From positions 192,001 to 256,000 of the forward strand of contig JABCTZ010000046.1 in assembly GCA_018238155.1 (NCBI GenBank): a stretch of 64,000 bases of DNA. Direction: 5' to 3'. Within the stretch, counting starts at the first letter, position 1; each line of letters begins with the position of its first letter. Positions 1-64,000 of the stretch are shown here, in pieces. A program made the position numbers and the translations under genes. The DNA comes from Candidatus Heimdallarchaeota archaeon (GTDB lineage Archaea > Asgardarchaeota > Heimdallarchaeia > JABLTI01). The notes under the pieces were generated by a model. It worked only from the letters and a program-made list of their open reading frames with translations, searched no databases and had not been told where the DNA came from.

Positions 1-9110: not shown

Positions 9111-9941
9111 GTGATTTTAATGAATTTAGAATTGAAAGATAAAATAGTATTAATTACTGGTGCTACTGGTGGAATAGGGGAAGCTTCTGCGAGGTTATTT
9201 GCTAAGGAAGGAGCAGATGTCATTATTCATTATCATAAAAATAGAGAGAATGCTGAGAAGTTGACTTTAGAATTTGGGGAAGAAACTCTAGCCATTCAAG
9301 CAGACCTTGCTGATGAACATCAAGTTGTAGCTATGTTTAAGTCAATTAAAGAGAAAAAAGGCAGAATTGATATCCTAATTTGTAATGCTGGGATTTGGCC
9401 TGAAGAATATATTGAAATTGAAAAAATGTCCTTTAGCCGGTGGAGAAAAACGTTATCTGTTGATCTTGATAGTGTATTCCTCTGTTGCCGTTCTTTTGTT
9501 CAACAGTTAAGAGAATTCAATGGAGATTCTGCTAGTATCATTATTGTAGGTTCTACAGCAGGAGTTTTCGGAGAAGCAGGGCATGCGGATTACGCATCAG
9601 CAAAATCGGCAATTAGTTATGGTTTTACAAAAAGCCTGAAGAATGAGATTATTCAAGTTGCACCTCTTGCTCGTGTAAATGCTGTTTGTCCTGGTTGGAC
9701 TGTATCACCTATGACTAAAAAGTATCTAGACGATGAGAATGAAGTTACGCATGTTCTAAAAACTGTTCCATTAAAGAAACTTGGCGAGTCAGAAGATGTT
9801 GCTCATATGATTGTTATTTTGGCATCAGATAAAGCTTCAGGGCATATTAATGGTGAAGTAATAACTATTGCAGGAGGAATGGAAGGCAGATCTTTACATC
9901 TTCCTGAGGAAATTGATTTCAAAAAAGCGTTCAAAAGATAA
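9111..9941 (+). CDS. Short-chain dehydrogenase/reductase (start may be 9120)
   Basis: TGATGGIG, CNAG, YASAK catalytic motif, NAVCPG. Confidence 0.93.
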   Translation: MILMNLELKDKIVLITGATGGIGEASARLFAKEGADVIIHYHKNRENAEKLTLEFGEETLAIQADLADEHQVVAMFKSIKEKKGRIDILICNAGIWPEEYIEIEKMSFSRWRKTLSVDLDSVFLCCRSFVQQLREFNGDSASIIIVGSTAGVFGEAGHADYASAKSAISYGFTKSLKNEIIQVAPLARVNAVCPGWTVSPMTKKYLDDENEVTHVLKTVPLKKLGESEDVAHMIVILASDKASGHINGEVITIAGGMEGRSLHLPEEIDFKKAFKR

Positions 9942-10017
9942 CTAGCTTGTGTTTCAAATAAAAAAAAAGATGAAGGAAAGCTTTAACCTCTAATGCTAGA
10001 GGATAGAGCATTCTTAC

Positions 10018-13000
10018 TTACTCTTCTTCACTCGAGATAGAGGGTTTTATGTCATCAGCTTTTAAATGTCTTTGACAAACCGGACAAGAGCCTTTCACTT
10101 TTATCCACTCAAATAAATGCTCATTATGAGCAACATTTTCACAGTGGGGACATTTTGCAGTATCTACACCAAAACTAATTGGTAATTTACAAACTGAACA
10201 TTTTACCGTTTCTATACCGCAATTGGGGCATAAATCCTCTCCAAAAGCTTTTTCGACTCCACATGAAAAACATCGAATAAGTCTTCTGTCTAATCGTTCT
10301 TTTATGACCTCTTGAGCTGCAGGTATTACCATTTCTTTTGGTTGTACACCCAAACCAATGAGGTGAGTTATTTCTTTGATTATTCTATTCTTGTAGAAAT
10401 CTGGTGCGTATTGATAGGCATATTGTAGATGTGTTAATGAATTTTGTAGATCTTCTGAATCTTTGTAAGCTAGACCAAGATCTTCTGCTACAAAATAGAG
10501 CGGTATGGTCATTTCAATTCCCAATATTCGTCTACTTTGTTCACTTAAACCATTTAATATTTGAAATTCGTTTAGAAGTGCAGCAGCTTTCTTTTCTTTG
10601 TTTTTCATTTTACGTGCATCAACAATTCTATTTAGGGGGTCTAATATCCAATCTACAATATCTAACCATTGCTCATTCTTTAACACTACAAGTGATTCTT
10701 TTGCCTTTTGCCAAAATGTCAATGTATCGAAGAATTTTCCTTCCCAAGCTAGATTTTGCCCTTGGAGTAGTAAATCTCGAGCACGGTATCCATGGAATAA
10801 TTCTAATTTTTCAGGTTGATATTCTTCACTTATTTTAATACCCATTTCCCAATTTCCTGTTGCAGAGTACTCTTTTATTAAATTATCAATTGCCTTTGAT
10901 TTGAACCAAGGTAAATCCATTACTAATGGTTCATCATCAGTAAATTGTTTTCTAATTCTTTCCTTATTCACCTTATATGTAATAACCAAAAAGGCAAAGA
11001 ATAATACAACTACAACCGCTAGCATTATCCAAAGACTGTTCAATAAATCGACGGGTAAAATATGAAAGTTTGTTTTTACTTGCACTGTTGTTGTGAATTG
11101 ATAGGTTCCCACATTTGTAATCAGGGTTATTGTTATTAGTTCAGAATAAGTTTCTTCACTATAATTGTTTGTGAGGTTTATGTTCAAATTATAAGAAGAA
11201 TTGCTTGTTGAATTAATAGTGTAATTATATGTATTTGAACTTCCAGATATATCTGCCTCTATGGTAACATTAACATCAATCTCGATTTCTAATTGATTGG
11301 TAATATCTAATTGAATTGTTTGAGTAGTATTTTCCTCCTTTCTTAAAACAATTGGATCAGGTGGAAAAGTAGTTACAAATTCAGGTAAAGCAGTTATAGT
11401 CATCGTAAATGAATGCTCATCAATAACAATATCATCCATTAGAACTTGTATAACAATGTCATCATTCGTTACGTCTTCATCAAAACCAGTTAAATTTAGA
11501 ATTATCTGATTTGGTACTTCAGTTATTGTTTGATTTATTTCAGGATGGTTTTCTAGAAATGTTTTTACTGTAAAATCATCTCTTAATCGAACATTTCCAA
11601 GCAAATCATATATTTCAATTTGAACTTTATTTGCTTCATTCTTTATGAGAAAATGTGAATTTGCTGAGACTCTCATTGGAACATATTGGGACAAGTAAAA
11701 TTCAATATAATGATCTCCTTCACTGTCGTATCCTAACCAAGAGCCAATGTTGGCATAATCCAGGTTCAAGGATGCACAGGATTTTATCCTATAGGTACTT
11801 GATTGTCCTGAAGCAATTTCTTGTGAATCATTACTTGATATTACAGAATAATGGCTTCGAGTTAAACCCAGTAAGTCATATGTAGTCAAAATAATCTCAT
11901 CACTATCATCCAAGTCAATATCAGAAATTAGCCCATCAAATGACCATCCTGGAGATAAATCGAGAGACTTTATTGTGGGAGACCCAAATGTACCAGATTG
12001 ATAACTTACTGTTACACATGAAGGATAACTAAATGCACCAATATAATGAACACCAAATAATACAATACCGGGATTTTCACTTTCGGCAATATGATATAAT
12101 TTCATATTATAAGTCCTAAATGTTTCTGAACCAAAATTCATTTGAAAAGTAGACTCAAATACATATTCCCTGGTATCATTCTTAATTATTGAAATTCCTA
12201 TTACAAATGATTCTATGGATGTTGAATTTACTCCAGAGATTATAAAATTTAAAGTATCATATTCTTCGATATAATCCATTTTAAATTCTTCTAAATCATT
12301 TGCATCCCATTCCAATATCTGAGATAATTCATATTCATTACTCGTCTGATTATACTCATATTCTGCTAAAAGATAATAATCAGTGTTGGTTGTATTTTCC
12401 CCTATGACATAGATTTCGAAGAAATCATCACTATTCACATCAAAAACAATAAATTGATCAAGAGATCCAAATATTGATGCGTTAATAGCGATTGTAGCAT
12501 TTAAAGAGAAATATCCAGCATTGATTTCTAAAATATCTATCTCAAATCTATTTGATGTTGTTATTTCTTTCAAAGCAAAGACTGTTGGATTCTGGCGTGT
12601 ACTATCAAAGCTGGTATTGATTGATTGGCAATTCAAGTACTCTGTTTCAGCTAAAGAAGTATTGAGATATATATCAGATACAAAGGGTTCCGGATTCGCA
12701 ATAATTGTATCATCGAATTCTATTAACTGAAGCAATCCATGTTTGTGGTTCGTCTGGTTTTCAATTGATCCTACTGTAACATACCCTCCATCAAAACTAT
12801 TGCTAAAATCAATTGATTTAATCTCATTCATTAGATGAGAATCATTAAAACTTAAATCAGAAGTTTTTTGTAATAAATAATCTAGCTCTGTATCTTGATA
12901 TATTTCATAACTATAACTTTCAATTAGATTAGGATCTCTCAAAGAGAACTCTTGTCTCAAATTGTTAGTAACAGCGAATGCTATTGCTAACGAACTCAAT

Positions 13001-13056
13001 ATCAAAGACGAAATTACTAAATAACTTATGAGAATCTTTTTCACTAAATCACCCAC
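10018..13056 (-). CDS. Type I membrane receptor-like protein: propeller/Ig-like ectodomain, TM, helical/TPR-like region, zinc ribbon and C-terminal RING (putative E3 ligase)
   Basis: Signal peptide; FG-GAP-like loops DVNSDDFFEI and DIDLDDSDEI; Ig-like Thr/Asn-rich beta domains; TM LWIMLAVVVVLFFAFLVITY; CFSC..CPNC; CSVC-x12-CPHC-x4-H-x2-H-xxxW-x6-CPVC. Confidence 0.8.
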   Translation of the reverse strand: MGDLVKKILISYLVISSLILSSLAIAFAVTNNLRQEFSLRDPNLIESYSYEIYQDTELDYLLQKTSDLSFNDSHLMNEIKSIDFSNSFDGGYVTVGSIENQTNHKHGLLQLIEFDDTIIANPEPFVSDIYLNTSLAETEYLNCQSINTSFDSTRQNPTVFALKEITTSNRFEIDILEINAGYFSLNATIAINASIFGSLDQFIVFDVNSDDFFEIYVIGENTTNTDYYLLAEYEYNQTSNEYELSQILEWDANDLEEFKMDYIEEYDTLNFIISGVNSTSIESFVIGISIIKNDTREYVFESTFQMNFGSETFRTYNMKLYHIAESENPGIVLFGVHYIGAFSYPSCVTVSYQSGTFGSPTIKSLDLSPGWSFDGLISDIDLDDSDEIILTTYDLLGLTRSHYSVISSNDSQEIASGQSSTYRIKSCASLNLDYANIGSWLGYDSEGDHYIEFYLSQYVPMRVSANSHFLIKNEANKVQIEIYDLLGNVRLRDDFTVKTFLENHPEINQTITEVPNQIILNLTGFDEDVTNDDIVIQVLMDDIVIDEHSFTMTITALPEFVTTFPPDPIVLRKEENTTQTIQLDITNQLEIEIDVNVTIEADISGSSNTYNYTINSTSNSSYNLNINLTNNYSEETYSELITITLITNVGTYQFTTTVQVKTNFHILPVDLLNSLWIMLAVVVVLFFAFLVITYKVNKERIRKQFTDDEPLVMDLPWFKSKAIDNLIKEYSATGNWEMGIKISEEYQPEKLELFHGYRARDLLLQGQNLAWEGKFFDTLTFWQKAKESLVVLKNEQWLDIVDWILDPLNRIVDARKMKNKEKKAAALLNEFQILNGLSEQSRRILGIEMTIPLYFVAEDLGLAYKDSEDLQNSLTHLQYAYQYAPDFYKNRIIKEITHLIGLGVQPKEMVIPAAQEVIKERLDRRLIRCFSCGVEKAFGEDLCPNCGIETVKCSVCKLPISFGVDTAKCPHCENVAHNEHLFEWIKVKGSCPVCQRHLKADDIKPSISSEEE

Positions 13057-13095
13057 TATAACTTTTATTATAATTCAATAATTCCAAAAAGGAAG

Positions 13096-15276
13096 CTAAT
13101 TAACTCCCTTTTTAGATTTTTTCCGTTTTCTTATAGAAACAAAAACGCCAATTATCATCAAAGATGTCAACAGTATGCCAAATGGAATTGGTGATAGTTG
13201 AGAGGCATAAGATCTATAATACGGATCGCCAACAGTTACTTCTTCAGGACCGTAGTATAGGGAAAATGCTCCAGAACGAACAATTTGTTCAACCCAAAAG
13301 AAATATTCACCATCGGTCAGTACAATATTCTCATATGTGCTAATTGTATCAATTAGAGTCCAATCGCTATCGAAAATAGTTACAGAAGCAACGAGTTCAG
13401 TATCGTAAGGCACAAGTGTAAAGAAACCACTTCCATCAGAAATTGCTATTTGTGCTTTGAATAATATTGTTCTTCTTAACTCTGAAATTATTGGTTTATT
13501 ATTTTCAAAGTATCCAAAAGTCAATATTTCATCTACTGAAGTCCATTTTACTTTGATAGATGAGCTGCTAGTATTCCCTTGAAGTGAAACCAAAAAGTTG
13601 TTGATATATGAAGTCTTGTTAATTCTAATGATTCTTTCTGTTGAAGTAGAGTATATTGTTGATACATCGAAATCACTAGCATCTAATTCAATACTTAGAC
13701 TTTGATCAGATTCAATCCAAAGATACCCAATGTCTGAATCTCTATTATAGCTTAAATAGGAATAAGTGTTATTGAAACTAAAGCTCAATCTCTTGGTTGA
13801 ATTATCCTTTATAAAAAGAAATTCAGTTATTGAATCCATAGATATAGGATAAACTGCAATAGTGATATTGAATATAATGGTCACACCAACATTGCTAAGA
13901 CCATCCATAGCCTCAATATAAAATGAAACTTTGTCTCCTTCTACAAGATTATCAAGAGTAGTATAATATGTATTATCTATTACATCTGTGAGTATCATAA
14001 AATGCCAAGTTGGACTATATGGTCCTGTAAGCGAATCGTAAGTATAGTACATATTTACTTGAGCTATTTCAGATATATCCATAACTGTAGCATATATTTC
14101 TAATTCATAATCATTGTTTACAATATTGTTTGCTATTGTTGAAACTGTTATGGATGGCGGTGCAAGATCTATAATGATCTCTTTCGTCAATTCAGAAAAA
14201 TGATACTCATCCCCTGTTCCAGTGTTTTCAGTCCAAGAGATATTGACATTAAGATCGACAAAATACTCTCTAACCAATTCCAATGTCCAGCCCTCTATCA
14301 ATTCAGGCAAGTCAATAGGATCAGTTCCAGATTGAATATCTTCCAAGTACACACATTCACCTTCAGTGTGATCAGCAATCCATTGAAATTGGTTTTCAAC
14401 TATGCCACTTATACCTGTGATTACAGAATTGATTATCACATCCTTCTCCTTTAGAGAAGTTATAACATTCACCAATTGAGTTCCGTTATAATAATCAGCT
14501 GTTGAACCTAACCCAACGATATTCCCAGGATCACAATCTTCATCTCCAACAATAATTGCTAATTTTGGAACATCTTCACGCCAAGACCAACTATTAATTA
14601 CGGAAAAAGCATCACCCCAAGGTTCAACACCACCAGTGGCTGTCAATTCATCAATCAGATTTAATACTTCATTGTGATTGGTTGTTAATTGAACGTAATT
14701 ATTCACACTTGAGGCAGGATATTCACTATATTTATCCCAACCATAAACTATCATACCAATTCGTAATGAATTTATATTATCTGATAAGCTGTTTACAACT
14801 TCAGTAAATTTAGCTTTTATTGAACTGATTTCATCACTCATGGATCCACTTGCATCAAAAACCAAAACTACGTCTGCAGCATTTTCATCGTCAATTTGAG
14901 TCAAATTGAGAATTACTTCTACATTTATCGTAGAATTTTGGGTTGGAGAAATCAAAGCTACTTCTTGATAACTAGAGTATGTTGAAGAAAATTCTGAAAA
15001 TTCTCCATCAAGAGTAAAATTAACTTTTACATTGCTTACGGGGTTTGTACCTGTATTATCCAAATAAATCTCAGCTAATGCTCCATTGTGTCTGCCAATT
15101 GATGTTTGATTTAATGTAAAATCGATCTCCAAATCTTCAAAACTATCGGGGGTCAGATCAATAGTTTGAGGGGAATCTGGTTTTATTGCATCACCCATAG
15201 ACAGACTCACTATCAAGCTCATAATAACTAGAAATAAGGTTATTTTTTGTGTTGGCAAGAGTTTTTTCATCGTCAC
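13096..15276 (-). CDS. Membrane-anchored vWA (MIDAS) surface protein
   Basis: Signal peptide; DVVLVFDASGSMSDE; LRIGMIVY; TGGVEPW; WREDVPKLAIIVGDE; flanking Ig-like strands; C-terminal TM and RKRKK. Confidence 0.88.
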   Translation of the reverse strand: MTMKKLLPTQKITLFLVIMSLIVSLSMGDAIKPDSPQTIDLTPDSFEDLEIDFTLNQTSIGRHNGALAEIYLDNTGTNPVSNVKVNFTLDGEFSEFSSTYSSYQEVALISPTQNSTINVEVILNLTQIDDENAADVVLVFDASGSMSDEISSIKAKFTEVVNSLSDNINSLRIGMIVYGWDKYSEYPASSVNNYVQLTTNHNEVLNLIDELTATGGVEPWGDAFSVINSWSWREDVPKLAIIVGDEDCDPGNIVGLGSTADYYNGTQLVNVITSLKEKDVIINSVITGISGIVENQFQWIADHTEGECVYLEDIQSGTDPIDLPELIEGWTLELVREYFVDLNVNISWTENTGTGDEYHFSELTKEIIIDLAPPSITVSTIANNIVNNDYELEIYATVMDISEIAQVNMYYTYDSLTGPYSPTWHFMILTDVIDNTYYTTLDNLVEGDKVSFYIEAMDGLSNVGVTIIFNITIAVYPISMDSITEFLFIKDNSTKRLSFSFNNTYSYLSYNRDSDIGYLWIESDQSLSIELDASDFDVSTIYSTSTERIIRINKTSYINNFLVSLQGNTSSSSIKVKWTSVDEILTFGYFENNKPIISELRRTILFKAQIAISDGSGFFTLVPYDTELVASVTIFDSDWTLIDTISTYENIVLTDGEYFFWVEQIVRSGAFSLYYGPEEVTVGDPYYRSYASQLSPIPFGILLTSLMIIGVFVSIRKRKKSKKGVN

Positions 15277-15356
15277 TCGTTCCTTCCACTTTGAGATATG
15301 CTTTGATAATGAGCTACCTCCTTACATTCCTGTTTAACTTAATCATATTTCCTACT

Positions 15357-15407
15357 TGTGAACTAAATAGTTTTTTCTAACTGTTCACAAATTGTGACTG
15401 TTCAGTC
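15357..15407. promoter_or_regulatory. Putative operator upstream of the vWA/RING operon
   Basis: ACTGTTCA twice (15380-15387, 15397-15404), an inverted copy TGTGAAC at 15357, and GTTCAC-aaatt-GTGAC dyad. Confidence 0.45.
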
Positions 15408-15530
15408 GCCATTTTACTATTCAATCATTAGTTCTTTGAATCAATTTTATATTTAAAAGTTTGTAATCCAAAGATAAGAGGTATGTAAACCAAAGGAGTA
15501 TATATTAAGCCCTTTTTTTTCGACTTTTTA

Positions 15531-16634
15531 TCAAAAGGTAGGCATCATTTTGATTTCAATACCATTTATTGTAAAATATCTCTTCATTAGATTAGCGGTC
15601 ATACAAGAATGAATTGGAATAATAAAGAGAATATCACCAACTTCTATTTGTTTTTGAAATTCTTTTGACGCATGAACAAGTCCATGTTCTTGACTAATTG
15701 ATTTAACGTAGGCGTTTGCATTTATTTTTCCCCAACCGCTTTTCGTTGGTAAAGTAACCGCACCATAGGTTTTTTGGTTTTCATTTATTAGTAAATGTTC
15801 TTTTGATAAATGAATACCTCCTCCATAGACAATTATCTCTTCACGTTGAGGATGTAGAGCTACTATTGGACATGCCAATGCTACAGCAATTTGATCTTCT
15901 GAACAAGAGCCCAGTTCTAGTTGAGACAGGTCATAAAAAACAAAATTGCCAGGACGAATTTCATCAATACCTATAAAATCATTGATAATGCTACAACTTG
16001 GTGTGTCACCAATTGAGAGTTTTACAATGGAAAATCCTTGCAGTAACAATCTTTCTTGAATATTTTTTAATTTTAGAATGGTATCTTCATAAATTTCTTC
16101 TATCTCTTCTTTTGATTTAGTTGAGTATGTATTTCCAGAATGAACTAATAACCCCTCAAAAAGTAAATTCTTAGTAGATTTTACTGTACGAATTAGTTTG
16201 GAAAGTGTTCCTTCATCATTCCAATCAATACCTGTTCGATGATATCCTGCATCTGTTTTGATCCAGAGATTAATTTGTGATGTAATATTTTCTTTGAGAA
16301 ATTCGATTACATCCAACGATTCAACTAGTAGGTTCAAAGTAATTTTTTTAGCTAATTTATTTACTCGAGCAATTTGAAGAATGTTAAACGGAAAAGCAAT
16401 AGTAATATCTTTCCAACCATTTTCTTCGAAATACTCAGCCATATCTATTGAAGAAACAGCAATTTTTTCTACTCCAAATTCTCTAAACCATTCACCCACG
16501 ATTGCAGATTGATGTGTTTTGAAATGGGGACGAAAAGCAACTTTGCTCTTGTTTGCTTTTTCAACCATTTTCCGGATATTTTTCTTTACTCTTACTTCAT
16601 TAATTACTAGGGTTGGTTTCTCAACAAATAACAT
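15531..16634 (-). CDS. Fold-type III PLP enzyme (D-threonine aldolase / D-serine dehydratase family)
   Basis: RPHFKTH PLP lysine, HRTG, GDTP, EIRPGNFVFYD, SQEHG, PIHSC. Confidence 0.9.
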   Translation of the reverse strand: MLFVEKPTLVINEVRVKKNIRKMVEKANKSKVAFRPHFKTHQSAIVGEWFREFGVEKIAVSSIDMAEYFEENGWKDITIAFPFNILQIARVNKLAKKITLNLLVESLDVIEFLKENITSQINLWIKTDAGYHRTGIDWNDEGTLSKLIRTVKSTKNLLFEGLLVHSGNTYSTKSKEEIEEIYEDTILKLKNIQERLLLQGFSIVKLSIGDTPSCSIINDFIGIDEIRPGNFVFYDLSQLELGSCSEDQIAVALACPIVALHPQREEIIVYGGGIHLSKEHLLINENQKTYGAVTLPTKSGWGKINANAYVKSISQEHGLVHASKEFQKQIEVGDILFIIPIHSCMTANLMKRYFTINGIEIKMMPTF

Positions 16635-16728
16635 AATTACTGCACCTACAAATAATTGTCCTTAACGTTATTTTAACATTATTTATTAAAATATGAAATA
16701 AAAAAAAGAGGTTAAAGAAGAAATGAAA

Positions 16729-18336
16729 TTATTTCTTCTTCTTTTTATTGATAACCATAGTGACAATACTTACTGCTACAAGTGAAACGATCACTGAAAC
16801 GATTGATAGAGGTGAAGGAGCAGTTACTGTTACGGTGGTAGTAATATTTACTTCTTCTGGCTGTGTTATATTGAGAGCGTAAGTTAATACTGCATCTGGA
16901 TACCAAGCTTTTGTTGCAGTAACAGTTAGTGCTTGTTTTGTTTCTGCTGTTCCAACTACTACTTCATAAACACCATTTGCTAAGAAGGTAGCAGGATAGA
17001 CATACCCATTGTAATTAACGATAACAGTTGCATCATCTACAGGCAAGCCTGCAGCATCAAAGACGAAGTATTGTAGTGTACAAGTTGGAGACCCCATTTC
17101 TTCACTCTCTACATCAATGAATAGTTGCGGTGAAGCATACGGGAGATAAACATGGATGTTTTCTTTTATCAGCACTGGAACGTAGTAAATTATAGGAATG
17201 AAAACTGGAATAATTATTGGTATGAAGACAAATCGAATTGGTTGATTGATAATATTAACAACGATATCAATTATGAATATCAATTGTATAAACCAGAATT
17301 CAAAGTGGAAAATGAACGTTAATTCCCAAATAATTATCGAGACAAAGAGAAATATTATCTCAATATATTCATAGACAATTACTATTTGTGATTCATATAT
17401 TTTAATTTCGAAAGTATAATAGATGATTACTATTAATAGCTCAACGATTGAGATGTAGAGAATTATTGTTAAATCCCAAATTAGAATCACTAATCGTTCG
17501 ATTAAGAAACCAAAGAACCAAGTTATTGAAATATAATCAAAAATCAGTACAAGCATAAAGCTATTGATACAAATTGACACTCCAGCATAACCAATTGTTA
17601 CACTATTACCATCAAAATCAATAGCAATAATTAGATCAGCATATATTGGTACAGGTAGTGGACCGAGTGGGAATGGTCCGTCAAATATTGGAACCAGATA
17701 ATCTATGTGCAAATAGCCTGCTCCGCCATTGAAATTCACGATGATTATACCAGCTGGTGTAATTATATCCCAAGTAGTTTCATTTAAACGACTAATCACC
17801 AATCCAGTTGGTCCAACACCGTCATTTATGATTAGATATCCACCTATCATTTCAACTGTATTCGTTAAGTCTGCAACCAAAAAGTCACCAGAAGTAGAAT
17901 TGAAGCTTATTTCTATTGGCTCACTACCAAAGATAGTTGTATTCCACTCATCGTTATTTGGACCTGAGCTGCTCAATTCAAAAGCCATATCTGGCAAAAC
18001 AACTGTTAGATGTTGTCCATCAACACTTGTTTCGAAATCAACATCAAATACCATTTCATCTGCTTGAGGTGACAAGCTAGGATCTAGTTCTGTACATAAA
18101 ACACCGACATTTGTAGCATTGTGTTCTAGTTGTAATTCATAAGTACCATTTAATAAGATAGTAGTCAATTCAGGTGTTTGTTCAATGACTTCAATGGTAT
18201 TCCCATCGTAATCATAGGTAGCATTTGGTGACACAGAATCATCAAATGTTGGTGGTAAAGCTGCATTTCCAGAGAAAGCTGGTAAAAATGCAATAAGCGA
18301 AATAATAAGAATAGTATATATTATTCGTTTCGTCAA
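16729..18336 (-). CDS. Secreted, C-terminally anchored surface protein with an extremely hydrophobic beta-prone central region
   Basis: Signal peptide, acidic beta-rich N-domain, ~140-aa I/V/F/Y/W stretch, Ig-like domain, Thr linker, TM and KKKKK; SD GAGGAG. Confidence 0.85.
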   Translation of the reverse strand: MTKRIIYTILIISLIAFLPAFSGNAALPPTFDDSVSPNATYDYDGNTIEVIEQTPELTTILLNGTYELQLEHNATNVGVLCTELDPSLSPQADEMVFDVDFETSVDGQHLTVVLPDMAFELSSSGPNNDEWNTTIFGSEPIEISFNSTSGDFLVADLTNTVEMIGGYLIINDGVGPTGLVISRLNETTWDIITPAGIIIVNFNGGAGYLHIDYLVPIFDGPFPLGPLPVPIYADLIIAIDFDGNSVTIGYAGVSICINSFMLVLIFDYISITWFFGFLIERLVILIWDLTIILYISIVELLIVIIYYTFEIKIYESQIVIVYEYIEIIFLFVSIIIWELTFIFHFEFWFIQLIFIIDIVVNIINQPIRFVFIPIIIPVFIPIIYYVPVLIKENIHVYLPYASPQLFIDVESEEMGSPTCTLQYFVFDAAGLPVDDATVIVNYNGYVYPATFLANGVYEVVVGTAETKQALTVTATKAWYPDAVLTYALNITQPEEVNITTTVTVTAPSPLSIVSVIVSLVAVSIVTMVINKKKKK

Positions 18337-18544
18337 TTTTTTTTTCTCCTCAATATTTCATCAATTTAAATTTAGAGTTCAATTATCAATCGTTATAAAT
18401 AATGTACTTATCTTTTATTACTTTTACTTTATAGCACTCTCAAAATTTCATTAATGCATTGATAATTTAGTATAAATATACCTTTATTCTATAAAATAAG
18501 AAAATAAAAAGATCTTGAAGAATAAACCTCTCAGAGGTCGTAAA

Positions 18545-19693
18545 ATGAAGTTTCTAATCTTAGGATCTGGTTATATGGGCAGAGCTGTCGCATATGATCT
18601 TGCACAAAGTAAAGATGTTGAAGAAATTCGCTTAGCGGATATTGACTTGTCTCAAGTTACAAAAGTTGCAGAATGGGTAAACAGTCCTTTGATAAAAGCC
18701 ATTGTAATGGATGTATCAGATAAAAATCAAGTATTAACAGCAATGGAAGGTATTGATTCAGTTATTGGTTGCATCTCCTACAAGTTCAATTATGATTTGT
18801 CAAAGCTTGCAATTAATTCTGGCGCAAATTATTGTGATCTCGGTGGAAATAATACCATAGTAAACAAACAATTCACACTTGATGATGAAGCAAAAGGAGC
18901 AGGTGTTACGATTATTCCTGATTGTAGTTTAGCGCCTGGAGTAGCTAGTGTTTTTGTTGCAGCAGGAACAGAAAAATTCGATTCTCTTGAAGAGATCCAC
19001 ATTCGAGTTGGTGGATTACCTCAGAATCCGAAACCGCCTTTGAATTATTCGTTGATATTTAATGTACAAGGATTAACAAATGAATATATTGAAATCGCAG
19101 AAGTGATTAGAGATGGGAAAATAACTCAAGTAGAGTCATTAACTGAAATTGAAGAAATAATTTTTCCGGAACCGTTTGGAAAATTAGAAGCATTTCAAAC
19201 ATCTGGAGGTACTTCTACCCTTCCCAAGACTTTCTTAGGGAAAATTAAGACACTTGATTATAAAACAATCCGGTATAAAGGTCATTGTGAGAAGATTAAA
19301 ACTATCCTAGATTTAGGCTTCAAAAGTGAAGAACCTGTTAAAATAAACGGTGGAACAACTACCCCCCGGGAATTTCTTGAGATGATACTTCTTAAGAGTC
19401 TAACGCATGAAGATACTAAAGATGTAACACTCTTACGTGTAGAAGTAATCGGTTTTGTTAACAAACTTAAAAAGAAATTTACTTTGCAGGTAATCGATTA
19501 TTTTGATGAAAAAAACAAAATTTCATCAATGATGAGAATGACTGCTTATCCAGCATCCATAATTGCTCAGATGATGGCAAATGGTATCATCAAAAAGAAA
19601 GGAGTAATAACGCAAGAATTCAACGTTCCATCGCAAATGATGATTGAAGAACTTCGGAAACGTAATATTCTAATAACTGAAGAACTGGAATAA
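18545..19693 (+). CDS. Saccharopine dehydrogenase / lysine 6-dehydrogenase family
   Basis: MKFLILGSGYMG Rossmann motif, YCDLGG, SLAPG, VGGLPQ, YKTIRYKGH; ATG at 18545 after GAGGT. Confidence 0.9.
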   Translation: MKFLILGSGYMGRAVAYDLAQSKDVEEIRLADIDLSQVTKVAEWVNSPLIKAIVMDVSDKNQVLTAMEGIDSVIGCISYKFNYDLSKLAINSGANYCDLGGNNTIVNKQFTLDDEAKGAGVTIIPDCSLAPGVASVFVAAGTEKFDSLEEIHIRVGGLPQNPKPPLNYSLIFNVQGLTNEYIEIAEVIRDGKITQVESLTEIEEIIFPEPFGKLEAFQTSGGTSTLPKTFLGKIKTLDYKTIRYKGHCEKIKTILDLGFKSEEPVKINGGTTTPREFLEMILLKSLTHEDTKDVTLLRVEVIGFVNKLKKKFTLQVIDYFDEKNKISSMMRMTAYPASIIAQMMANGIIKKKGVITQEFNVPSQMMIEELRKRNILITEELE

Positions 19694-19715
19694 GATGCTA
19701 AGGAGAAGATTCTCC

Positions 19716-20174
19716 TTAAGCTAATTTTTTCTCTTTATAATCAATTACTAATGCCCTTTGTTCTGATGTTTCTAACGCACATGGTCGTACTTCTTTCAAG
19801 TTTTTAATAGCTTCCTCACCATCCTTAGGATTATAGAACAATTTTTCTGCAAGTGCCAACATCACTCCGGTTCTCCCACAACCAGCATGACAATGAACAA
19901 GAACTGGCTTTTTCTCCTCTTTAGCTTTTGAAAAAACCTCTAAGAATTGTTCTATTTGCTCTGTTTTTGGAACACCAAAATCAGTAATATATAACTCTAT
20001 ATGCTCAAAATCAGCCTTCAGAGTTGAATGTTCGGCTAATTTGTTTATCTCTTCTTCCAGAGAAATAATTACCTTTATTCCTTGTTTTTTAATATAATCC
20101 AAATTTTCTTGTGTTTTAGGTAATTCAGATCCATAAAGTTCATTTTCTTTGAAACAATAGAAGTCAAATGTCAT
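19716..20174 (-). CDS. Dual-specificity / Cdc14-like protein phosphatase
   Basis: ITDFGVP acid loop, VLVHCHAGCGRTG CX5R motif, RPCALETSEQ; likely ATG at 20174. Confidence 0.9.
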   Translation of the reverse strand: MTFDFYCFKENELYGSELPKTQENLDYIKKQGIKVIISLEEEINKLAEHSTLKADFEHIELYITDFGVPKTEQIEQFLEVFSKAKEEKKPVLVHCHAGCGRTGVMLALAEKLFYNPKDGEEAIKNLKEVRPCALETSEQRALVIDYKEKKLA

Positions 20175-20200
20175 TTTCTTTACATCCTTTTTGCTTGAAT

Positions 20201-20770
20201 CTATTTTTTTTCGTTTAATCCCCAAAATCTTTTCTCTGCTCCTGCTGCTTCTCTTCTTTTCTTTATTGTTTCTGGATCAGCTAAATCTTCATCTTCATCA
20301 GGTTTTGTTTGGAATTTCTTTGATCGTATATAGAAGGAAATAACAATAAATAGGAAGATTACACCACCAAAAACAGCTAAAACAATATACACCGAATCAC
20401 TTGCACCTTGATTTAACAATATTAAATTAACTTCAAAATAACCTTCTGATGAACCCTCTGTTTCCAGAGAGAAGACTAATACAGTTACATTCACAATTTG
20501 GAATATTTGAGTTTCACCTTGAGCAATAGTTTTTGAAAATCCATTTACTGTTGCAGTAACATTTGCACCACCGTTAGAAACTGAAATACTGATAGATCCA
20601 TTATAATAATTATTATTTTCAATATTAAGAAATTCGACCTTTTCGTCATTGAGAAGAAATTCTTTTTTAGTATAACCACCTGAAACGAATGTGGAGATAA
20701 TTAATACAAAAATAACTATTAGAAATAAAATGCTCCTAGTTATTTGATTACTCTTTCTTCGTTTATTCAA
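20201..20770 (-). CDS. Membrane protein with small extracellular beta domain
   Basis: N- and C-terminal hydrophobic segments around a beta-rich region; charged tail. Confidence 0.75.
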   Translation of the reverse strand: MNKRRKSNQITRSILFLIVIFVLIISTFVSGGYTKKEFLLNDEKVEFLNIENNNYYNGSISISVSNGGANVTATVNGFSKTIAQGETQIFQIVNVTVLVFSLETEGSSEGYFEVNLILLNQGASDSVYIVLAVFGGVIFLFIVISFYIRSKKFQTKPDEDEDLADPETIKKRREAAGAEKRFWGLNEKK

Positions 20771-20779
20771 AATCGTCCC

Positions 20780-22192
20780 TCAATCATTATTCTCTAATGA
20801 AGTAATTGATCCGAATTTCTCTGCCGTGTCAGTCATTTTCGATTTCTTGCCAGAATCTTCAACAAGGTCGAAGATAAATATATCTTCACCATCATCAGCT
20901 TTTATGACTGTAACAGTATCTTCTATTAGTTCTTGTTCTTTCATTTTAACTTTATTTTCTAATTCCTCTTTATTCATTATTTCTATAGCAAGTTTGCTTT
21001 TCTTTAGTAGATTAAAGAGAATTAAGCCCAAACGAGCATTTGTTTCGAAGTGCATTTCTACACAATTATGATGGTAAACTTCATTAGTTATTCTTGTTTT
21101 GTTATGAATTTTTGATACAAGAGACATACCTTCACCATTGTTCGGGATTTTAATATGGAAAGAGAAAGTTTCGAGAATGTTCAAGATTTGTTCTTTAATA
21201 TCTATTAAATGAATTTGATCTTTTGCACTAACCAATATCGGTTTTGTTCTTAATGCAGCTTCAACAATTGCTGCTTTCTCTTCAACGTTTTCTGCGATAT
21301 CTATTTTGTTCAACACTGGAATGAGGGGAATTCCTTCTGCTTGGATTGCTGTTAAAGTATTCATTGATGCTAACACTTTTCTAGTGATATTATCTTTCGA
21401 GTCATAACAATCAATTAAAAATAGAATTAAATCTGCATCTTTGATTTCTTTCAGTGTTGCATAGAAAGCAGCCATAAGAACATGAGGTAATCTAGAAATA
21501 AAGCCCACAGTATCTGTAACGAGAATCTTTCTCCCATATGATTCAAAACTTCTTGTAGTAGTAGACAAAGTAGTAAACATCTGACCACATACTTCTACAT
21601 CAGCCTTTGTTAATGCATTCATTAAAGTGCTTTTACCGGCATTTGTATAACCACAAATAGCAATTAAATCGAATCCTGAACTCACCCTTCTTTTTCTTCT
21701 TAGATCTTTTGCTTTTCTAATGTGATCAAGTTTCTTTTCAAGTTTTTTGATTGTTTTGTGACGAGTTTCTACTGATCGATGATCTTCGAGCCTTGACCCT
21801 CCAACCTTTTTTAAGGCAGCAAGACGAATTTGTGTTATTGCTTCCAAGGTTCCAGCTCTTCTGATAAAAATCTCCAGAATTAATTCAAATCTATCAATTA
21901 TTTCTACTCTCCACATCTTTCGTAGATTATCTAATTGATTTATTTCAAGTTTATTTTCAATAATTACAACATCAATTTCTAGCTCTTTCACTTTTCCTTT
22001 AATTTCTTTGGCTTTTCCCTTCCCAAATAAATATTCAGGATGTGATTTTTGGATATTTTGAGTAACTTTACCCACAACATGATATCCAGAAACATAGGCC
22101 AATTCAGAAAGCTCTGATAGATGATCCCCTTGTTTTCTATCAAGAATGGCTTCAACCAATAAAGCTCTTTGTGTCTGAGTTTTGCCGGACAT
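20780..22192 (-). CDS. hflX: Ribosome-associated GTPase HflX
   Basis: GKGK, IDRFELILEIF, GYTNAGKSTL, MFTTL, DTVGFI, LNKID, SAK. Confidence 0.93.
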   Translation of the reverse strand: MSGKTQTQRALLVEAILDRKQGDHLSELSELAYVSGYHVVGKVTQNIQKSHPEYLFGKGKAKEIKGKVKELEIDVVIIENKLEINQLDNLRKMWRVEIIDRFELILEIFIRRAGTLEAITQIRLAALKKVGGSRLEDHRSVETRHKTIKKLEKKLDHIRKAKDLRRKRRVSSGFDLIAICGYTNAGKSTLMNALTKADVEVCGQMFTTLSTTTRSFESYGRKILVTDTVGFISRLPHVLMAAFYATLKEIKDADLILFLIDCYDSKDNITRKVLASMNTLTAIQAEGIPLIPVLNKIDIAENVEEKAAIVEAALRTKPILVSAKDQIHLIDIKEQILNILETFSFHIKIPNNGEGMSLVSKIHNKTRITNEVYHHNCVEMHFETNARLGLILFNLLKKSKLAIEIMNKEELENKVKMKEQELIEDTVTVIKADDGEDIFIFDLVEDSGKKSKMTDTAEKFGSITSLENND

Positions 22193-22366
22193 TTTGTGCA
22201 CCAAAATTTTGAGTTATCTTCAAGTATTAATTTTTCTTCACACAATAAAAGTTAGTTGATATCTCCTTTAAATAGATAATGAAAATGCTTCTTTAAAATA
22301 GTTTATTCATCAGTAAATAGTATTTTATATTGAAAACTATTAAATTCAAGCATTTATTACTCTAAG

Positions 22367-22762
22367 TTGAATGCCTTGAATAATAATAAAAATTCCCACG
22401 ATCCAGAAGCATATAGTAAAAAGCTTGAAGAAGTAAATATTCTTCTTGAGACAAAACCTGAAGATGTAACACTTCTCCTGGAAAGAGCTTCATGTTTAAG
22501 ACACTTGAACAAACTGAAAGAGGCATTTCAAATCCATCAAGAACTTTTTTCTCAATACCCAGATAATTTTGATTATGTATTTATGATGGGATTATTGTTA
22601 ATTGAATTCGATAAATATGAAGAAGCAATAAAATATTTTGATCAAGTGTTAGAACAAAAGCCAAATCATCGTGATGCAAATTTCAACAAAGGGTTAGCAC
22701 TTCAACGATTAGGAAAAAAGAAGGAAGGAGAAAAATACATGGAAAAAGCAATGGGTTTTTAG
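22367..22762 (+). CDS. TPR protein
   Basis: Two to three TPR motifs (YEEAIKYFDQVLEQKPN; ANFNKGLALQRLG). Confidence 0.85.
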   Translation: MNALNNNKNSHDPEAYSKKLEEVNILLETKPEDVTLLLERASCLRHLNKLKEAFQIHQELFSQYPDNFDYVFMMGLLLIEFDKYEEAIKYFDQVLEQKPNHRDANFNKGLALQRLGKKKEGEKYMEKAMGF

Positions 22763-22842
22763 AATTTATTTCTAATAATAACTTTGAAATAAAGCGAAAG
22801 GTTACCATTTCAAGATAAACAATAATTACTACTCTTAGAGAG

Positions 22843-23916
22843 ATGAAATATATGAATAATCATGATACCAATGCCTTTGAATCTAAAATTGTTGTAAAAG
22901 CTAAATTGGCTCGCAAAAGTCTCAAAGATATCGTTAAAACCATCAAGAGTTTAAAAGTAAATTTTTATCCACTACCAGAAGCAGGCAAAGCAAGGAGAAT
23001 TGCTGCCTTAGATGGAGGTGGTTATTCAGAAGATTTCATTGGTATAACCGTTATGCCTGCCAGAGCTGCAGGAGCAATCTTTGAACAGGGAAAGGATCCT
23101 ATTTGGATAGAAGAAAATGATGTTGAAATTCTTACCATGGAAGATGACTCTAGAAATTATGGAGCACTTTTTAGAGATTTACTGGAGGTTAAAGTTGCTC
23201 TTCAATTAATGGAAAAGAAGCCGGATATTTTATTTTTAGATGGTTCGATTACCAATTTTGCTTACAAAGGAATACCACATAGTTTGAAATATTCTCTTGA
23301 CGATACTAGCTCAATAGAAGAGGGGAGCTATATTGATAAATTCCTTAACCTTTATCAAGAATTTATTCAGTCAGCCTATAAATTGATTACCAAATGCACA
23401 GAAAAAGAGGTTATTTTGGTTGGTGTTTCTAAAGACTCTCGAGCAGATATTCTTGGTAAGCATCTATTTGCTCAAAAGAAAAAACTCGCATTTAATGATG
23501 TCACTCTTGTAAATATTATAGCAAATGGAAAAACAGGATTTACAAAACCAATTGAATTTACTCCAACAATAAGGGAGCTCCGAAAGAAAATCTGGAAAGC
23601 TTCCGAAGTTTTTCAAGAAGAGAAATTCCAATCATTTTATTTGAGCTATTTTATCCTAAAGGAAGGCGGACTTCCAATACGAATTGATTCACTTATACCC
23701 CAGAAGAAATTTTTAAAGGATATTCAGAAAGCACTGGTAACATACCATGATGGAAGTGGATTCATTACGCCTGCGTATTTAACACATAACCGAGCACATA
23801 TGAAACAAGATCTGGGGCAGCGAATAATCAACTACATTGCCGAGGAAATTTTCGAAGAGTCACCAGAAATCTACAGAGCTTTCTTTACAAAGAAAAGAAG
23901 AGATGTTATCCAGTAG
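22843..23916 (+). CDS. NurA-family nuclease
   Basis: IAALDGG, LE, ILFLDGS, GVSKDS, GFITPAYLTHNRA (NurA H motif). Confidence 0.82.
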   Translation: MKYMNNHDTNAFESKIVVKAKLARKSLKDIVKTIKSLKVNFYPLPEAGKARRIAALDGGGYSEDFIGITVMPARAAGAIFEQGKDPIWIEENDVEILTMEDDSRNYGALFRDLLEVKVALQLMEKKPDILFLDGSITNFAYKGIPHSLKYSLDDTSSIEEGSYIDKFLNLYQEFIQSAYKLITKCTEKEVILVGVSKDSRADILGKHLFAQKKKLAFNDVTLVNIIANGKTGFTKPIEFTPTIRELRKKIWKASEVFQEEKFQSFYLSYFILKEGGLPIRIDSLIPQKKFLKDIQKALVTYHDGSGFITPAYLTHNRAHMKQDLGQRIINYIAEEIFEESPEIYRAFFTKKRRDVIQ

Positions 23917-23999
23917 AAACCTCATTTATATCAGAATTACTAAAATAAAAGAAGTCCACTATCGAAAGGTATTTTATGGGAATGTGAAATTAATAGCGT

Positions 24000-24992
24000 A
24001 TGCTCAGAAAGGGTAAAGAGAAATCCAGAGTAATTCTTTTTTGTGGATTATCTAATGCTGGAAAAACGACAATTCAAAATATCTTTACGAAAGGTGATGT
24101 TTTCAAAACCGCACCTACGTTAGGCATTTCCCTTAATACGCTATCATTCAAAGATATGCATTTTAGAATTTTTGATCTTGGTGGACAAGAACGTTTCCGA
24201 GAAGAAATTACTCCTCTTCTGCCTTTTGCTGATATCATTGTTTTTGTTATGGATGCAAGTGATAAGAAACGGTTTGAAGAAGTCAATGGTGAATTTCGCA
24301 GAATTTTAAAACACACAGATAAGAAGCTCACTCCAATTTGTGTTCTTCGCCATAAATCGGACCTTAAGAAAACTATGAAAGAAAAATATGTTATAAATAA
24401 GTTAGGCTTGAAAGGCATTTTGAATCGACCTTGGGATGTTTTCAGTACAAGCGCAGTTACTCTTGATGGTTTATTGGACGTTTTCAAATGGATTTACGAA
24501 CAAACTAGTGGAGAGAAATTAGAATTCATTGTAGACAAGAAAAAAGAAGAAGATCATTCGTTTCATTTCCCATGTCCAATGAAAAAGGAATTCGAAAATG
24601 GAACTACTTTTTGTTTGAATCGCGATGAATTTATAGAAACGGAAGCAACTAATTTTGGTTTTCATGATGAAGTAAATAAAATGGTACTTAAAATTCTTCC
24701 AGATTTACGAAAAGAGGCAATTGAAAATTCTGGGAATGAAATTTGCCCTGATTTCTGTATAAAGAAAAATAGAGAAGAAATTTTGAGGTGCCCTGTTACG
24801 AAATATCAAATCGAAACTCGCGGAATAAAAGTAACTCTAAAACGATATGAAGATTCGCTAGTTTTATCGCAAATATATGGTGCGAAAATTGGTGAGGATT
24901 TATGCCGTGAGTGTATCTACAAAATAATTATTTCTCCAGACACTCTATTAAGTGAGGATGATCTGAGACAGTTAACCAAATCTTTCAAATAG
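24000..24992 (+). CDS. Arf/Sar-like small GTPase with Cys-rich C-terminal domain
   Basis: GLSNAGKTT, PTLG, FDLGGQERFR, VMDASD, HKSD (G4 variant), TSA; C-terminal ~150 aa with 7 Cys. Confidence 0.9.
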   Translation: MLRKGKEKSRVILFCGLSNAGKTTIQNIFTKGDVFKTAPTLGISLNTLSFKDMHFRIFDLGGQERFREEITPLLPFADIIVFVMDASDKKRFEEVNGEFRRILKHTDKKLTPICVLRHKSDLKKTMKEKYVINKLGLKGILNRPWDVFSTSAVTLDGLLDVFKWIYEQTSGEKLEFIVDKKKEEDHSFHFPCPMKKEFENGTTFCLNRDEFIETEATNFGFHDEVNKMVLKILPDLRKEAIENSGNEICPDFCIKKNREEILRCPVTKYQIETRGIKVTLKRYEDSLVLSQIYGAKIGEDLCRECIYKIIISPDTLLSEDDLRQLTKSFK

Positions 24993-25101
24993 ATAATTTT
25001 GTTTTTCTAATATTTATCAGTCAGTTTCTTCAGTAACAGATGAAGTTAAAAATCCAAGAATATTATTCTAATATAAATAGTATTTTTTAATTGAACCTTG
25101 A

Positions 25102-27879
25102 GTGACGAAAATGTCTAGAAATGCTGAGTTTAGCTTCATGCTAATAGATATTGATTACAAAATTGACAAAAACGCATCATTTCCAACAGTTCGTTTATTT
25201 GGGAAGACCAACAAAGAAAATGTTTTAGTTAAAATAAAAGATTTTCATCCATATTTCTACTTGACGAAAAAAAACGGTTTGGATGAATTCATTGAGAAGG
25301 ATTCCATAGTTCGCAATTGGATTATTCGGAAAGAGGACGTTTCTAGGAAAAGGTATTTTGGAGGAGAGCAGATACAATTAGTGCAGCTCTTTGGTACTCG
25401 CCCAGAACAAACTCCAACTATTAGGCAAAGATTTCTTCGAGCAGGATTTGAAATTCATGAAGCAGATATACCTTTTGTTAAACGTGTTCTTCTTGATTTG
25501 AATGTTAGGTGCTTGAATGTAATAAAAGTAAAAGCAACAACGATTCAATTAAAAGACAAGAATATATTTCTTGAAGCAAAATACAAAAATATTCGCCCTG
25601 CTCATGAGGAAAAGATTTCCTCACTTGATTATTTCTATAAATTAAAAATAATGGCTTTTGATATTGAAGTAGATCATCAAACAGAAACTATTCAGCAACT
25701 CATAACTGAAACTAGAAAGAGAATCACAGTAATATCTTATGCGTTAGGAACAAACTCTCGAGAGTATAAGAAAAAAATATTCGTTTTAGAAAAAAATACA
25801 GACATAGATGAAAGAAGAGTCCTTTTGGAATTCCTTAATGATATTGCAAAAATTCAACCGGATGCTTTAATCACTTTTAATGGTGATAATTTTGATATAC
25901 CATATATCCTTGCAAGAATGGACAAATTAGGCATTGAAAATAAACTTTTCACACAATTTAGAGAAGAAGCGGTTTTTTACTCAAATAGACATCGAACATT
26001 CAGAATTAAAGGAAGAATATCATTTGATATATCACCTCGTACCTGGGGTATTCATCCCGTTTCAGGCAAGAAAAGCTTAGGAGATATTGCAGAAACAGTT
26101 TTGGATGAGGGAAAAATCGAAATTCAACGAACAACAGGAGAAATTTGGCATTCCGCGTATCTTGATGGTAATTCTGCAGATAAAGCATTGCTGAAAAAAT
26201 ATGCTATTAGAGATAGTGTGCTCACCTATCAACTCTTCTGGAAATTAGGCATACACGGTTGGTTTGAAGTAATACGATTAACTGGGTTTCCAGCGGGAGA
26301 ATCACCTGCAAGTACTGAAAGAATTCAAGGTGAGTTTGAATTAATGCGTTTTTGTTGTCTTAAAGGAGTACTTATTCCAATGGCTCCTAATGACAAAGAA
26401 GTTGTTCAAAGGTCAACTGACCGGAAAAAAAATCCTCATATGGGAGGAACGGTCCTTATTCCTAAAGGCTCCTTACATGTAGGAGTAATAATTAGTGATT
26501 TTAGAAGTATGTATCCTTCTGTTTGTGTTGCACATAATATCGGTGGAGAGTCCTTGAAAAAATTCAAGGAGATTGAAAGAGTAAATCCTCTCGAGATGTT
26601 CAATACTAAACCACAATCATGTCTTTCTTTGATGGAAGCCACATTGATTAATAGAAGGAAAGAAGTAAAAAACAAAATTAATAAAATCACTCAGAAAATT
26701 ACCAAAAAAACAGATAAAACAACTCTGATGAAATTACTAAACGATAAAGAAATACTCAATAAAGAACAGTATTCATTAAAAATCGTTGCAAATTCAATGT
26801 ATGGTGCACACAACTATATCCGCAGTCGCTTTTATTCCATCACTTTAGGAAATGCAATAACAAATATTGCTCGAACATATATTCTTAGAATGGAGAAATT
26901 GCTCCGGAAAATTTCCAAAGAAATAACTCCAGTTGAAATTGTTTATGGCGATACCGATAGCGCTTTCATCAAAATTCTTGATGAAGGTTTGGTTATAGAT
27001 GTCTATAATGAAAAGAATCCATCTAAGAAAAAGAAAAAAATGGCTAAATTATTATTATTAACTGATAAAATATTAGAAAATTTAAATAAACAATTTCCAG
27101 AAGCAATGGATTTAACATTAGAAGATTTTGCATATAAATTAATATTCAAACCAGGTCGTGCAAAAGCTTATAGCTATTTTAGTTTATTAGATAATCATCT
27201 GCAAATAAAGGGATTTGAAGCAGTAAGATCCGATTGGTCTTTTCTCTCTCGAGATGCGCAAAAGAAAGTTCTGGAACTTATTTTAAAAGAACCTGTTAAG
27301 AAAAGTAAGAAGCATGAGAAAAATATCGAATTTGTTGATCTAGGAGTAAAAAAAGCAACTAAATATCTAGTAAATTTATCCAAGGATATTTTACAAATGC
27401 CTGCAGAAGAATTACTAGAAAAAGCAATGGTACTATCCCCAATTAAAAAAGAACCAAGTAAATATAAAGCGAAAATGCCTGCGGTTCTTGCTTTCCTCGA
27501 TTTTGCAAAAAAAGAAGAGTTGGATCCAACTACAGAATGGAAGGAATATGATAAATTTCCATGGGTGATTACACCAGGAACAGGTTTGATTAGTGACCGT
27601 GCAAGACATCCAAAATATGCAACAGATATCGATCGAAATCATTATGTAACAGAAATTCTCCGTGCATCAGAAGGATTTGGTATCAAAATTTCATTACAAG
27701 ATATTAAGAATAAACTTACAATGGAACCTATTGATGAGATACTTAAAAGACTGCCAAAAAAATCTGCTGATGAGAGAGAATTCAGTGATACTTTTGACAA
27801 AAAAACAGCTAAGCAAAAATCGAAACAAACAAAATTAAGTGCATTTATTGTTGAAGAAGAAAATCAACACGATCATTAA
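25102..27879 (+). CDS. polB: B-family DNA polymerase with 3'-5' exonuclease and C-terminal PIP box
   Basis: ExoI FDIE, ExoII FNGDNFD, ExoIII YAIRD; PolA DFRSMYPS, PolB KIVANSMYG, PolC YGDTDS; KGFEAVRSDW; QTKLSAFI. Confidence 0.95.
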   Translation: MTKMSRNAEFSFMLIDIDYKIDKNASFPTVRLFGKTNKENVLVKIKDFHPYFYLTKKNGLDEFIEKDSIVRNWIIRKEDVSRKRYFGGEQIQLVQLFGTRPEQTPTIRQRFLRAGFEIHEADIPFVKRVLLDLNVRCLNVIKVKATTIQLKDKNIFLEAKYKNIRPAHEEKISSLDYFYKLKIMAFDIEVDHQTETIQQLITETRKRITVISYALGTNSREYKKKIFVLEKNTDIDERRVLLEFLNDIAKIQPDALITFNGDNFDIPYILARMDKLGIENKLFTQFREEAVFYSNRHRTFRIKGRISFDISPRTWGIHPVSGKKSLGDIAETVLDEGKIEIQRTTGEIWHSAYLDGNSADKALLKKYAIRDSVLTYQLFWKLGIHGWFEVIRLTGFPAGESPASTERIQGEFELMRFCCLKGVLIPMAPNDKEVVQRSTDRKKNPHMGGTVLIPKGSLHVGVIISDFRSMYPSVCVAHNIGGESLKKFKEIERVNPLEMFNTKPQSCLSLMEATLINRRKEVKNKINKITQKITKKTDKTTLMKLLNDKEILNKEQYSLKIVANSMYGAHNYIRSRFYSITLGNAITNIARTYILRMEKLLRKISKEITPVEIVYGDTDSAFIKILDEGLVIDVYNEKNPSKKKKKMAKLLLLTDKILENLNKQFPEAMDLTLEDFAYKLIFKPGRAKAYSYFSLLDNHLQIKGFEAVRSDWSFLSRDAQKKVLELILKEPVKKSKKHEKNIEFVDLGVKKATKYLVNLSKDILQMPAEELLEKAMVLSPIKKEPSKYKAKMPAVLAFLDFAKKEELDPTTEWKEYDKFPWVITPGTGLISDRARHPKYATDIDRNHYVTEILRASEGFGIKISLQDIKNKLTMEPIDEILKRLPKKSADEREFSDTFDKKTAKQKSKQTKLSAFIVEEENQHDH

Positions 27880-27975
27880 TTTTTCGGTAAAAAACTAGTT
27901 TAACCTTTATTAGTAAACTATAAACATGTAAAACTAAAATAAAATGAAAAATAAAGGAGAAAAATAAGCAGTTAA

Positions 27976-28140
27976 TTAAATAACTGTTTGATCTTTGGCA
28001 ACTTTTTCTTTTCGTCTTTCAAGCGAGCTCTTCATTCCCTTTGCAACAAAATAGCCAATTATTATTGGAAGTGCAAAGACAACACCAAATAATATTGTTC
28101 CAAAAAATGCCCAGCCGATACTTGTTGGATTTCTAACCAT
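27976..28140 (-). CDS. 54-aa single-TM small protein (not in ORF track)
   Basis: MVRNPTSIGWAFFGTILFGVVFALPIIIGYFVAKGMKSSLERRKEKVAKDQTVI; AGGTG SD just upstream, TTATAA box further upstream. Confidence 0.7.
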   Translation of the reverse strand: MVRNPTSIGWAFFGTILFGVVFALPIIIGYFVAKGMKSSLERRKEKVAKDQTVI

Positions 28141-28269
28141 AATTTACACCTATTGGTTCTTTGTGAATATATCTGATAAAAGACTCTAACTTATAAGAGT
28201 TTTTACTATTTTAAATTGTATTTACTCTTATAAAAGTAAAGTTATTATTTTCACATTTATTATTCTAAA

Positions 28270-28956
28270 TCATTCAACTACTAGAAGCAGTTCAACTAGA
28301 GAGGAGATGATATTATTACTCTTTTTTACTTTGACTTTATGAAGGTCATGTTTTCCAGTATTGACTGCAATTATTTGCATTCGGGCATTGTTAGCAGCTT
28401 CAATATCGTGTGGTGAATCGCCTAATACTAGGCAATGTTTAGGAACAATATTTACTTTTTTTGCTGCTTTTAGAAACGCTTGTGGATTTGGTTTTCCAAT
28501 TGTTATATCTTCTCCAGTAATAATTACTTTGAAATACTGATCCATTTTAACAGCTTTTAACATTTTCATTACATTGTACTTTGGTGTTGAGGATGCTAAG
28601 CAAAGTGGCATATCTATTCCTTTTAGATAATCTAATAATTTAATGGCTCCATCAAAAATAGGGATTCTATCTAGCAAATTGGAGAGAATCATTTCTTTTT
28701 TCAAAGCTAATTGTTCTAATTTCTTATTGTCTTTAGCTAGTTCAGGTATTAGTGACTTGAGAGTATCTTTTGGCGTTCGACCCATATTTTCAGCTATTGC
28801 CTCATAAGAGATATCCAATGCTATTTCAGTAAATAGTATTTCAAATGCTTGGATGTGTTTGTCAAGTGTATCAACAAGTGTTCCATCTAAATCAAATATT
28901 ATACATCGGATTTTCCATTGTTTTATTAGAGAGTCAATTCGAATCAAGTATCTCAC
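28270..28956 (-). CDS. HAD-superfamily phosphatase (beta-PGM-like)
   Basis: IFDLDGTLVD, LASS, GKPNP, LGDSPHDIEAA. Confidence 0.92.
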   Translation of the reverse strand: MRYLIRIDSLIKQWKIRCIIFDLDGTLVDTLDKHIQAFEILFTEIALDISYEAIAENMGRTPKDTLKSLIPELAKDNKKLEQLALKKEMILSNLLDRIPIFDGAIKLLDYLKGIDMPLCLASSTPKYNVMKMLKAVKMDQYFKVIITGEDITIGKPNPQAFLKAAKKVNIVPKHCLVLGDSPHDIEAANNARMQIIAVNTGKHDLHKVKVKKSNNIISSLVELLLVVE

Positions 28957-28995
28957 AACATATATAATGAAAATTCCTCATATGCTTTAAATTTA

Positions 28996-29763
28996 ATGCA
29001 AGTTGATTCTTTTTTCTCGCAAATGATTCAATATAATACTAAAAACTTTAAACTAGAGAATAAATCTTCAATTAGAAATCTTAGGTGGCTAGATGAATTG
29101 ACTGAATCTTCTGAAAGACAAAACAACGATTTCATTGAAACTATTGATAATGATACAAATGAACCAGTAGATGATAAGCTTGAAATCAAAAACCCAGTTA
29201 AATCTTGGGATGAATTGAAATTTATCCCTAACAAAAAAAGATTTATTATTCTAACAATTGTCATGTCTCTTGTTGAGATTGGTGGATTCTTTATTTTTGC
29301 ATATGCCTTTTATAATTCTGTTGGCGATGGTATGCATGTATTAGGTTTGCTTTTACTCCCACCTCTTTTAGGGGTTCTTATTGCTTACTTTGTTCAAGAT
29401 AAAAAAGAAGCCGTAGGCATTAGTTCTATCAACGCAGTTGCATCTATCATACCTTTTATGATTATTTATTCATTAATTGAAACACTAATCTTTCCAGAGA
29501 GACTTTTTGAAGTGAATATCTATTTCTTTCTATTTCCACTTTTAGGATTGGCATTTCAGGTAACTGCTGCTTACACCATAAGTAGAACTAGAACTCTTTA
29601 TCGTTTATATGGAAATCCCGATATTCCTAGAGAAACTGATGAAGCAATGATTGCTGAATTGAAACAGAGTAGGATTGAAAGAGGTTTGGAATCTCCCCCT
29701 ATTGAAGAGGAAACAGATACTATTGTAAAAGAGAAGATTTCAGAAAAAATAGAGCAAGATTAA
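28996..29763 (+). CDS. Four-TM membrane protein with acidic termini (true start uncertain)
   Basis: Four hydrophobic segments; acidic N- and C-terminal tails. Confidence 0.75.
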   Translation: MQVDSFFSQMIQYNTKNFKLENKSSIRNLRWLDELTESSERQNNDFIETIDNDTNEPVDDKLEIKNPVKSWDELKFIPNKKRFIILTIVMSLVEIGGFFIFAYAFYNSVGDGMHVLGLLLLPPLLGVLIAYFVQDKKEAVGISSINAVASIIPFMIIYSLIETLIFPERLFEVNIYFFLFPLLGLAFQVTAAYTISRTRTLYRLYGNPDIPRETDEAMIAELKQSRIERGLESPPIEEETDTIVKEKISEKIEQD

Positions 29764-29784
29764 TCTTTCCAAAAGAGTAAAATG

Positions 29785-29817
29785 TTGCAAGGGAAATGGG
29801 CTTTATTTCCCAAGCAA
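29785..29817. terminator. Hairpin downstream of 28996..29763
   Basis: TTGC-aa-GGGAAAT-gggcttt-ATTTCCC-aa-GCAA. Confidence 0.45.
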
Positions 29818-29954
29818 ATCTTAACTAATCAAGAGGGATAATTAACTTTCAAATTCTAGAATACCTTAAATGATTTCTATCGGTCAAATCACATCTTAAG
29901 GGGTTCTAACTATTAATATATATATACTCGAAAACAATTAAGTAGTCTGTAAGA

Positions 29955-29991
29955 ACAGTTCAGCAAACTGTTCAGTATTATCTGAACGATT
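29955..29991. promoter_or_regulatory. Palindromic operator copy 1
   Basis: AACTGTTCAG-tattat-CTGAACGATT (29966-29991), with an extra half-site ACAGTTCAG at 29955. Confidence 0.6.
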
Positions 29992-30271
29992 TCTTTCTAT
30001 TCTACTAAAAATAGTTCTTTTACCTGAGGTAGAAATTGAAAAAAAAAACGGTATTCATATCTTTGTTTGATTTAAGGAAATTACAATAAACAAGGAATAA
30101 GAATTTCTAATGGGAGACAGTGTGTGGACTTTTCCAAATCCCTTTACGAATCCTCCATATTAGCTTAGTTCCTATTCAGAGCTTTGATAGATCAAAAAAA
30201 CAAAACTTCTCTAAAGTTTGTTGTTATTTTTATTCAAATTCAAGTAAAACAGTTCCTACACACAGCACGCT

Positions 30272-30298
30272 AACTGTTCAGATAAATTCTGAACGATT
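30272..30298. promoter_or_regulatory. Palindromic operator copy 2
   Basis: AACTGTTCAG-ataaatt-CTGAACGATT; 10+10 bp identical to copy 1; ~85 bp upstream of 30384. Confidence 0.6.
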
Positions 30299-30383
30299 AG
30301 CGAATGATTTTTAATTCAAAAACATCTATTGTTTCATTGAAAAAAACATTTGAGTAGAATTTAAACTTAAAGAGTGAAGAAAA

Positions 30384-31319
30384 ATGCGACCCAGAATTAG
30401 TAGATATTTGATATTTCTATTTATTACAAGTATATTGTTTTTTTCTCAAACCTTTTCTTACGTAGAAAAAGTTCTAGGGCAAACGAATTTAATTGAAGAA
30501 GATGAAAAATTTACCATCTTTGCAGGTAATCTTTACGATTTGGTTATTCCAAAAAAACAGGGTCCATCAGCATTTTTTAATTTCGATTCTTTTGGTCAAA
30601 TAAAACTTAAATTCAATTATATATCAGAATATGAAAGTTCAAATGTTTTTATGAATTCAATAAATAATCTTTATGGGAAAGGTTATTCTTTGGAGCATAT
30701 TGATTGGGATATTTTAGGTACATCAGATGCTTACAAGTCAAGCGTTAATTTTTCCAAAGCAAACCTAGATAGAAATGCCTCTTTACATCTATCATTCACA
30801 GTATTTAACCAAAATTCAACTGTTAATTTCTATGATATTGAATCTTTAAGTCAATCATTTATTGAACTAAATTTAACGAATTGGGATTTTAGTCCTGGTT
30901 CCCGAGGTATTGCACTAAATATCCAAACTCAACTTATGGATTCAAAAGATTATGTTCGTTTAGGACCATACATGGATTTTGAAAATGGATATTATTTGGT
31001 TAAAATAATTAGTGGCGAATATATATTCAAGATAAAGTTTACTCCACAAATAATTATCAAAACACAAAGTGGTGTTGAAGAATTTTACGAATCAATGTTT
31101 TTTGCAAATTATAATATTGGAGCTCTAGAATCTAAACCGGCAGATTTTTGGATTTCTGTACCATATCGAACTGGTATTTCACAAATCATTTTTAGCTTCC
31201 TTTGTTTCTATGAAATCACAACCAATCAAGGAGGTTTTGATTGGTTCAATTTATCTTTAATTATACTTTCAACAATTTGTACAATAATTATATTCAGGAA
31301 AAGGAGAAAGGAGAAATAA
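30384..31319 (+). CDS. Secreted beta-rich surface protein with C-terminal TM anchor
   Basis: Signal peptide; C-terminal GGFDWFNLSLIILSTICTIIIFRKRRK; stop overlaps the next start (TAATG). Confidence 0.8.
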   Translation: MRPRISRYLIFLFITSILFFSQTFSYVEKVLGQTNLIEEDEKFTIFAGNLYDLVIPKKQGPSAFFNFDSFGQIKLKFNYISEYESSNVFMNSINNLYGKGYSLEHIDWDILGTSDAYKSSVNFSKANLDRNASLHLSFTVFNQNSTVNFYDIESLSQSFIELNLTNWDFSPGSRGIALNIQTQLMDSKDYVRLGPYMDFENGYYLVKIISGEYIFKIKFTPQIIIKTQSGVEEFYESMFFANYNIGALESKPADFWISVPYRTGISQIIFSFLCFYEITTNQGGFDWFNLSLIILSTICTIIIFRKRRKEK

Positions 31320-32488
31320 TGATAAATAAAGAAAGCTTTTTCTTATTAAAAAGAAATTATTATAAATTTGTCGCTTTTGTGATAATCATAGGTACTGTTC
31401 TTCTAATCAATACTCAGTTAAGTAATTTCAAAAGTAATGCTATTGGTTTTGTTCCTTTAAATTACCATAGCCAAACTTTTGATCCTATTCTCCCTTTGAA
31501 ATTACAACCGAATTTAAATGAGAATCTAAATAGATTAATTTACAAAATAACTATTGATATTCAGACTAATGCTAGAGATGTTTTTGTTACTGCTCAATTA
31601 ACCTACCAAAATAATGTTAACATTTCCATTGAAAATATAATTTATATTGCAGACATTGAAACAATTTTAGTTGAAAGTAGAACCTCATCTTTCCAAATTT
31701 ATGATAACATAGGAGAACTGTTCTTTGAATGGACTCCAACATCAGATTTCCATTTGCTAAATATTACTTTAAGCAATCCAATTGAGTTCAATGAGTATTA
31801 CACTTTCTCAATCTCATATCTATTAGAAAACGCTATTTTATTCAACCAGGATTTTGAAAATAATTACATATTTCAATGGTCAATTATTAATGATGAGTAT
31901 GTTGATCAATTTGCTGTAATAGTTAATTTACCAGTCATTTTTTCTCTTGGTAATAATTCTATTGTTTCTGCCCTTGATCCAGTAGCTGATTATGTTTCTG
32001 TTGATGAACGCCGATTTGAATGGAGTTATTACAATGTTCTAGTAGATGAAGTTCTTTCTTGGGTTGTTAGATTTCAAACTTTTAAAAAATCGAATATACC
32101 AACTTTAAAAATTCCGGGATATATTTGGGTGTTAATGATTGTGCTGTTTTTCATTGGAGGTATTATTGGAAGTACAGCAGTTTCTCTAATCTACAAATCA
32201 AGAACAGATATGGAACGTAAAGAAATAGTTGAGACCTTGCTTTCTCAACCTGAGAAGGATATTTTGAAAATAATCAAAGATGAAGGAGGAACAACAACTC
32301 AGAGAAGAATTTGTTCACTTGCCGGTTTTTCCAAAGCTAAAGTATCATATTATATAAATGAATTAGATCAAAAAAATATTATCTCTCGAGAACGTTTTGG
32401 TAGAATGAATAGAATTCGTATTATTGATGAAACTTTTGAGAAAGTTTACTTTGATGAAAGGCAAAAGGAAAACGTGGATAAGGACTAA
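31319..32488 (+). CDS. Membrane-tethered winged-HTH transcription regulator with extracellular sensor domain
   Basis: N-terminal hydrophobic segment, ~230-aa beta ectodomain, TM, then LSQPEKDILKII-GGTTTQRRI-GFSKAKVSYYINELDQKNIISRERFGRMNRI. Confidence 0.85.
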   Translation: MINKESFFLLKRNYYKFVAFVIIIGTVLLINTQLSNFKSNAIGFVPLNYHSQTFDPILPLKLQPNLNENLNRLIYKITIDIQTNARDVFVTAQLTYQNNVNISIENIIYIADIETILVESRTSSFQIYDNIGELFFEWTPTSDFHLLNITLSNPIEFNEYYTFSISYLLENAILFNQDFENNYIFQWSIINDEYVDQFAVIVNLPVIFSLGNNSIVSALDPVADYVSVDERRFEWSYYNVLVDEVLSWVVRFQTFKKSNIPTLKIPGYIWVLMIVLFFIGGIIGSTAVSLIYKSRTDMERKEIVETLLSQPEKDILKIIKDEGGTTTQRRICSLAGFSKAKVSYYINELDQKNIISRERFGRMNRIRIIDETFEKVYFDERQKENVDKD

Positions 32489-32563
32489 TTATTCATTTTT
32501 AGTTTAAAATAGATAGAAGTGTACTAATTATTATAACAGATAATTAGTATAGCAATAAATGAA

Positions 32564-35500
32564 ATGTATAGTTCAGCAAAACACCTAAAGCTTGTAATAT
32601 TCTCCTTACTTGTATTTGTATTTGCAAACTCTTTTCTAGGACTACATTCAATTCAAGAAAATGAATTCAATTCAAGTCTTGAAAACTATACGAAAGATAA
32701 TTCGCTCTCTCCCGAAGTAAAATTTGAAATTGGGGAAATATTGGAAAATAATACTTGGGGTTCTCCACTACGAGTAACTTCATCGGACTTTGAACGAGAT
32801 GGTTTTGTTCTTGCACAAGATTATTCAGGCATTTATCATTGTGTTTGGGTTAGAGATTTTTCACCTAATGAATTGTCACTAAGTTATTCTTCAACAAAGG
32901 ATAATTTAAGTATTGAATGGAACTCTGAAATTCACATCCTTCATACACAAGCAGAAATAACAAAATTGGATGTTATATTTGACGAAAACAATACTCTTCA
33001 TTTATCATTTATTGCTGTAAAACAAGAGCTTTATCGTTTATATTACCTCAATAAAGAGGTAAACAATGATACTTGGAGTACTGAACAAATTCTCTATTTT
33101 GATAGCAAACTACAATTAACTAATTTGGAGTCAGCTATTACAAACAATAAAACCATACATTATTTTTGGATTGCAACTGAAAAAAGCTTTGAAGAAAATT
33201 ACAATAGTAGTAGTCTAATTAACTATTTTTCCTTTACTGGTACTGTCACTAATAAAGAACTTGGGGTTCAAAATTTATTCAATTCCTCAAATCCAAAACA
33301 AGTAAGTGTTGTAGTAAAATCAGATGAATCTCTGCAACTAATTTGGACAAATGAATCATCTACAGGAATAGATCATTCAAATTTATTTCTAGTAACTTCA
33401 TTCAACGCAGGAGAAACTTGGGTAGAGGAAATATCTGTTGCCTTGGAAACAAAATTACGGAAATTATTCATAAGTTCAAGTCAAATTACTAATAATTCAT
33501 TCATAGTAGGAATAACAGAAAAGAAACCGTATAAATTAATTTTTCTTGAATATTTCTCTCCAAATGAAACAATAAGCAATACTCCAATACTAATAACTGA
33601 TAATGAAAAAAACGGTTATTTTGGAGGTTTAGTAGAAAATAGAACTAATGGAAATATATTCATTATCTATGAAGAAAAACTAGATACCAGATCTGACTTA
33701 TCATTCCGTCAAAGGAATAATTCTACTAATTCTTGGCAAAATTCTATCAAAATTACTGATAATAGGCATTCTTTAAATCCAATTTTTACTCGAAATAGCT
33801 TTTCTGAAAATGATTTTGGTCTATTAAGCTATCTCGGTAAAAATGAATTAATTTCTAAAAAACTTCTTCTAAATGGAAATTGGACTTCAACAACAAGTAT
33901 CTATCAAACGATGAAATTTAACAGTAAACCCTCATTTGTTATTAATTCAGTAGGAACTACTCATCTTGTTTGGACTCACAGTGGAGTGGATACACATCAA
34001 ATATATTACATGACAAAGGAATTCGAGAAACAGTGGAGATTCAAAGAGAGTTTAAGTGTAAATTGGTGGAAAACAGCGACCAATCCAAGCATAGTTATGG
34101 ATTCAAATGAAAATCTCTTTTGTTTCTTTGTAGCAGATGACAATAATACAAAAGATGATGGAATATTCTATCGATATCTCTTGTACGGACAAGATAACTG
34201 GAGCTCTCCGGAACTAATTAAAATACCTGATGGGGATGCTAGAAAAATTCAACCAAAAGTAATCATTGATTCAGCAGATACAATTCACTTAGTATGGATC
34301 GAAAAAATAACTCTTTTCTCAAATAAAATTGTTTATTCAACAAAAATGACAACTGAAACAAATTTCGCATCAACAATCATACAAGAAAATGATGTTTTTT
34401 GCTATAGTAGAGATTTTGATTTGATCATTGATTCTACAAATATGCTACATTTCGTATATTGTGACATTAACGAAAATGAGAGCCCAAGAACATATAAAAT
34501 TCAATATAGGTATCTTCCTAGTGGAGGAATCTGGTCAGAAATAATGACCATAGACGCAACAAATAAGGACATTTTATTGGAACCAATGATCATTATTGAT
34601 TCAAGTGAAAAGATAACATTAGCTTATTTACGAAGATATTTCATAATTCAATATAAATGGGCAACAGATGTTAGAACTTGGGTGAAAAGTTCACCAAGCT
34701 CAAATTGGGTTCAAAAAGAACCAATTCTCACATATGAAATAATTGATTATCATAATTTCTTTATCATGCCTGATGATACAATTTGCTTTATATATCATTC
34801 AAATTATTTCTCACAAGATGGAAATCCAAGCTACATTAAGGACTATGTTAAATTAATACAAAAAACATCTGGAGAGGATTGGGGAGAAAAGGAATTAGTG
34901 TTTCTAAATCCATTATATGATTCAAAACCTTTGGTACAATTTGATCCTTATACAAAACAATTACAAATTATTGTTATAGAGAAAAAAAGTTTATTTCCTC
35001 ATCTAAACTGGCTAACGAAGCAAAATGATACAGATAGAGACAATTTTGGTGATTACGATGAATTTATCTATAGAACAAATCAAACAATAATCGATAGTGA
35101 TTCTGATGGCTTATCAGATGGATATGAAATGAAAACAAGTTTTACTAACCCATTTTCGTCTGATACAGATTGGGATGGCTTATCAGATGGAGATGAAATG
35201 AATATTTATTTCTCTGATCCTCTTGATATAGACTCAGATCGTGATTTGCTTTCAGATGGAGAAGAAGTATTAATTTGGATGACCAATCCAAATAATATCG
35301 ATACAGATTTCGATGGCATTTACGATTATGATGAGACCTATATTTTCCATACTAATCCAAATTCAAATGATACCGATTCTGATTTAATGCCTGACCTCTG
35401 GGAGATACTCAATGGATTAAATCCATTATATGATGACAGTTTCAAAGATAAAGACTCAGACTTTTTATCGAATTTAGATGAATACCTTTACTATTCTGAT

Positions 35501-35917
35501 CCAAACAATATGGATACGGATTCGGATGGATTATCCGATGGTTTGGAAGTTCACACATATAAAACCAGTCCGATAGCTTTTGATACTGATTTAGATACTT
35601 TGAGTGATAGCGATGAGATACTGATCTATGGTACAAATCCTTTGAGTGAAGATAGCGATTCAGATGGGTATACTGATCGTGAGGAAATAAATAGTGGAAC
35701 AGACCCAAATAATCCCAGAGATAACATAAGATTAGAACAATTGAAGGAAATTCTTCTAGTAACTTTGATTCCAATTGGAATTATCGTTTTAATTACAACT
35801 TTTCTTGAGATAAGATATCGTTATCGCATTAAGCAAGCTGTATCAGAGGAAGCTTTAATTTCACTCGAAGATCAAAAAATACTTGAAAAGCATTTTCAGA
35901 ATGTGAAAGATGATTAG
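32564..35917 (+). CDS. Large surface protein: BNR/sialidase-like beta-propellers, bacterial TSP3 Ca-binding repeats, TM
   Basis: Repeated D-x-x-x-x-HLVW...YY...W blades; SFNAGETW Asp box; about ten DSDxDGLSDGxE...TNP repeats; TM near the C-terminus. Confidence 0.85.
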   Translation: MYSSAKHLKLVIFSLLVFVFANSFLGLHSIQENEFNSSLENYTKDNSLSPEVKFEIGEILENNTWGSPLRVTSSDFERDGFVLAQDYSGIYHCVWVRDFSPNELSLSYSSTKDNLSIEWNSEIHILHTQAEITKLDVIFDENNTLHLSFIAVKQELYRLYYLNKEVNNDTWSTEQILYFDSKLQLTNLESAITNNKTIHYFWIATEKSFEENYNSSSLINYFSFTGTVTNKELGVQNLFNSSNPKQVSVVVKSDESLQLIWTNESSTGIDHSNLFLVTSFNAGETWVEEISVALETKLRKLFISSSQITNNSFIVGITEKKPYKLIFLEYFSPNETISNTPILITDNEKNGYFGGLVENRTNGNIFIIYEEKLDTRSDLSFRQRNNSTNSWQNSIKITDNRHSLNPIFTRNSFSENDFGLLSYLGKNELISKKLLLNGNWTSTTSIYQTMKFNSKPSFVINSVGTTHLVWTHSGVDTHQIYYMTKEFEKQWRFKESLSVNWWKTATNPSIVMDSNENLFCFFVADDNNTKDDGIFYRYLLYGQDNWSSPELIKIPDGDARKIQPKVIIDSADTIHLVWIEKITLFSNKIVYSTKMTTETNFASTIIQENDVFCYSRDFDLIIDSTNMLHFVYCDINENESPRTYKIQYRYLPSGGIWSEIMTIDATNKDILLEPMIIIDSSEKITLAYLRRYFIIQYKWATDVRTWVKSSPSSNWVQKEPILTYEIIDYHNFFIMPDDTICFIYHSNYFSQDGNPSYIKDYVKLIQKTSGEDWGEKELVFLNPLYDSKPLVQFDPYTKQLQIIVIEKKSLFPHLNWLTKQNDTDRDNFGDYDEFIYRTNQTIIDSDSDGLSDGYEMKTSFTNPFSSDTDWDGLSDGDEMNIYFSDPLDIDSDRDLLSDGEEVLIWMTNPNNIDTDFDGIYDYDETYIFHTNPNSNDTDSDLMPDLWEILNGLNPLYDDSFKDKDSDFLSNLDEYLYYSDPNNMDTDSDGLSDGLEVHTYKTSPIAFDTDLDTLSDSDEILIYGTNPLSEDSDSDGYTDREEINSGTDPNNPRDNIRLEQLKEILLVTLIPIGIIVLITTFLEIRYRYRIKQAVSEEALISLEDQKILEKHFQNVKDD
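35020..35725 (+). repeat. Coding TSP3-type tandem repeats (about 23 aa each)
   Basis: Recurrent GAT-T/AC-GAT...GATGG...TCAGATGGA units, all in frame with 32564..35917. Confidence 0.85.
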
Positions 35918-36084
35918 ACTGTATCTTTACCGTAATCGAAAGTATAATTAATATCTTCTATCAATCACTATTTGGAAAGAAATTATTTCAAATACATTGA
36001 AGTTCTTTAGTAAAACCTTAAAGAGAATTCTTCTTTTCAGAGATAATTCTTATTGAATGTAACAGATTGAGAAGGTAATAATCA

Positions 36085-36903
36085 TTGATACACAAGATAA
36101 TAGTAATTGACCAAAGAACAACTGTAGGTCAGATTCTTTTCGATGATGGGTTAGTATTACTTGAAACTGATTTGTTAACAGGATTTATTTCAGCATTAAG
36201 TGCATTCGCACAATGTTTAGGAGAACAATCTGTCGAATTTAAAGGCGCAGACTTAGGAGACAATCGATTTTCTCTTATCTCTCGAGATCATCTAACATAT
36301 GCAGTTTTTCAAGATTTATTTGATAATGAACCTTTTGCGCGGTTAACTCTTAAAGAAATAATTGATATTTATCATGATGAATTAATGGAAACCAATCTCT
36401 CCATGGAATCAATTCGTAGTTCAATTACAAAAGAGATTACTACTCTAATTGAAACTGAATACTTTCCTATCAGTATTTTGGAGACAATCAATGAAGACAT
36501 TAATGAAATAATAAAACATTCTCCTATCAATTTTGATTTAATGTTTCTTTCTAGTATTACTAACGGAATAATACATGTGTGGAGGCGTCCTATTAACCCA
36601 TCAATTATGAAACAATTTTTGGATGTAATCTCAAAAATTCCATTAGAAATGAGCTGGATTGCAGAAGGAAAAATTCCTAAAAATGGTTCAACAGAAGACG
36701 ATGAAGATAATTCAAATTTAGAAGCTTGGATGATCAAACGCGTTAGTCAAACAAATTTCTTCATTGCAGGTAGAGCGATTGCTAAGGATAATGAAATGAA
36801 AGATGGTTGCTCACAAAAAATAACAAGTATATTTGAAAATATTTCAGGTCTAATCGAAAATTCTCTTGAAAAAGAATGGATTCGAATCGCCAAATATCAG
36901 TAA
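36085..36903 (+). CDS. Longin-like domain protein, possibly tandem longin/roadblock-type domains
   Basis: N-terminal IIVID...GQILF, DLLTGFISALSAFAQCL helix, then beta-hairpin and helix; second unit LMFLSSITNGIIHVW. Confidence 0.55.
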   Translation: MIHKIIVIDQRTTVGQILFDDGLVLLETDLLTGFISALSAFAQCLGEQSVEFKGADLGDNRFSLISRDHLTYAVFQDLFDNEPFARLTLKEIIDIYHDELMETNLSMESIRSSITKEITTLIETEYFPISILETINEDINEIIKHSPINFDLMFLSSITNGIIHVWRRPINPSIMKQFLDVISKIPLEMSWIAEGKIPKNGSTEDDEDNSNLEAWMIKRVSQTNFFIAGRAIAKDNEMKDGCSQKITSIFENISGLIENSLEKEWIRIAKYQ

Positions 36904-37034
36904 TTCTAGCATTTTCCCTTTAATGAGAAAGTTTTAAGTAAATGTCTTACTACTTTTTTTATAGTATAATTATTTGGATTCAAAACAATTTGTCATTACA
37001 TTCTAAAATGAATCTAATATAGGAAGAATGTGAA

Positions 37035-37766
37035 ATGGATAAAGCTAAAGATGCACAAAAACTAATTCAAAATGGACTAGATGCTTTAAGTAAAAATAAG
37101 AATGAAAAAGCATTGGAGCTTTTTATTCAAGCATTAAAAATTGAGCCGAAAAATACCATGGCTTGGAACAATAAAGGTGTTGCCTTAAGGAAATTAGGCA
37201 AGATCGAGGAAGCCATTAACTGTTATGATACAGCTCTAAGCATTAGTCCGGATTCATCTCAAACATTGGTCAATAAAGCTCGAGCTTTAAAAATACTCAA
37301 AAAATTTGATTTGGCATTATTCACTTATGAAGATATTTTGGAACTCGACCCTGAACATCAGGAAGCTAAAGAAGAACGAGAACGTGTAAGAAGTCTACTT
37401 GCAAAACGTGCACAAATAGCGTCTAAAGGAGAAAATATAACTCAAATAGAAAAAGAAGAAAAAGAGTTATTTGAAGAAAGAAAAAAGGATTTGATAGAAT
37501 TCCTAGAGGAGTCTCAAATAAGTATTAATGATTCTGTCCAAAGAATAAAGGAAATGTTTACTCATGGAATCAAAGAAGAAGCTTTAGATCAAAGAGAAAA
37601 AATAACTCGAGCAATTGTCTCATTCAACGATCAAATTACAGACAGGGTTAAAGTTGTTACAGAAGAATTCTCTACATTGAACTTTGAGAAAGAATGTCAA
37701 GAAAGTTTAATTATTTGGCACTCTTTTAAGGATAAAAAACTAGGTGAATTAGAAAAAATGAACTAG
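37035..37766 (+). CDS. TPR protein with C-terminal helical/coiled-coil region
   Basis: AWNNKGVALRKLGKIEEAINCYDTAL and flanking TPRs. Confidence 0.88.
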   Translation: MDKAKDAQKLIQNGLDALSKNKNEKALELFIQALKIEPKNTMAWNNKGVALRKLGKIEEAINCYDTALSISPDSSQTLVNKARALKILKKFDLALFTYEDILELDPEHQEAKEERERVRSLLAKRAQIASKGENITQIEKEEKELFEERKKDLIEFLEESQISINDSVQRIKEMFTHGIKEEALDQREKITRAIVSFNDQITDRVKVVTEEFSTLNFEKECQESLIIWHSFKDKKLGELEKMN

Positions 37767-38002
37767 AAGCAGCAGCTTTTCTATTAGTTTTGGTTCTATT
37801 TTCTTATTTTCCCAATTGCTTTCAGCAGTGCGTTTATAGTACGAACATACATACGTGTGTGATATGGTGGTAATAAGAATGAATTACCCTTTTTTAAATA
37901 GTGTAATAGCAGAAGGATATCTACGAATATATCCTTTGGCTAATGCAAAATCGAGGTGCGTATTAGTGTCGGGATGTGTTTGACCGAGGTGAACAAGGTT
38001 TG

Positions 38003-38149
38003 ATGAGACTATTAACAGTACATGTACCCGATGGATTTTTGGAAGGACTAGATGAATTAGTTAGAAACAAACGATATGCAAATCGTAGTGAAATTATTAG
38101 AATCGCTATACGCGATCTTTTAAGAGATGAATTGTGGGAACAGAGATAA
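38003..38149 (+). CDS. Ribbon-helix-helix regulator, CdrS/CopG-like (not in ORF track)
   Basis: MRLLTVHVPDGFLEGLDELVRNKRYANRSEIIRIAIRDLLRDELWEQR; SD GAGGTGA at 37986; in-frame TTG at 38000. Confidence 0.88.
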   Translation: MRLLTVHVPDGFLEGLDELVRNKRYANRSEIIRIAIRDLLRDELWEQR

Positions 38150-38219
38150 TCATTCTCACCCATTCATTATCTTATTTCTTTTCTTTTTAGTTTTCCGTTT
38201 TTATTTCTTAGTAGTTATT

Positions 38220-39767
38220 TTAGTAAACATTTAGAAAATTTCTGATTGAATCTTCATCGTCCAATCTAACAATTGGTACATCAAGCAATTTTCCAACATT
38301 TGATAATTCTTTTTGATAATCACCCATAGTTAAAGATAGGTGATTTGTTCCTAATGCTTTTAAGAATGACTCAGGAGAAACTTTCAATTGAACTGCTGTA
38401 TGAGGCCAGGTAGTTCCCCAAGCAATTCTTTCCTTTTCTTTTATTGAAACTATTTTTCCAAGTCCAAATTGTAAAATGTAACGTCCATCGATCCGACAAA
38501 GTCTAGCATATGTTGCTTCATTCTGAGAAGCAGGTGTATGATATCCAAAAGCACCTCCGGCAATTCCTTGACATTGAGGTTGAATTGTACTTTTTGATAG
38601 AGTTTTTTTCGGAGAATTAGATAGCCCTGCATAATATGCACTTGCTGCGCCACAATTTGCGATAATAAAATAGTTATCAGTAATGACTTTGATATCTCCA
38701 AAGAGTGGAGGGACAGCACAATTTAAGCTATAGAGAATTGCAGAAGTCAATAATCCTTTGATATCCCCTTCACATACAGTGGGAATAATTGGTTTCTCTC
38801 CTGTATGATCTTCCGGGAAAGGTAAAAAGGCAGGTAATAAACAAGGAGTGATACCATATTCAACACTTAATTCTGGTTGACATTTTATTGATGTTCCAAT
38901 TATCCTTTCTCCTTTCTCATGATAAGCACTAATAATATCCTTTGCAGCTAAATAGAGTGCAATTTGCTTGTTCAATATTTCTTCACTTATCATTTTATTA
39001 TCAAAAGTAATTGAACAACCATTTTTTGTTAACCAGTCTTTAAATGAACTAATTCTAGTGCTCTCATTTTGAAGGATTTCAGTTCCTGTCTTAATAAGCA
39101 AATATTGATCTTGTGTTTCTATATCATTAATAATGAAACGTTTGAGATATGGTATATCATCATTCAAGTGCTCCATATTCAAAGCAGGAGTTCCACCCCA
39201 AAGTAACAGTTTCCCATTTCGTAAATAATTTAATGCACAAGAAGCTTTTAACCATGGAATCATTGTTTCAACAGAGCCATTAATTGGTAGTAAAAACCTT
39301 GCATGGTGTTTTATGTAGTAATTATATGATGCTTCCCAAAATGAAGCACCCGTTGAAGATATGGCAGTTATTCCTGGCCAAAGTGGGTTATTTCTTGTCA
39401 CCAATCCAACAGGAACATCTAATTCTTTTGCTAACTCAAGTGGAACATTTGGTTCATTCCAAGCAAAGCAACATAGAAGTAAAGCACTTATTTTTTCTTC
39501 AATAAAAGGCATCTTTAGTTTATCTATTTGTGAGAGAGAATTAATGCCAAAGATTTTTCCTCTTTTGTTATCTTGTAAATCGTTTTGTGGGTCAATAATC
39601 TCAAAACCATTTCTTTTTAATGCAGAAACTAAATCCAAATGGGTTTGTTTGATGTACTCTTCTCGTTCATTGACAAGTTTAACATCATCTCTTGGATCTG
39701 TAAATGATACAACACCAATCCGATAATTTGGTTTAGCAAACTCTTTTTGAGAATCACTTTTTTTCAT
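38220..39767 (-). CDS. L-fucose/L-arabinose isomerase family protein
   Basis: KCQPE, CEGD, ANCG, TYARL, WPH, TNH metal-site motifs. Confidence 0.82.
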   Translation of the reverse strand: MKKSDSQKEFAKPNYRIGVVSFTDPRDDVKLVNEREEYIKQTHLDLVSALKRNGFEIIDPQNDLQDNKRGKIFGINSLSQIDKLKMPFIEEKISALLLCCFAWNEPNVPLELAKELDVPVGLVTRNNPLWPGITAISSTGASFWEASYNYYIKHHARFLLPINGSVETMIPWLKASCALNYLRNGKLLLWGGTPALNMEHLNDDIPYLKRFIINDIETQDQYLLIKTGTEILQNESTRISSFKDWLTKNGCSITFDNKMISEEILNKQIALYLAAKDIISAYHEKGERIIGTSIKCQPELSVEYGITPCLLPAFLPFPEDHTGEKPIIPTVCEGDIKGLLTSAILYSLNCAVPPLFGDIKVITDNYFIIANCGAASAYYAGLSNSPKKTLSKSTIQPQCQGIAGGAFGYHTPASQNEATYARLCRIDGRYILQFGLGKIVSIKEKERIAWGTTWPHTAVQLKVSPESFLKALGTNHLSLTMGDYQKELSNVGKLLDVPIVRLDDEDSIRNFLNVY

Positions 39768-39910
39768 TTCAAATACACTCTAATTAATTCTATTCTTTTA
39801 TTAGATATATTTATTGTTTGTCTAATTAGAACCAATAAACCATAAATTCTTATAACAAAATATTTGTAGTGTTGCATAAGAGATTCTCAAAGAGTACTGG
39901 AGAATTAAAG

Positions 39911-40627
39911 ATGTCATTTCCCCGACAAAGGTATGTGTTAGATACAACTGCTTTTACTGATGCACGATTAGTCAGCCAATTTGGCGGTTCAATCGCTGAT
40001 GCTGCAAATCAACTTGCTGAATTGATTAGCATTGGACGATTACGATTAAACATTTCTTGTTATATGCCTCCTAGTACATTTAATGAATTGAAGAAATTCT
40101 TGTTAGAAAACAAATGTACAGTTAGAGATATTGATCAAGTTGAAGCTTGGGTTGTTCGTAAATCTCCAGACAGATATTCCGTTCTTCTTTCATCTCAAGT
40201 AATTTATGAATATGTTTCTGATGTGCGAGATAGACTTGATCAAGGAATGGATATCGTACGTCGAGCAATAAAAGAAGGGATTAAGCGAACTGAAGAAAAT
40301 CTTCTCAAAAAAGATGGCGTGAATCCAAAAGATTTGGAAAAAAGCATTGCACGGACTTATGAGGATAAATATCGTCAAAGAATGAGACGAGGTGTTCTCG
40401 ACTCTCTTCCTGATATTGATACACTTATTCTAGCAAAAGAGCTTGGAGCAGGCATTGTTTCTGCAGATAAAGGAATCAAAGCATGGACAGAGAGAATGGG
40501 TATTAGATTTGTTGAGGCGAATTTCTTTCCACAAATTATTTTGACTTATCTAGAGAGGCTTGAAGATCTCCCGCAGTCTATAAAAAACGTTAAAGAGTTT
40601 GGTGGAAATAAGAAAAGAACTATTTAA
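39911..40627 (+). CDS. HARP RNA-free ribonuclease P (Aq_880 / PIN-like, 'RNA ligase partner' family)
   Basis: RYVLDTTAFTD, KSPDRY, RRGVLDS.PDIDTLILAKEL, VSADKGI...GIRF. Confidence 0.9.
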   Translation: MSFPRQRYVLDTTAFTDARLVSQFGGSIADAANQLAELISIGRLRLNISCYMPPSTFNELKKFLLENKCTVRDIDQVEAWVVRKSPDRYSVLLSSQVIYEYVSDVRDRLDQGMDIVRRAIKEGIKRTEENLLKKDGVNPKDLEKSIARTYEDKYRQRMRRGVLDSLPDIDTLILAKELGAGIVSADKGIKAWTERMGIRFVEANFFPQIILTYLERLEDLPQSIKNVKEFGGNKKRTI

Positions 40628-40666
40628 TGAATACAAGCTAGTAATAAATGATTATTTATACTATAG

Positions 40667-40921
40667 GTGAAAAAACAAATGTCTGAAAAGAAAATGCCTT
40701 TTGAAAAGGAAATTGAAGAAGAATATGATGATATTCGATTGCTTTTTAGATCCAATGATGATTGTTTGTTTCGTGGAGTTCTTGGTGGTTTAGCTGAATA
40801 TTGGAATATGAATTCGACAATACTTAGACTGATTTTTTTACTTTCAGTTATTTTAACTGGTGGTTTAATGATTATCGTCTATTTTATTTTAGCAAAACTA
40901 ATCCCAATAGAACCAAATTGA
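40667..40921 (+). CDS. pspC: PspC-domain membrane protein
   Basis: LFRS.DD...GVLGGLAEYWN...ILRLIF...YFILAKLIP. Confidence 0.85.
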   Translation: MKKQMSEKKMPFEKEIEEEYDDIRLLFRSNDDCLFRGVLGGLAEYWNMNSTILRLIFLLSVILTGGLMIIVYFILAKLIPIEPN

Positions 40922-40994
40922 AATTAGTAATCGAAAAAAGTGGATAATTAATAGCTATAAATATTCGATAGCAAGATAAGTGAAAGTGGTTATA

Positions 40995-41486
40995 ATGCGA
41001 AAAATTTGGGCTCCTTGGAGAATTGAATATATTCAACAAGAAAAATCAGATAATCAATGCTTCATTTGTGAAATTCTAGAAGAAGATAAAGATAAAGAAA
41101 ATTTAATTCTCTTTCGAGGAGAAAAAGCAATAGTTATGTTAAATAAATATCCTTACATCGCGGGTCATTTAATGGTTGCCCCAAAACATCATACAGCTGA
41201 AATTGATTCTCTACACCCTGCTACATATCAAGAAATGTGGCAATTAATGTCAAAATCAGTTTTGGTACTTAAGGAATCAATCAAGCCTGAGGGATTTAAT
41301 ATCGGTATTAATTTAGGAAAAGTATCTGGTGCAGGGTTAAAAACACATATCCATATTCATATCGTCCCAAGATGGTCTGGAGATACTAACTTTATGCCAA
41401 TCCTCACTAATACTCGAGTTATTTCTGAAGCACTCGAAAAAACATATGATAAATTTATGAAACATAAAAATATCTTTGATGAGTAA
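40995..41486 (+). CDS. HIT-family hydrolase / Ap4A phosphorylase-like
   Basis: IWAPWR, CFIC, NKYPY..GH, HIHIHIVPRW.GD.NF. Confidence 0.92.
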   Translation: MRKIWAPWRIEYIQQEKSDNQCFICEILEEDKDKENLILFRGEKAIVMLNKYPYIAGHLMVAPKHHTAEIDSLHPATYQEMWQLMSKSVLVLKESIKPEGFNIGINLGKVSGAGLKTHIHIHIVPRWSGDTNFMPILTNTRVISEALEKTYDKFMKHKNIFDE

Positions 41487-41665
41487 CCAAATTTACAGAA
41501 TATAAAGAGTAAATCGAATGAAATATCATTTAAGAAAAAGAATTGACTCGAAACGATTAAAGTAACCGCCTAAACCTTTACTGATACTTGAAAGATAAAT
41601 AATGTAAATAAAAAGAGAAAACTCGATCCTATTTAATAGAATCAAATTTCAAGGGTTAAAAAAAA

Positions 41666-42658
41666 TTATCTTCTTTTAAAGAGATTTATTGGATTTATTC
41701 TTTTATTTGGATTTCTTGCACCTTGTAAGAGCTCAACAAAACAATATCCAACTTCTTCGTTCTTTTCGTTAAGGATGCTTGCCATTAATTCATAATAAGC
41801 TAGATTTAGTTGGCCATCCATGAGTGGTTTTATAGTATAATTTTCTTCTTTTACTCCAGGAATCTTAAGCTTCCATCCTTTGGAAAATTTAAAACCATCT
41901 ATTTCAATCATTTCCAAAGGTTCAACTTGACAATCCCGTAATCGAATTCCCTGCTTATCTTTTGTTATATAGGTTCCATCTAAATACGGATGTTGAGGAA
42001 AATAAAATATCATTACTTCTTCATCATCAAAAAACCGCAATGAAAACCATTCCCAATGTGTAGAATTATCGACTATGTCATATGGACCCCATTGCCGATC
42101 AAACCAAGTTTTACCTTTAACAGTGATGGGTTTCTCATCATTTCTTTTGAGTGTTAATTCACCTTTTGTAGGCATGTTTGTATAAGAGTAATAGAGTGTT
42201 CGTTGTTTTGGGTCGCTTTCAGTTCCCATCACTAATACACCATCATCACCATGCCAAAATGCACCTTTTCCAACATCCAAGGTTAAATTTAGATTGAAAT
42301 CCTTTGTGTCTAATTTAATTTCAAAAGATTCTTGGTTTTTTGTTAGTTTACTATATGGATGAAAGACCAGCTCTTTCTGGTTCACATAAATTCTTCTATT
42401 TTGGAATCCTAATCTCTGATGATAAAAATGCTCGCCAGTTTGGAAATCTGTCAAGGCAATCATTGAAACATATGAAGTTGTTCCAAATACTCTTGGTTTT
42501 ATTACCGTATATTGATAAGAATACATATTCTTACTTTCTTCATCAATTAGATATCCAGTAGCATACCACCAACCAGATACTTTCTTATGTGGAAGCCATT
42601 CATCATCAAAGCTTCCATGATCCGTTTCTTTGTATTGTATTTTTTCATGAAGTGTCAT
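41666..42658 (-). CDS. AttH/CrtC-like lipocalin-fold protein
   Basis: WWYATG, YYSYT, GKTWFDRQW, WEWFSL, YYE, GYCFVEL. Confidence 0.82.
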   Translation of the reverse strand: MTLHEKIQYKETDHGSFDDEWLPHKKVSGWWYATGYLIDEESKNMYSYQYTVIKPRVFGTTSYVSMIALTDFQTGEHFYHQRLGFQNRRIYVNQKELVFHPYSKLTKNQESFEIKLDTKDFNLNLTLDVGKGAFWHGDDGVLVMGTESDPKQRTLYYSYTNMPTKGELTLKRNDEKPITVKGKTWFDRQWGPYDIVDNSTHWEWFSLRFFDDEEVMIFYFPQHPYLDGTYITKDKQGIRLRDCQVEPLEMIEIDGFKFSKGWKLKIPGVKEENYTIKPLMDGQLNLAYYELMASILNEKNEEVGYCFVELLQGARNPNKRINPINLFKRR

Positions 42659-42751
42659 TTTAGTTCCACCTTTAATTCATTTTTAAATTCAAGTTATATA
42701 ATAAATAGTCAACATCTATCTGACGTTTTAAGGATAAAAATTGGTGGAAAT

Positions 42752-42787
42752 GGTTAGATATCTAACTAAAGGTTAGACTTCTAACTA
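42752..42787. promoter_or_regulatory. Tandem palindromic operator
   Basis: GGTTAGAtaTCTAACTA and GGTTAGActTCTAACTA, 19 bp apart, abutting TTTAAATA. Confidence 0.7.
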
Positions 42788-42932
42788 TTTAAATATTATC
42801 AAGCATGCATAATTTAAAATGTGTTCCTAGAAGGATTTTTTTTGGCTAGTTTATTGATAACATAAACATAGAGAATCTAAAATACAAAATATAGTAAGGC
42901 TCTTATACGTGTTTTTGTAATGTGGGTCGATT

Positions 42933-43997
42933 ATGCCTCTAAGTAACTTTTATGGAGAAATAGCAGCAATTAGTGGAGCGGTTTGCTTTGGTGTTGGAAA
43001 TGTAATAATCAAATCGCAAGGCAATAAGATCAGTCCCTTTGCAATTAATGCTATTCGTTTAACTTTATCAGCGATTATTTACTTTATCATTATTGCATCA
43101 ATGGGAATAATCAGTTCAACATTCAATCTTACTTGGAGGGTTGCTCTCTTTCTTGCAGGAGGAACTTTCATTGGTGTTGTTATTGGTGATATTATTTTCT
43201 TTTTCAGTCAACAGTTAATTGGTCTTTCGAAAGCTTATCCCATTGCTGTAAGTTATCCACTAATGACATATATTTTGGGATTAATTATCGGTTCCGAGGA
43301 TTTTCACTGGGCAAGAATAGTTGGGGTAACTCTAGTAATAGGAGGAGTGTATTTAGTATCTATATCAACTAAAGGAAAAGAAATAGAAAATCAAAGAACG
43401 AATGAAGAAACCGGCATCGAAATCGCAGAGAATTTAGAAAAAACACCAGAAGATAAATTACTTGAAAATAATGAATTACAAAAAGAAAAGACTGAAAATC
43501 ATTCCAAAGAAAAAGGAGTAATCACAAGAGAAGAAACTCAGAAAGTCAAACTAAAAAAGAAATATCTTATTCTAGGTATTGGAGGAGCACTTACTACTGC
43601 AATCTGTTGGACTATTGGAACAGTCTTAATGGACCAAGCTTTCAACAATCAAGATTTAGAGGGGTTACCAGCTACCGCTTTTAGAATTATTTGTGTTCTA
43701 CCTGTATCACTCTTGATATTTACTTCAACAAATCGTGGAAAATATAAAAGTAAATTTAGTCGGAAAGGGTTGCTATTTATTGTTATAGCAGGATTAATTG
43801 GTAATACAGCAGGGGGGTTACTCTATGCCTTTGCATTACAATATTCAACAGCGTCTACAACAGCAGCAATAACTGCTGCAGCACCATTAATTGCAACACC
43901 TCTAGCAGTTATTTTTCTAAAAGAGAAAATATCTTGGAAATTAGTGGTTGGTACATTAATAACCATAAGTGGAATTTGGTTGATAATACTATTCTGA
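42933..43997 (+). CDS. EamA/DMT-family transporter
   Basis: Two five-TM repeats, charged linker, FLKEKIS...GTLITISGI. Confidence 0.9.
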   Translation: MPLSNFYGEIAAISGAVCFGVGNVIIKSQGNKISPFAINAIRLTLSAIIYFIIIASMGIISSTFNLTWRVALFLAGGTFIGVVIGDIIFFFSQQLIGLSKAYPIAVSYPLMTYILGLIIGSEDFHWARIVGVTLVIGGVYLVSISTKGKEIENQRTNEETGIEIAENLEKTPEDKLLENNELQKEKTENHSKEKGVITREETQKVKLKKKYLILGIGGALTTAICWTIGTVLMDQAFNNQDLEGLPATAFRIICVLPVSLLIFTSTNRGKYKSKFSRKGLLFIVIAGLIGNTAGGLLYAFALQYSTASTTAAITAAAPLIATPLAVIFLKEKISWKLVVGTLITISGIWLIILF

Positions 43998-44029
43998 AGA
44001 GAGAAAGAACAGTTTACTTTACAAAATTA

Positions 44030-44191
44030 CTAGTCGGACACCAAGAAATTCATTCGAACAAAAGTACCACAATTCTTGCAATTATATTCAGAAAGAATAA
44101 CTATTCCGAGCTCTGTGTGGTAAATAATTTTCACAGTCTTACTACCACAAAGAGGGCATTTTTCTGTAACTTGAATACTCCGTTCATTCAT
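44030..44191 (-). CDS. 53-aa zinc-ribbon protein, ZPR1-finger-like (not in ORF track)
   Basis: MNERSIQVTEKCPLCGSKTVKIIYHTELGIVILSEYNCKNCGTFVRMNFLVSD; GAGGAG upstream. Confidence 0.72.
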   Translation of the reverse strand: MNERSIQVTEKCPLCGSKTVKIIYHTELGIVILSEYNCKNCGTFVRMNFLVSD

Positions 44192-44406
44192 ATTTCAGTT
44201 CATACTCCTCTAAAATACCGACATAATTAAGCTTGTTTCATTAGCTAACAAATTCGTTTTACTTTTAAAGTATCGTATTTATACACTTAAAAAAATTGCT
44301 CCGATGAATCAAAAGTGACGTATTGTTAAATAATAACCAGTTTGGAAAAGTTTAATTTATGAAGAGGATAAGAGTTTCTTAAGAACGATTGGAGATAATA
44401 TCTACG

Positions 44407-44856
44407 ATGACTGATATACTAGAAACGGTTGAAAAAGTTAAGGGTTGGCTAGATGAACTGAATTTGAAATGTTTTATTTCACCAAATGGAACAGAGATTA
44501 TGCTACCATACAAAATTGACGATCGCACATTCAATGTTAGAATAGTTATCGCCCCTGAATGGATGCAGCTCTTCTGCCAAATAATGCCATATAATGAAGT
44601 ACCACAAGAATTAGTTGGTGCAATTCATGCAAACCTTCTCTTAGCAAATTTTAATTTAAATGAAGTAACATTTTCGATAGATCCAGAGGGAAATATCTAC
44701 TCTGAAAACGATATACCAATTGACTCAGATTTAGTAACTTTCAAATCTGAGCTTGGTGCAGTTGTTTTTGGTTATCAATATTTCTTTGAACAGTTAGCAC
44801 CAAAAATAGGTGGTGCAATTGAAAAGATGTCAAAAGATAAACTAGGTATAACCTAA
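44407..44856 (+). CDS. YbjN / T3SS-chaperone-fold protein
   Basis: VKGWLDEL..., LLLANFNLNEVTFSIDPEGNI pattern. Confidence 0.7.
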   Translation: MTDILETVEKVKGWLDELNLKCFISPNGTEIMLPYKIDDRTFNVRIVIAPEWMQLFCQIMPYNEVPQELVGAIHANLLLANFNLNEVTFSIDPEGNIYSENDIPIDSDLVTFKSELGAVVFGYQYFFEQLAPKIGGAIEKMSKDKLGIT

Positions 44857-44886
44857 TAATAAATTTCTATTTGTTTAAGAAACATT

Positions 44887-44904
44887 CACTGGATTTTTCC
44901 AGTG
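44887..44904. terminator. Hairpin between convergent genes
   Basis: CACTGGA-tttt-TCCAGTG followed by T-rich tract. Confidence 0.5.
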
Positions 44905-44926
44905 CTATTTTCTCTTTCTTATTTTC

Positions 44927-45916
44927 TTAGTTTTCTACAATAATTTTTGCTCCAGTCGTATTGATTTTTGACTTAGAAAGCAAATTAAATTCATGTTTGG
45001 AATAATTTTCATTTATTGAATTTATAATGGCCATTGCAGAAGCTGCTGAATCAGATAAACTAAATATTGTTGGTCCAAAAGAGCTTATACCATGTCCAAA
45101 TGATTTTTTATTTTCTTGTAGAAAGGCAAAAATCTCTTGATTGAAATCAGAATTGAAATAATTCATTCCAAATTTCGGCATAATGTGCTGCATGGTTATC
45201 AAGCCTTCACCAAATGATTTGATATCCTTTTCAATTAGAGACGGAAGAATCTTCATTAATAGTAGTCTCGAGAGTTTTTCGACTCCTTCAGCAGGAATAG
45301 GGCAATTATCTCTAAATAGACTAACCTCTTTTTTTCCTGAGGCTCCTTTTTTTGCTGCAGGAGTAATTAAAACAAAGTACCAATTTGTTGGAGGATAATT
45401 TCTAAAGATTATCGGAGGAGGAGGAGCGTTTGATACTCGAGATGGTTGAAAAGTTTCAGTTTGTTTTCCCGGTCCAAAGGAGTGTCCACCATCTAATATT
45501 ACTCCACCTTTATCGAAAGAAGCAACACCAATACCACTTGTACCACCACGTTGAACAGCTTTAGCAATCTCTGTAACGCTAGTATTAAGTTTATGAATTT
45601 TTGAAAGAATAGACCCTAGTGCAAGAAGAAATTGAGTATTAGAACCTAAACCAATATGACTTGGAACAGAATCAATTAGTTTTAAATTGAGATCAGAGGA
45701 TGAAACTCCAAAATAGGCATCAAATTTAGCAATAACGGCAAGAGTTTTTTTTTCAAGCACTACTGGTTTTATTTTTTGAGTATCAGAACAATATTTTATC
45801 ACCCAACCTGGTTTCTCCAAAGCAACTCCAAAACTTCCATTGATTCGTCCTAATTCACCATTGAGGTCTATTAAACCAAAATGTAAACGAGAAGGAGTCT
45901 GAACAGTAATTTGCAT
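44927..45916 (-). CDS. Beta-ribofuranosylaminobenzene 5'-phosphate synthase (GHMP family, methanopterin pathway)
   Basis: TPSRLHFGLIDLNG, PSHIGLGSNTQ, RGGTSGIG, GGVILDGGH, SSFGPT. Confidence 0.9.
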   Translation of the reverse strand: MQITVQTPSRLHFGLIDLNGELGRINGSFGVALEKPGWVIKYCSDTQKIKPVVLEKKTLAVIAKFDAYFGVSSSDLNLKLIDSVPSHIGLGSNTQFLLALGSILSKIHKLNTSVTEIAKAVQRGGTSGIGVASFDKGGVILDGGHSFGPGKQTETFQPSRVSNAPPPPIIFRNYPPTNWYFVLITPAAKKGASGKKEVSLFRDNCPIPAEGVEKLSRLLLMKILPSLIEKDIKSFGEGLITMQHIMPKFGMNYFNSDFNQEIFAFLQENKKSFGHGISSFGPTIFSLSDSAASAMAIINSINENYSKHEFNLLSKSKINTTGAKIIVEN

Positions 45917-46025
45917 TGTCTAAACCAAGTGTTTTTTTTCAAGGATTTCTATTGAATTACACGTAATAAATTCTTCACATATATGGAAAAAAAAGCTAAA
46001 AGAACAAGAGAGAAAAATATTTTCT

Positions 46026-46604
46026 CTATCGTCTTCTTTTCTTTCTTTTTGGTTTTCTAGAACGGGAGATAACAGCAAAAACTATTACTATTAAAAGCAA
46101 TAATCCAATTCCAGATGCTAACATCCACCACCAACCTGCAAAACCATTTTGAATCACGAATAGATGATAATTACCAATATGATTTCCTGTTAAACATGTA
46201 ACAATAATGTTGTGAGCTCCAGCATCAGTTGGAGTAAAGATAAACTCAATAACCCTTTCATCTTTCGTTGCAGTAGTATCCCACATTTTTGATTCTAAAT
46301 AATCACCACCAGGGCCATTTACTTTTAATGCAAACCATCCTTCTGTAATATCTATTTTCACTTGAAGCAAATAAGGTTTATTTTTTTTCATTTGGAAATG
46401 ATATGTATCAGCACTGAGGAGAACCTTTAGGTTTCCCTCTTTATAAAGTAAAACACGGTATACTTTTGGGTCGTCAATATCTGCATTAGTCTTGACTTCA
46501 GAATTGTGGTTTATATTTGAACCTATTGCTACTGTCACAATTGGTAAAAGAGTAACAATTATTATGTTAAGTGCAATAATTTTGGCAAACATTTTTTTCT
46601 TCAT
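46026..46604 (-). CDS. Small secreted beta-sandwich protein with C-terminal TM and basic tail
   Basis: Signal peptide, PPC-like beta domain, WWW-TM, KPKRKKRRR. Confidence 0.75.
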   Translation of the reverse strand: MKKKMFAKIIALNIIIVTLLPIVTVAIGSNINHNSEVKTNADIDDPKVYRVLLYKEGNLKVLLSADTYHFQMKKNKPYLLQVKIDITEGWFALKVNGPGGDYLESKMWDTTATKDERVIEFIFTPTDAGAHNIIVTCLTGNHIGNYHLFVIQNGFAGWWWMLASGIGLLLLIVIVFAVISRSRKPKRKKRRR

Positions 46605-46754
46605 GAATATCGACCTTTTTAATATAAAACAATAATATAAAGTACTTATTAAATTATTACATTAAAAGAGTAATTCTCCGACAAAAAACTTTGTCCCAAA
46701 TGAAAGGTTTTTTTAGTACTAATCAATATCATTTATTAAAAAGTAATCTTTAAG

Positions 46755-47408
46755 GTGAAAATCATGTCTGTAGATAAAATGATCTATCATATCAGAAAGG
46801 GCAAATTTGTTCCTGTCAAGGATCCGCATTTTAAAACTGGAGATGCATACGTTATTGATCTTGGCAAAACTATTTGGATTTGGTTGGGCAAGGGAGCACA
46901 AGTTGATGAAAAATTCATCGCAGCAAAAACAGCCCAAGAATTAGATTGGGAACACAGTGGAAAACCCAGAGTTGATTCCTGTTTTGAAGGTGAAGAAGAA
47001 GCAGAGCTTCTTAATGCCCTTGGTCCCGATTTCAAAGTTGTTGAAGGTGACACACCATCTATGTTGGTACATGTCGATAAAACTTTCAAACCGGAATTTC
47101 GAATGATTCGAGTAAAACAGGAAGGAGACGATATTGAGTACATTGATGAGAAATTCTCTCGAGATTCATTAGATTCCAATGATGTATTTGTTGTCGTAGG
47201 ATTAATGGGCGAAGAAGCAATGATGATTTACAACTGGATTGGAAAAAATGCTCGACCTAAAGAGAAATTCTTTGGTGCAATAAAATCGGACTATATTGAT
47301 AAAGAGTTCAGAGAAGCACCACAAACAATAACTATTGAAGAAGGTGAAGAAACAGGTGGTTTCAATTACGTCTTCAAAGCACACAGAGAATTTCAGAAGA
47401 ATAAGTAA
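46755..47408 (+). CDS. Two-domain gelsolin-family actin regulator (start may be 46764)
   Basis: FKTGDAYVIDLG..IWIWLGKGA..DEKFIAA...EGEE and SLDSNDVFVV...IYNWIGKNA..KEKF...IEEGEE. Confidence 0.9.
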   Translation: MKIMSVDKMIYHIRKGKFVPVKDPHFKTGDAYVIDLGKTIWIWLGKGAQVDEKFIAAKTAQELDWEHSGKPRVDSCFEGEEEAELLNALGPDFKVVEGDTPSMLVHVDKTFKPEFRMIRVKQEGDDIEYIDEKFSRDSLDSNDVFVVVGLMGEEAMMIYNWIGKNARPKEKFFGAIKSDYIDKEFREAPQTITIEEGEETGGFNYVFKAHREFQKNK

Positions 47409-47427
47409 CAGATAAAAAAATTAGAGT

Positions 47428-47454
47428 TGAATGATGATTAATTATTATCATTCA
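47428..47454. terminator. Bidirectional hairpin between gelsolin and tbp
   Basis: TGAATGAT-N11-ATCATTCA flanked by an A-tract and a T-tract. Confidence 0.55.
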
Positions 47455-47499
47455 TTTTTTCTCCTTTTTTGATTCATTATTGAAGTGTATTTTGAGACT

Positions 47500-48084
47500 T
47501 TATTCTGCTTCGAATTCTTCCTCAAGAGCACCGACTTCTTTGAGAATTTCATACGTTTTTCTAGTAGATTCACTTACGAATTCCTCTTTCTTAGCTCCGG
47601 TGCAAACAAAAGCACCACTTTGGAATAATAACAAAACAGTCTTTGGTTCTTTAATACGGTAAATCAAACCTGGAAATTGTTCAGGCTCGTACATTGAACC
47701 TTCAAGCATAATAGATGCTAATTCAAGGTTAATTATTGCATTAATATTTCCAGAAGCAACAATATTTTGCACAGTTACAGATGGTTTACCAGTTATTTTT
47801 GCACCTGCAGCTTTCAATACTTTAACAATTTCATCAGCAGCAACATGAAGCATATCTGCACTCTTAGCTCCAGTAATAACCATTTTACCTGAAGCAAAAA
47901 TTAGAGAACTAACTTTTGGTACTGGTATTTTTAAAACTAATCCTGGAAATTTTTCAGGTTCATAAGAAACAAAATATTCTGGTTTTTCACCCAATGCATC
48001 AGCTAAAGCATAGAGATCAATTCTTGATGTTTCAACGCTTCCAGATGCGACACAGTTTTGTATTGTATATTCAATTTTAACCAT
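47500..48084 (-). CDS. tbp: TATA-binding protein
   Basis: IQNCVAS / VQNIVAS repeats, YEPEKFPGL / YEPEQFPGL, LIFASGKMVITGAK; acidic tail. Confidence 0.98.
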   Translation of the reverse strand: MVKIEYTIQNCVASGSVETSRIDLYALADALGEKPEYFVSYEPEKFPGLVLKIPVPKVSSLIFASGKMVITGAKSADMLHVAADEIVKVLKAAGAKITGKPSVTVQNIVASGNINAIINLELASIMLEGSMYEPEQFPGLIYRIKEPKTVLLLFQSGAFVCTGAKKEEFVSESTRKTYEILKEVGALEEEFEAE

Positions 48085-48420
48085 TTAGTTATCTCCCAAT
48101 AAAAAGTAGGGGTTTTTTCTAATCATATATAAACAAATACTTGCTTATAAAGCGTCGCTTATAAATGAATGTTTGTCGTTGATTTTGAAATAGTTGTGAG
48201 ATATTCAGATATCTTTTCAAAAAAGAACCGATTTTATAGTATTCAGAAACGCTTTTAAAGATTCAGAGAAAATAAAGCTTGTAATTTAGTAGTTCATTAG
48301 GTGAAGACATGAGGGATCATGAAATTATACCCCAAAATTGACTTTCTATACATGCAATATCCTAGGATAAACTATTTACAAACTCTAGAACTTTTTGGAG
48401 ATTGATTTAAATGAGGAATC

Positions 48421-51400
48421 ATGAAATTAGAAACTAAAACAAAAAAGAACCAAAATAAACAGCAAAAAAAACAAACAGATGACTTTAGATTTCCCGAAGT
48501 AAGTTCAAGCGTAGATATGGTTCTACTTGAAGAATCAATACTTGCATTTTGGGAGAAAGAACGAATCTTCGATAAGAAACTCGAACAAAATCGCAAAGCA
48601 AAGAAGAACTATTCTTTTATAGATGGACCGATAACAGCTAATAATCCCATGGGTATGCATCACGGATGGGGTCGTTCCTTAAAGGATATGATACAACGAT
48701 TCCGGGCTATGTGTGGTTACGAACTTAGATATCAAAATGGTTTTGATTGTCAAGGTCTTTGGATAGAAGTTGAAGTTGAGAAAGCACTAGGATTAAACTC
48801 CAAAAAAGCAATAGAAGACTTTGGTTTAGAGGAATTTTCTAACAAATGTAAACAACGTTTAGATAAATATTCAGAATTAATAACCACAGAATCTAAACGA
48901 TTTGGACAATGGATGGACTGGGATAATTCCTACTACACACACACAGACACAAATATCAGTTATATTTGGCATTTTTTGAAAAAGTGTCATGAAAATGGTT
49001 GGTTATTTAAGGGACATCTACCTATGCCTTGGTGTAGCAGATGTGGGACCTCATTATCTCAACATGAGCAACATGATTCTTACAAAGAGTTAACACATAC
49101 CTCTGTTTTTGTAAAATTTCCATTAAGAAGAGCTAATAAGAATGACAATCAGTTGAATGAATTTCTTTTAGTTTGGACTACAACTCCTTGGACATTGACT
49201 GCAAACACTGCTGTTGCTGTCCACCCTACATTAAACTATACCAAAGTGAAACAGAACAATGAGATATACTATTTGGTAAACAGTCGATTATCTATTCTTA
49301 CTGGAAAGTATGAAACACTCGAAGAAATATCAGGCAAGCAATTAGAAGGACTATTCTATACTACTCCTTTCAAACACTTAGCAAGTCAAAAGAACGTTGA
49401 GCATAAAGTGGTACTATGGCAAGATGTAGGTGGTGAAGAAGGCACAGGGATTGTTCATATTGCTCCTGGGTGTGGAGCAGAGGATTACCAACTTTCGCTT
49501 CAATACAACTTGAATGTCCTTTCACCAATTGATGAATTAGGAATATTTCTTAAAGAGTATAATGAATTCGCAGGATTGGAAGTACATTCTGTTTCAGCAA
49601 TGGTAATTGAACTATTAACAGAAAGCGGTTTACTCTATAAAAAAGAGCAATATAAGCATCGATATCCTACTTGTTGGAGATGCAGTGAAGAATTAGTATT
49701 TCGACTAGTAAATGAATGGTTCATCAACAGTGATGAAATACGACCTTTGCTAAAACAGGCTGTCACCAAAGTTGAATGGATACCTAGCTTTTATGAGAAA
49801 AGAATGCAAGACTGGCTAAATAATATGGGCAATTGGTGTATATCTCGTAAGCGTTATTGGGGTTTGCCTCTACCATTTTATGAATGCAATCATTGTGGAA
49901 AGCTAACAGTTATAGGAACAAAAGAGGAACTCTTAGAAGCTGCGGTTGAAGGAGTAGAAAATTTAATCGAACTACACAGACCTTGGATAGATGAAGTTAA
50001 AATAAAGTGCTCTAATTGTGGTGAAAAGGTCTCAAGAATAATTGAAGTAGGTGATTGCTGGTTAGATGCAGGTATAGTTCCATTTTCCACTCTAAAGTAT
50101 CTTGAGGATAAAGACTATTGGGAAAAATGGTTCCCTATTGAAAGTATCTGCGAAATGCGTGAACAAATACGTCTTTGGTTCTATTCGCAACTATTTATGA
50201 GTGTCACTCTAACTGGAAAACCACCCTTTAAACAAGTTGTAGTTCATGAAAAAGTACATGATAAAGATGGTAGGGCAATGCATCGAAGCTGGGGCAACGC
50301 GATCTGGTTCAGCGAAGCTGTGAACAAAATGGGCGCAGACATAATGCGTTGGTCATTTGTGAAACAGCAATTAACACAAACAATGAACTTTGGTTATTAC
50401 TTAATAGATGAAATAAAACCATTTTTCCTAACAATTTGGAATGTTTACTCATTTTTTGCTACTTTTGCTAATCTGGATGAATTTACACCAAATACTAAAA
50501 AAGCAAAAGAATTGCTCAAAGAGGGATTACCCGAACTTGATCAATGGTTATTATCCAAATTAAATGTTCTAATACTAACTGTACGAAAATCTTATGAAAA
50601 GATGAAGTTCAGAGATGTAACTCTTGAGTTAGAAAAATTTGTTGAATTACTATCAACTTGGTATGTTAGAAGAAGTCGTAGAAGATTTTGGAAGAGTGAA
50701 AATAGTACGAATAAATTTAGCGCTTATTCAACACTTTATCAAGCACTACTTACATTAAGCAAGTTAATGGCACCTATTGCACCTTTCTTTACTGAAAGAC
50801 TCTACAGAAATTTAACGCAGGAACTACAAACTAAAAATGCATCTAGTGTTCATTTAACAGCTTTTCCAAAAGTCAAAAAGTCATTACTAAATCTAGAACT
50901 TAATAGGAAAATGGATTTAGTTTTAGAGCTGGTTCGTCTAGGAAGATCTGCAAGAAATAAGGCAAATATCAGATTACGGCAACCATTACCAACAATGAAG
51001 ATATGGTGTAGGAATAGTGAGAGTATACACTTTATTCAAGAATTCAAAAAAGATTTACTGAACGAATTAAATATAAAGAACATCAAATTTGTGAAAAACC
51101 CTGGAAAGCTATTCAAAATGAAATTAAAACCCAATTATAAAATTCTAGGACCAAAGCTAAAGAATTCGCTCTCTCTCCTCGAAGAGAAAATACAAAATAT
51201 GAGTCAAAAGACCATATTAGGTGTTTTTAACAGCACAAATCAAATGCTAACACTTGAACTTGAAAATGAACAAGCTGTCCAGTTACAGCTAAATGAAGAT
51301 TTGTTTCTGGAAATGGAGGCAATGGGTACGTATGCTATAGCTGTGAGTAAAGAAAACGCTATCGCACTTGAAACTACATTAACGCATGAACTCATTCTCG

Positions 51401-51651
51401 AAGGATTCGCAAGAGATGTTATAAGACAAATACAAAATCTAAGAAAAGACAAAGAACTCCAAGTCAGTGATGAAATAGAAGTGTTCTATGATGGAGATAT
51501 TGAGATACTTGAAGCAATAGAAAAACATGCAACATATATCAAAAATGAAACGTTAACGAAAAAACTCATACAGAAAGAAATAACAGATGATTCGTATAGT
51601 GCACAACTAAATAATTCAAAACTATTTTTGGCTTTAAGTCCAAATTCTTAA
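48421..51651 (+). CDS. ileS: Isoleucyl-tRNA synthetase (type 2-like, non-canonical signature motifs)
   Basis: DGPITAN..GMHH, GFDCQGL, WTTTPWTL, GTGIVHIAP, WCISRKRYWG, AMHRSWGN, EGFARDVIRQIQNLRK C-terminal domain. Confidence 0.95.
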   Translation: MKLETKTKKNQNKQQKKQTDDFRFPEVSSSVDMVLLEESILAFWEKERIFDKKLEQNRKAKKNYSFIDGPITANNPMGMHHGWGRSLKDMIQRFRAMCGYELRYQNGFDCQGLWIEVEVEKALGLNSKKAIEDFGLEEFSNKCKQRLDKYSELITTESKRFGQWMDWDNSYYTHTDTNISYIWHFLKKCHENGWLFKGHLPMPWCSRCGTSLSQHEQHDSYKELTHTSVFVKFPLRRANKNDNQLNEFLLVWTTTPWTLTANTAVAVHPTLNYTKVKQNNEIYYLVNSRLSILTGKYETLEEISGKQLEGLFYTTPFKHLASQKNVEHKVVLWQDVGGEEGTGIVHIAPGCGAEDYQLSLQYNLNVLSPIDELGIFLKEYNEFAGLEVHSVSAMVIELLTESGLLYKKEQYKHRYPTCWRCSEELVFRLVNEWFINSDEIRPLLKQAVTKVEWIPSFYEKRMQDWLNNMGNWCISRKRYWGLPLPFYECNHCGKLTVIGTKEELLEAAVEGVENLIELHRPWIDEVKIKCSNCGEKVSRIIEVGDCWLDAGIVPFSTLKYLEDKDYWEKWFPIESICEMREQIRLWFYSQLFMSVTLTGKPPFKQVVVHEKVHDKDGRAMHRSWGNAIWFSEAVNKMGADIMRWSFVKQQLTQTMNFGYYLIDEIKPFFLTIWNVYSFFATFANLDEFTPNTKKAKELLKEGLPELDQWLLSKLNVLILTVRKSYEKMKFRDVTLELEKFVELLSTWYVRRSRRRFWKSENSTNKFSAYSTLYQALLTLSKLMAPIAPFFTERLYRNLTQELQTKNASSVHLTAFPKVKKSLLNLELNRKMDLVLELVRLGRSARNKANIRLRQPLPTMKIWCRNSESIHFIQEFKKDLLNELNIKNIKFVKNPGKLFKMKLKPNYKILGPKLKNSLSLLEEKIQNMSQKTILGVFNSTNQMLTLELENEQAVQLQLNEDLFLEMEAMGTYAIAVSKENAIALETTLTHELILEGFARDVIRQIQNLRKDKELQVSDEIEVFYDGDIEILEAIEKHATYIKNETLTKKLIQKEITDDSYSAQLNNSKLFLALSPNS

Positions 51652-51668
51652 TGTAGAGAGATTATTTT

Positions 51669-51690
51669 AATGTGGAGAATTATCCACATT
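51669..51690. terminator. Hairpin after ileS
   Basis: AATGTGGA-gaatta-TCCACATT followed by a T-tract. Confidence 0.55.
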
Positions 51691-51821
51691 TCAATTTTTT
51701 TTTGAAGAGATTTAATTAGAATATACAAGTCAGAGGACTATTTGCAAAACATATCGTGATTAATAGTTACTTACATTAACTCAGAAAAATGATTAGGCGT
51801 TCGTAAAAAGAAAAAAAGCAC

Positions 51822-52301
51822 TTAGTAACCAAGAGACCATGCTATCAACGAAGCTAACCCAACAAAAACACCAGCAAATATATAGGAATATGCACTTCCA
51901 ATAGCAATTTTTGTATCTGCGCCGGTTATTCGTTCTCCTCGAGTTAAGCGAGCTTTTATGCTGTTAATTGTGAAAGATTGTTTTACTGTTCCAATACATC
52001 CACCAAAAATGAATAATAAACCGAACTCAACCAAGAGTATCCAAGATAAATAAATAAAGATAATTGAAATTGAAAATGAAATAATCCAACAGCCCAATAA
52101 TGTAACTAATACAAGAACAATTGCAACAGCAACTGAAACGATTAAAACTCTTGACCAACGAAGTCGTACTATATTTGTTGTATATTCTTCATAATCTTCT
52201 TGAGCACTATCTTTACTCAATGAGTCATCAAAGGAATGATCTTCTTTAGTGTCTGGTAATTCTCTATCAATTTTAGCAGTATTAGATTCTTTGATGGTCA
52301 T
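51822..52301 (-). CDS. Three-TM membrane protein
   Basis: Acidic N-terminus, three hydrophobic segments. Confidence 0.75.
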   Translation of the reverse strand: MTIKESNTAKIDRELPDTKEDHSFDDSLSKDSAQEDYEEYTTNIVRLRWSRVLIVSVAVAIVLVLVTLLGCWIISFSISIIFIYLSWILLVEFGLLFIFGGCIGTVKQSFTINSIKARLTRGERITGADTKIAIGSAYSYIFAGVFVGLASLIAWSLGY

Positions 52302-52435
52302 TGCTATCACTCTTAATTAAGTAGAACGCTACCAGTGCTAAAAAGATTATCAAAAATCCTCAATTCAACAATTAAAATTTATTAAAAAGAAAGAGAATAA
52401 AAGTTGAATTCAGCCAACTTTCCAAAAAGAAGAAT

Positions 52436-53518
52436 CTAAATTTCATCTTCTTTTGTTTCTTCGATTTCTTCGTCATCTAATTCAATTCCACGCAAACGTT
52501 TCCAAAGAATTACTATATTACTAACTAGCCATTTGAAACCTTTCTTAATATATTTCCAAGGAACTTTGAAGAGGTAATATTTAGCTTTGTTTAGAGTCCA
52601 AGCAACAGGTGGAATTACTTTGGATTGGAAAAGTAAAGTTAACACAAATGCAAGAATTAATAATATAACAATAAACAGTGACCAATAATTTTCGAAAAAT
52701 GTGCGTTGGTAACTAAAATTCCAAATAATTGAACCTGTAACACCATCATGAAGCAAATTATGCCAGAGAATTAAATGAAGCTTCTCATCAGCAGGAGCAG
52801 TGAAATTAAGAAACAAATCTGTTCCAATACCACTTTTAGAACTGTTTACTGGTGAGGGTTGGATATTTGAATGATTTACAAAATAAGTATATTGAACTTC
52901 ATTGAGAAGGTATACATTAACACTTGCATTTGCAAAAAAGATGTGAATAGAATCTTCTGTTGGACGATCACTACCTAGAGAACGCATGTAAAATGGAGAG
53001 TAATCTACAAATGATAATCCTTCAGACCAAAAATACTCGCCTGAAACTTCAGTGTTATTTGAATAAAGAATCAATTTTGGTTTTACAGTGCTATTAAGTG
53101 AAAAGCTAGCCGCTATATAACTATCACAAACTAAACGGTGGGAGTAAACTGATGGAGGAGCAGGAGCAGAACCATCCCAGTTATTGGAAAACACAATGTA
53201 ATCATTTAGAAAACCATTTCCAGAATCTAGGAAATAAATCTCAACACGAGCAGTAGTGTTTATTTCAAAATAATAGGTCGAAGAATCAGTGACAGTACCA
53301 ACAGCTTCTCTAGATGGAATACCAAACACATATTCATTGGTTGCTGTTAAACTGAACTCATTCTGAGCAATGACTTCTGGTTGCTGTGGACTAATTGTAA
53401 ATCGTTCATTAAATAGAGTATAAGTTTCACCATTCACCATAACTATGGGACTAACAGTCAAGACAATGACCATTATTGAAAGAATAACTGCAGATTTATT
53501 TACTTGAGGAAATTTCAT
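52436..53518 (-). CDS. Single-pass surface protein with amphipathic cytoplasmic tail
   Basis: Signal peptide, two similar beta domains (VEIYFLD / VNVYLLN), TM, W/K-rich amphipathic helix. Confidence 0.78.
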   Translation of the reverse strand: MKFPQVNKSAVILSIMVIVLTVSPIVMVNGETYTLFNERFTISPQQPEVIAQNEFSLTATNEYVFGIPSREAVGTVTDSSTYYFEINTTARVEIYFLDSGNGFLNDYIVFSNNWDGSAPAPPSVYSHRLVCDSYIAASFSLNSTVKPKLILYSNNTEVSGEYFWSEGLSFVDYSPFYMRSLGSDRPTEDSIHIFFANASVNVYLLNEVQYTYFVNHSNIQPSPVNSSKSGIGTDLFLNFTAPADEKLHLILWHNLLHDGVTGSIIWNFSYQRTFFENYWSLFIVILLILAFVLTLLFQSKVIPPVAWTLNKAKYYLFKVPWKYIKKGFKWLVSNIVILWKRLRGIELDDEEIEETKEDEI

Positions 53519-53785
53519 AAGCTTTTCACATCTTTTCAAGTCAGTAGCACTAGTACAAGTGAACTAATACATTATCATTTTGACTTTAGTCTTTTATATT
53601 TTTTTGTGGTCACGAAATTTATTAAACCAACAATTCTAGCTAAAGATTTTTGCTTACAATTAAAATGTATCGGCAAGAAGGAAAATGGTTGAATGAACTC
53701 TTAAAAATAATCATAATGGCTCAAATACAACTTCAACTTAAATGAATAAAAACAAAAAAAGAAAAAAGGAAATAAGCCTAATGGC

Positions 53786-55555
53786 TTACTTTCTTCTCTT
53801 TAAGAAGAAAACCTGACTTGCACCTGCAAGAGCTAGAATTCCGAAGACAACTACTAAACCAATTCCGGTTCTTTTAATTGTTACATCAAATCCTGCATCT
53901 TTCATGTATTGCAAAGCGAGGTCAACACTGTATTCATAAGGTACTAGAGTTTTGTCATAACCAATTGCAACATTTGGACATCCAGTTGTTGCTGGTTCAC
54001 CAAGACCATTGAGAATTTCTGCTACGATGATTTCTCTTGGAACCATATGAGAGATAGCTTTTCTTATTGCTTTAGCTGATTCTGCACCAACTTTTGGACA
54101 GAGTTCGCCAGTTCCGAAGTATGGATGTTCCATATTTACAGCAATTTCTTGTGTACCTGGATCTTCAACTAAAGTGTAAGTAGCACCTGCAATATTAAGT
54201 TCGTCTAATTGTGGACTGAATTGAGCATCAACCATGTCTACTGTACCAGCAGCAAGAGCGGCTAATGCACCTTCTTTACTACCATAGAATTCAAAGAAGA
54301 CATTATCAAAGCTTGGTTCTGCACCATACCAATCGACAAAATGAGGATTAGCTTCCATCTGAATAACACCGTTTGTGGCATCATAATCAGCTAACATATA
54401 TGGACCTGCGCCAAACATCTTTGATGGATCATTCTTAGCCCAGTCAATAGCTTGAGCTTGGTGATCTGCTGGTGCAACTGCACCCCAAACGTGTGCTGGA
54501 ATTAAATCGAGAGCTAAATTGCCATCTTGGAAAACGTATGTTTGTTTGAAAGTAATTGAGAATTCTTTGTCATTTGTTACAGTAATGGATGAATTATCCC
54601 AGTATTTGATGTTGGTTGAGTAACCAGTTCCACCTAATGATTGGGTAACTGTTAAATTATAGTTGTAAACAACATCATTTGAGGTCAAATCAACGCCATC
54701 AGCCCATTGAGCATCGTCTTTAATGACTACATTGTAAGTTAAGCCGTCAGCACTACTGAAGGATTCAGCAAGCCATGGAGCATAATCATTGTTTACTGCT
54801 GCGTCTCTTTGAATTAAACCGTTGTAGATTTGTCGCAACCATTGAGCGTCATAAACGGACTCGTAGGTATGTACGTGGAAATCTTCAAAGTCGGCTGGAG
54901 TAGCATAATGGAAATCAGTTTCACCAGTGATAGTTGTTTCAAAGAATGGATGATAGGTTGAAGCCCATAATAATCCACTGAAATCTACTAGATCTTCTGT
55001 GTGTGGATAAACTGATAATGGATAGATAAGGCAAATTTCTGGTAAGTCTTCATAGAGAATTGCTTGAATTTCTTCAGCGTATTCGATTCTATCTGCTAGA
55101 ACGAATGAAGAAGTGTAATTACCAATAGCGTTGTCCATTGCTGGATTACTGTATTGATAGAAGTTGTCACCATTTGGTGTAATAGCTGGAGTGTCATAGA
55201 GACCGGTTGGATCCCAATCGAGGCCCCATCCCCAACCTACGAAGAAAAGATCGTATCCGCCTTCAGCGTATGTAGGAATTGGATAAGGTCCTGGAAATCC
55301 CCAGGTTCTTGGACTAATTTGTGCCCAACTAGTGTGGTCGAATGTATCTACCGCAATACCTATCTTTGGTAATTGTTCTACCATAAGAGTTGCCCATTGA
55401 TTTCTCGCTGGGTTGGTATTCGGAGCTAAAATACTTATATGAAAGAATGGACCTGGATTAGCAGCTTGTGTTGTTTGTGTAATCATTGGTGATATACACA
55501 AAACGAACATAATTGCCAAAGGAAGAATCATTCTTTTTATATCCTTCTTGATCAA
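53786..55555 (-). CDS. oppA: Family 5 peptide ABC substrate-binding protein, circularly permuted, C-terminally anchored
   Basis: PWLAESF..ADGLTY...WADG.DLTSNDV, GAGPY, IRKAISH, LPKIGIAV, YSNPAMD, IQAILYEDLP. Confidence 0.9.
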   Translation of the reverse strand: MIKKDIKRMILPLAIMFVLCISPMITQTTQAANPGPFFHISILAPNTNPARNQWATLMVEQLPKIGIAVDTFDHTSWAQISPRTWGFPGPYPIPTYAEGGYDLFFVGWGWGLDWDPTGLYDTPAITPNGDNFYQYSNPAMDNAIGNYTSSFVLADRIEYAEEIQAILYEDLPEICLIYPLSVYPHTEDLVDFSGLLWASTYHPFFETTITGETDFHYATPADFEDFHVHTYESVYDAQWLRQIYNGLIQRDAAVNNDYAPWLAESFSSADGLTYNVVIKDDAQWADGVDLTSNDVVYNYNLTVTQSLGGTGYSTNIKYWDNSSITVTNDKEFSITFKQTYVFQDGNLALDLIPAHVWGAVAPADHQAQAIDWAKNDPSKMFGAGPYMLADYDATNGVIQMEANPHFVDWYGAEPSFDNVFFEFYGSKEGALAALAAGTVDMVDAQFSPQLDELNIAGATYTLVEDPGTQEIAVNMEHPYFGTGELCPKVGAESAKAIRKAISHMVPREIIVAEILNGLGEPATTGCPNVAIGYDKTLVPYEYSVDLALQYMKDAGFDVTIKRTGIGLVVVFGILALAGASQVFFLKRRK

Positions 55556-55831
55556 ATTATTTAACCTTCCACATTTGAATGGTTTGTACTCAAATTATTT
55601 TGAGTACTATTAAATTAGTTCTTATACTCATTTAAAAGTTTATTTGCCAATTATTACTTCGACTTTGTTCTTAGTTTTTAAGAATTTAATATCCCCCTAC
55701 AGACGGGTTTTCCATTTGAAAACATTATAAACAGTTCTTTTCTTAAAAAGAGTAGTTTAATCCATTCACTTTTTGTTGAACAAGTGAAAAAAAAAGTCAT
55801 TTTTAGGTGCTCTTTTACTAATTATAATTAT

Positions 55832-58705
55832 CTAAGCCCTCAAAGCATGAATAATATCTTGTTTGCTATATTTTATTACTGTTGGTAAAACTCCAACAAT
55901 CGCTACACAAGTCATTATAACTGGAAAGAGAATTATTTGTAAAATAGGTATAGTAACTGAAAATGGTATTATGTTATGTGAAGTTAGTAATGGCGTTATC
56001 AAGAATAATGTTGAGTAAGTAAATACTATTCCCAGAAGCATTCCAGCTAATGATGAACTTAGAGTTATTATTGACGTCTCTAACAGAATAAGTTTGGTAA
56101 TTTTTCTTTTTGATGCACCCATTGACATTGCAATAGCCACTTCATGCGTTCTTTGACTGATAGTAAAATCCGTGAACATTATTAACAACACTATTCCTAT
56201 ACCAGCTGTAATTATCCATTCAATATTGAAGAACGATAAAATATTTGGTATATAGGATTCTATGAACGCTCCCACAAAATCTTCATTCACAGCATTTGGG
56301 TTTACTGTTATTCCATTAAAAGCATTTTCAATCTCTTCTGCGATAGTATCTATATCATAATCAGGTAAGACACTTGCCAAAAAGAGTTTATTGAGCATAA
56401 TCTTCAATTCCTCTTTCACAAATTCCTCATTAATCAAGATAAAACCTTCATTTGGTTGAAACAATTCAATGTTTGGTCCATCAGCTAGTCCTAATCCAGG
56501 AGCTGAATTGATTATCCCAGCTATTTCAAACAATCTAAAGTAAGTTCCACCGGGCAAGTCCGCTACAGGTAATTGATCTCCAACAGTTAAATTCAGTCGT
56601 GTTGCTAATCCACTTCCAATTATTACTCCGTTTTCAATTTCAGCTAATGCTTGCAAAACTTCGAACGATTGTCCTTCCAGAAAACAGCTTTTATCCCATC
56701 TACCTATTCTTGAAAAAATAATCGGCTCTATACCATAGATCGTATAAACTTCAGAAACAACTCTACCTTCTGTTTTGAATATCGGTATAACTTCATTCAC
56801 ACCTTCAAATTGTGAGATGTTATTTTTGAAATCACTTTCAAGGGGGTAAGTAATAATTCGAAGCCCAGCGCCATTTTTGTATTCCAATTCCTTTATTTGA
56901 TTTTGATTTACAGATTCTGCAGATATTATTGAAAACATTATCACTGAAGAAACCATTACTAGTGCAAAAGTCATTGTACTTAGCTTTTTATTTTTACGTT
57001 TGAAGTTATTCATTAAAAAGAATGCATCATTGAAGATTAGTCTTCTGTATACTCCTTTTAACTTGGTTAGTACTTTGCTGTTCAATATATAGCTAATAAA
57101 CTGTGCACCAAATACCATTAGAATGCAAAATAGAATAAACGTATATCCTGCCGAGAGTGTACTAGAAAAATCATAGTAATCTGATGCCATAACATTCCTA
57201 ATTGTATCTATTAATGAAAATATTAAGGCAATAATAACAATTACAGCTAATCCTATATTGATGCTCATAAAAATATTCTTCTGGAATTTCTCTCTACTTT
57301 CATCTCCATCTATAGTATCTTTACTTTTAAGTGCAACTTCCCACCAAATTTTGAATGACGAGTATCCTACCAAAATAACTAGAAAAGCTAACGAAGTTAG
57401 TATTGTGAAACCAGGTGCCATATCCATATTTGTTAAAAATTTTACAAAAACAGTTCCCGAAAATTCTCCCTCAGAAAATGAAGGAATGATAGCCGCAGAA
57501 AAATAAGCTGTTAGCACACCTAATAATATTCCGATAATCGAAACGATGAGAAATTCTACAATGAAGAGAAACAGAATCTGTCCTGCATCTGCACCTCTAT
57601 CTCTGAACAAATTAACTTGCCCACGTCTCGATTCAACTTCAATGTTAACCATGAAAATTGTTAATATTAACCCAACGATTATAACTGGTACCATAAAAAC
57701 GGTTGTAATAGATGCTCGTGAATAAGCATTCTGAAGAGCGACTATTGGGTCTGCGAGGATATAAACATAGACATTAGGAAAGTTCGCTGCAATATTTTCT
57801 GAAAAAAGAGTCATCTTCTCGACGACACTATTAAGACCATCTTTACCCAACAACTCTTGATTAAACCTTACAAAGAAAATATAGGGAATATCATTATCAA
57901 CCATTTGCGTGAGATTTACTTGTTGTACTTGTGTTAATGGGAAAAGAATTGAATCTGACAACTCTTCTAAATCAATAACTGAGTGAATTATTGAAACACC
58001 ATCTTGTATTGTGAAAATACCTGAGATATTATAATCATGATATTCAATTGGGGAAAAATCAAAGATAGTATCTAAATTATATATAGGATTTGGATTATAT
58101 GTTGCTATTGATAAATTGAAAGTATCTCCCACTTTTATTTCTCGACCATATATCTCCCCTAATTCTTCTGCTTGTTTTAGGCTGATGACGATATTGTTTT
58201 CATCAACAATAAAATCTCCTTCTATATCAAATAGAAATTTAACTCGATCTAGCGTTTCTTGTTCCAGAAGAAAAGCATTTGTCACTGAAACAGGATTTGT
58301 TTGATTTTCCTGATTATCTTCAGGTAAACAAACATAACTTGAGTTTTTTCCGTCTGTGTTGAACAGTGCTTGCGTTAAATAAGCGAGATTATATTTATCT
58401 ACTAGCTCATTTTCAGCTAAACTTTCCTTTATGTCCTCAATATCATCTGGGTTCTTGTTTGATCGAATATAGGCTTGATAATCTTGAGCTTCGTGAAAAT
58501 CATTCAGTGCTAAATTTTCAGATGTTCCTGACCAATAATAAACTGATAGTAGCATTGTTATCGAAAGAGCAAATCCAAAAATGATTATCCCCATATTTCT
58601 TTTATGATTCAAGATGTTCTTGAAAGCTAGTTTTATGAAAAAGCCGGCTTTTAATCGGTCTTTGTATTCTTCATCTTGTATCTCGTCTTTACTCAACAAT
58701 ATCAC
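55832..58705 (-). CDS. FtsX/MacB-like ABC permease (duplicated)
   Basis: LAFKNI, SRRGQVNLFRDRGA, QRTHEVAIAMSMGASKRKI; two extracellular domains. Confidence 0.9.
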   Translation of the reverse strand: MILLSKDEIQDEEYKDRLKAGFFIKLAFKNILNHKRNMGIIIFGFALSITMLLSVYYWSGTSENLALNDFHEAQDYQAYIRSNKNPDDIEDIKESLAENELVDKYNLAYLTQALFNTDGKNSSYVCLPEDNQENQTNPVSVTNAFLLEQETLDRVKFLFDIEGDFIVDENNIVISLKQAEELGEIYGREIKVGDTFNLSIATYNPNPIYNLDTIFDFSPIEYHDYNISGIFTIQDGVSIIHSVIDLEELSDSILFPLTQVQQVNLTQMVDNDIPYIFFVRFNQELLGKDGLNSVVEKMTLFSENIAANFPNVYVYILADPIVALQNAYSRASITTVFMVPVIIVGLILTIFMVNIEVESRRGQVNLFRDRGADAGQILFLFIVEFLIVSIIGILLGVLTAYFSAAIIPSFSEGEFSGTVFVKFLTNMDMAPGFTILTSLAFLVILVGYSSFKIWWEVALKSKDTIDGDESREKFQKNIFMSINIGLAVIVIIALIFSLIDTIRNVMASDYYDFSSTLSAGYTFILFCILMVFGAQFISYILNSKVLTKLKGVYRRLIFNDAFFLMNNFKRKNKKLSTMTFALVMVSSVIMFSIISAESVNQNQIKELEYKNGAGLRIITYPLESDFKNNISQFEGVNEVIPIFKTEGRVVSEVYTIYGIEPIIFSRIGRWDKSCFLEGQSFEVLQALAEIENGVIIGSGLATRLNLTVGDQLPVADLPGGTYFRLFEIAGIINSAPGLGLADGPNIELFQPNEGFILINEEFVKEELKIMLNKLFLASVLPDYDIDTIAEEIENAFNGITVNPNAVNEDFVGAFIESYIPNILSFFNIEWIITAGIGIVLLIMFTDFTISQRTHEVAIAMSMGASKRKITKLILLETSIITLSSSLAGMLLGIVFTYSTLFLITPLLTSHNIIPFSVTIPILQIILFPVIMTCVAIVGVLPTVIKYSKQDIIHALRA

Positions 58706-58742
58706 CTTTTTTGTACTATTAGAGTTAGTGATGTATCAATTT

Positions 58743-59573
58743 TTAGCTCTTCTTAGATTTGCTTTTTTTCTTTGGTTTTTTACTTGAGGTTACTGATTTT
58801 TTCTCCTCATCTACTGATTTTTTCTCGGCATCAACAGATCTTTGATAGATTTCTTTGGCACTTTTGAAATCAAAAGATTCCTTGTCTTTGATTTTTTCTT
58901 CAACCAATTGACCATTCCTTATTATGAGAACGCGGTCAGCTCTTGCAGCCATTTCAGGATCATGAGTCGTCATAATGACAGAGATACCTTCTTTTTCGAT
59001 GAGTTCCTCAATCAAGTCCATAATTTCATCACCCAAGGATGTATCTAGTGCCCTCGTAGGTTCATCACAAATTAATATTTTCGGCGTATTGGCTATTGCT
59101 CGAGCAATTGCTACTCTTTGTTTTTGACCGTTAGAAAGTTGATGTGGAAGTTTATTAGCCATTTCAATCAGTTCTACTCGTTCCAATAAACGATATGCAA
59201 CAGTTAAAGCTAGTTTCTCAGATTTACCTGCAATGATCAATGGAGCCATAACATTCTCAATTGCAGTCATGCTAGGAATAAGATAGAATTCTTGAAAGAT
59301 AATACCAAGATGTCCTTGCCTAAAAATTCTAAATTCTTCAGAAGACATCTTTGAAATCTCGTGTCCATCAATTTTTATCTCACCAGTATTCAAGGAGTCT
59401 ATTCCATATAACAAGTTGAGCAAGGTTGTTTTTCCGCTACCAGAAATACCAATTATAGCCAACATTTCTCCTTTGTTTAATGTGAATGTAACACCTTTTA
59501 GTACTTCGAGCGGTCCGGAGCTTAACTCATATTGCTTGAAAACATTCTTACATTCTAAGACGATATTAGACAT
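58743..59573 (-). CDS. LolD/MacB-type ABC ATPase
   Basis: GISGSGKTT, LSNGQKQRVAIARA, ICDEPT, THD; likely ATG at 59573. Confidence 0.92.
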   Translation of the reverse strand: MSNIVLECKNVFKQYELSSGPLEVLKGVTFTLNKGEMLAIIGISGSGKTTLLNLLYGIDSLNTGEIKIDGHEISKMSSEEFRIFRQGHLGIIFQEFYLIPSMTAIENVMAPLIIAGKSEKLALTVAYRLLERVELIEMANKLPHQLSNGQKQRVAIARAIANTPKILICDEPTRALDTSLGDEIMDLIEELIEKEGISVIMTTHDPEMAARADRVLIIRNGQLVEEKIKDKESFDFKSAKEIYQRSVDAEKKSVDEEKKSVTSSKKPKKKSKSKKS

Positions 59574-60002
59574 TGAAATTTCCTTCTGTTTACAAACTAA
59601 ACAATTCTTTTCATTAGCGACTATATTTGAGGAGCATTTTATTATTATCATTTTTTTCAAGAAAAAAATCCCCTCAGATTCTTGAAAGTATGCGAATATA
59701 TTCTAATCTATTGGTTATATATGTTATTACTAACCAAAGATAAAAATGTCATTCTAAAATAATTGGTCCTTTCCAATTTACTGCTAAATTTAATTATTAC
59801 TGCAATAAGGAATTTTTTCAAATTTCTAAAAAGATTTTTTTAAGTATAAATTAATTCTAAATGAAACAGATACTTTGAAATAGACAGTAAATTGACTATA
59901 GATAGAAAATATCCTTTAGAAGTAAGGGAAAAACCGAACTAGAAGAATAAAAGGATTAATATTCAATAAACATCTAAATCTAATTTCAGAGCGTGAAAAC
60001 TT

Positions 60003-61007
60003 ATGACTGCAGAATCTCATGAAAGCAAAATTTTACTCGAATTACGCGACGTTCGAAAATGGTTTCCAGTAAAGGAACAAGGTTTTGTTGGCAGTAGGCA
60101 AGTCGCAAATATCAAAGCAGTTGATGGAGTCAATTTAGAAATCTACCGAGGAGAAACTCTCGGGTTGGTAGGTGAAAGTGGTTGTGGAAAAACAACTACT
60201 GGAAAAGTTATTGTTAAATTAGAAGTACCCACTACAGGACAGATTCTCTACAATGGACAAGATATCTATGCTTTCCACACAAAAGAAGATGAAATGTACT
60301 TTAAAAGAAATGTACAAATGATCTTTCAAGATCCTTACAGTTCACTCAATCCTCGTATGCTCGTAATGGATATTATTGGCGAAGGATTAGATATACATGA
60401 ACCAAAGATGTCAAAAAATAAGCGTGATGAAGTTGTATATGATTTACTGGATAAAGTAGGTTTAGAAAAATATCACGCAATGAGATATCCTCATGAATTT
60501 AGTGGAGGACAAAGACAACGTATTGGTATCGCTAGATCTTTATCTGTTAAACCAGAATTAGTGGTTGCAGATGAACCTGTATCTGCTTTAGATGTTTCAG
60601 TTCAAGCACAAATTCTTAATCTTATGCAAGATTTACAGAAGCAATTCAATTTAACATACATTTTTGTTGCTCATGATTTATCTGTAATAAAACATGTTAG
60701 TGACCGTGTGGCGGTCATGTATCTTGGAACAATTGTAGAATATGGTTCAAATAATCAAGTTTTCACTAAGACAGGACATCCATACACGGTTTCACTTATG
60801 TCAGCTATTCCACGACCCGATCCAAGAAGAAAAATGAAACGAATTGTTCTTCCAGGTGAACCCCCTTCTCCCATAAATGTTCCGTCTGGTTGTCGTTTCC
60901 ATCCAAGATGTTACAAATCTGACGGAGAAAAATGTATCAAAGAAGATCCACCAATGATTAATCTAGAACCTGGACATTCCGTTAAATGTCATTATCCAGA
61001 AGTTTAA
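60003..61007 (+). CDS. oppF: Oligopeptide ABC ATPase OppF
   Basis: [47 protein letters not shown]. Confidence 0.93.
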
Positions 61008-61021
61008 AGACATTATATTAG

Positions 61022-61065
61022 AAAAGGGCATTCAAACTTGCTCTTTTATATCCCTTTTTTGATTT
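61022..61065 (+). terminator. Hairpin plus T-tract after oppF
   Basis: AAAAGGGCA-ttcaaact-TGCTCTTTT then CCCTTTTTTGATTTTT. Confidence 0.45.
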
Positions 61066-61245
61066 TTCTTTCGATAATAAGATTTATCAATTATTTCTAG
61101 GTGCTAAAACAATATACAAATTAGATATAACAAGCGTTCAAAATTAATTGCTAGAAAGTCAATTAATAGATAAAATATTGAATCTTCAGAAAAGACTTAA
61201 TAAAAATAAAGATTGCTTGTTATCAGAACATAATCGGTGAAATAG

Positions 61246-62277
61246 ATGGAACCATTGCTAGAAGTAAAAAATCTTATGACTCATTTCTTCACAGAATCAG
61301 GTGTGGTAGAAGCCTTAGATGGTATAGAACTTACTGTTTATCCCAAAGAGTCTGTTGGTGTTGTTGGAGAATCAGGTTGTGGAAAAACTCAGACTGCTTA
61401 TTCAATTCTGAGAATTCTTGCACAGAATGGTCAGATAGTTGACGGAGAAATTTTTTACAAAGGACAAGATCTAGTAACATTACCTGAATCAGAAATGCGT
61501 AACATCCGTGGAAAAGAAATAGCAATGATTTTCCAGGATCCTATGACCTCTCTCAATCCAGTAATAAGAATTGCTGATCAAATGATTGAAGTTATTGCTA
61601 TACACAGAGATGTATCTGCAAATGAAGCACGAGAACTCGCTATCGATGCACTAACCGCAGTTGGTATTTCAGAAGCGGATAAACGGATTGATGAGTATCC
61701 TCACAAATTTAGTGGTGGAATGAGACAAAGAATTCTCATTGCACGTGCAATTGCCTTACAACCATCTCTATTAATTGCAGATGAACCAACAACAGCTTTA
61801 GATGTAACAATTCAAGCACAAGTACTTGAAATCTTTAAAGATATGAGAGAAAAATATGATTTAGCTATGATGCTAATTACGCACAATCTTGGTGTTGTTG
61901 CTGAACTAACTGAAAGAGTTCATATTTTCTATGGAGGACGTGTCGCAGAAGTTGGTACAACATTTGATATTTTCACAAAACCTATGCATCCTTACACAAT
62001 TGCTCTTTTAGAAAGTATTCCTTCTTTAGATGTAGATAAAGGTCGATTAGCAACCATTCCAGGAAGCGTACCTCAATTAATCAACCCCCCTCAAGGATGC
62101 AGATTCCATCCAAGATGTAGATACGCTAAAGAAATCTGTTCTAAAGATAGACCAGCTATGGAAGAAAAAGTTCCAGGAAGATTTGTTGCATGTCACTTCT
62201 GGGAAGAAGTAGAAATAAGTGATCTTGCAGAACAAGTAATTGGTCTAAAGAAGAATGATATTAAAAAACCTAAATAA
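61246..62277 (+). CDS. oppD: Oligopeptide ABC ATPase OppD
   Basis: [46 protein letters not shown]. Confidence 0.93.
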
Positions 62278-62289
62278 TCTTTCATCTTT

Positions 62290-62310
62290 TTGTGTTGAAT
62301 TCCAACACAA
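62290..62310. terminator. Hairpin after oppD
   Basis: TTGTGTTG-aattc-CAACACAA followed by T-rich tract. Confidence 0.5.
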
Positions 62311-62509
62311 TTCCTTTTCATTTTATTTCTTTTGTTGTTTTGTAACTAGTCTAAATTTTAGTTTTTTTTTCGTAGATGAATTGTTAGATTTGGATAAGAA
62401 GATTTTTTTGATTAATATGATGTAACTACAAAATCATCTTAATTAGAAGAAGAACCTAAAAAAAAGATAGTAAGTTGGTTGTAGAAAACAACCGAACTCG
62501 TTGATTAAG

Positions 62510-63484
62510 CTAATCCTTTAATCTTGGATTCATTGCATCATTTAGCGCATCGCCTACTATGTTGAATGCTAAGACAAGGAAGAAAATTCCAAATCCGGCA
62601 ATGAATACTTGTTCAGGATTATTGATGAGATTTGTAACACCTTCGTTGACAACTCGTCCCCAGGATACTGTTTGAGGATCACCAAATCCAAGAAAAGTCA
62701 AACCTGCTTCTGCAAGAATATTTCCACCAATATTTAAGGTCGTAACTACAACCAAAGGTGATAAGATATTTGGCAGAACATGTTTTGTTATAATTCGCCA
62801 ATCGCTTGCTCCAAGACAGATTGCTGCTGAGACATATTCAAGAGTCATCACTCTTTTTACTTCAGCTGTTGTAAGACGCGCTAATCCAGCCCAACCAAAG
62901 AGCCCTAAAACTGAAATCATTATCGTTGCATGGCTCATGTTTTGCATGAATTCTATACGTCCGGACCTAAGGAATGATACTGCTACAATAGCTATTAGTA
63001 AGAAAGGAACGGCAAGGAACATATCTGTTAACCGCATGATAATTTCTTCTGTCAATCCACGGTAATAACCTGCTAAGGCACCTAAAATTACACCTATAAA
63101 TGTAGATAACATTGAAGCTGTAATACCTACAAGAAGACTAATTTGAGAACCCCAAACTATTCTTGAAAATAAATCTCTACCGAGTGTATCAGTTCCAATA
63201 GGATATTTCAAGCTTGGATGTTCATCTGCTCCTCCGCCACCATATTTATCAAACAGTGGATCAAGTGCAGTAGGATAATGCTGAGATATTAATGGAGCTA
63301 AAATTGCCATAATAACTACTATTAGAATAACAAAGAATCCATAAATAGCTAATTTATTCTTTTGAAATCGTTTCCAAACTGTAGACCAATGAGATGGTGA
63401 TTTCTCTACTGGAGCCTCATCACCTATACGCAGTAATTCTGCTGTACTTTTTCCTTTTGTATCTTTATCTGTAACTGTTGCCAA
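62510..63484 (-). CDS. oppC: Oligopeptide ABC permease OppC
   Basis: WKRFQKNKLA, GTDTLGRDLFSR, EYVSAAICLGA (EAA), EAGLTFLGFG, GDALNDAMNPR. Confidence 0.93.
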   Translation of the reverse strand: MATVTDKDTKGKSTAELLRIGDEAPVEKSPSHWSTVWKRFQKNKLAIYGFFVILIVVIMAILAPLISQHYPTALDPLFDKYGGGGADEHPSLKYPIGTDTLGRDLFSRIVWGSQISLLVGITASMLSTFIGVILGALAGYYRGLTEEIIMRLTDMFLAVPFLLIAIVAVSFLRSGRIEFMQNMSHATIMISVLGLFGWAGLARLTTAEVKRVMTLEYVSAAICLGASDWRIITKHVLPNILSPLVVVTTLNIGGNILAEAGLTFLGFGDPQTVSWGRVVNEGVTNLINNPEQVFIAGFGIFFLVLAFNIVGDALNDAMNPRLKD

Positions 63485-63502
63485 TAATAATGTCCTCCAG
63501 TA

Positions 63503-64000
63503 TTAAATTTCAATCCGCGGATCTACCCAAACATAAGCGATATCTGTAATTAGATTTGCAACGAGAATCATCAGAGTGATAATCATGCTAATTGCCATAA
63601 TTAGTGGATGATCTAATTTTCCAATATATTGAACGAATTTTCGTCCTAATCCCGGAAAAGAAAAGACCGTTTCTGTTATCGGCGTTCCTGATAACACACT
63701 TCCAACAAATAAGCCTATATACGTCACCACAGGGAGTAGTGCATTTCTCAAGCCATGGCTAATTAACACTGCTCTCTCGGAGAGACCATTAGCTCGAGCT
63801 GATAGAATGTAATCTTGTCTTAAGATTTCCAACATTGAGCCTCTTACCAATCTTGTAAATAATGCAAGACTAGAAAAGACAAGTGTTGTTACTGGCAGAA
63901 TCATGTAATATATGGTATCACCAGTATGAGTAAAGAATGACGTAAAGAACTCTCCCAGCTGTCCATTCCATAGACCAACCCAATGAGTAATAGGTTCCGG
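63503..64000 (-). CDS. oppB: Oligopeptide ABC permease OppB, 5'-truncated by the window edge
   Basis: ILPV, RGSMLEILRQDYILSARANGL, HGLRNALLP, ETVFSFPGLG, DPRI; frame open to 64000. Confidence 0.92.
   Translation of the reverse strand, partial: PEPITHWVGLWNGQLGEFFTSFFTHTGDTIYYMILPVTTLVFSSLALFTRLVRGSMLEILRQDYILSARANGLSERAVLISHGLRNALLPVVTYIGLFVGSVLSGTPITETVFSFPGLGRKFVQYIGKLDHPLIMAISMIITLMILVANLITDIAYVWVDPRIEI

What the first reader, a model, noticed from the sequence alone, without database searches (positions are those of the whole stretch)
10018..10980. Cytoplasmic helical/TPR-like + zinc ribbon + C4-H-H-C2 RING tail: a receptor-type E3 ligase in a prokaryote
Seen: CSVC-x12-CPHC-x4-H-x2-H-LFEW-x6-CPVC, including the Trp and the CP before the last Cys pair, preceded by CFSC..CPNC and helical repeats. 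Established: these positions form the E2-binding surface of RING ligases, and eukaryotic ectodomain-TM-RING ligases (RNF43/ZNRF3, GRAIL) ubiquitinate membrane cargo for ESCRT sorting. Inference: ligand-gated membrane E3. This holds independently of the integrin analogy.
Basis: partly seen in the sequence, partly recalled or inferred. Interest (0 to 1): 0.8.

Follow-up and report, generated by a model that had tools for sequence, protein, structure and literature searches.

The report
Asgard surface receptor with RING tail
A Heimdall-group Asgard archaeon encodes a large sugar-coated surface protein whose inner tail carries a helical scaffold, a zinc ribbon and the same RING finger as the ubiquitin-operon ligases of its relatives. 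It is therefore a probable but untested membrane-bound ubiquitin ligase, one of a large Asgard family.

Summary
The gene at 10018..13056 (-) encodes a 1012-aa type I membrane protein. Its cytoplasmic tail has a TPR-like solenoid, a CxxC..CxxC zinc ribbon and a C4-H2-C2 finger.

- **Conservation:** all 12 zinc ligands, the Trp and the Pro are invariant in orthologues.
- **Fold:** the finger models as a RING/U-box cross-brace, not PHD or LIM.
- **Relatives:** it is 45-46% identical, without gaps, to small RING proteins in RING-Ub-E2-E1 operons of two other Asgard genomes.
- **Ubiquitin system:** the genome has Ub ending in GG, an E1 and a canonical E2.
- **Distribution:** in 121 sampled genomes of the phylum, the module and the E2 occur in the same 89.

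An E3 role is likely, at about 0.6. Ligand gating and ESCRT sorting are untested.

The finger is not unusual here. This genome has 21-30 copies on many different proteins, and the family has more than 1,100 representatives.

The zinc ribbon plus RING best matches the C-terminal domains of eukaryotic IFT-A and GATOR2 proteins. RINGs of the homologous yeast SEA complex act structurally, and that is the main rival reading.

Archaeal RING E3s are already published, so this is a new variant of a known kind. The scan has found the same kind before on other DNA, including a likely orthologue.

The parts
12973..13056 (-). N-terminal signal peptide / first hydrophobic segment (residues 1-28, ending ...AFA-VT)
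   Evidence: Hydrophobic window at residues 8-26; sequence read.
11035..12972 (-). Ectodomain of about 646 aa (residues 29-674). It is beta-rich and acidic, with 20 N-glycosylation sequons. It is probably an FG-GAP-type propeller plus Ig/CARDB-like domains, but that is a lead only.
   Evidence: Sequon count. Weak Pfam Ig_VWA7 hit at 548-613, E 0.0025. Atlas feature neighbours are FG-GAP/CARDB proteins, score 0.85 with 198 shared features. No structure was predicted here.
10978..11034 (-). Single transmembrane helix (residues 675-693), followed by the basic stretch YKVNKERIRKQ, consistent with the positive-inside rule
   Evidence: Hydropathy 3.03; sequence. The helix is conserved in all orthologues.
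10282..10968 (-). Cytoplasmic TPR-like alpha-solenoid (residues ~697-925, about ten helices)
   Evidence: AF2 model m0cd547988934, pLDDT 92. VIA matches: IFT-A TPR Z 12.4 and 10.9, generic TPR proteins Z 8-10. At sequence level it is found only in the orthogroup and is single-copy in the genome.
10219..10272 (-). Zinc ribbon: C929, C932, C943, C946
   Evidence: These Cys are invariant in orthologues. Sub-threshold Pfam DZR and Zn_ribbon_3 hits. A ribbon precedes the finger in 139 of 147 family members. The model shows a beta-hairpin pair.
10075..10200 (-). RING finger of C4H2C2 order. Ligands are C953, C956, C969, C972, H977, H980, C991 and C994. The central helix spans about 978-988. V955, W984 and P992 lie on the expected E2-binding face.
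   Evidence: zf-RING_2 matches positions 2-44 of 44 at 20.8 bits, below the 27.3 cut-off.
10018..10074 (-). C-terminal tail (Q995, R996 ... SSEEE) and stop codon. Gln sits at the linchpin position and Arg one residue later.
   Evidence: Sequence; orthologue C-termini; family statistics.
13096..15276 (-). Upstream co-oriented partner gene: a single-pass VWA-domain surface protein (726 aa) with a short basic cytoplasmic tail
   Evidence: Pfam VWA, E 1.6e-8. It lies directly upstream, with a gap of 1-41 bp, in all 7 related loci at 29-77% identity. The gap is 39 bp in the window.

Best explanation
The gene encodes a type I surface protein. It probably pairs with the VWA protein encoded 39 bp upstream. 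Its cytoplasmic tail is a membrane-anchored RING-type ubiquitin ligase.

The RING would recruit the genome's Ub-charged E2. It would then promote Ub transfer to lysines held near the membrane. Candidate targets are the protein itself, its partner's Lys-rich tail, or clients bound by the TPR-like solenoid.

**Shown here**
- Gene, topology, conservation and RING fold.
- Family identity with ubiquitin-operon RINGs.
- Presence of Ub, E1 and E2 in the genome.
- Co-distribution of the module with E2.

**Inferred**
- E2 binding and ligase activity.

**Speculative**
- Control by an outside ligand.
- A link to ESCRT sorting.
For: **Fold**
- The module model has pLDDT 85.7, with a helix directly after the His pair.
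- All 50 best VIA matches are RING or U-box E3 domains: Prp19 Z 7.5, rmsd 1.8 Å, 56 aligned; also TRAF6, RING1B, RNF4 and CHIP.

**Sequence**
- A profile of 96 family members hits RING-H2 E3s in the PDB: RNF126 1.8e-7, RNF24, Arkadia, EL5, Hrd1, ZNRF3.
- zf-RING_2 matches 89 of 96 members at E<=0.01.

**Same family as operon E3s**
- Two other Asgard genomes encode small RINGs in RING-Ub-E2-E1 operons next to ESCRT-I-like genes.
- These have the identical C4H2C2 spacing and are 45-46% identical to this RING without gaps.
- Archaeal small RINGs of ubiquitin operons were shown to be E3s. Their Ile, Trp and Arg residues were needed for activity (PMC5654768; bioRxiv 10.1101/2023.07.25.550441).

**E2-face residues across 147 family members**
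- V/I/L two residues after the first Cys: 143 of 147.
- Trp: 135 of 147.
- The Pro after ligand 7 is invariant in the 96-member module alignment.

**Ubiquitin system in this genome**
- Ub of 77 aa ending in GG.
- E2 with the HPN..C motif and the PF and W-T-P-A loops.
- E1 46% identical over its full length to an operon E1.

**Phyletic pattern**
- The module and UQ_con E2 are found in the same 89 of 121 sampled genomes, with identical per-family tallies.
- For example, f10 has 0 of 17 for both. The one positive of seven in f23 is the same genome for both.

**Adaptor logic**
- In this genome the module ends WD40, HEAT, TPR, multi-pass and receptor-like proteins.

**Complex prediction, E2 plus module**
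- Verdict: weak support. The score is 0.38 and the best control 0.00.
- The runs agree in at least 87% of contacts, and the partner's pLDDT is at least 76.
- The pass mark was reached by 58 of 80 solved complexes and 2 of 110 mismatches.
- At 0.60 or under it was reached by only 7 of those 80, and by both mismatches.
- My own alignments were used, so these counts hold only roughly.
- RING-E2 complexes are solved, so this pass may only reflect likeness.
Against: - No activity or binding was measured.
- This protein is below every Pfam RING cut-off: zf-RING_2 20.8 vs 27.3 bits, Prok-RING_1 22.5 vs 29.1.
- The ligand order is non-canonical.
- The position after the last Cys is Gln in the whole orthogroup. 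In studied RINGs it is the Arg/Lys linchpin. Against this, one ubiquitin-operon RING also has Gln there, and only 60 of 147 family members have K/R.
- The gene is not next to Ub, E1 or E2 genes.
- The whole zinc ribbon plus RING best matches IFT-A and GATOR2 C-terminal domains. The homologous SEA-complex RINGs hold the complex together, and no ubiquitin role has been established for them (PMC9646525).
- The Trp is also kept in MIOS, so it does not prove E2 binding.
- Co-distribution with E2 rests on few independent losses among related genomes.
- Nothing bears on ligand gating.
Confidence: 0.6

Rival explanations
1. The zinc ribbon plus RING is an assembly module, as in SEACAT/GATOR2 and IFT-A. 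It would pair with the RING tail of another copy or of one of the 20-30 paralogues. That would cluster surface proteins or build a membrane-proximal scaffold together with the TPR solenoid, without any ligase activity.
For: **Sequence**
- The family profile matches both zinc modules of MIOS (4e-6), WDR19 (5e-6), WDR24, WDR59 and IFT122.
- MIOS shares the ribbon and the C..C-x4-H-x2-H...W...CP pattern.

**Structure**
- The best Foldseek matches of the module are IFT144/WDR19 C-termini, with TM 0.64-0.65 and rmsd 2.7-3.1 Å over 82-83 columns, followed by GATOR2 and SEA.
- The whole tail matches IFT-A, GATOR2 and SEA chains.
- The nearest Atlas shapes are IFT121/IFT144 zinc fingers and the WDR59 RING.

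**Precedent**
- In the SEA complex, RING heterodimers are structural (PMC9646525).

**This orthogroup**
- Gln sits at the linchpin position.
- Many paralogues could serve as partners.
Against: - The RING part is the same family as operon-encoded small RINGs that lack the ribbon and sit between Ub, E2 and E1 genes.
- The module is found in exactly the genomes that have an E2.
- E2-face residues are kept family-wide.
- Pfam scores for zf-RING_16 and zinc_ribbon_16 are lower than those for zf-RING_2 and Prok-RING_1.
- The two roles do not exclude each other, since many RING E3s act as dimers.
Confidence: 0.22
2. It is an active E3, but not a signalling receptor. The ectodomain would be an adhesin or cell-surface structural protein, and the RING would only set the turnover or quality control of the complex, without ligand control.
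For: - The ectodomain is heavily sequon-decorated, like archaeal surface proteins.
- A VWA partner is typical of adhesion.
- Nearby genes encode other surface proteins.
- No sensory or ligand-binding domain was identified.
Against: - There is no direct evidence either way.
- A conserved 230-aa cytoplasmic solenoid suggests specific client binding rather than self-turnover alone.
Confidence: 0.12
3. The finger is a PHD- or LIM-like reader, or a generic zinc finger that binds nucleic acid or lipid, with no link to ubiquitin.
For: - The first half of the finger has PHD-like spacing, C-x2-C-x12-C-x2-C-x4-H.
- A half-profile weakly hits a KMT2D PHD finger (E 1.2e-3) and generic zinc ribbons.
Against: - Ligand 6 is His, not Cys, in 146 of 147 members.
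- The Trp lies four residues after ligand 6, not two before ligand 7.
- A central helix follows the His pair.
- Full-length profile hits are RING-H2 E3s.
- The finger is homologous to operon RINGs.
- The module is co-distributed with E2.
Confidence: 0.04

Closest known systems
Small RING finger protein (srfp) E3 of archaeal ubiquitin operons: Caldiarchaeum subterraneum (PMC5654768) and a Helarchaeial RING E3 (bioRxiv 10.1101/2023.07.25.550441)
   Same: The finger family and C4H2C2 spacing are the same as in Asgard operon RINGs, with 45-46% identity and no gaps. The hydrophobic residue, Trp and Pro on the E2 face are shared. It co-occurs with E2. PMC5654768 also notes an extra Cys displacing the canonical C3/H4 ligands.
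   Different: Those proteins are about 60-120 aa, soluble and operon-encoded. This RING is the last 60 aa of a 1012-aa type I membrane protein. It is preceded by a zinc ribbon and a TPR solenoid, it lies outside any ubiquitin operon, and it has Gln at the linchpin position. I did not align it directly to the two assayed proteins.
Eukaryotic ectodomain-TM-RING ligases: PA-TM-RING (RNF13, GRAIL/RNF128) and RNF43/ZNRF3
   Same: The architecture is shared: signal peptide, ectodomain, one TM helix and a cytoplasmic RING. The RING parts match the family profile weakly (ZNRF3 2.3e-3, RNF13 2.5e-3).
   Different: No homologous ectodomain was found, with no PA domain in Pfam. The ligand order is C4H2C2 rather than C3H2C3. 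This protein has an extra zinc ribbon and a 230-aa solenoid. The likeness is one of design, not shown descent.
C-terminal zinc-finger plus RING domains of protocoatomer-type proteins: GATOR2/SEACAT (MIOS/Sea4, WDR24/Sea2, WDR59/Sea3) and IFT-A (IFT144/WDR19, IFT122, IFT121)
   Same: An alpha-solenoid is followed by a zinc ribbon and then a RING. MIOS has the same C..C-x4-H-x2-H...W...CP pattern. These are the best whole-module matches by profile and by fold.
   Different: Those proteins are cytosolic, with N-terminal WD40 propellers. SEA-complex RINGs act as heterodimerising structural elements (PMC9646525). Here the N-terminal beta-rich part lies outside the cell. Pfam scores are sub-threshold: zf-RING_16 16.5 and zinc_ribbon_16 17.7 bits.
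Pfam Prok-RING_1 (PF14446), prokaryotic RING fingers
   Same: It matches 62 of 96 family members at E<=0.01, with a best E-value of 5.9e-11.
   Different: This protein scores 22.5 bits against a cut-off of 29.1, and only the first half of the model aligns, positions 4-32 of 54.

Membership tests
RING/U-box superfamily (cross-brace binuclear zinc finger) | Eight zinc ligands with cross-brace spacing, conserved | tested here: met
   C953, C956, C969, C972, H977, H980, C991 and C994 are invariant in orthologues. They are at least 90% conserved in 96 family members.
RING/U-box superfamily (cross-brace binuclear zinc finger) | RING/U-box fold with a central helix after ligands 5 and 6 | tested here: met
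   The model has pLDDT 85.7, with a helix at model residues 59-69. All 50 top VIA matches are RING or U-box domains, Z 5.0-7.5. This rests on a predicted model, not a solved structure.
RING/U-box superfamily (cross-brace binuclear zinc finger) | Canonical ligand order C3H2C3 (RING-H2) or C3HC4 | tested here: not met
   The order is C4H2C2. Regular-expression searches find 0 canonical RING-H2 or RING-HC fingers in this genome, against 21 of this type. Alignment to RNF126 needs a shifted ligand 3/4 pair.
RING/U-box superfamily (cross-brace binuclear zinc finger) | Pfam zf-RING_2 gathering score | tested here: not met
   The score is 20.8 bits against a cut-off of 27.3, although the match is full-length, positions 2-44 of 44. 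89 of 96 relatives match at E<=0.01.
Archaeal ubiquitin-operon RING E3 (srfp type) | Sequence homology to RINGs encoded within Ub-E2-E1 operons | tested here: met
   45% identity over 58 residues and 46% over 56, without gaps, E 2e-17 and 4e-19. Operon make-up was read.
Archaeal ubiquitin-operon RING E3 (srfp type) | Encoded beside Ub, E1 and E2 genes | tested here: not met
   Ub is on contig C1, E2 on C3, E1 on C13, and this gene on C7.
Archaeal ubiquitin-operon RING E3 (srfp type) | E2-face residues: hydrophobic residue after the first Cys, Trp on the helix, Pro after ligand 7 | tested here: met
   V955, W984 and P992 are present. Family-wide counts are 143 of 147 for V/I/L and 135 of 147 for Trp. 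The Pro is invariant in the 96-member alignment.
Archaeal ubiquitin-operon RING E3 (srfp type) | Arg/Lys linchpin directly after the last Cys | tested here: not met
   Q995 is followed by R996, and Gln is kept in all orthologues. One operon RING also has Gln at this position.
Archaeal ubiquitin-operon RING E3 (srfp type) | Cognate Ub, E1 and E2 present in the genome, and co-distributed with the module | tested here: met
   The same 89 of 121 genomes carry both.
Archaeal ubiquitin-operon RING E3 (srfp type) | E2 binding and E3 activity | not testable with these tools
   There is only a weak complex prediction, 0.38 against a best control of 0.00, which may reflect likeness to solved RING-E2 pairs.
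GATOR2/SEACAT and IFT-A C-terminal zinc-finger plus RING domain | A zinc ribbon directly before a RING with the C..C-x4-H-x2-H pattern | tested here: met
   MIOS alignment. Whole-module profile hits for MIOS, WDR19, WDR24, WDR59 and IFT122. Fold matches.
GATOR2/SEACAT and IFT-A C-terminal zinc-finger plus RING domain | Pfam zf-RING_16 / zinc_ribbon_16 gathering scores | tested here: not met
   16.5 bits against 27.4, and 17.7 bits against 27.
GATOR2/SEACAT and IFT-A C-terminal zinc-finger plus RING domain | Cytosolic N-terminal WD40 propeller plus alpha-solenoid before the RING | tested here: not met
   The solenoid is present. The N-terminal beta-rich part is extracellular and separated by a TM helix. 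Cytosolic WD40-RING and HEAT-RING paralogues do exist in the genome.
Eukaryotic PA-TM-RING and RNF43/ZNRF3 ligases | Homologous ectodomain (PA domain or ZNRF3-type) | tested here: not met
   Pfam gives no PA or related hit at E<=1. The nearest feature neighbours are FG-GAP/CARDB proteins.
PHD finger | C4HC3 ligands with a Trp two residues before ligand 7 | tested here: not met
   Ligand 6 is His in 146 of 147 members, and the Trp lies four residues after ligand 6.

The most novel reading that the evidence does not exclude
The Asgard zinc ribbon plus C4H2C2 RING is found here behind a TPR solenoid. In the same genome it also follows WD40, HEAT and TPR domains. On this reading it is the prokaryotic counterpart, and perhaps the source, of the C-terminal zinc-finger-RING domains of protocoatomer-type eukaryotic proteins (GATOR2/SEACAT, IFT-A, possibly HOPS/CORVET). 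Those eukaryotic scaffolds would then descend from Asgard ubiquitin-ligase adaptors. This receptor would show the module working at a membrane before endomembranes existed.
Probability: 0.3. Interest if true: 0.8.

Novelty: new variant of a known kind. Interest (0 to 1): 0.55.

Why it matters
In eukaryotes, ubiquitin tagging of membrane proteins by RING ligases starts ESCRT sorting, receptor down-regulation and membrane quality control. Published archaeal work shows that small soluble RING E3s function. This gene suggests that Asgard archaea also wired the same RING to the inner end of large surface proteins.

That gives a concrete protein with which to test whether receptor-coupled ubiquitination predates eukaryotes. 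All needed parts come from one genome: the tail, E1, E2 and Ub.

The match of the ribbon-RING pair to GATOR2 and IFT-A C-termini also gives a testable lead on where those eukaryotic scaffold domains came from.

Tried and rejected
- **PHD/LIM reading.** It was rejected on ligand pattern, Trp position, the central helix and full-profile hits. No PHD or LIM domain appeared among the 50 best VIA rows. That absence alone is not proof.
- **Half-profile search.** A profile of the ribbon plus first half of the finger against the PDB gave only generic zinc ribbons, one PHD finger and ribosomal zinc proteins. It was not informative.
- **Paralogue C-terminus.** A single-sequence search of the WD40-RING paralogue's C-terminus against the PDB found nothing.
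- **Ubiquitin operon near this gene.** None was found; Ub, E1 and E2 lie on other contigs.
- **Paralogues of the other parts.** The VWA partner, the ectodomain and the TPR solenoid have no paralogues in the genome.
- **Ectodomain fold.** The FG-GAP/CARDB assignment is a language-model lead at 0.85, and the integrin analogy was not evaluated.
- **Literature.** Searches found no description of receptor-type RING proteins in Asgard archaea. The held library is incomplete, so this is not proof of novelty.
- **Complex prediction.** The server was unreachable six times before the job ran.
Full report
**Observation**

The finding lies in the 3' third of a 3,039-bp ORF at 10018..13056 on the minus strand, which encodes 1012 aa. 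Every quoted motif is present.
- Zinc ribbon: CFSC at 929-932 and CPNC at 943-946.
- Finger: CSVC 953-956, x12, CPHC 969-972, x4, H977, x2, H980, LFEW with W984, x6, CPVC 991-994.

The pattern is not chance. It occurs in 21 ORFs of this genome and never in 20 residue-shuffled proteomes. In 11 orthologues down to 39% identity, all four ribbon Cys, all eight finger ligands, W984 and P992 are invariant.

**Gene product and topology**

- Residues 8-26 are a hydrophobic signal-like segment.
- Residues 675-693 are the only other TM helix, followed by a basic stretch.
- The roughly 646-aa N-terminal part has 20 N-x-S/T sequons and the tail has none.
- All 10 Cys of the tail are zinc ligands.

So the zinc modules are cytoplasmic and the large part is outside. 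Pfam sees only a weak Ig_VWA7 hit in the ectodomain. A language-model search places it nearest FG-GAP plus CARDB proteins, score 0.85. That is a lead only, and I did not fold the ectodomain.

**Fold of the tail**

With a 69-row alignment, AlphaFold2 gives pLDDT 92 for residues 696-1012. The model shows about ten helices, then a ribbon, then a finger with a helix right after the His pair.
- The helical part matches IFT-A TPR regions (Z 12.4 and 10.9) and many TPR proteins (Z 8-10). For helical repeats this shows the class, not kinship.
- The module alone (residues 920-1012, 96-row alignment, pLDDT 85.7) gives 50 of 50 best VIA matches to RING or U-box E3 domains. Examples are Prp19 (Z 7.5, rmsd 1.8 Å, 56 aligned), TRAF6, RING1B/BMI1, RNF4, Rad18, CHIP and Pex RINGs.

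**Family**

An exhaustive HMMER search with the tail found 1,125 cluster representatives at E<=1e-3. Apart from about 15 orthologues, almost all match only the ribbon plus finger at their C-termini.

Among the 147 best hits that carry the finger:
- 139 have the ribbon;
- 94 have at least one TM helix;
- ligand 6 is His in 146;
- Trp is kept in 135;
- V/I/L follows the first Cys in 143.

Named members are Asgard archaea. A profile of 96 members hits RING-H2 E3s in the PDB, led by RNF126 at 1.8e-7, and zf-RING_2 matches 89 of 96. This protein itself is below the Pfam cut-offs.

Relative to RING-H2, the C-x-H of ligands 3 and 4 is replaced by C-x2-C placed earlier, and ligand 6 is His. PMC5654768 describes a comparable extra Cys in the Caldiarchaeum E3.

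**Link to the ubiquitin system**

The genome is a Heimdall-group MAG. The gene's tail is 86% identical at protein level to its counterpart in a deposited Heimdallarchaeota MAG. The genome encodes:
- a 77-aa Ub ending in GG;
- a 157-aa E2 with HPN..C and the PF and W-T-P-A loops;
- a 333-aa E1 that is 46% identical to an operon E1.

In two other Asgard genomes, small RING proteins sit in RING-Ub-E2-E1 operons beside ESCRT-I-like genes. They have exactly this C4H2C2 spacing and are 45-46% identical to this RING without gaps.

Across 121 sampled genomes of the phylum, the module and UQ_con E2 are found in the same 89, with identical family tallies. One family is 0 of 17 for both, and a single genome of seven in another family is positive for both. 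Related genomes are not independent, so this rests on a few loss events. It is still what a working partnership predicts.

Archaeal operon RINGs have been shown to be E3s (PMC5654768; bioRxiv 10.1101/2023.07.25.550441).

The complex prediction of the E2 with the module gave weak support.
- The score is 0.38 and the best control 0.00.
- The runs agree in at least 87% of contacts, and the partner's pLDDT is at least 76.
- The pass mark was reached by 58 of 80 solved complexes and 2 of 110 mismatches.
- At 0.60 or under it was reached by only 7 of those 80, and by both mismatches.
- My own alignments were used, so the counts hold only roughly.
- RING-E2 pairs are solved, so the pass may only reflect likeness.

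**Points against a simple E3 reading**

- The residue after the last Cys is Gln in the whole orthogroup, with Arg next. In studied RINGs this is the linchpin Arg/Lys, which PMC5654768 found to be needed.
- One operon RING also has Gln there, and only 60 of 147 family members have K/R. This weakens the case without excluding activity.
- The gene is not in a ubiquitin operon.

**The rival and the most novel reading**

The ribbon plus RING taken together is best matched by the C-terminal domains of IFT-A and GATOR2/SEA proteins.
- The profile hits MIOS, WDR19, WDR24, WDR59 and IFT122 over both modules.
- MIOS shares the ribbon and the C..C-x4-H-x2-H...W...CP pattern.
- Foldseek puts WDR19/IFT144 first, with TM 0.65 and rmsd 2.7 Å.
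- The whole tail hits IFT-A, GATOR2 and SEA chains.
- The nearest Atlas shapes are IFT121/IFT144 zinc fingers and the WDR59 RING.

In the SEA complex these RINGs heterodimerise and are structural, and a ubiquitin role is undetermined (PMC9646525).

In this genome the same module also ends a WD40 protein, a HEAT/PCI-like protein, a TPR protein, two other receptor-like proteins and several multi-pass proteins. That fits either E3 adaptor logic or a pool of pairing partners. The two readings are compatible, since many RING E3s act as dimers.

**Context**

A VWA-domain single-pass protein is encoded directly upstream, with a gap of 1-41 bp, in all seven related loci at 29-77% identity. A two-subunit surface complex is therefore likely. 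The partner's short cytoplasmic tail is basic and usually Lys-rich. It is a possible substrate, but such tails are common membrane anchors.

An EAP30/Vps22-36-like gene lies 2-3 kb downstream in the same orientation in the four loci long enough to show it. The whole region is syntenic, so this is only a hint of an ESCRT link.

**Novelty**

RING E3s in Asgard and Aigarchaeota are published, and RING E3 ligases are listed among Asgard eukaryotic signature proteins (bioRxiv 10.64898/2026.10.28.762692). I found no paper that describes receptor-type versions.

Earlier notes of this scan describe the same kind of protein in many other genomes, including a likely orthologue and a paralogue in this genome. 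I reached the same reading from my own tests.

**Verdict**

This is a real, conserved gene and a new architectural variant of a known kind. An E3 role is probable at about 0.6. Ligand gating is unshown.

Noticed in passing
window 6751-7791 (-): An EAP30/Vps22-36-like protein of 346 aa (Pfam E 1.4e-4, below the cut-off) lies 2-3 kb downstream of the receptor gene, in the same orientation. It is conserved at 50-59% identity in the four related loci long enough to show it. A 243-aa paralogue lies on contig C21.
   Followed up: partly
window 13096-15276 (-): A VWA-domain single-pass surface protein is always encoded directly upstream of the RING receptor (7 of 7 loci, gap 1-41 bp). Its cytoplasmic tail is 5-14 aa long, basic and mostly Lys-rich.
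   Followed up: partly
own genome, L029 (G000:C27:7583-9154), L028 (C41:69480-71543), L033 (C17:38546-39769): Cytosolic paralogues join the same ribbon-RING module to a WD40 propeller (523 aa), to HEAT repeats plus a PCI-like region (687 aa) and to TPRs (407 aa, with faint IFT140/WDR35 TPR hits). The domain pairs recall GATOR2/SEACAT and IFT-A subunits. An orthogroup of about 690 aa with this module recurs in many genomes of the class.
   Followed up: partly
own genome, L031 (G000:C21:28847-31732) and L030 (C24:13217-15661): Two further receptor-type RING proteins occur in the same genome. One has an LVIVD-repeat propeller plus bacterial TSP3 repeats outside (961 aa). The other has a CARDB-like ectodomain (814 aa).
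   Followed up: partly
own genome, C1:130456-133000: Three tandem genes encode two-pass membrane proteins of about 195-218 aa, each ending in the RING without the zinc ribbon.
   Followed up: no
L037 (G067:C8) 1526-5978 and L038 (G039:C66) 1468-5550: Compact RING-Ub-E2-E1 operons lie next to genes that look like UEV-Vps23 and Vps28/steadiness-box proteins. This is the arrangement described in bioRxiv 10.1101/2023.07.25.550441.
   Followed up: partly
121 sampled genomes of the phylum: The ribbon-RING module and the UQ_con E2 show the same presence and absence genome by genome (89 of 121). One whole family of 17 fairly complete genomes lacks both.
   Followed up: yes
L012 (DATKZI010000014.1, 447 kb contig): A record titled Candidatus Bathyarchaeia carries the whole syntenic block: surface protein, D-Ser-dehydratase-like gene, VWA gene, RING receptor, CYTH, EAP30-like gene and GNAT. 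All other carriers are labelled Heimdallarchaeota, so the label or the bin may be wrong.
   Followed up: no
PDB hit 9fhl_a 'aS34': A 72-aa archaeal ribosome-associated zinc protein matches the family profile at E 3.5e-5 over the RING part. Its relation to the family is unexplained.
   Followed up: no
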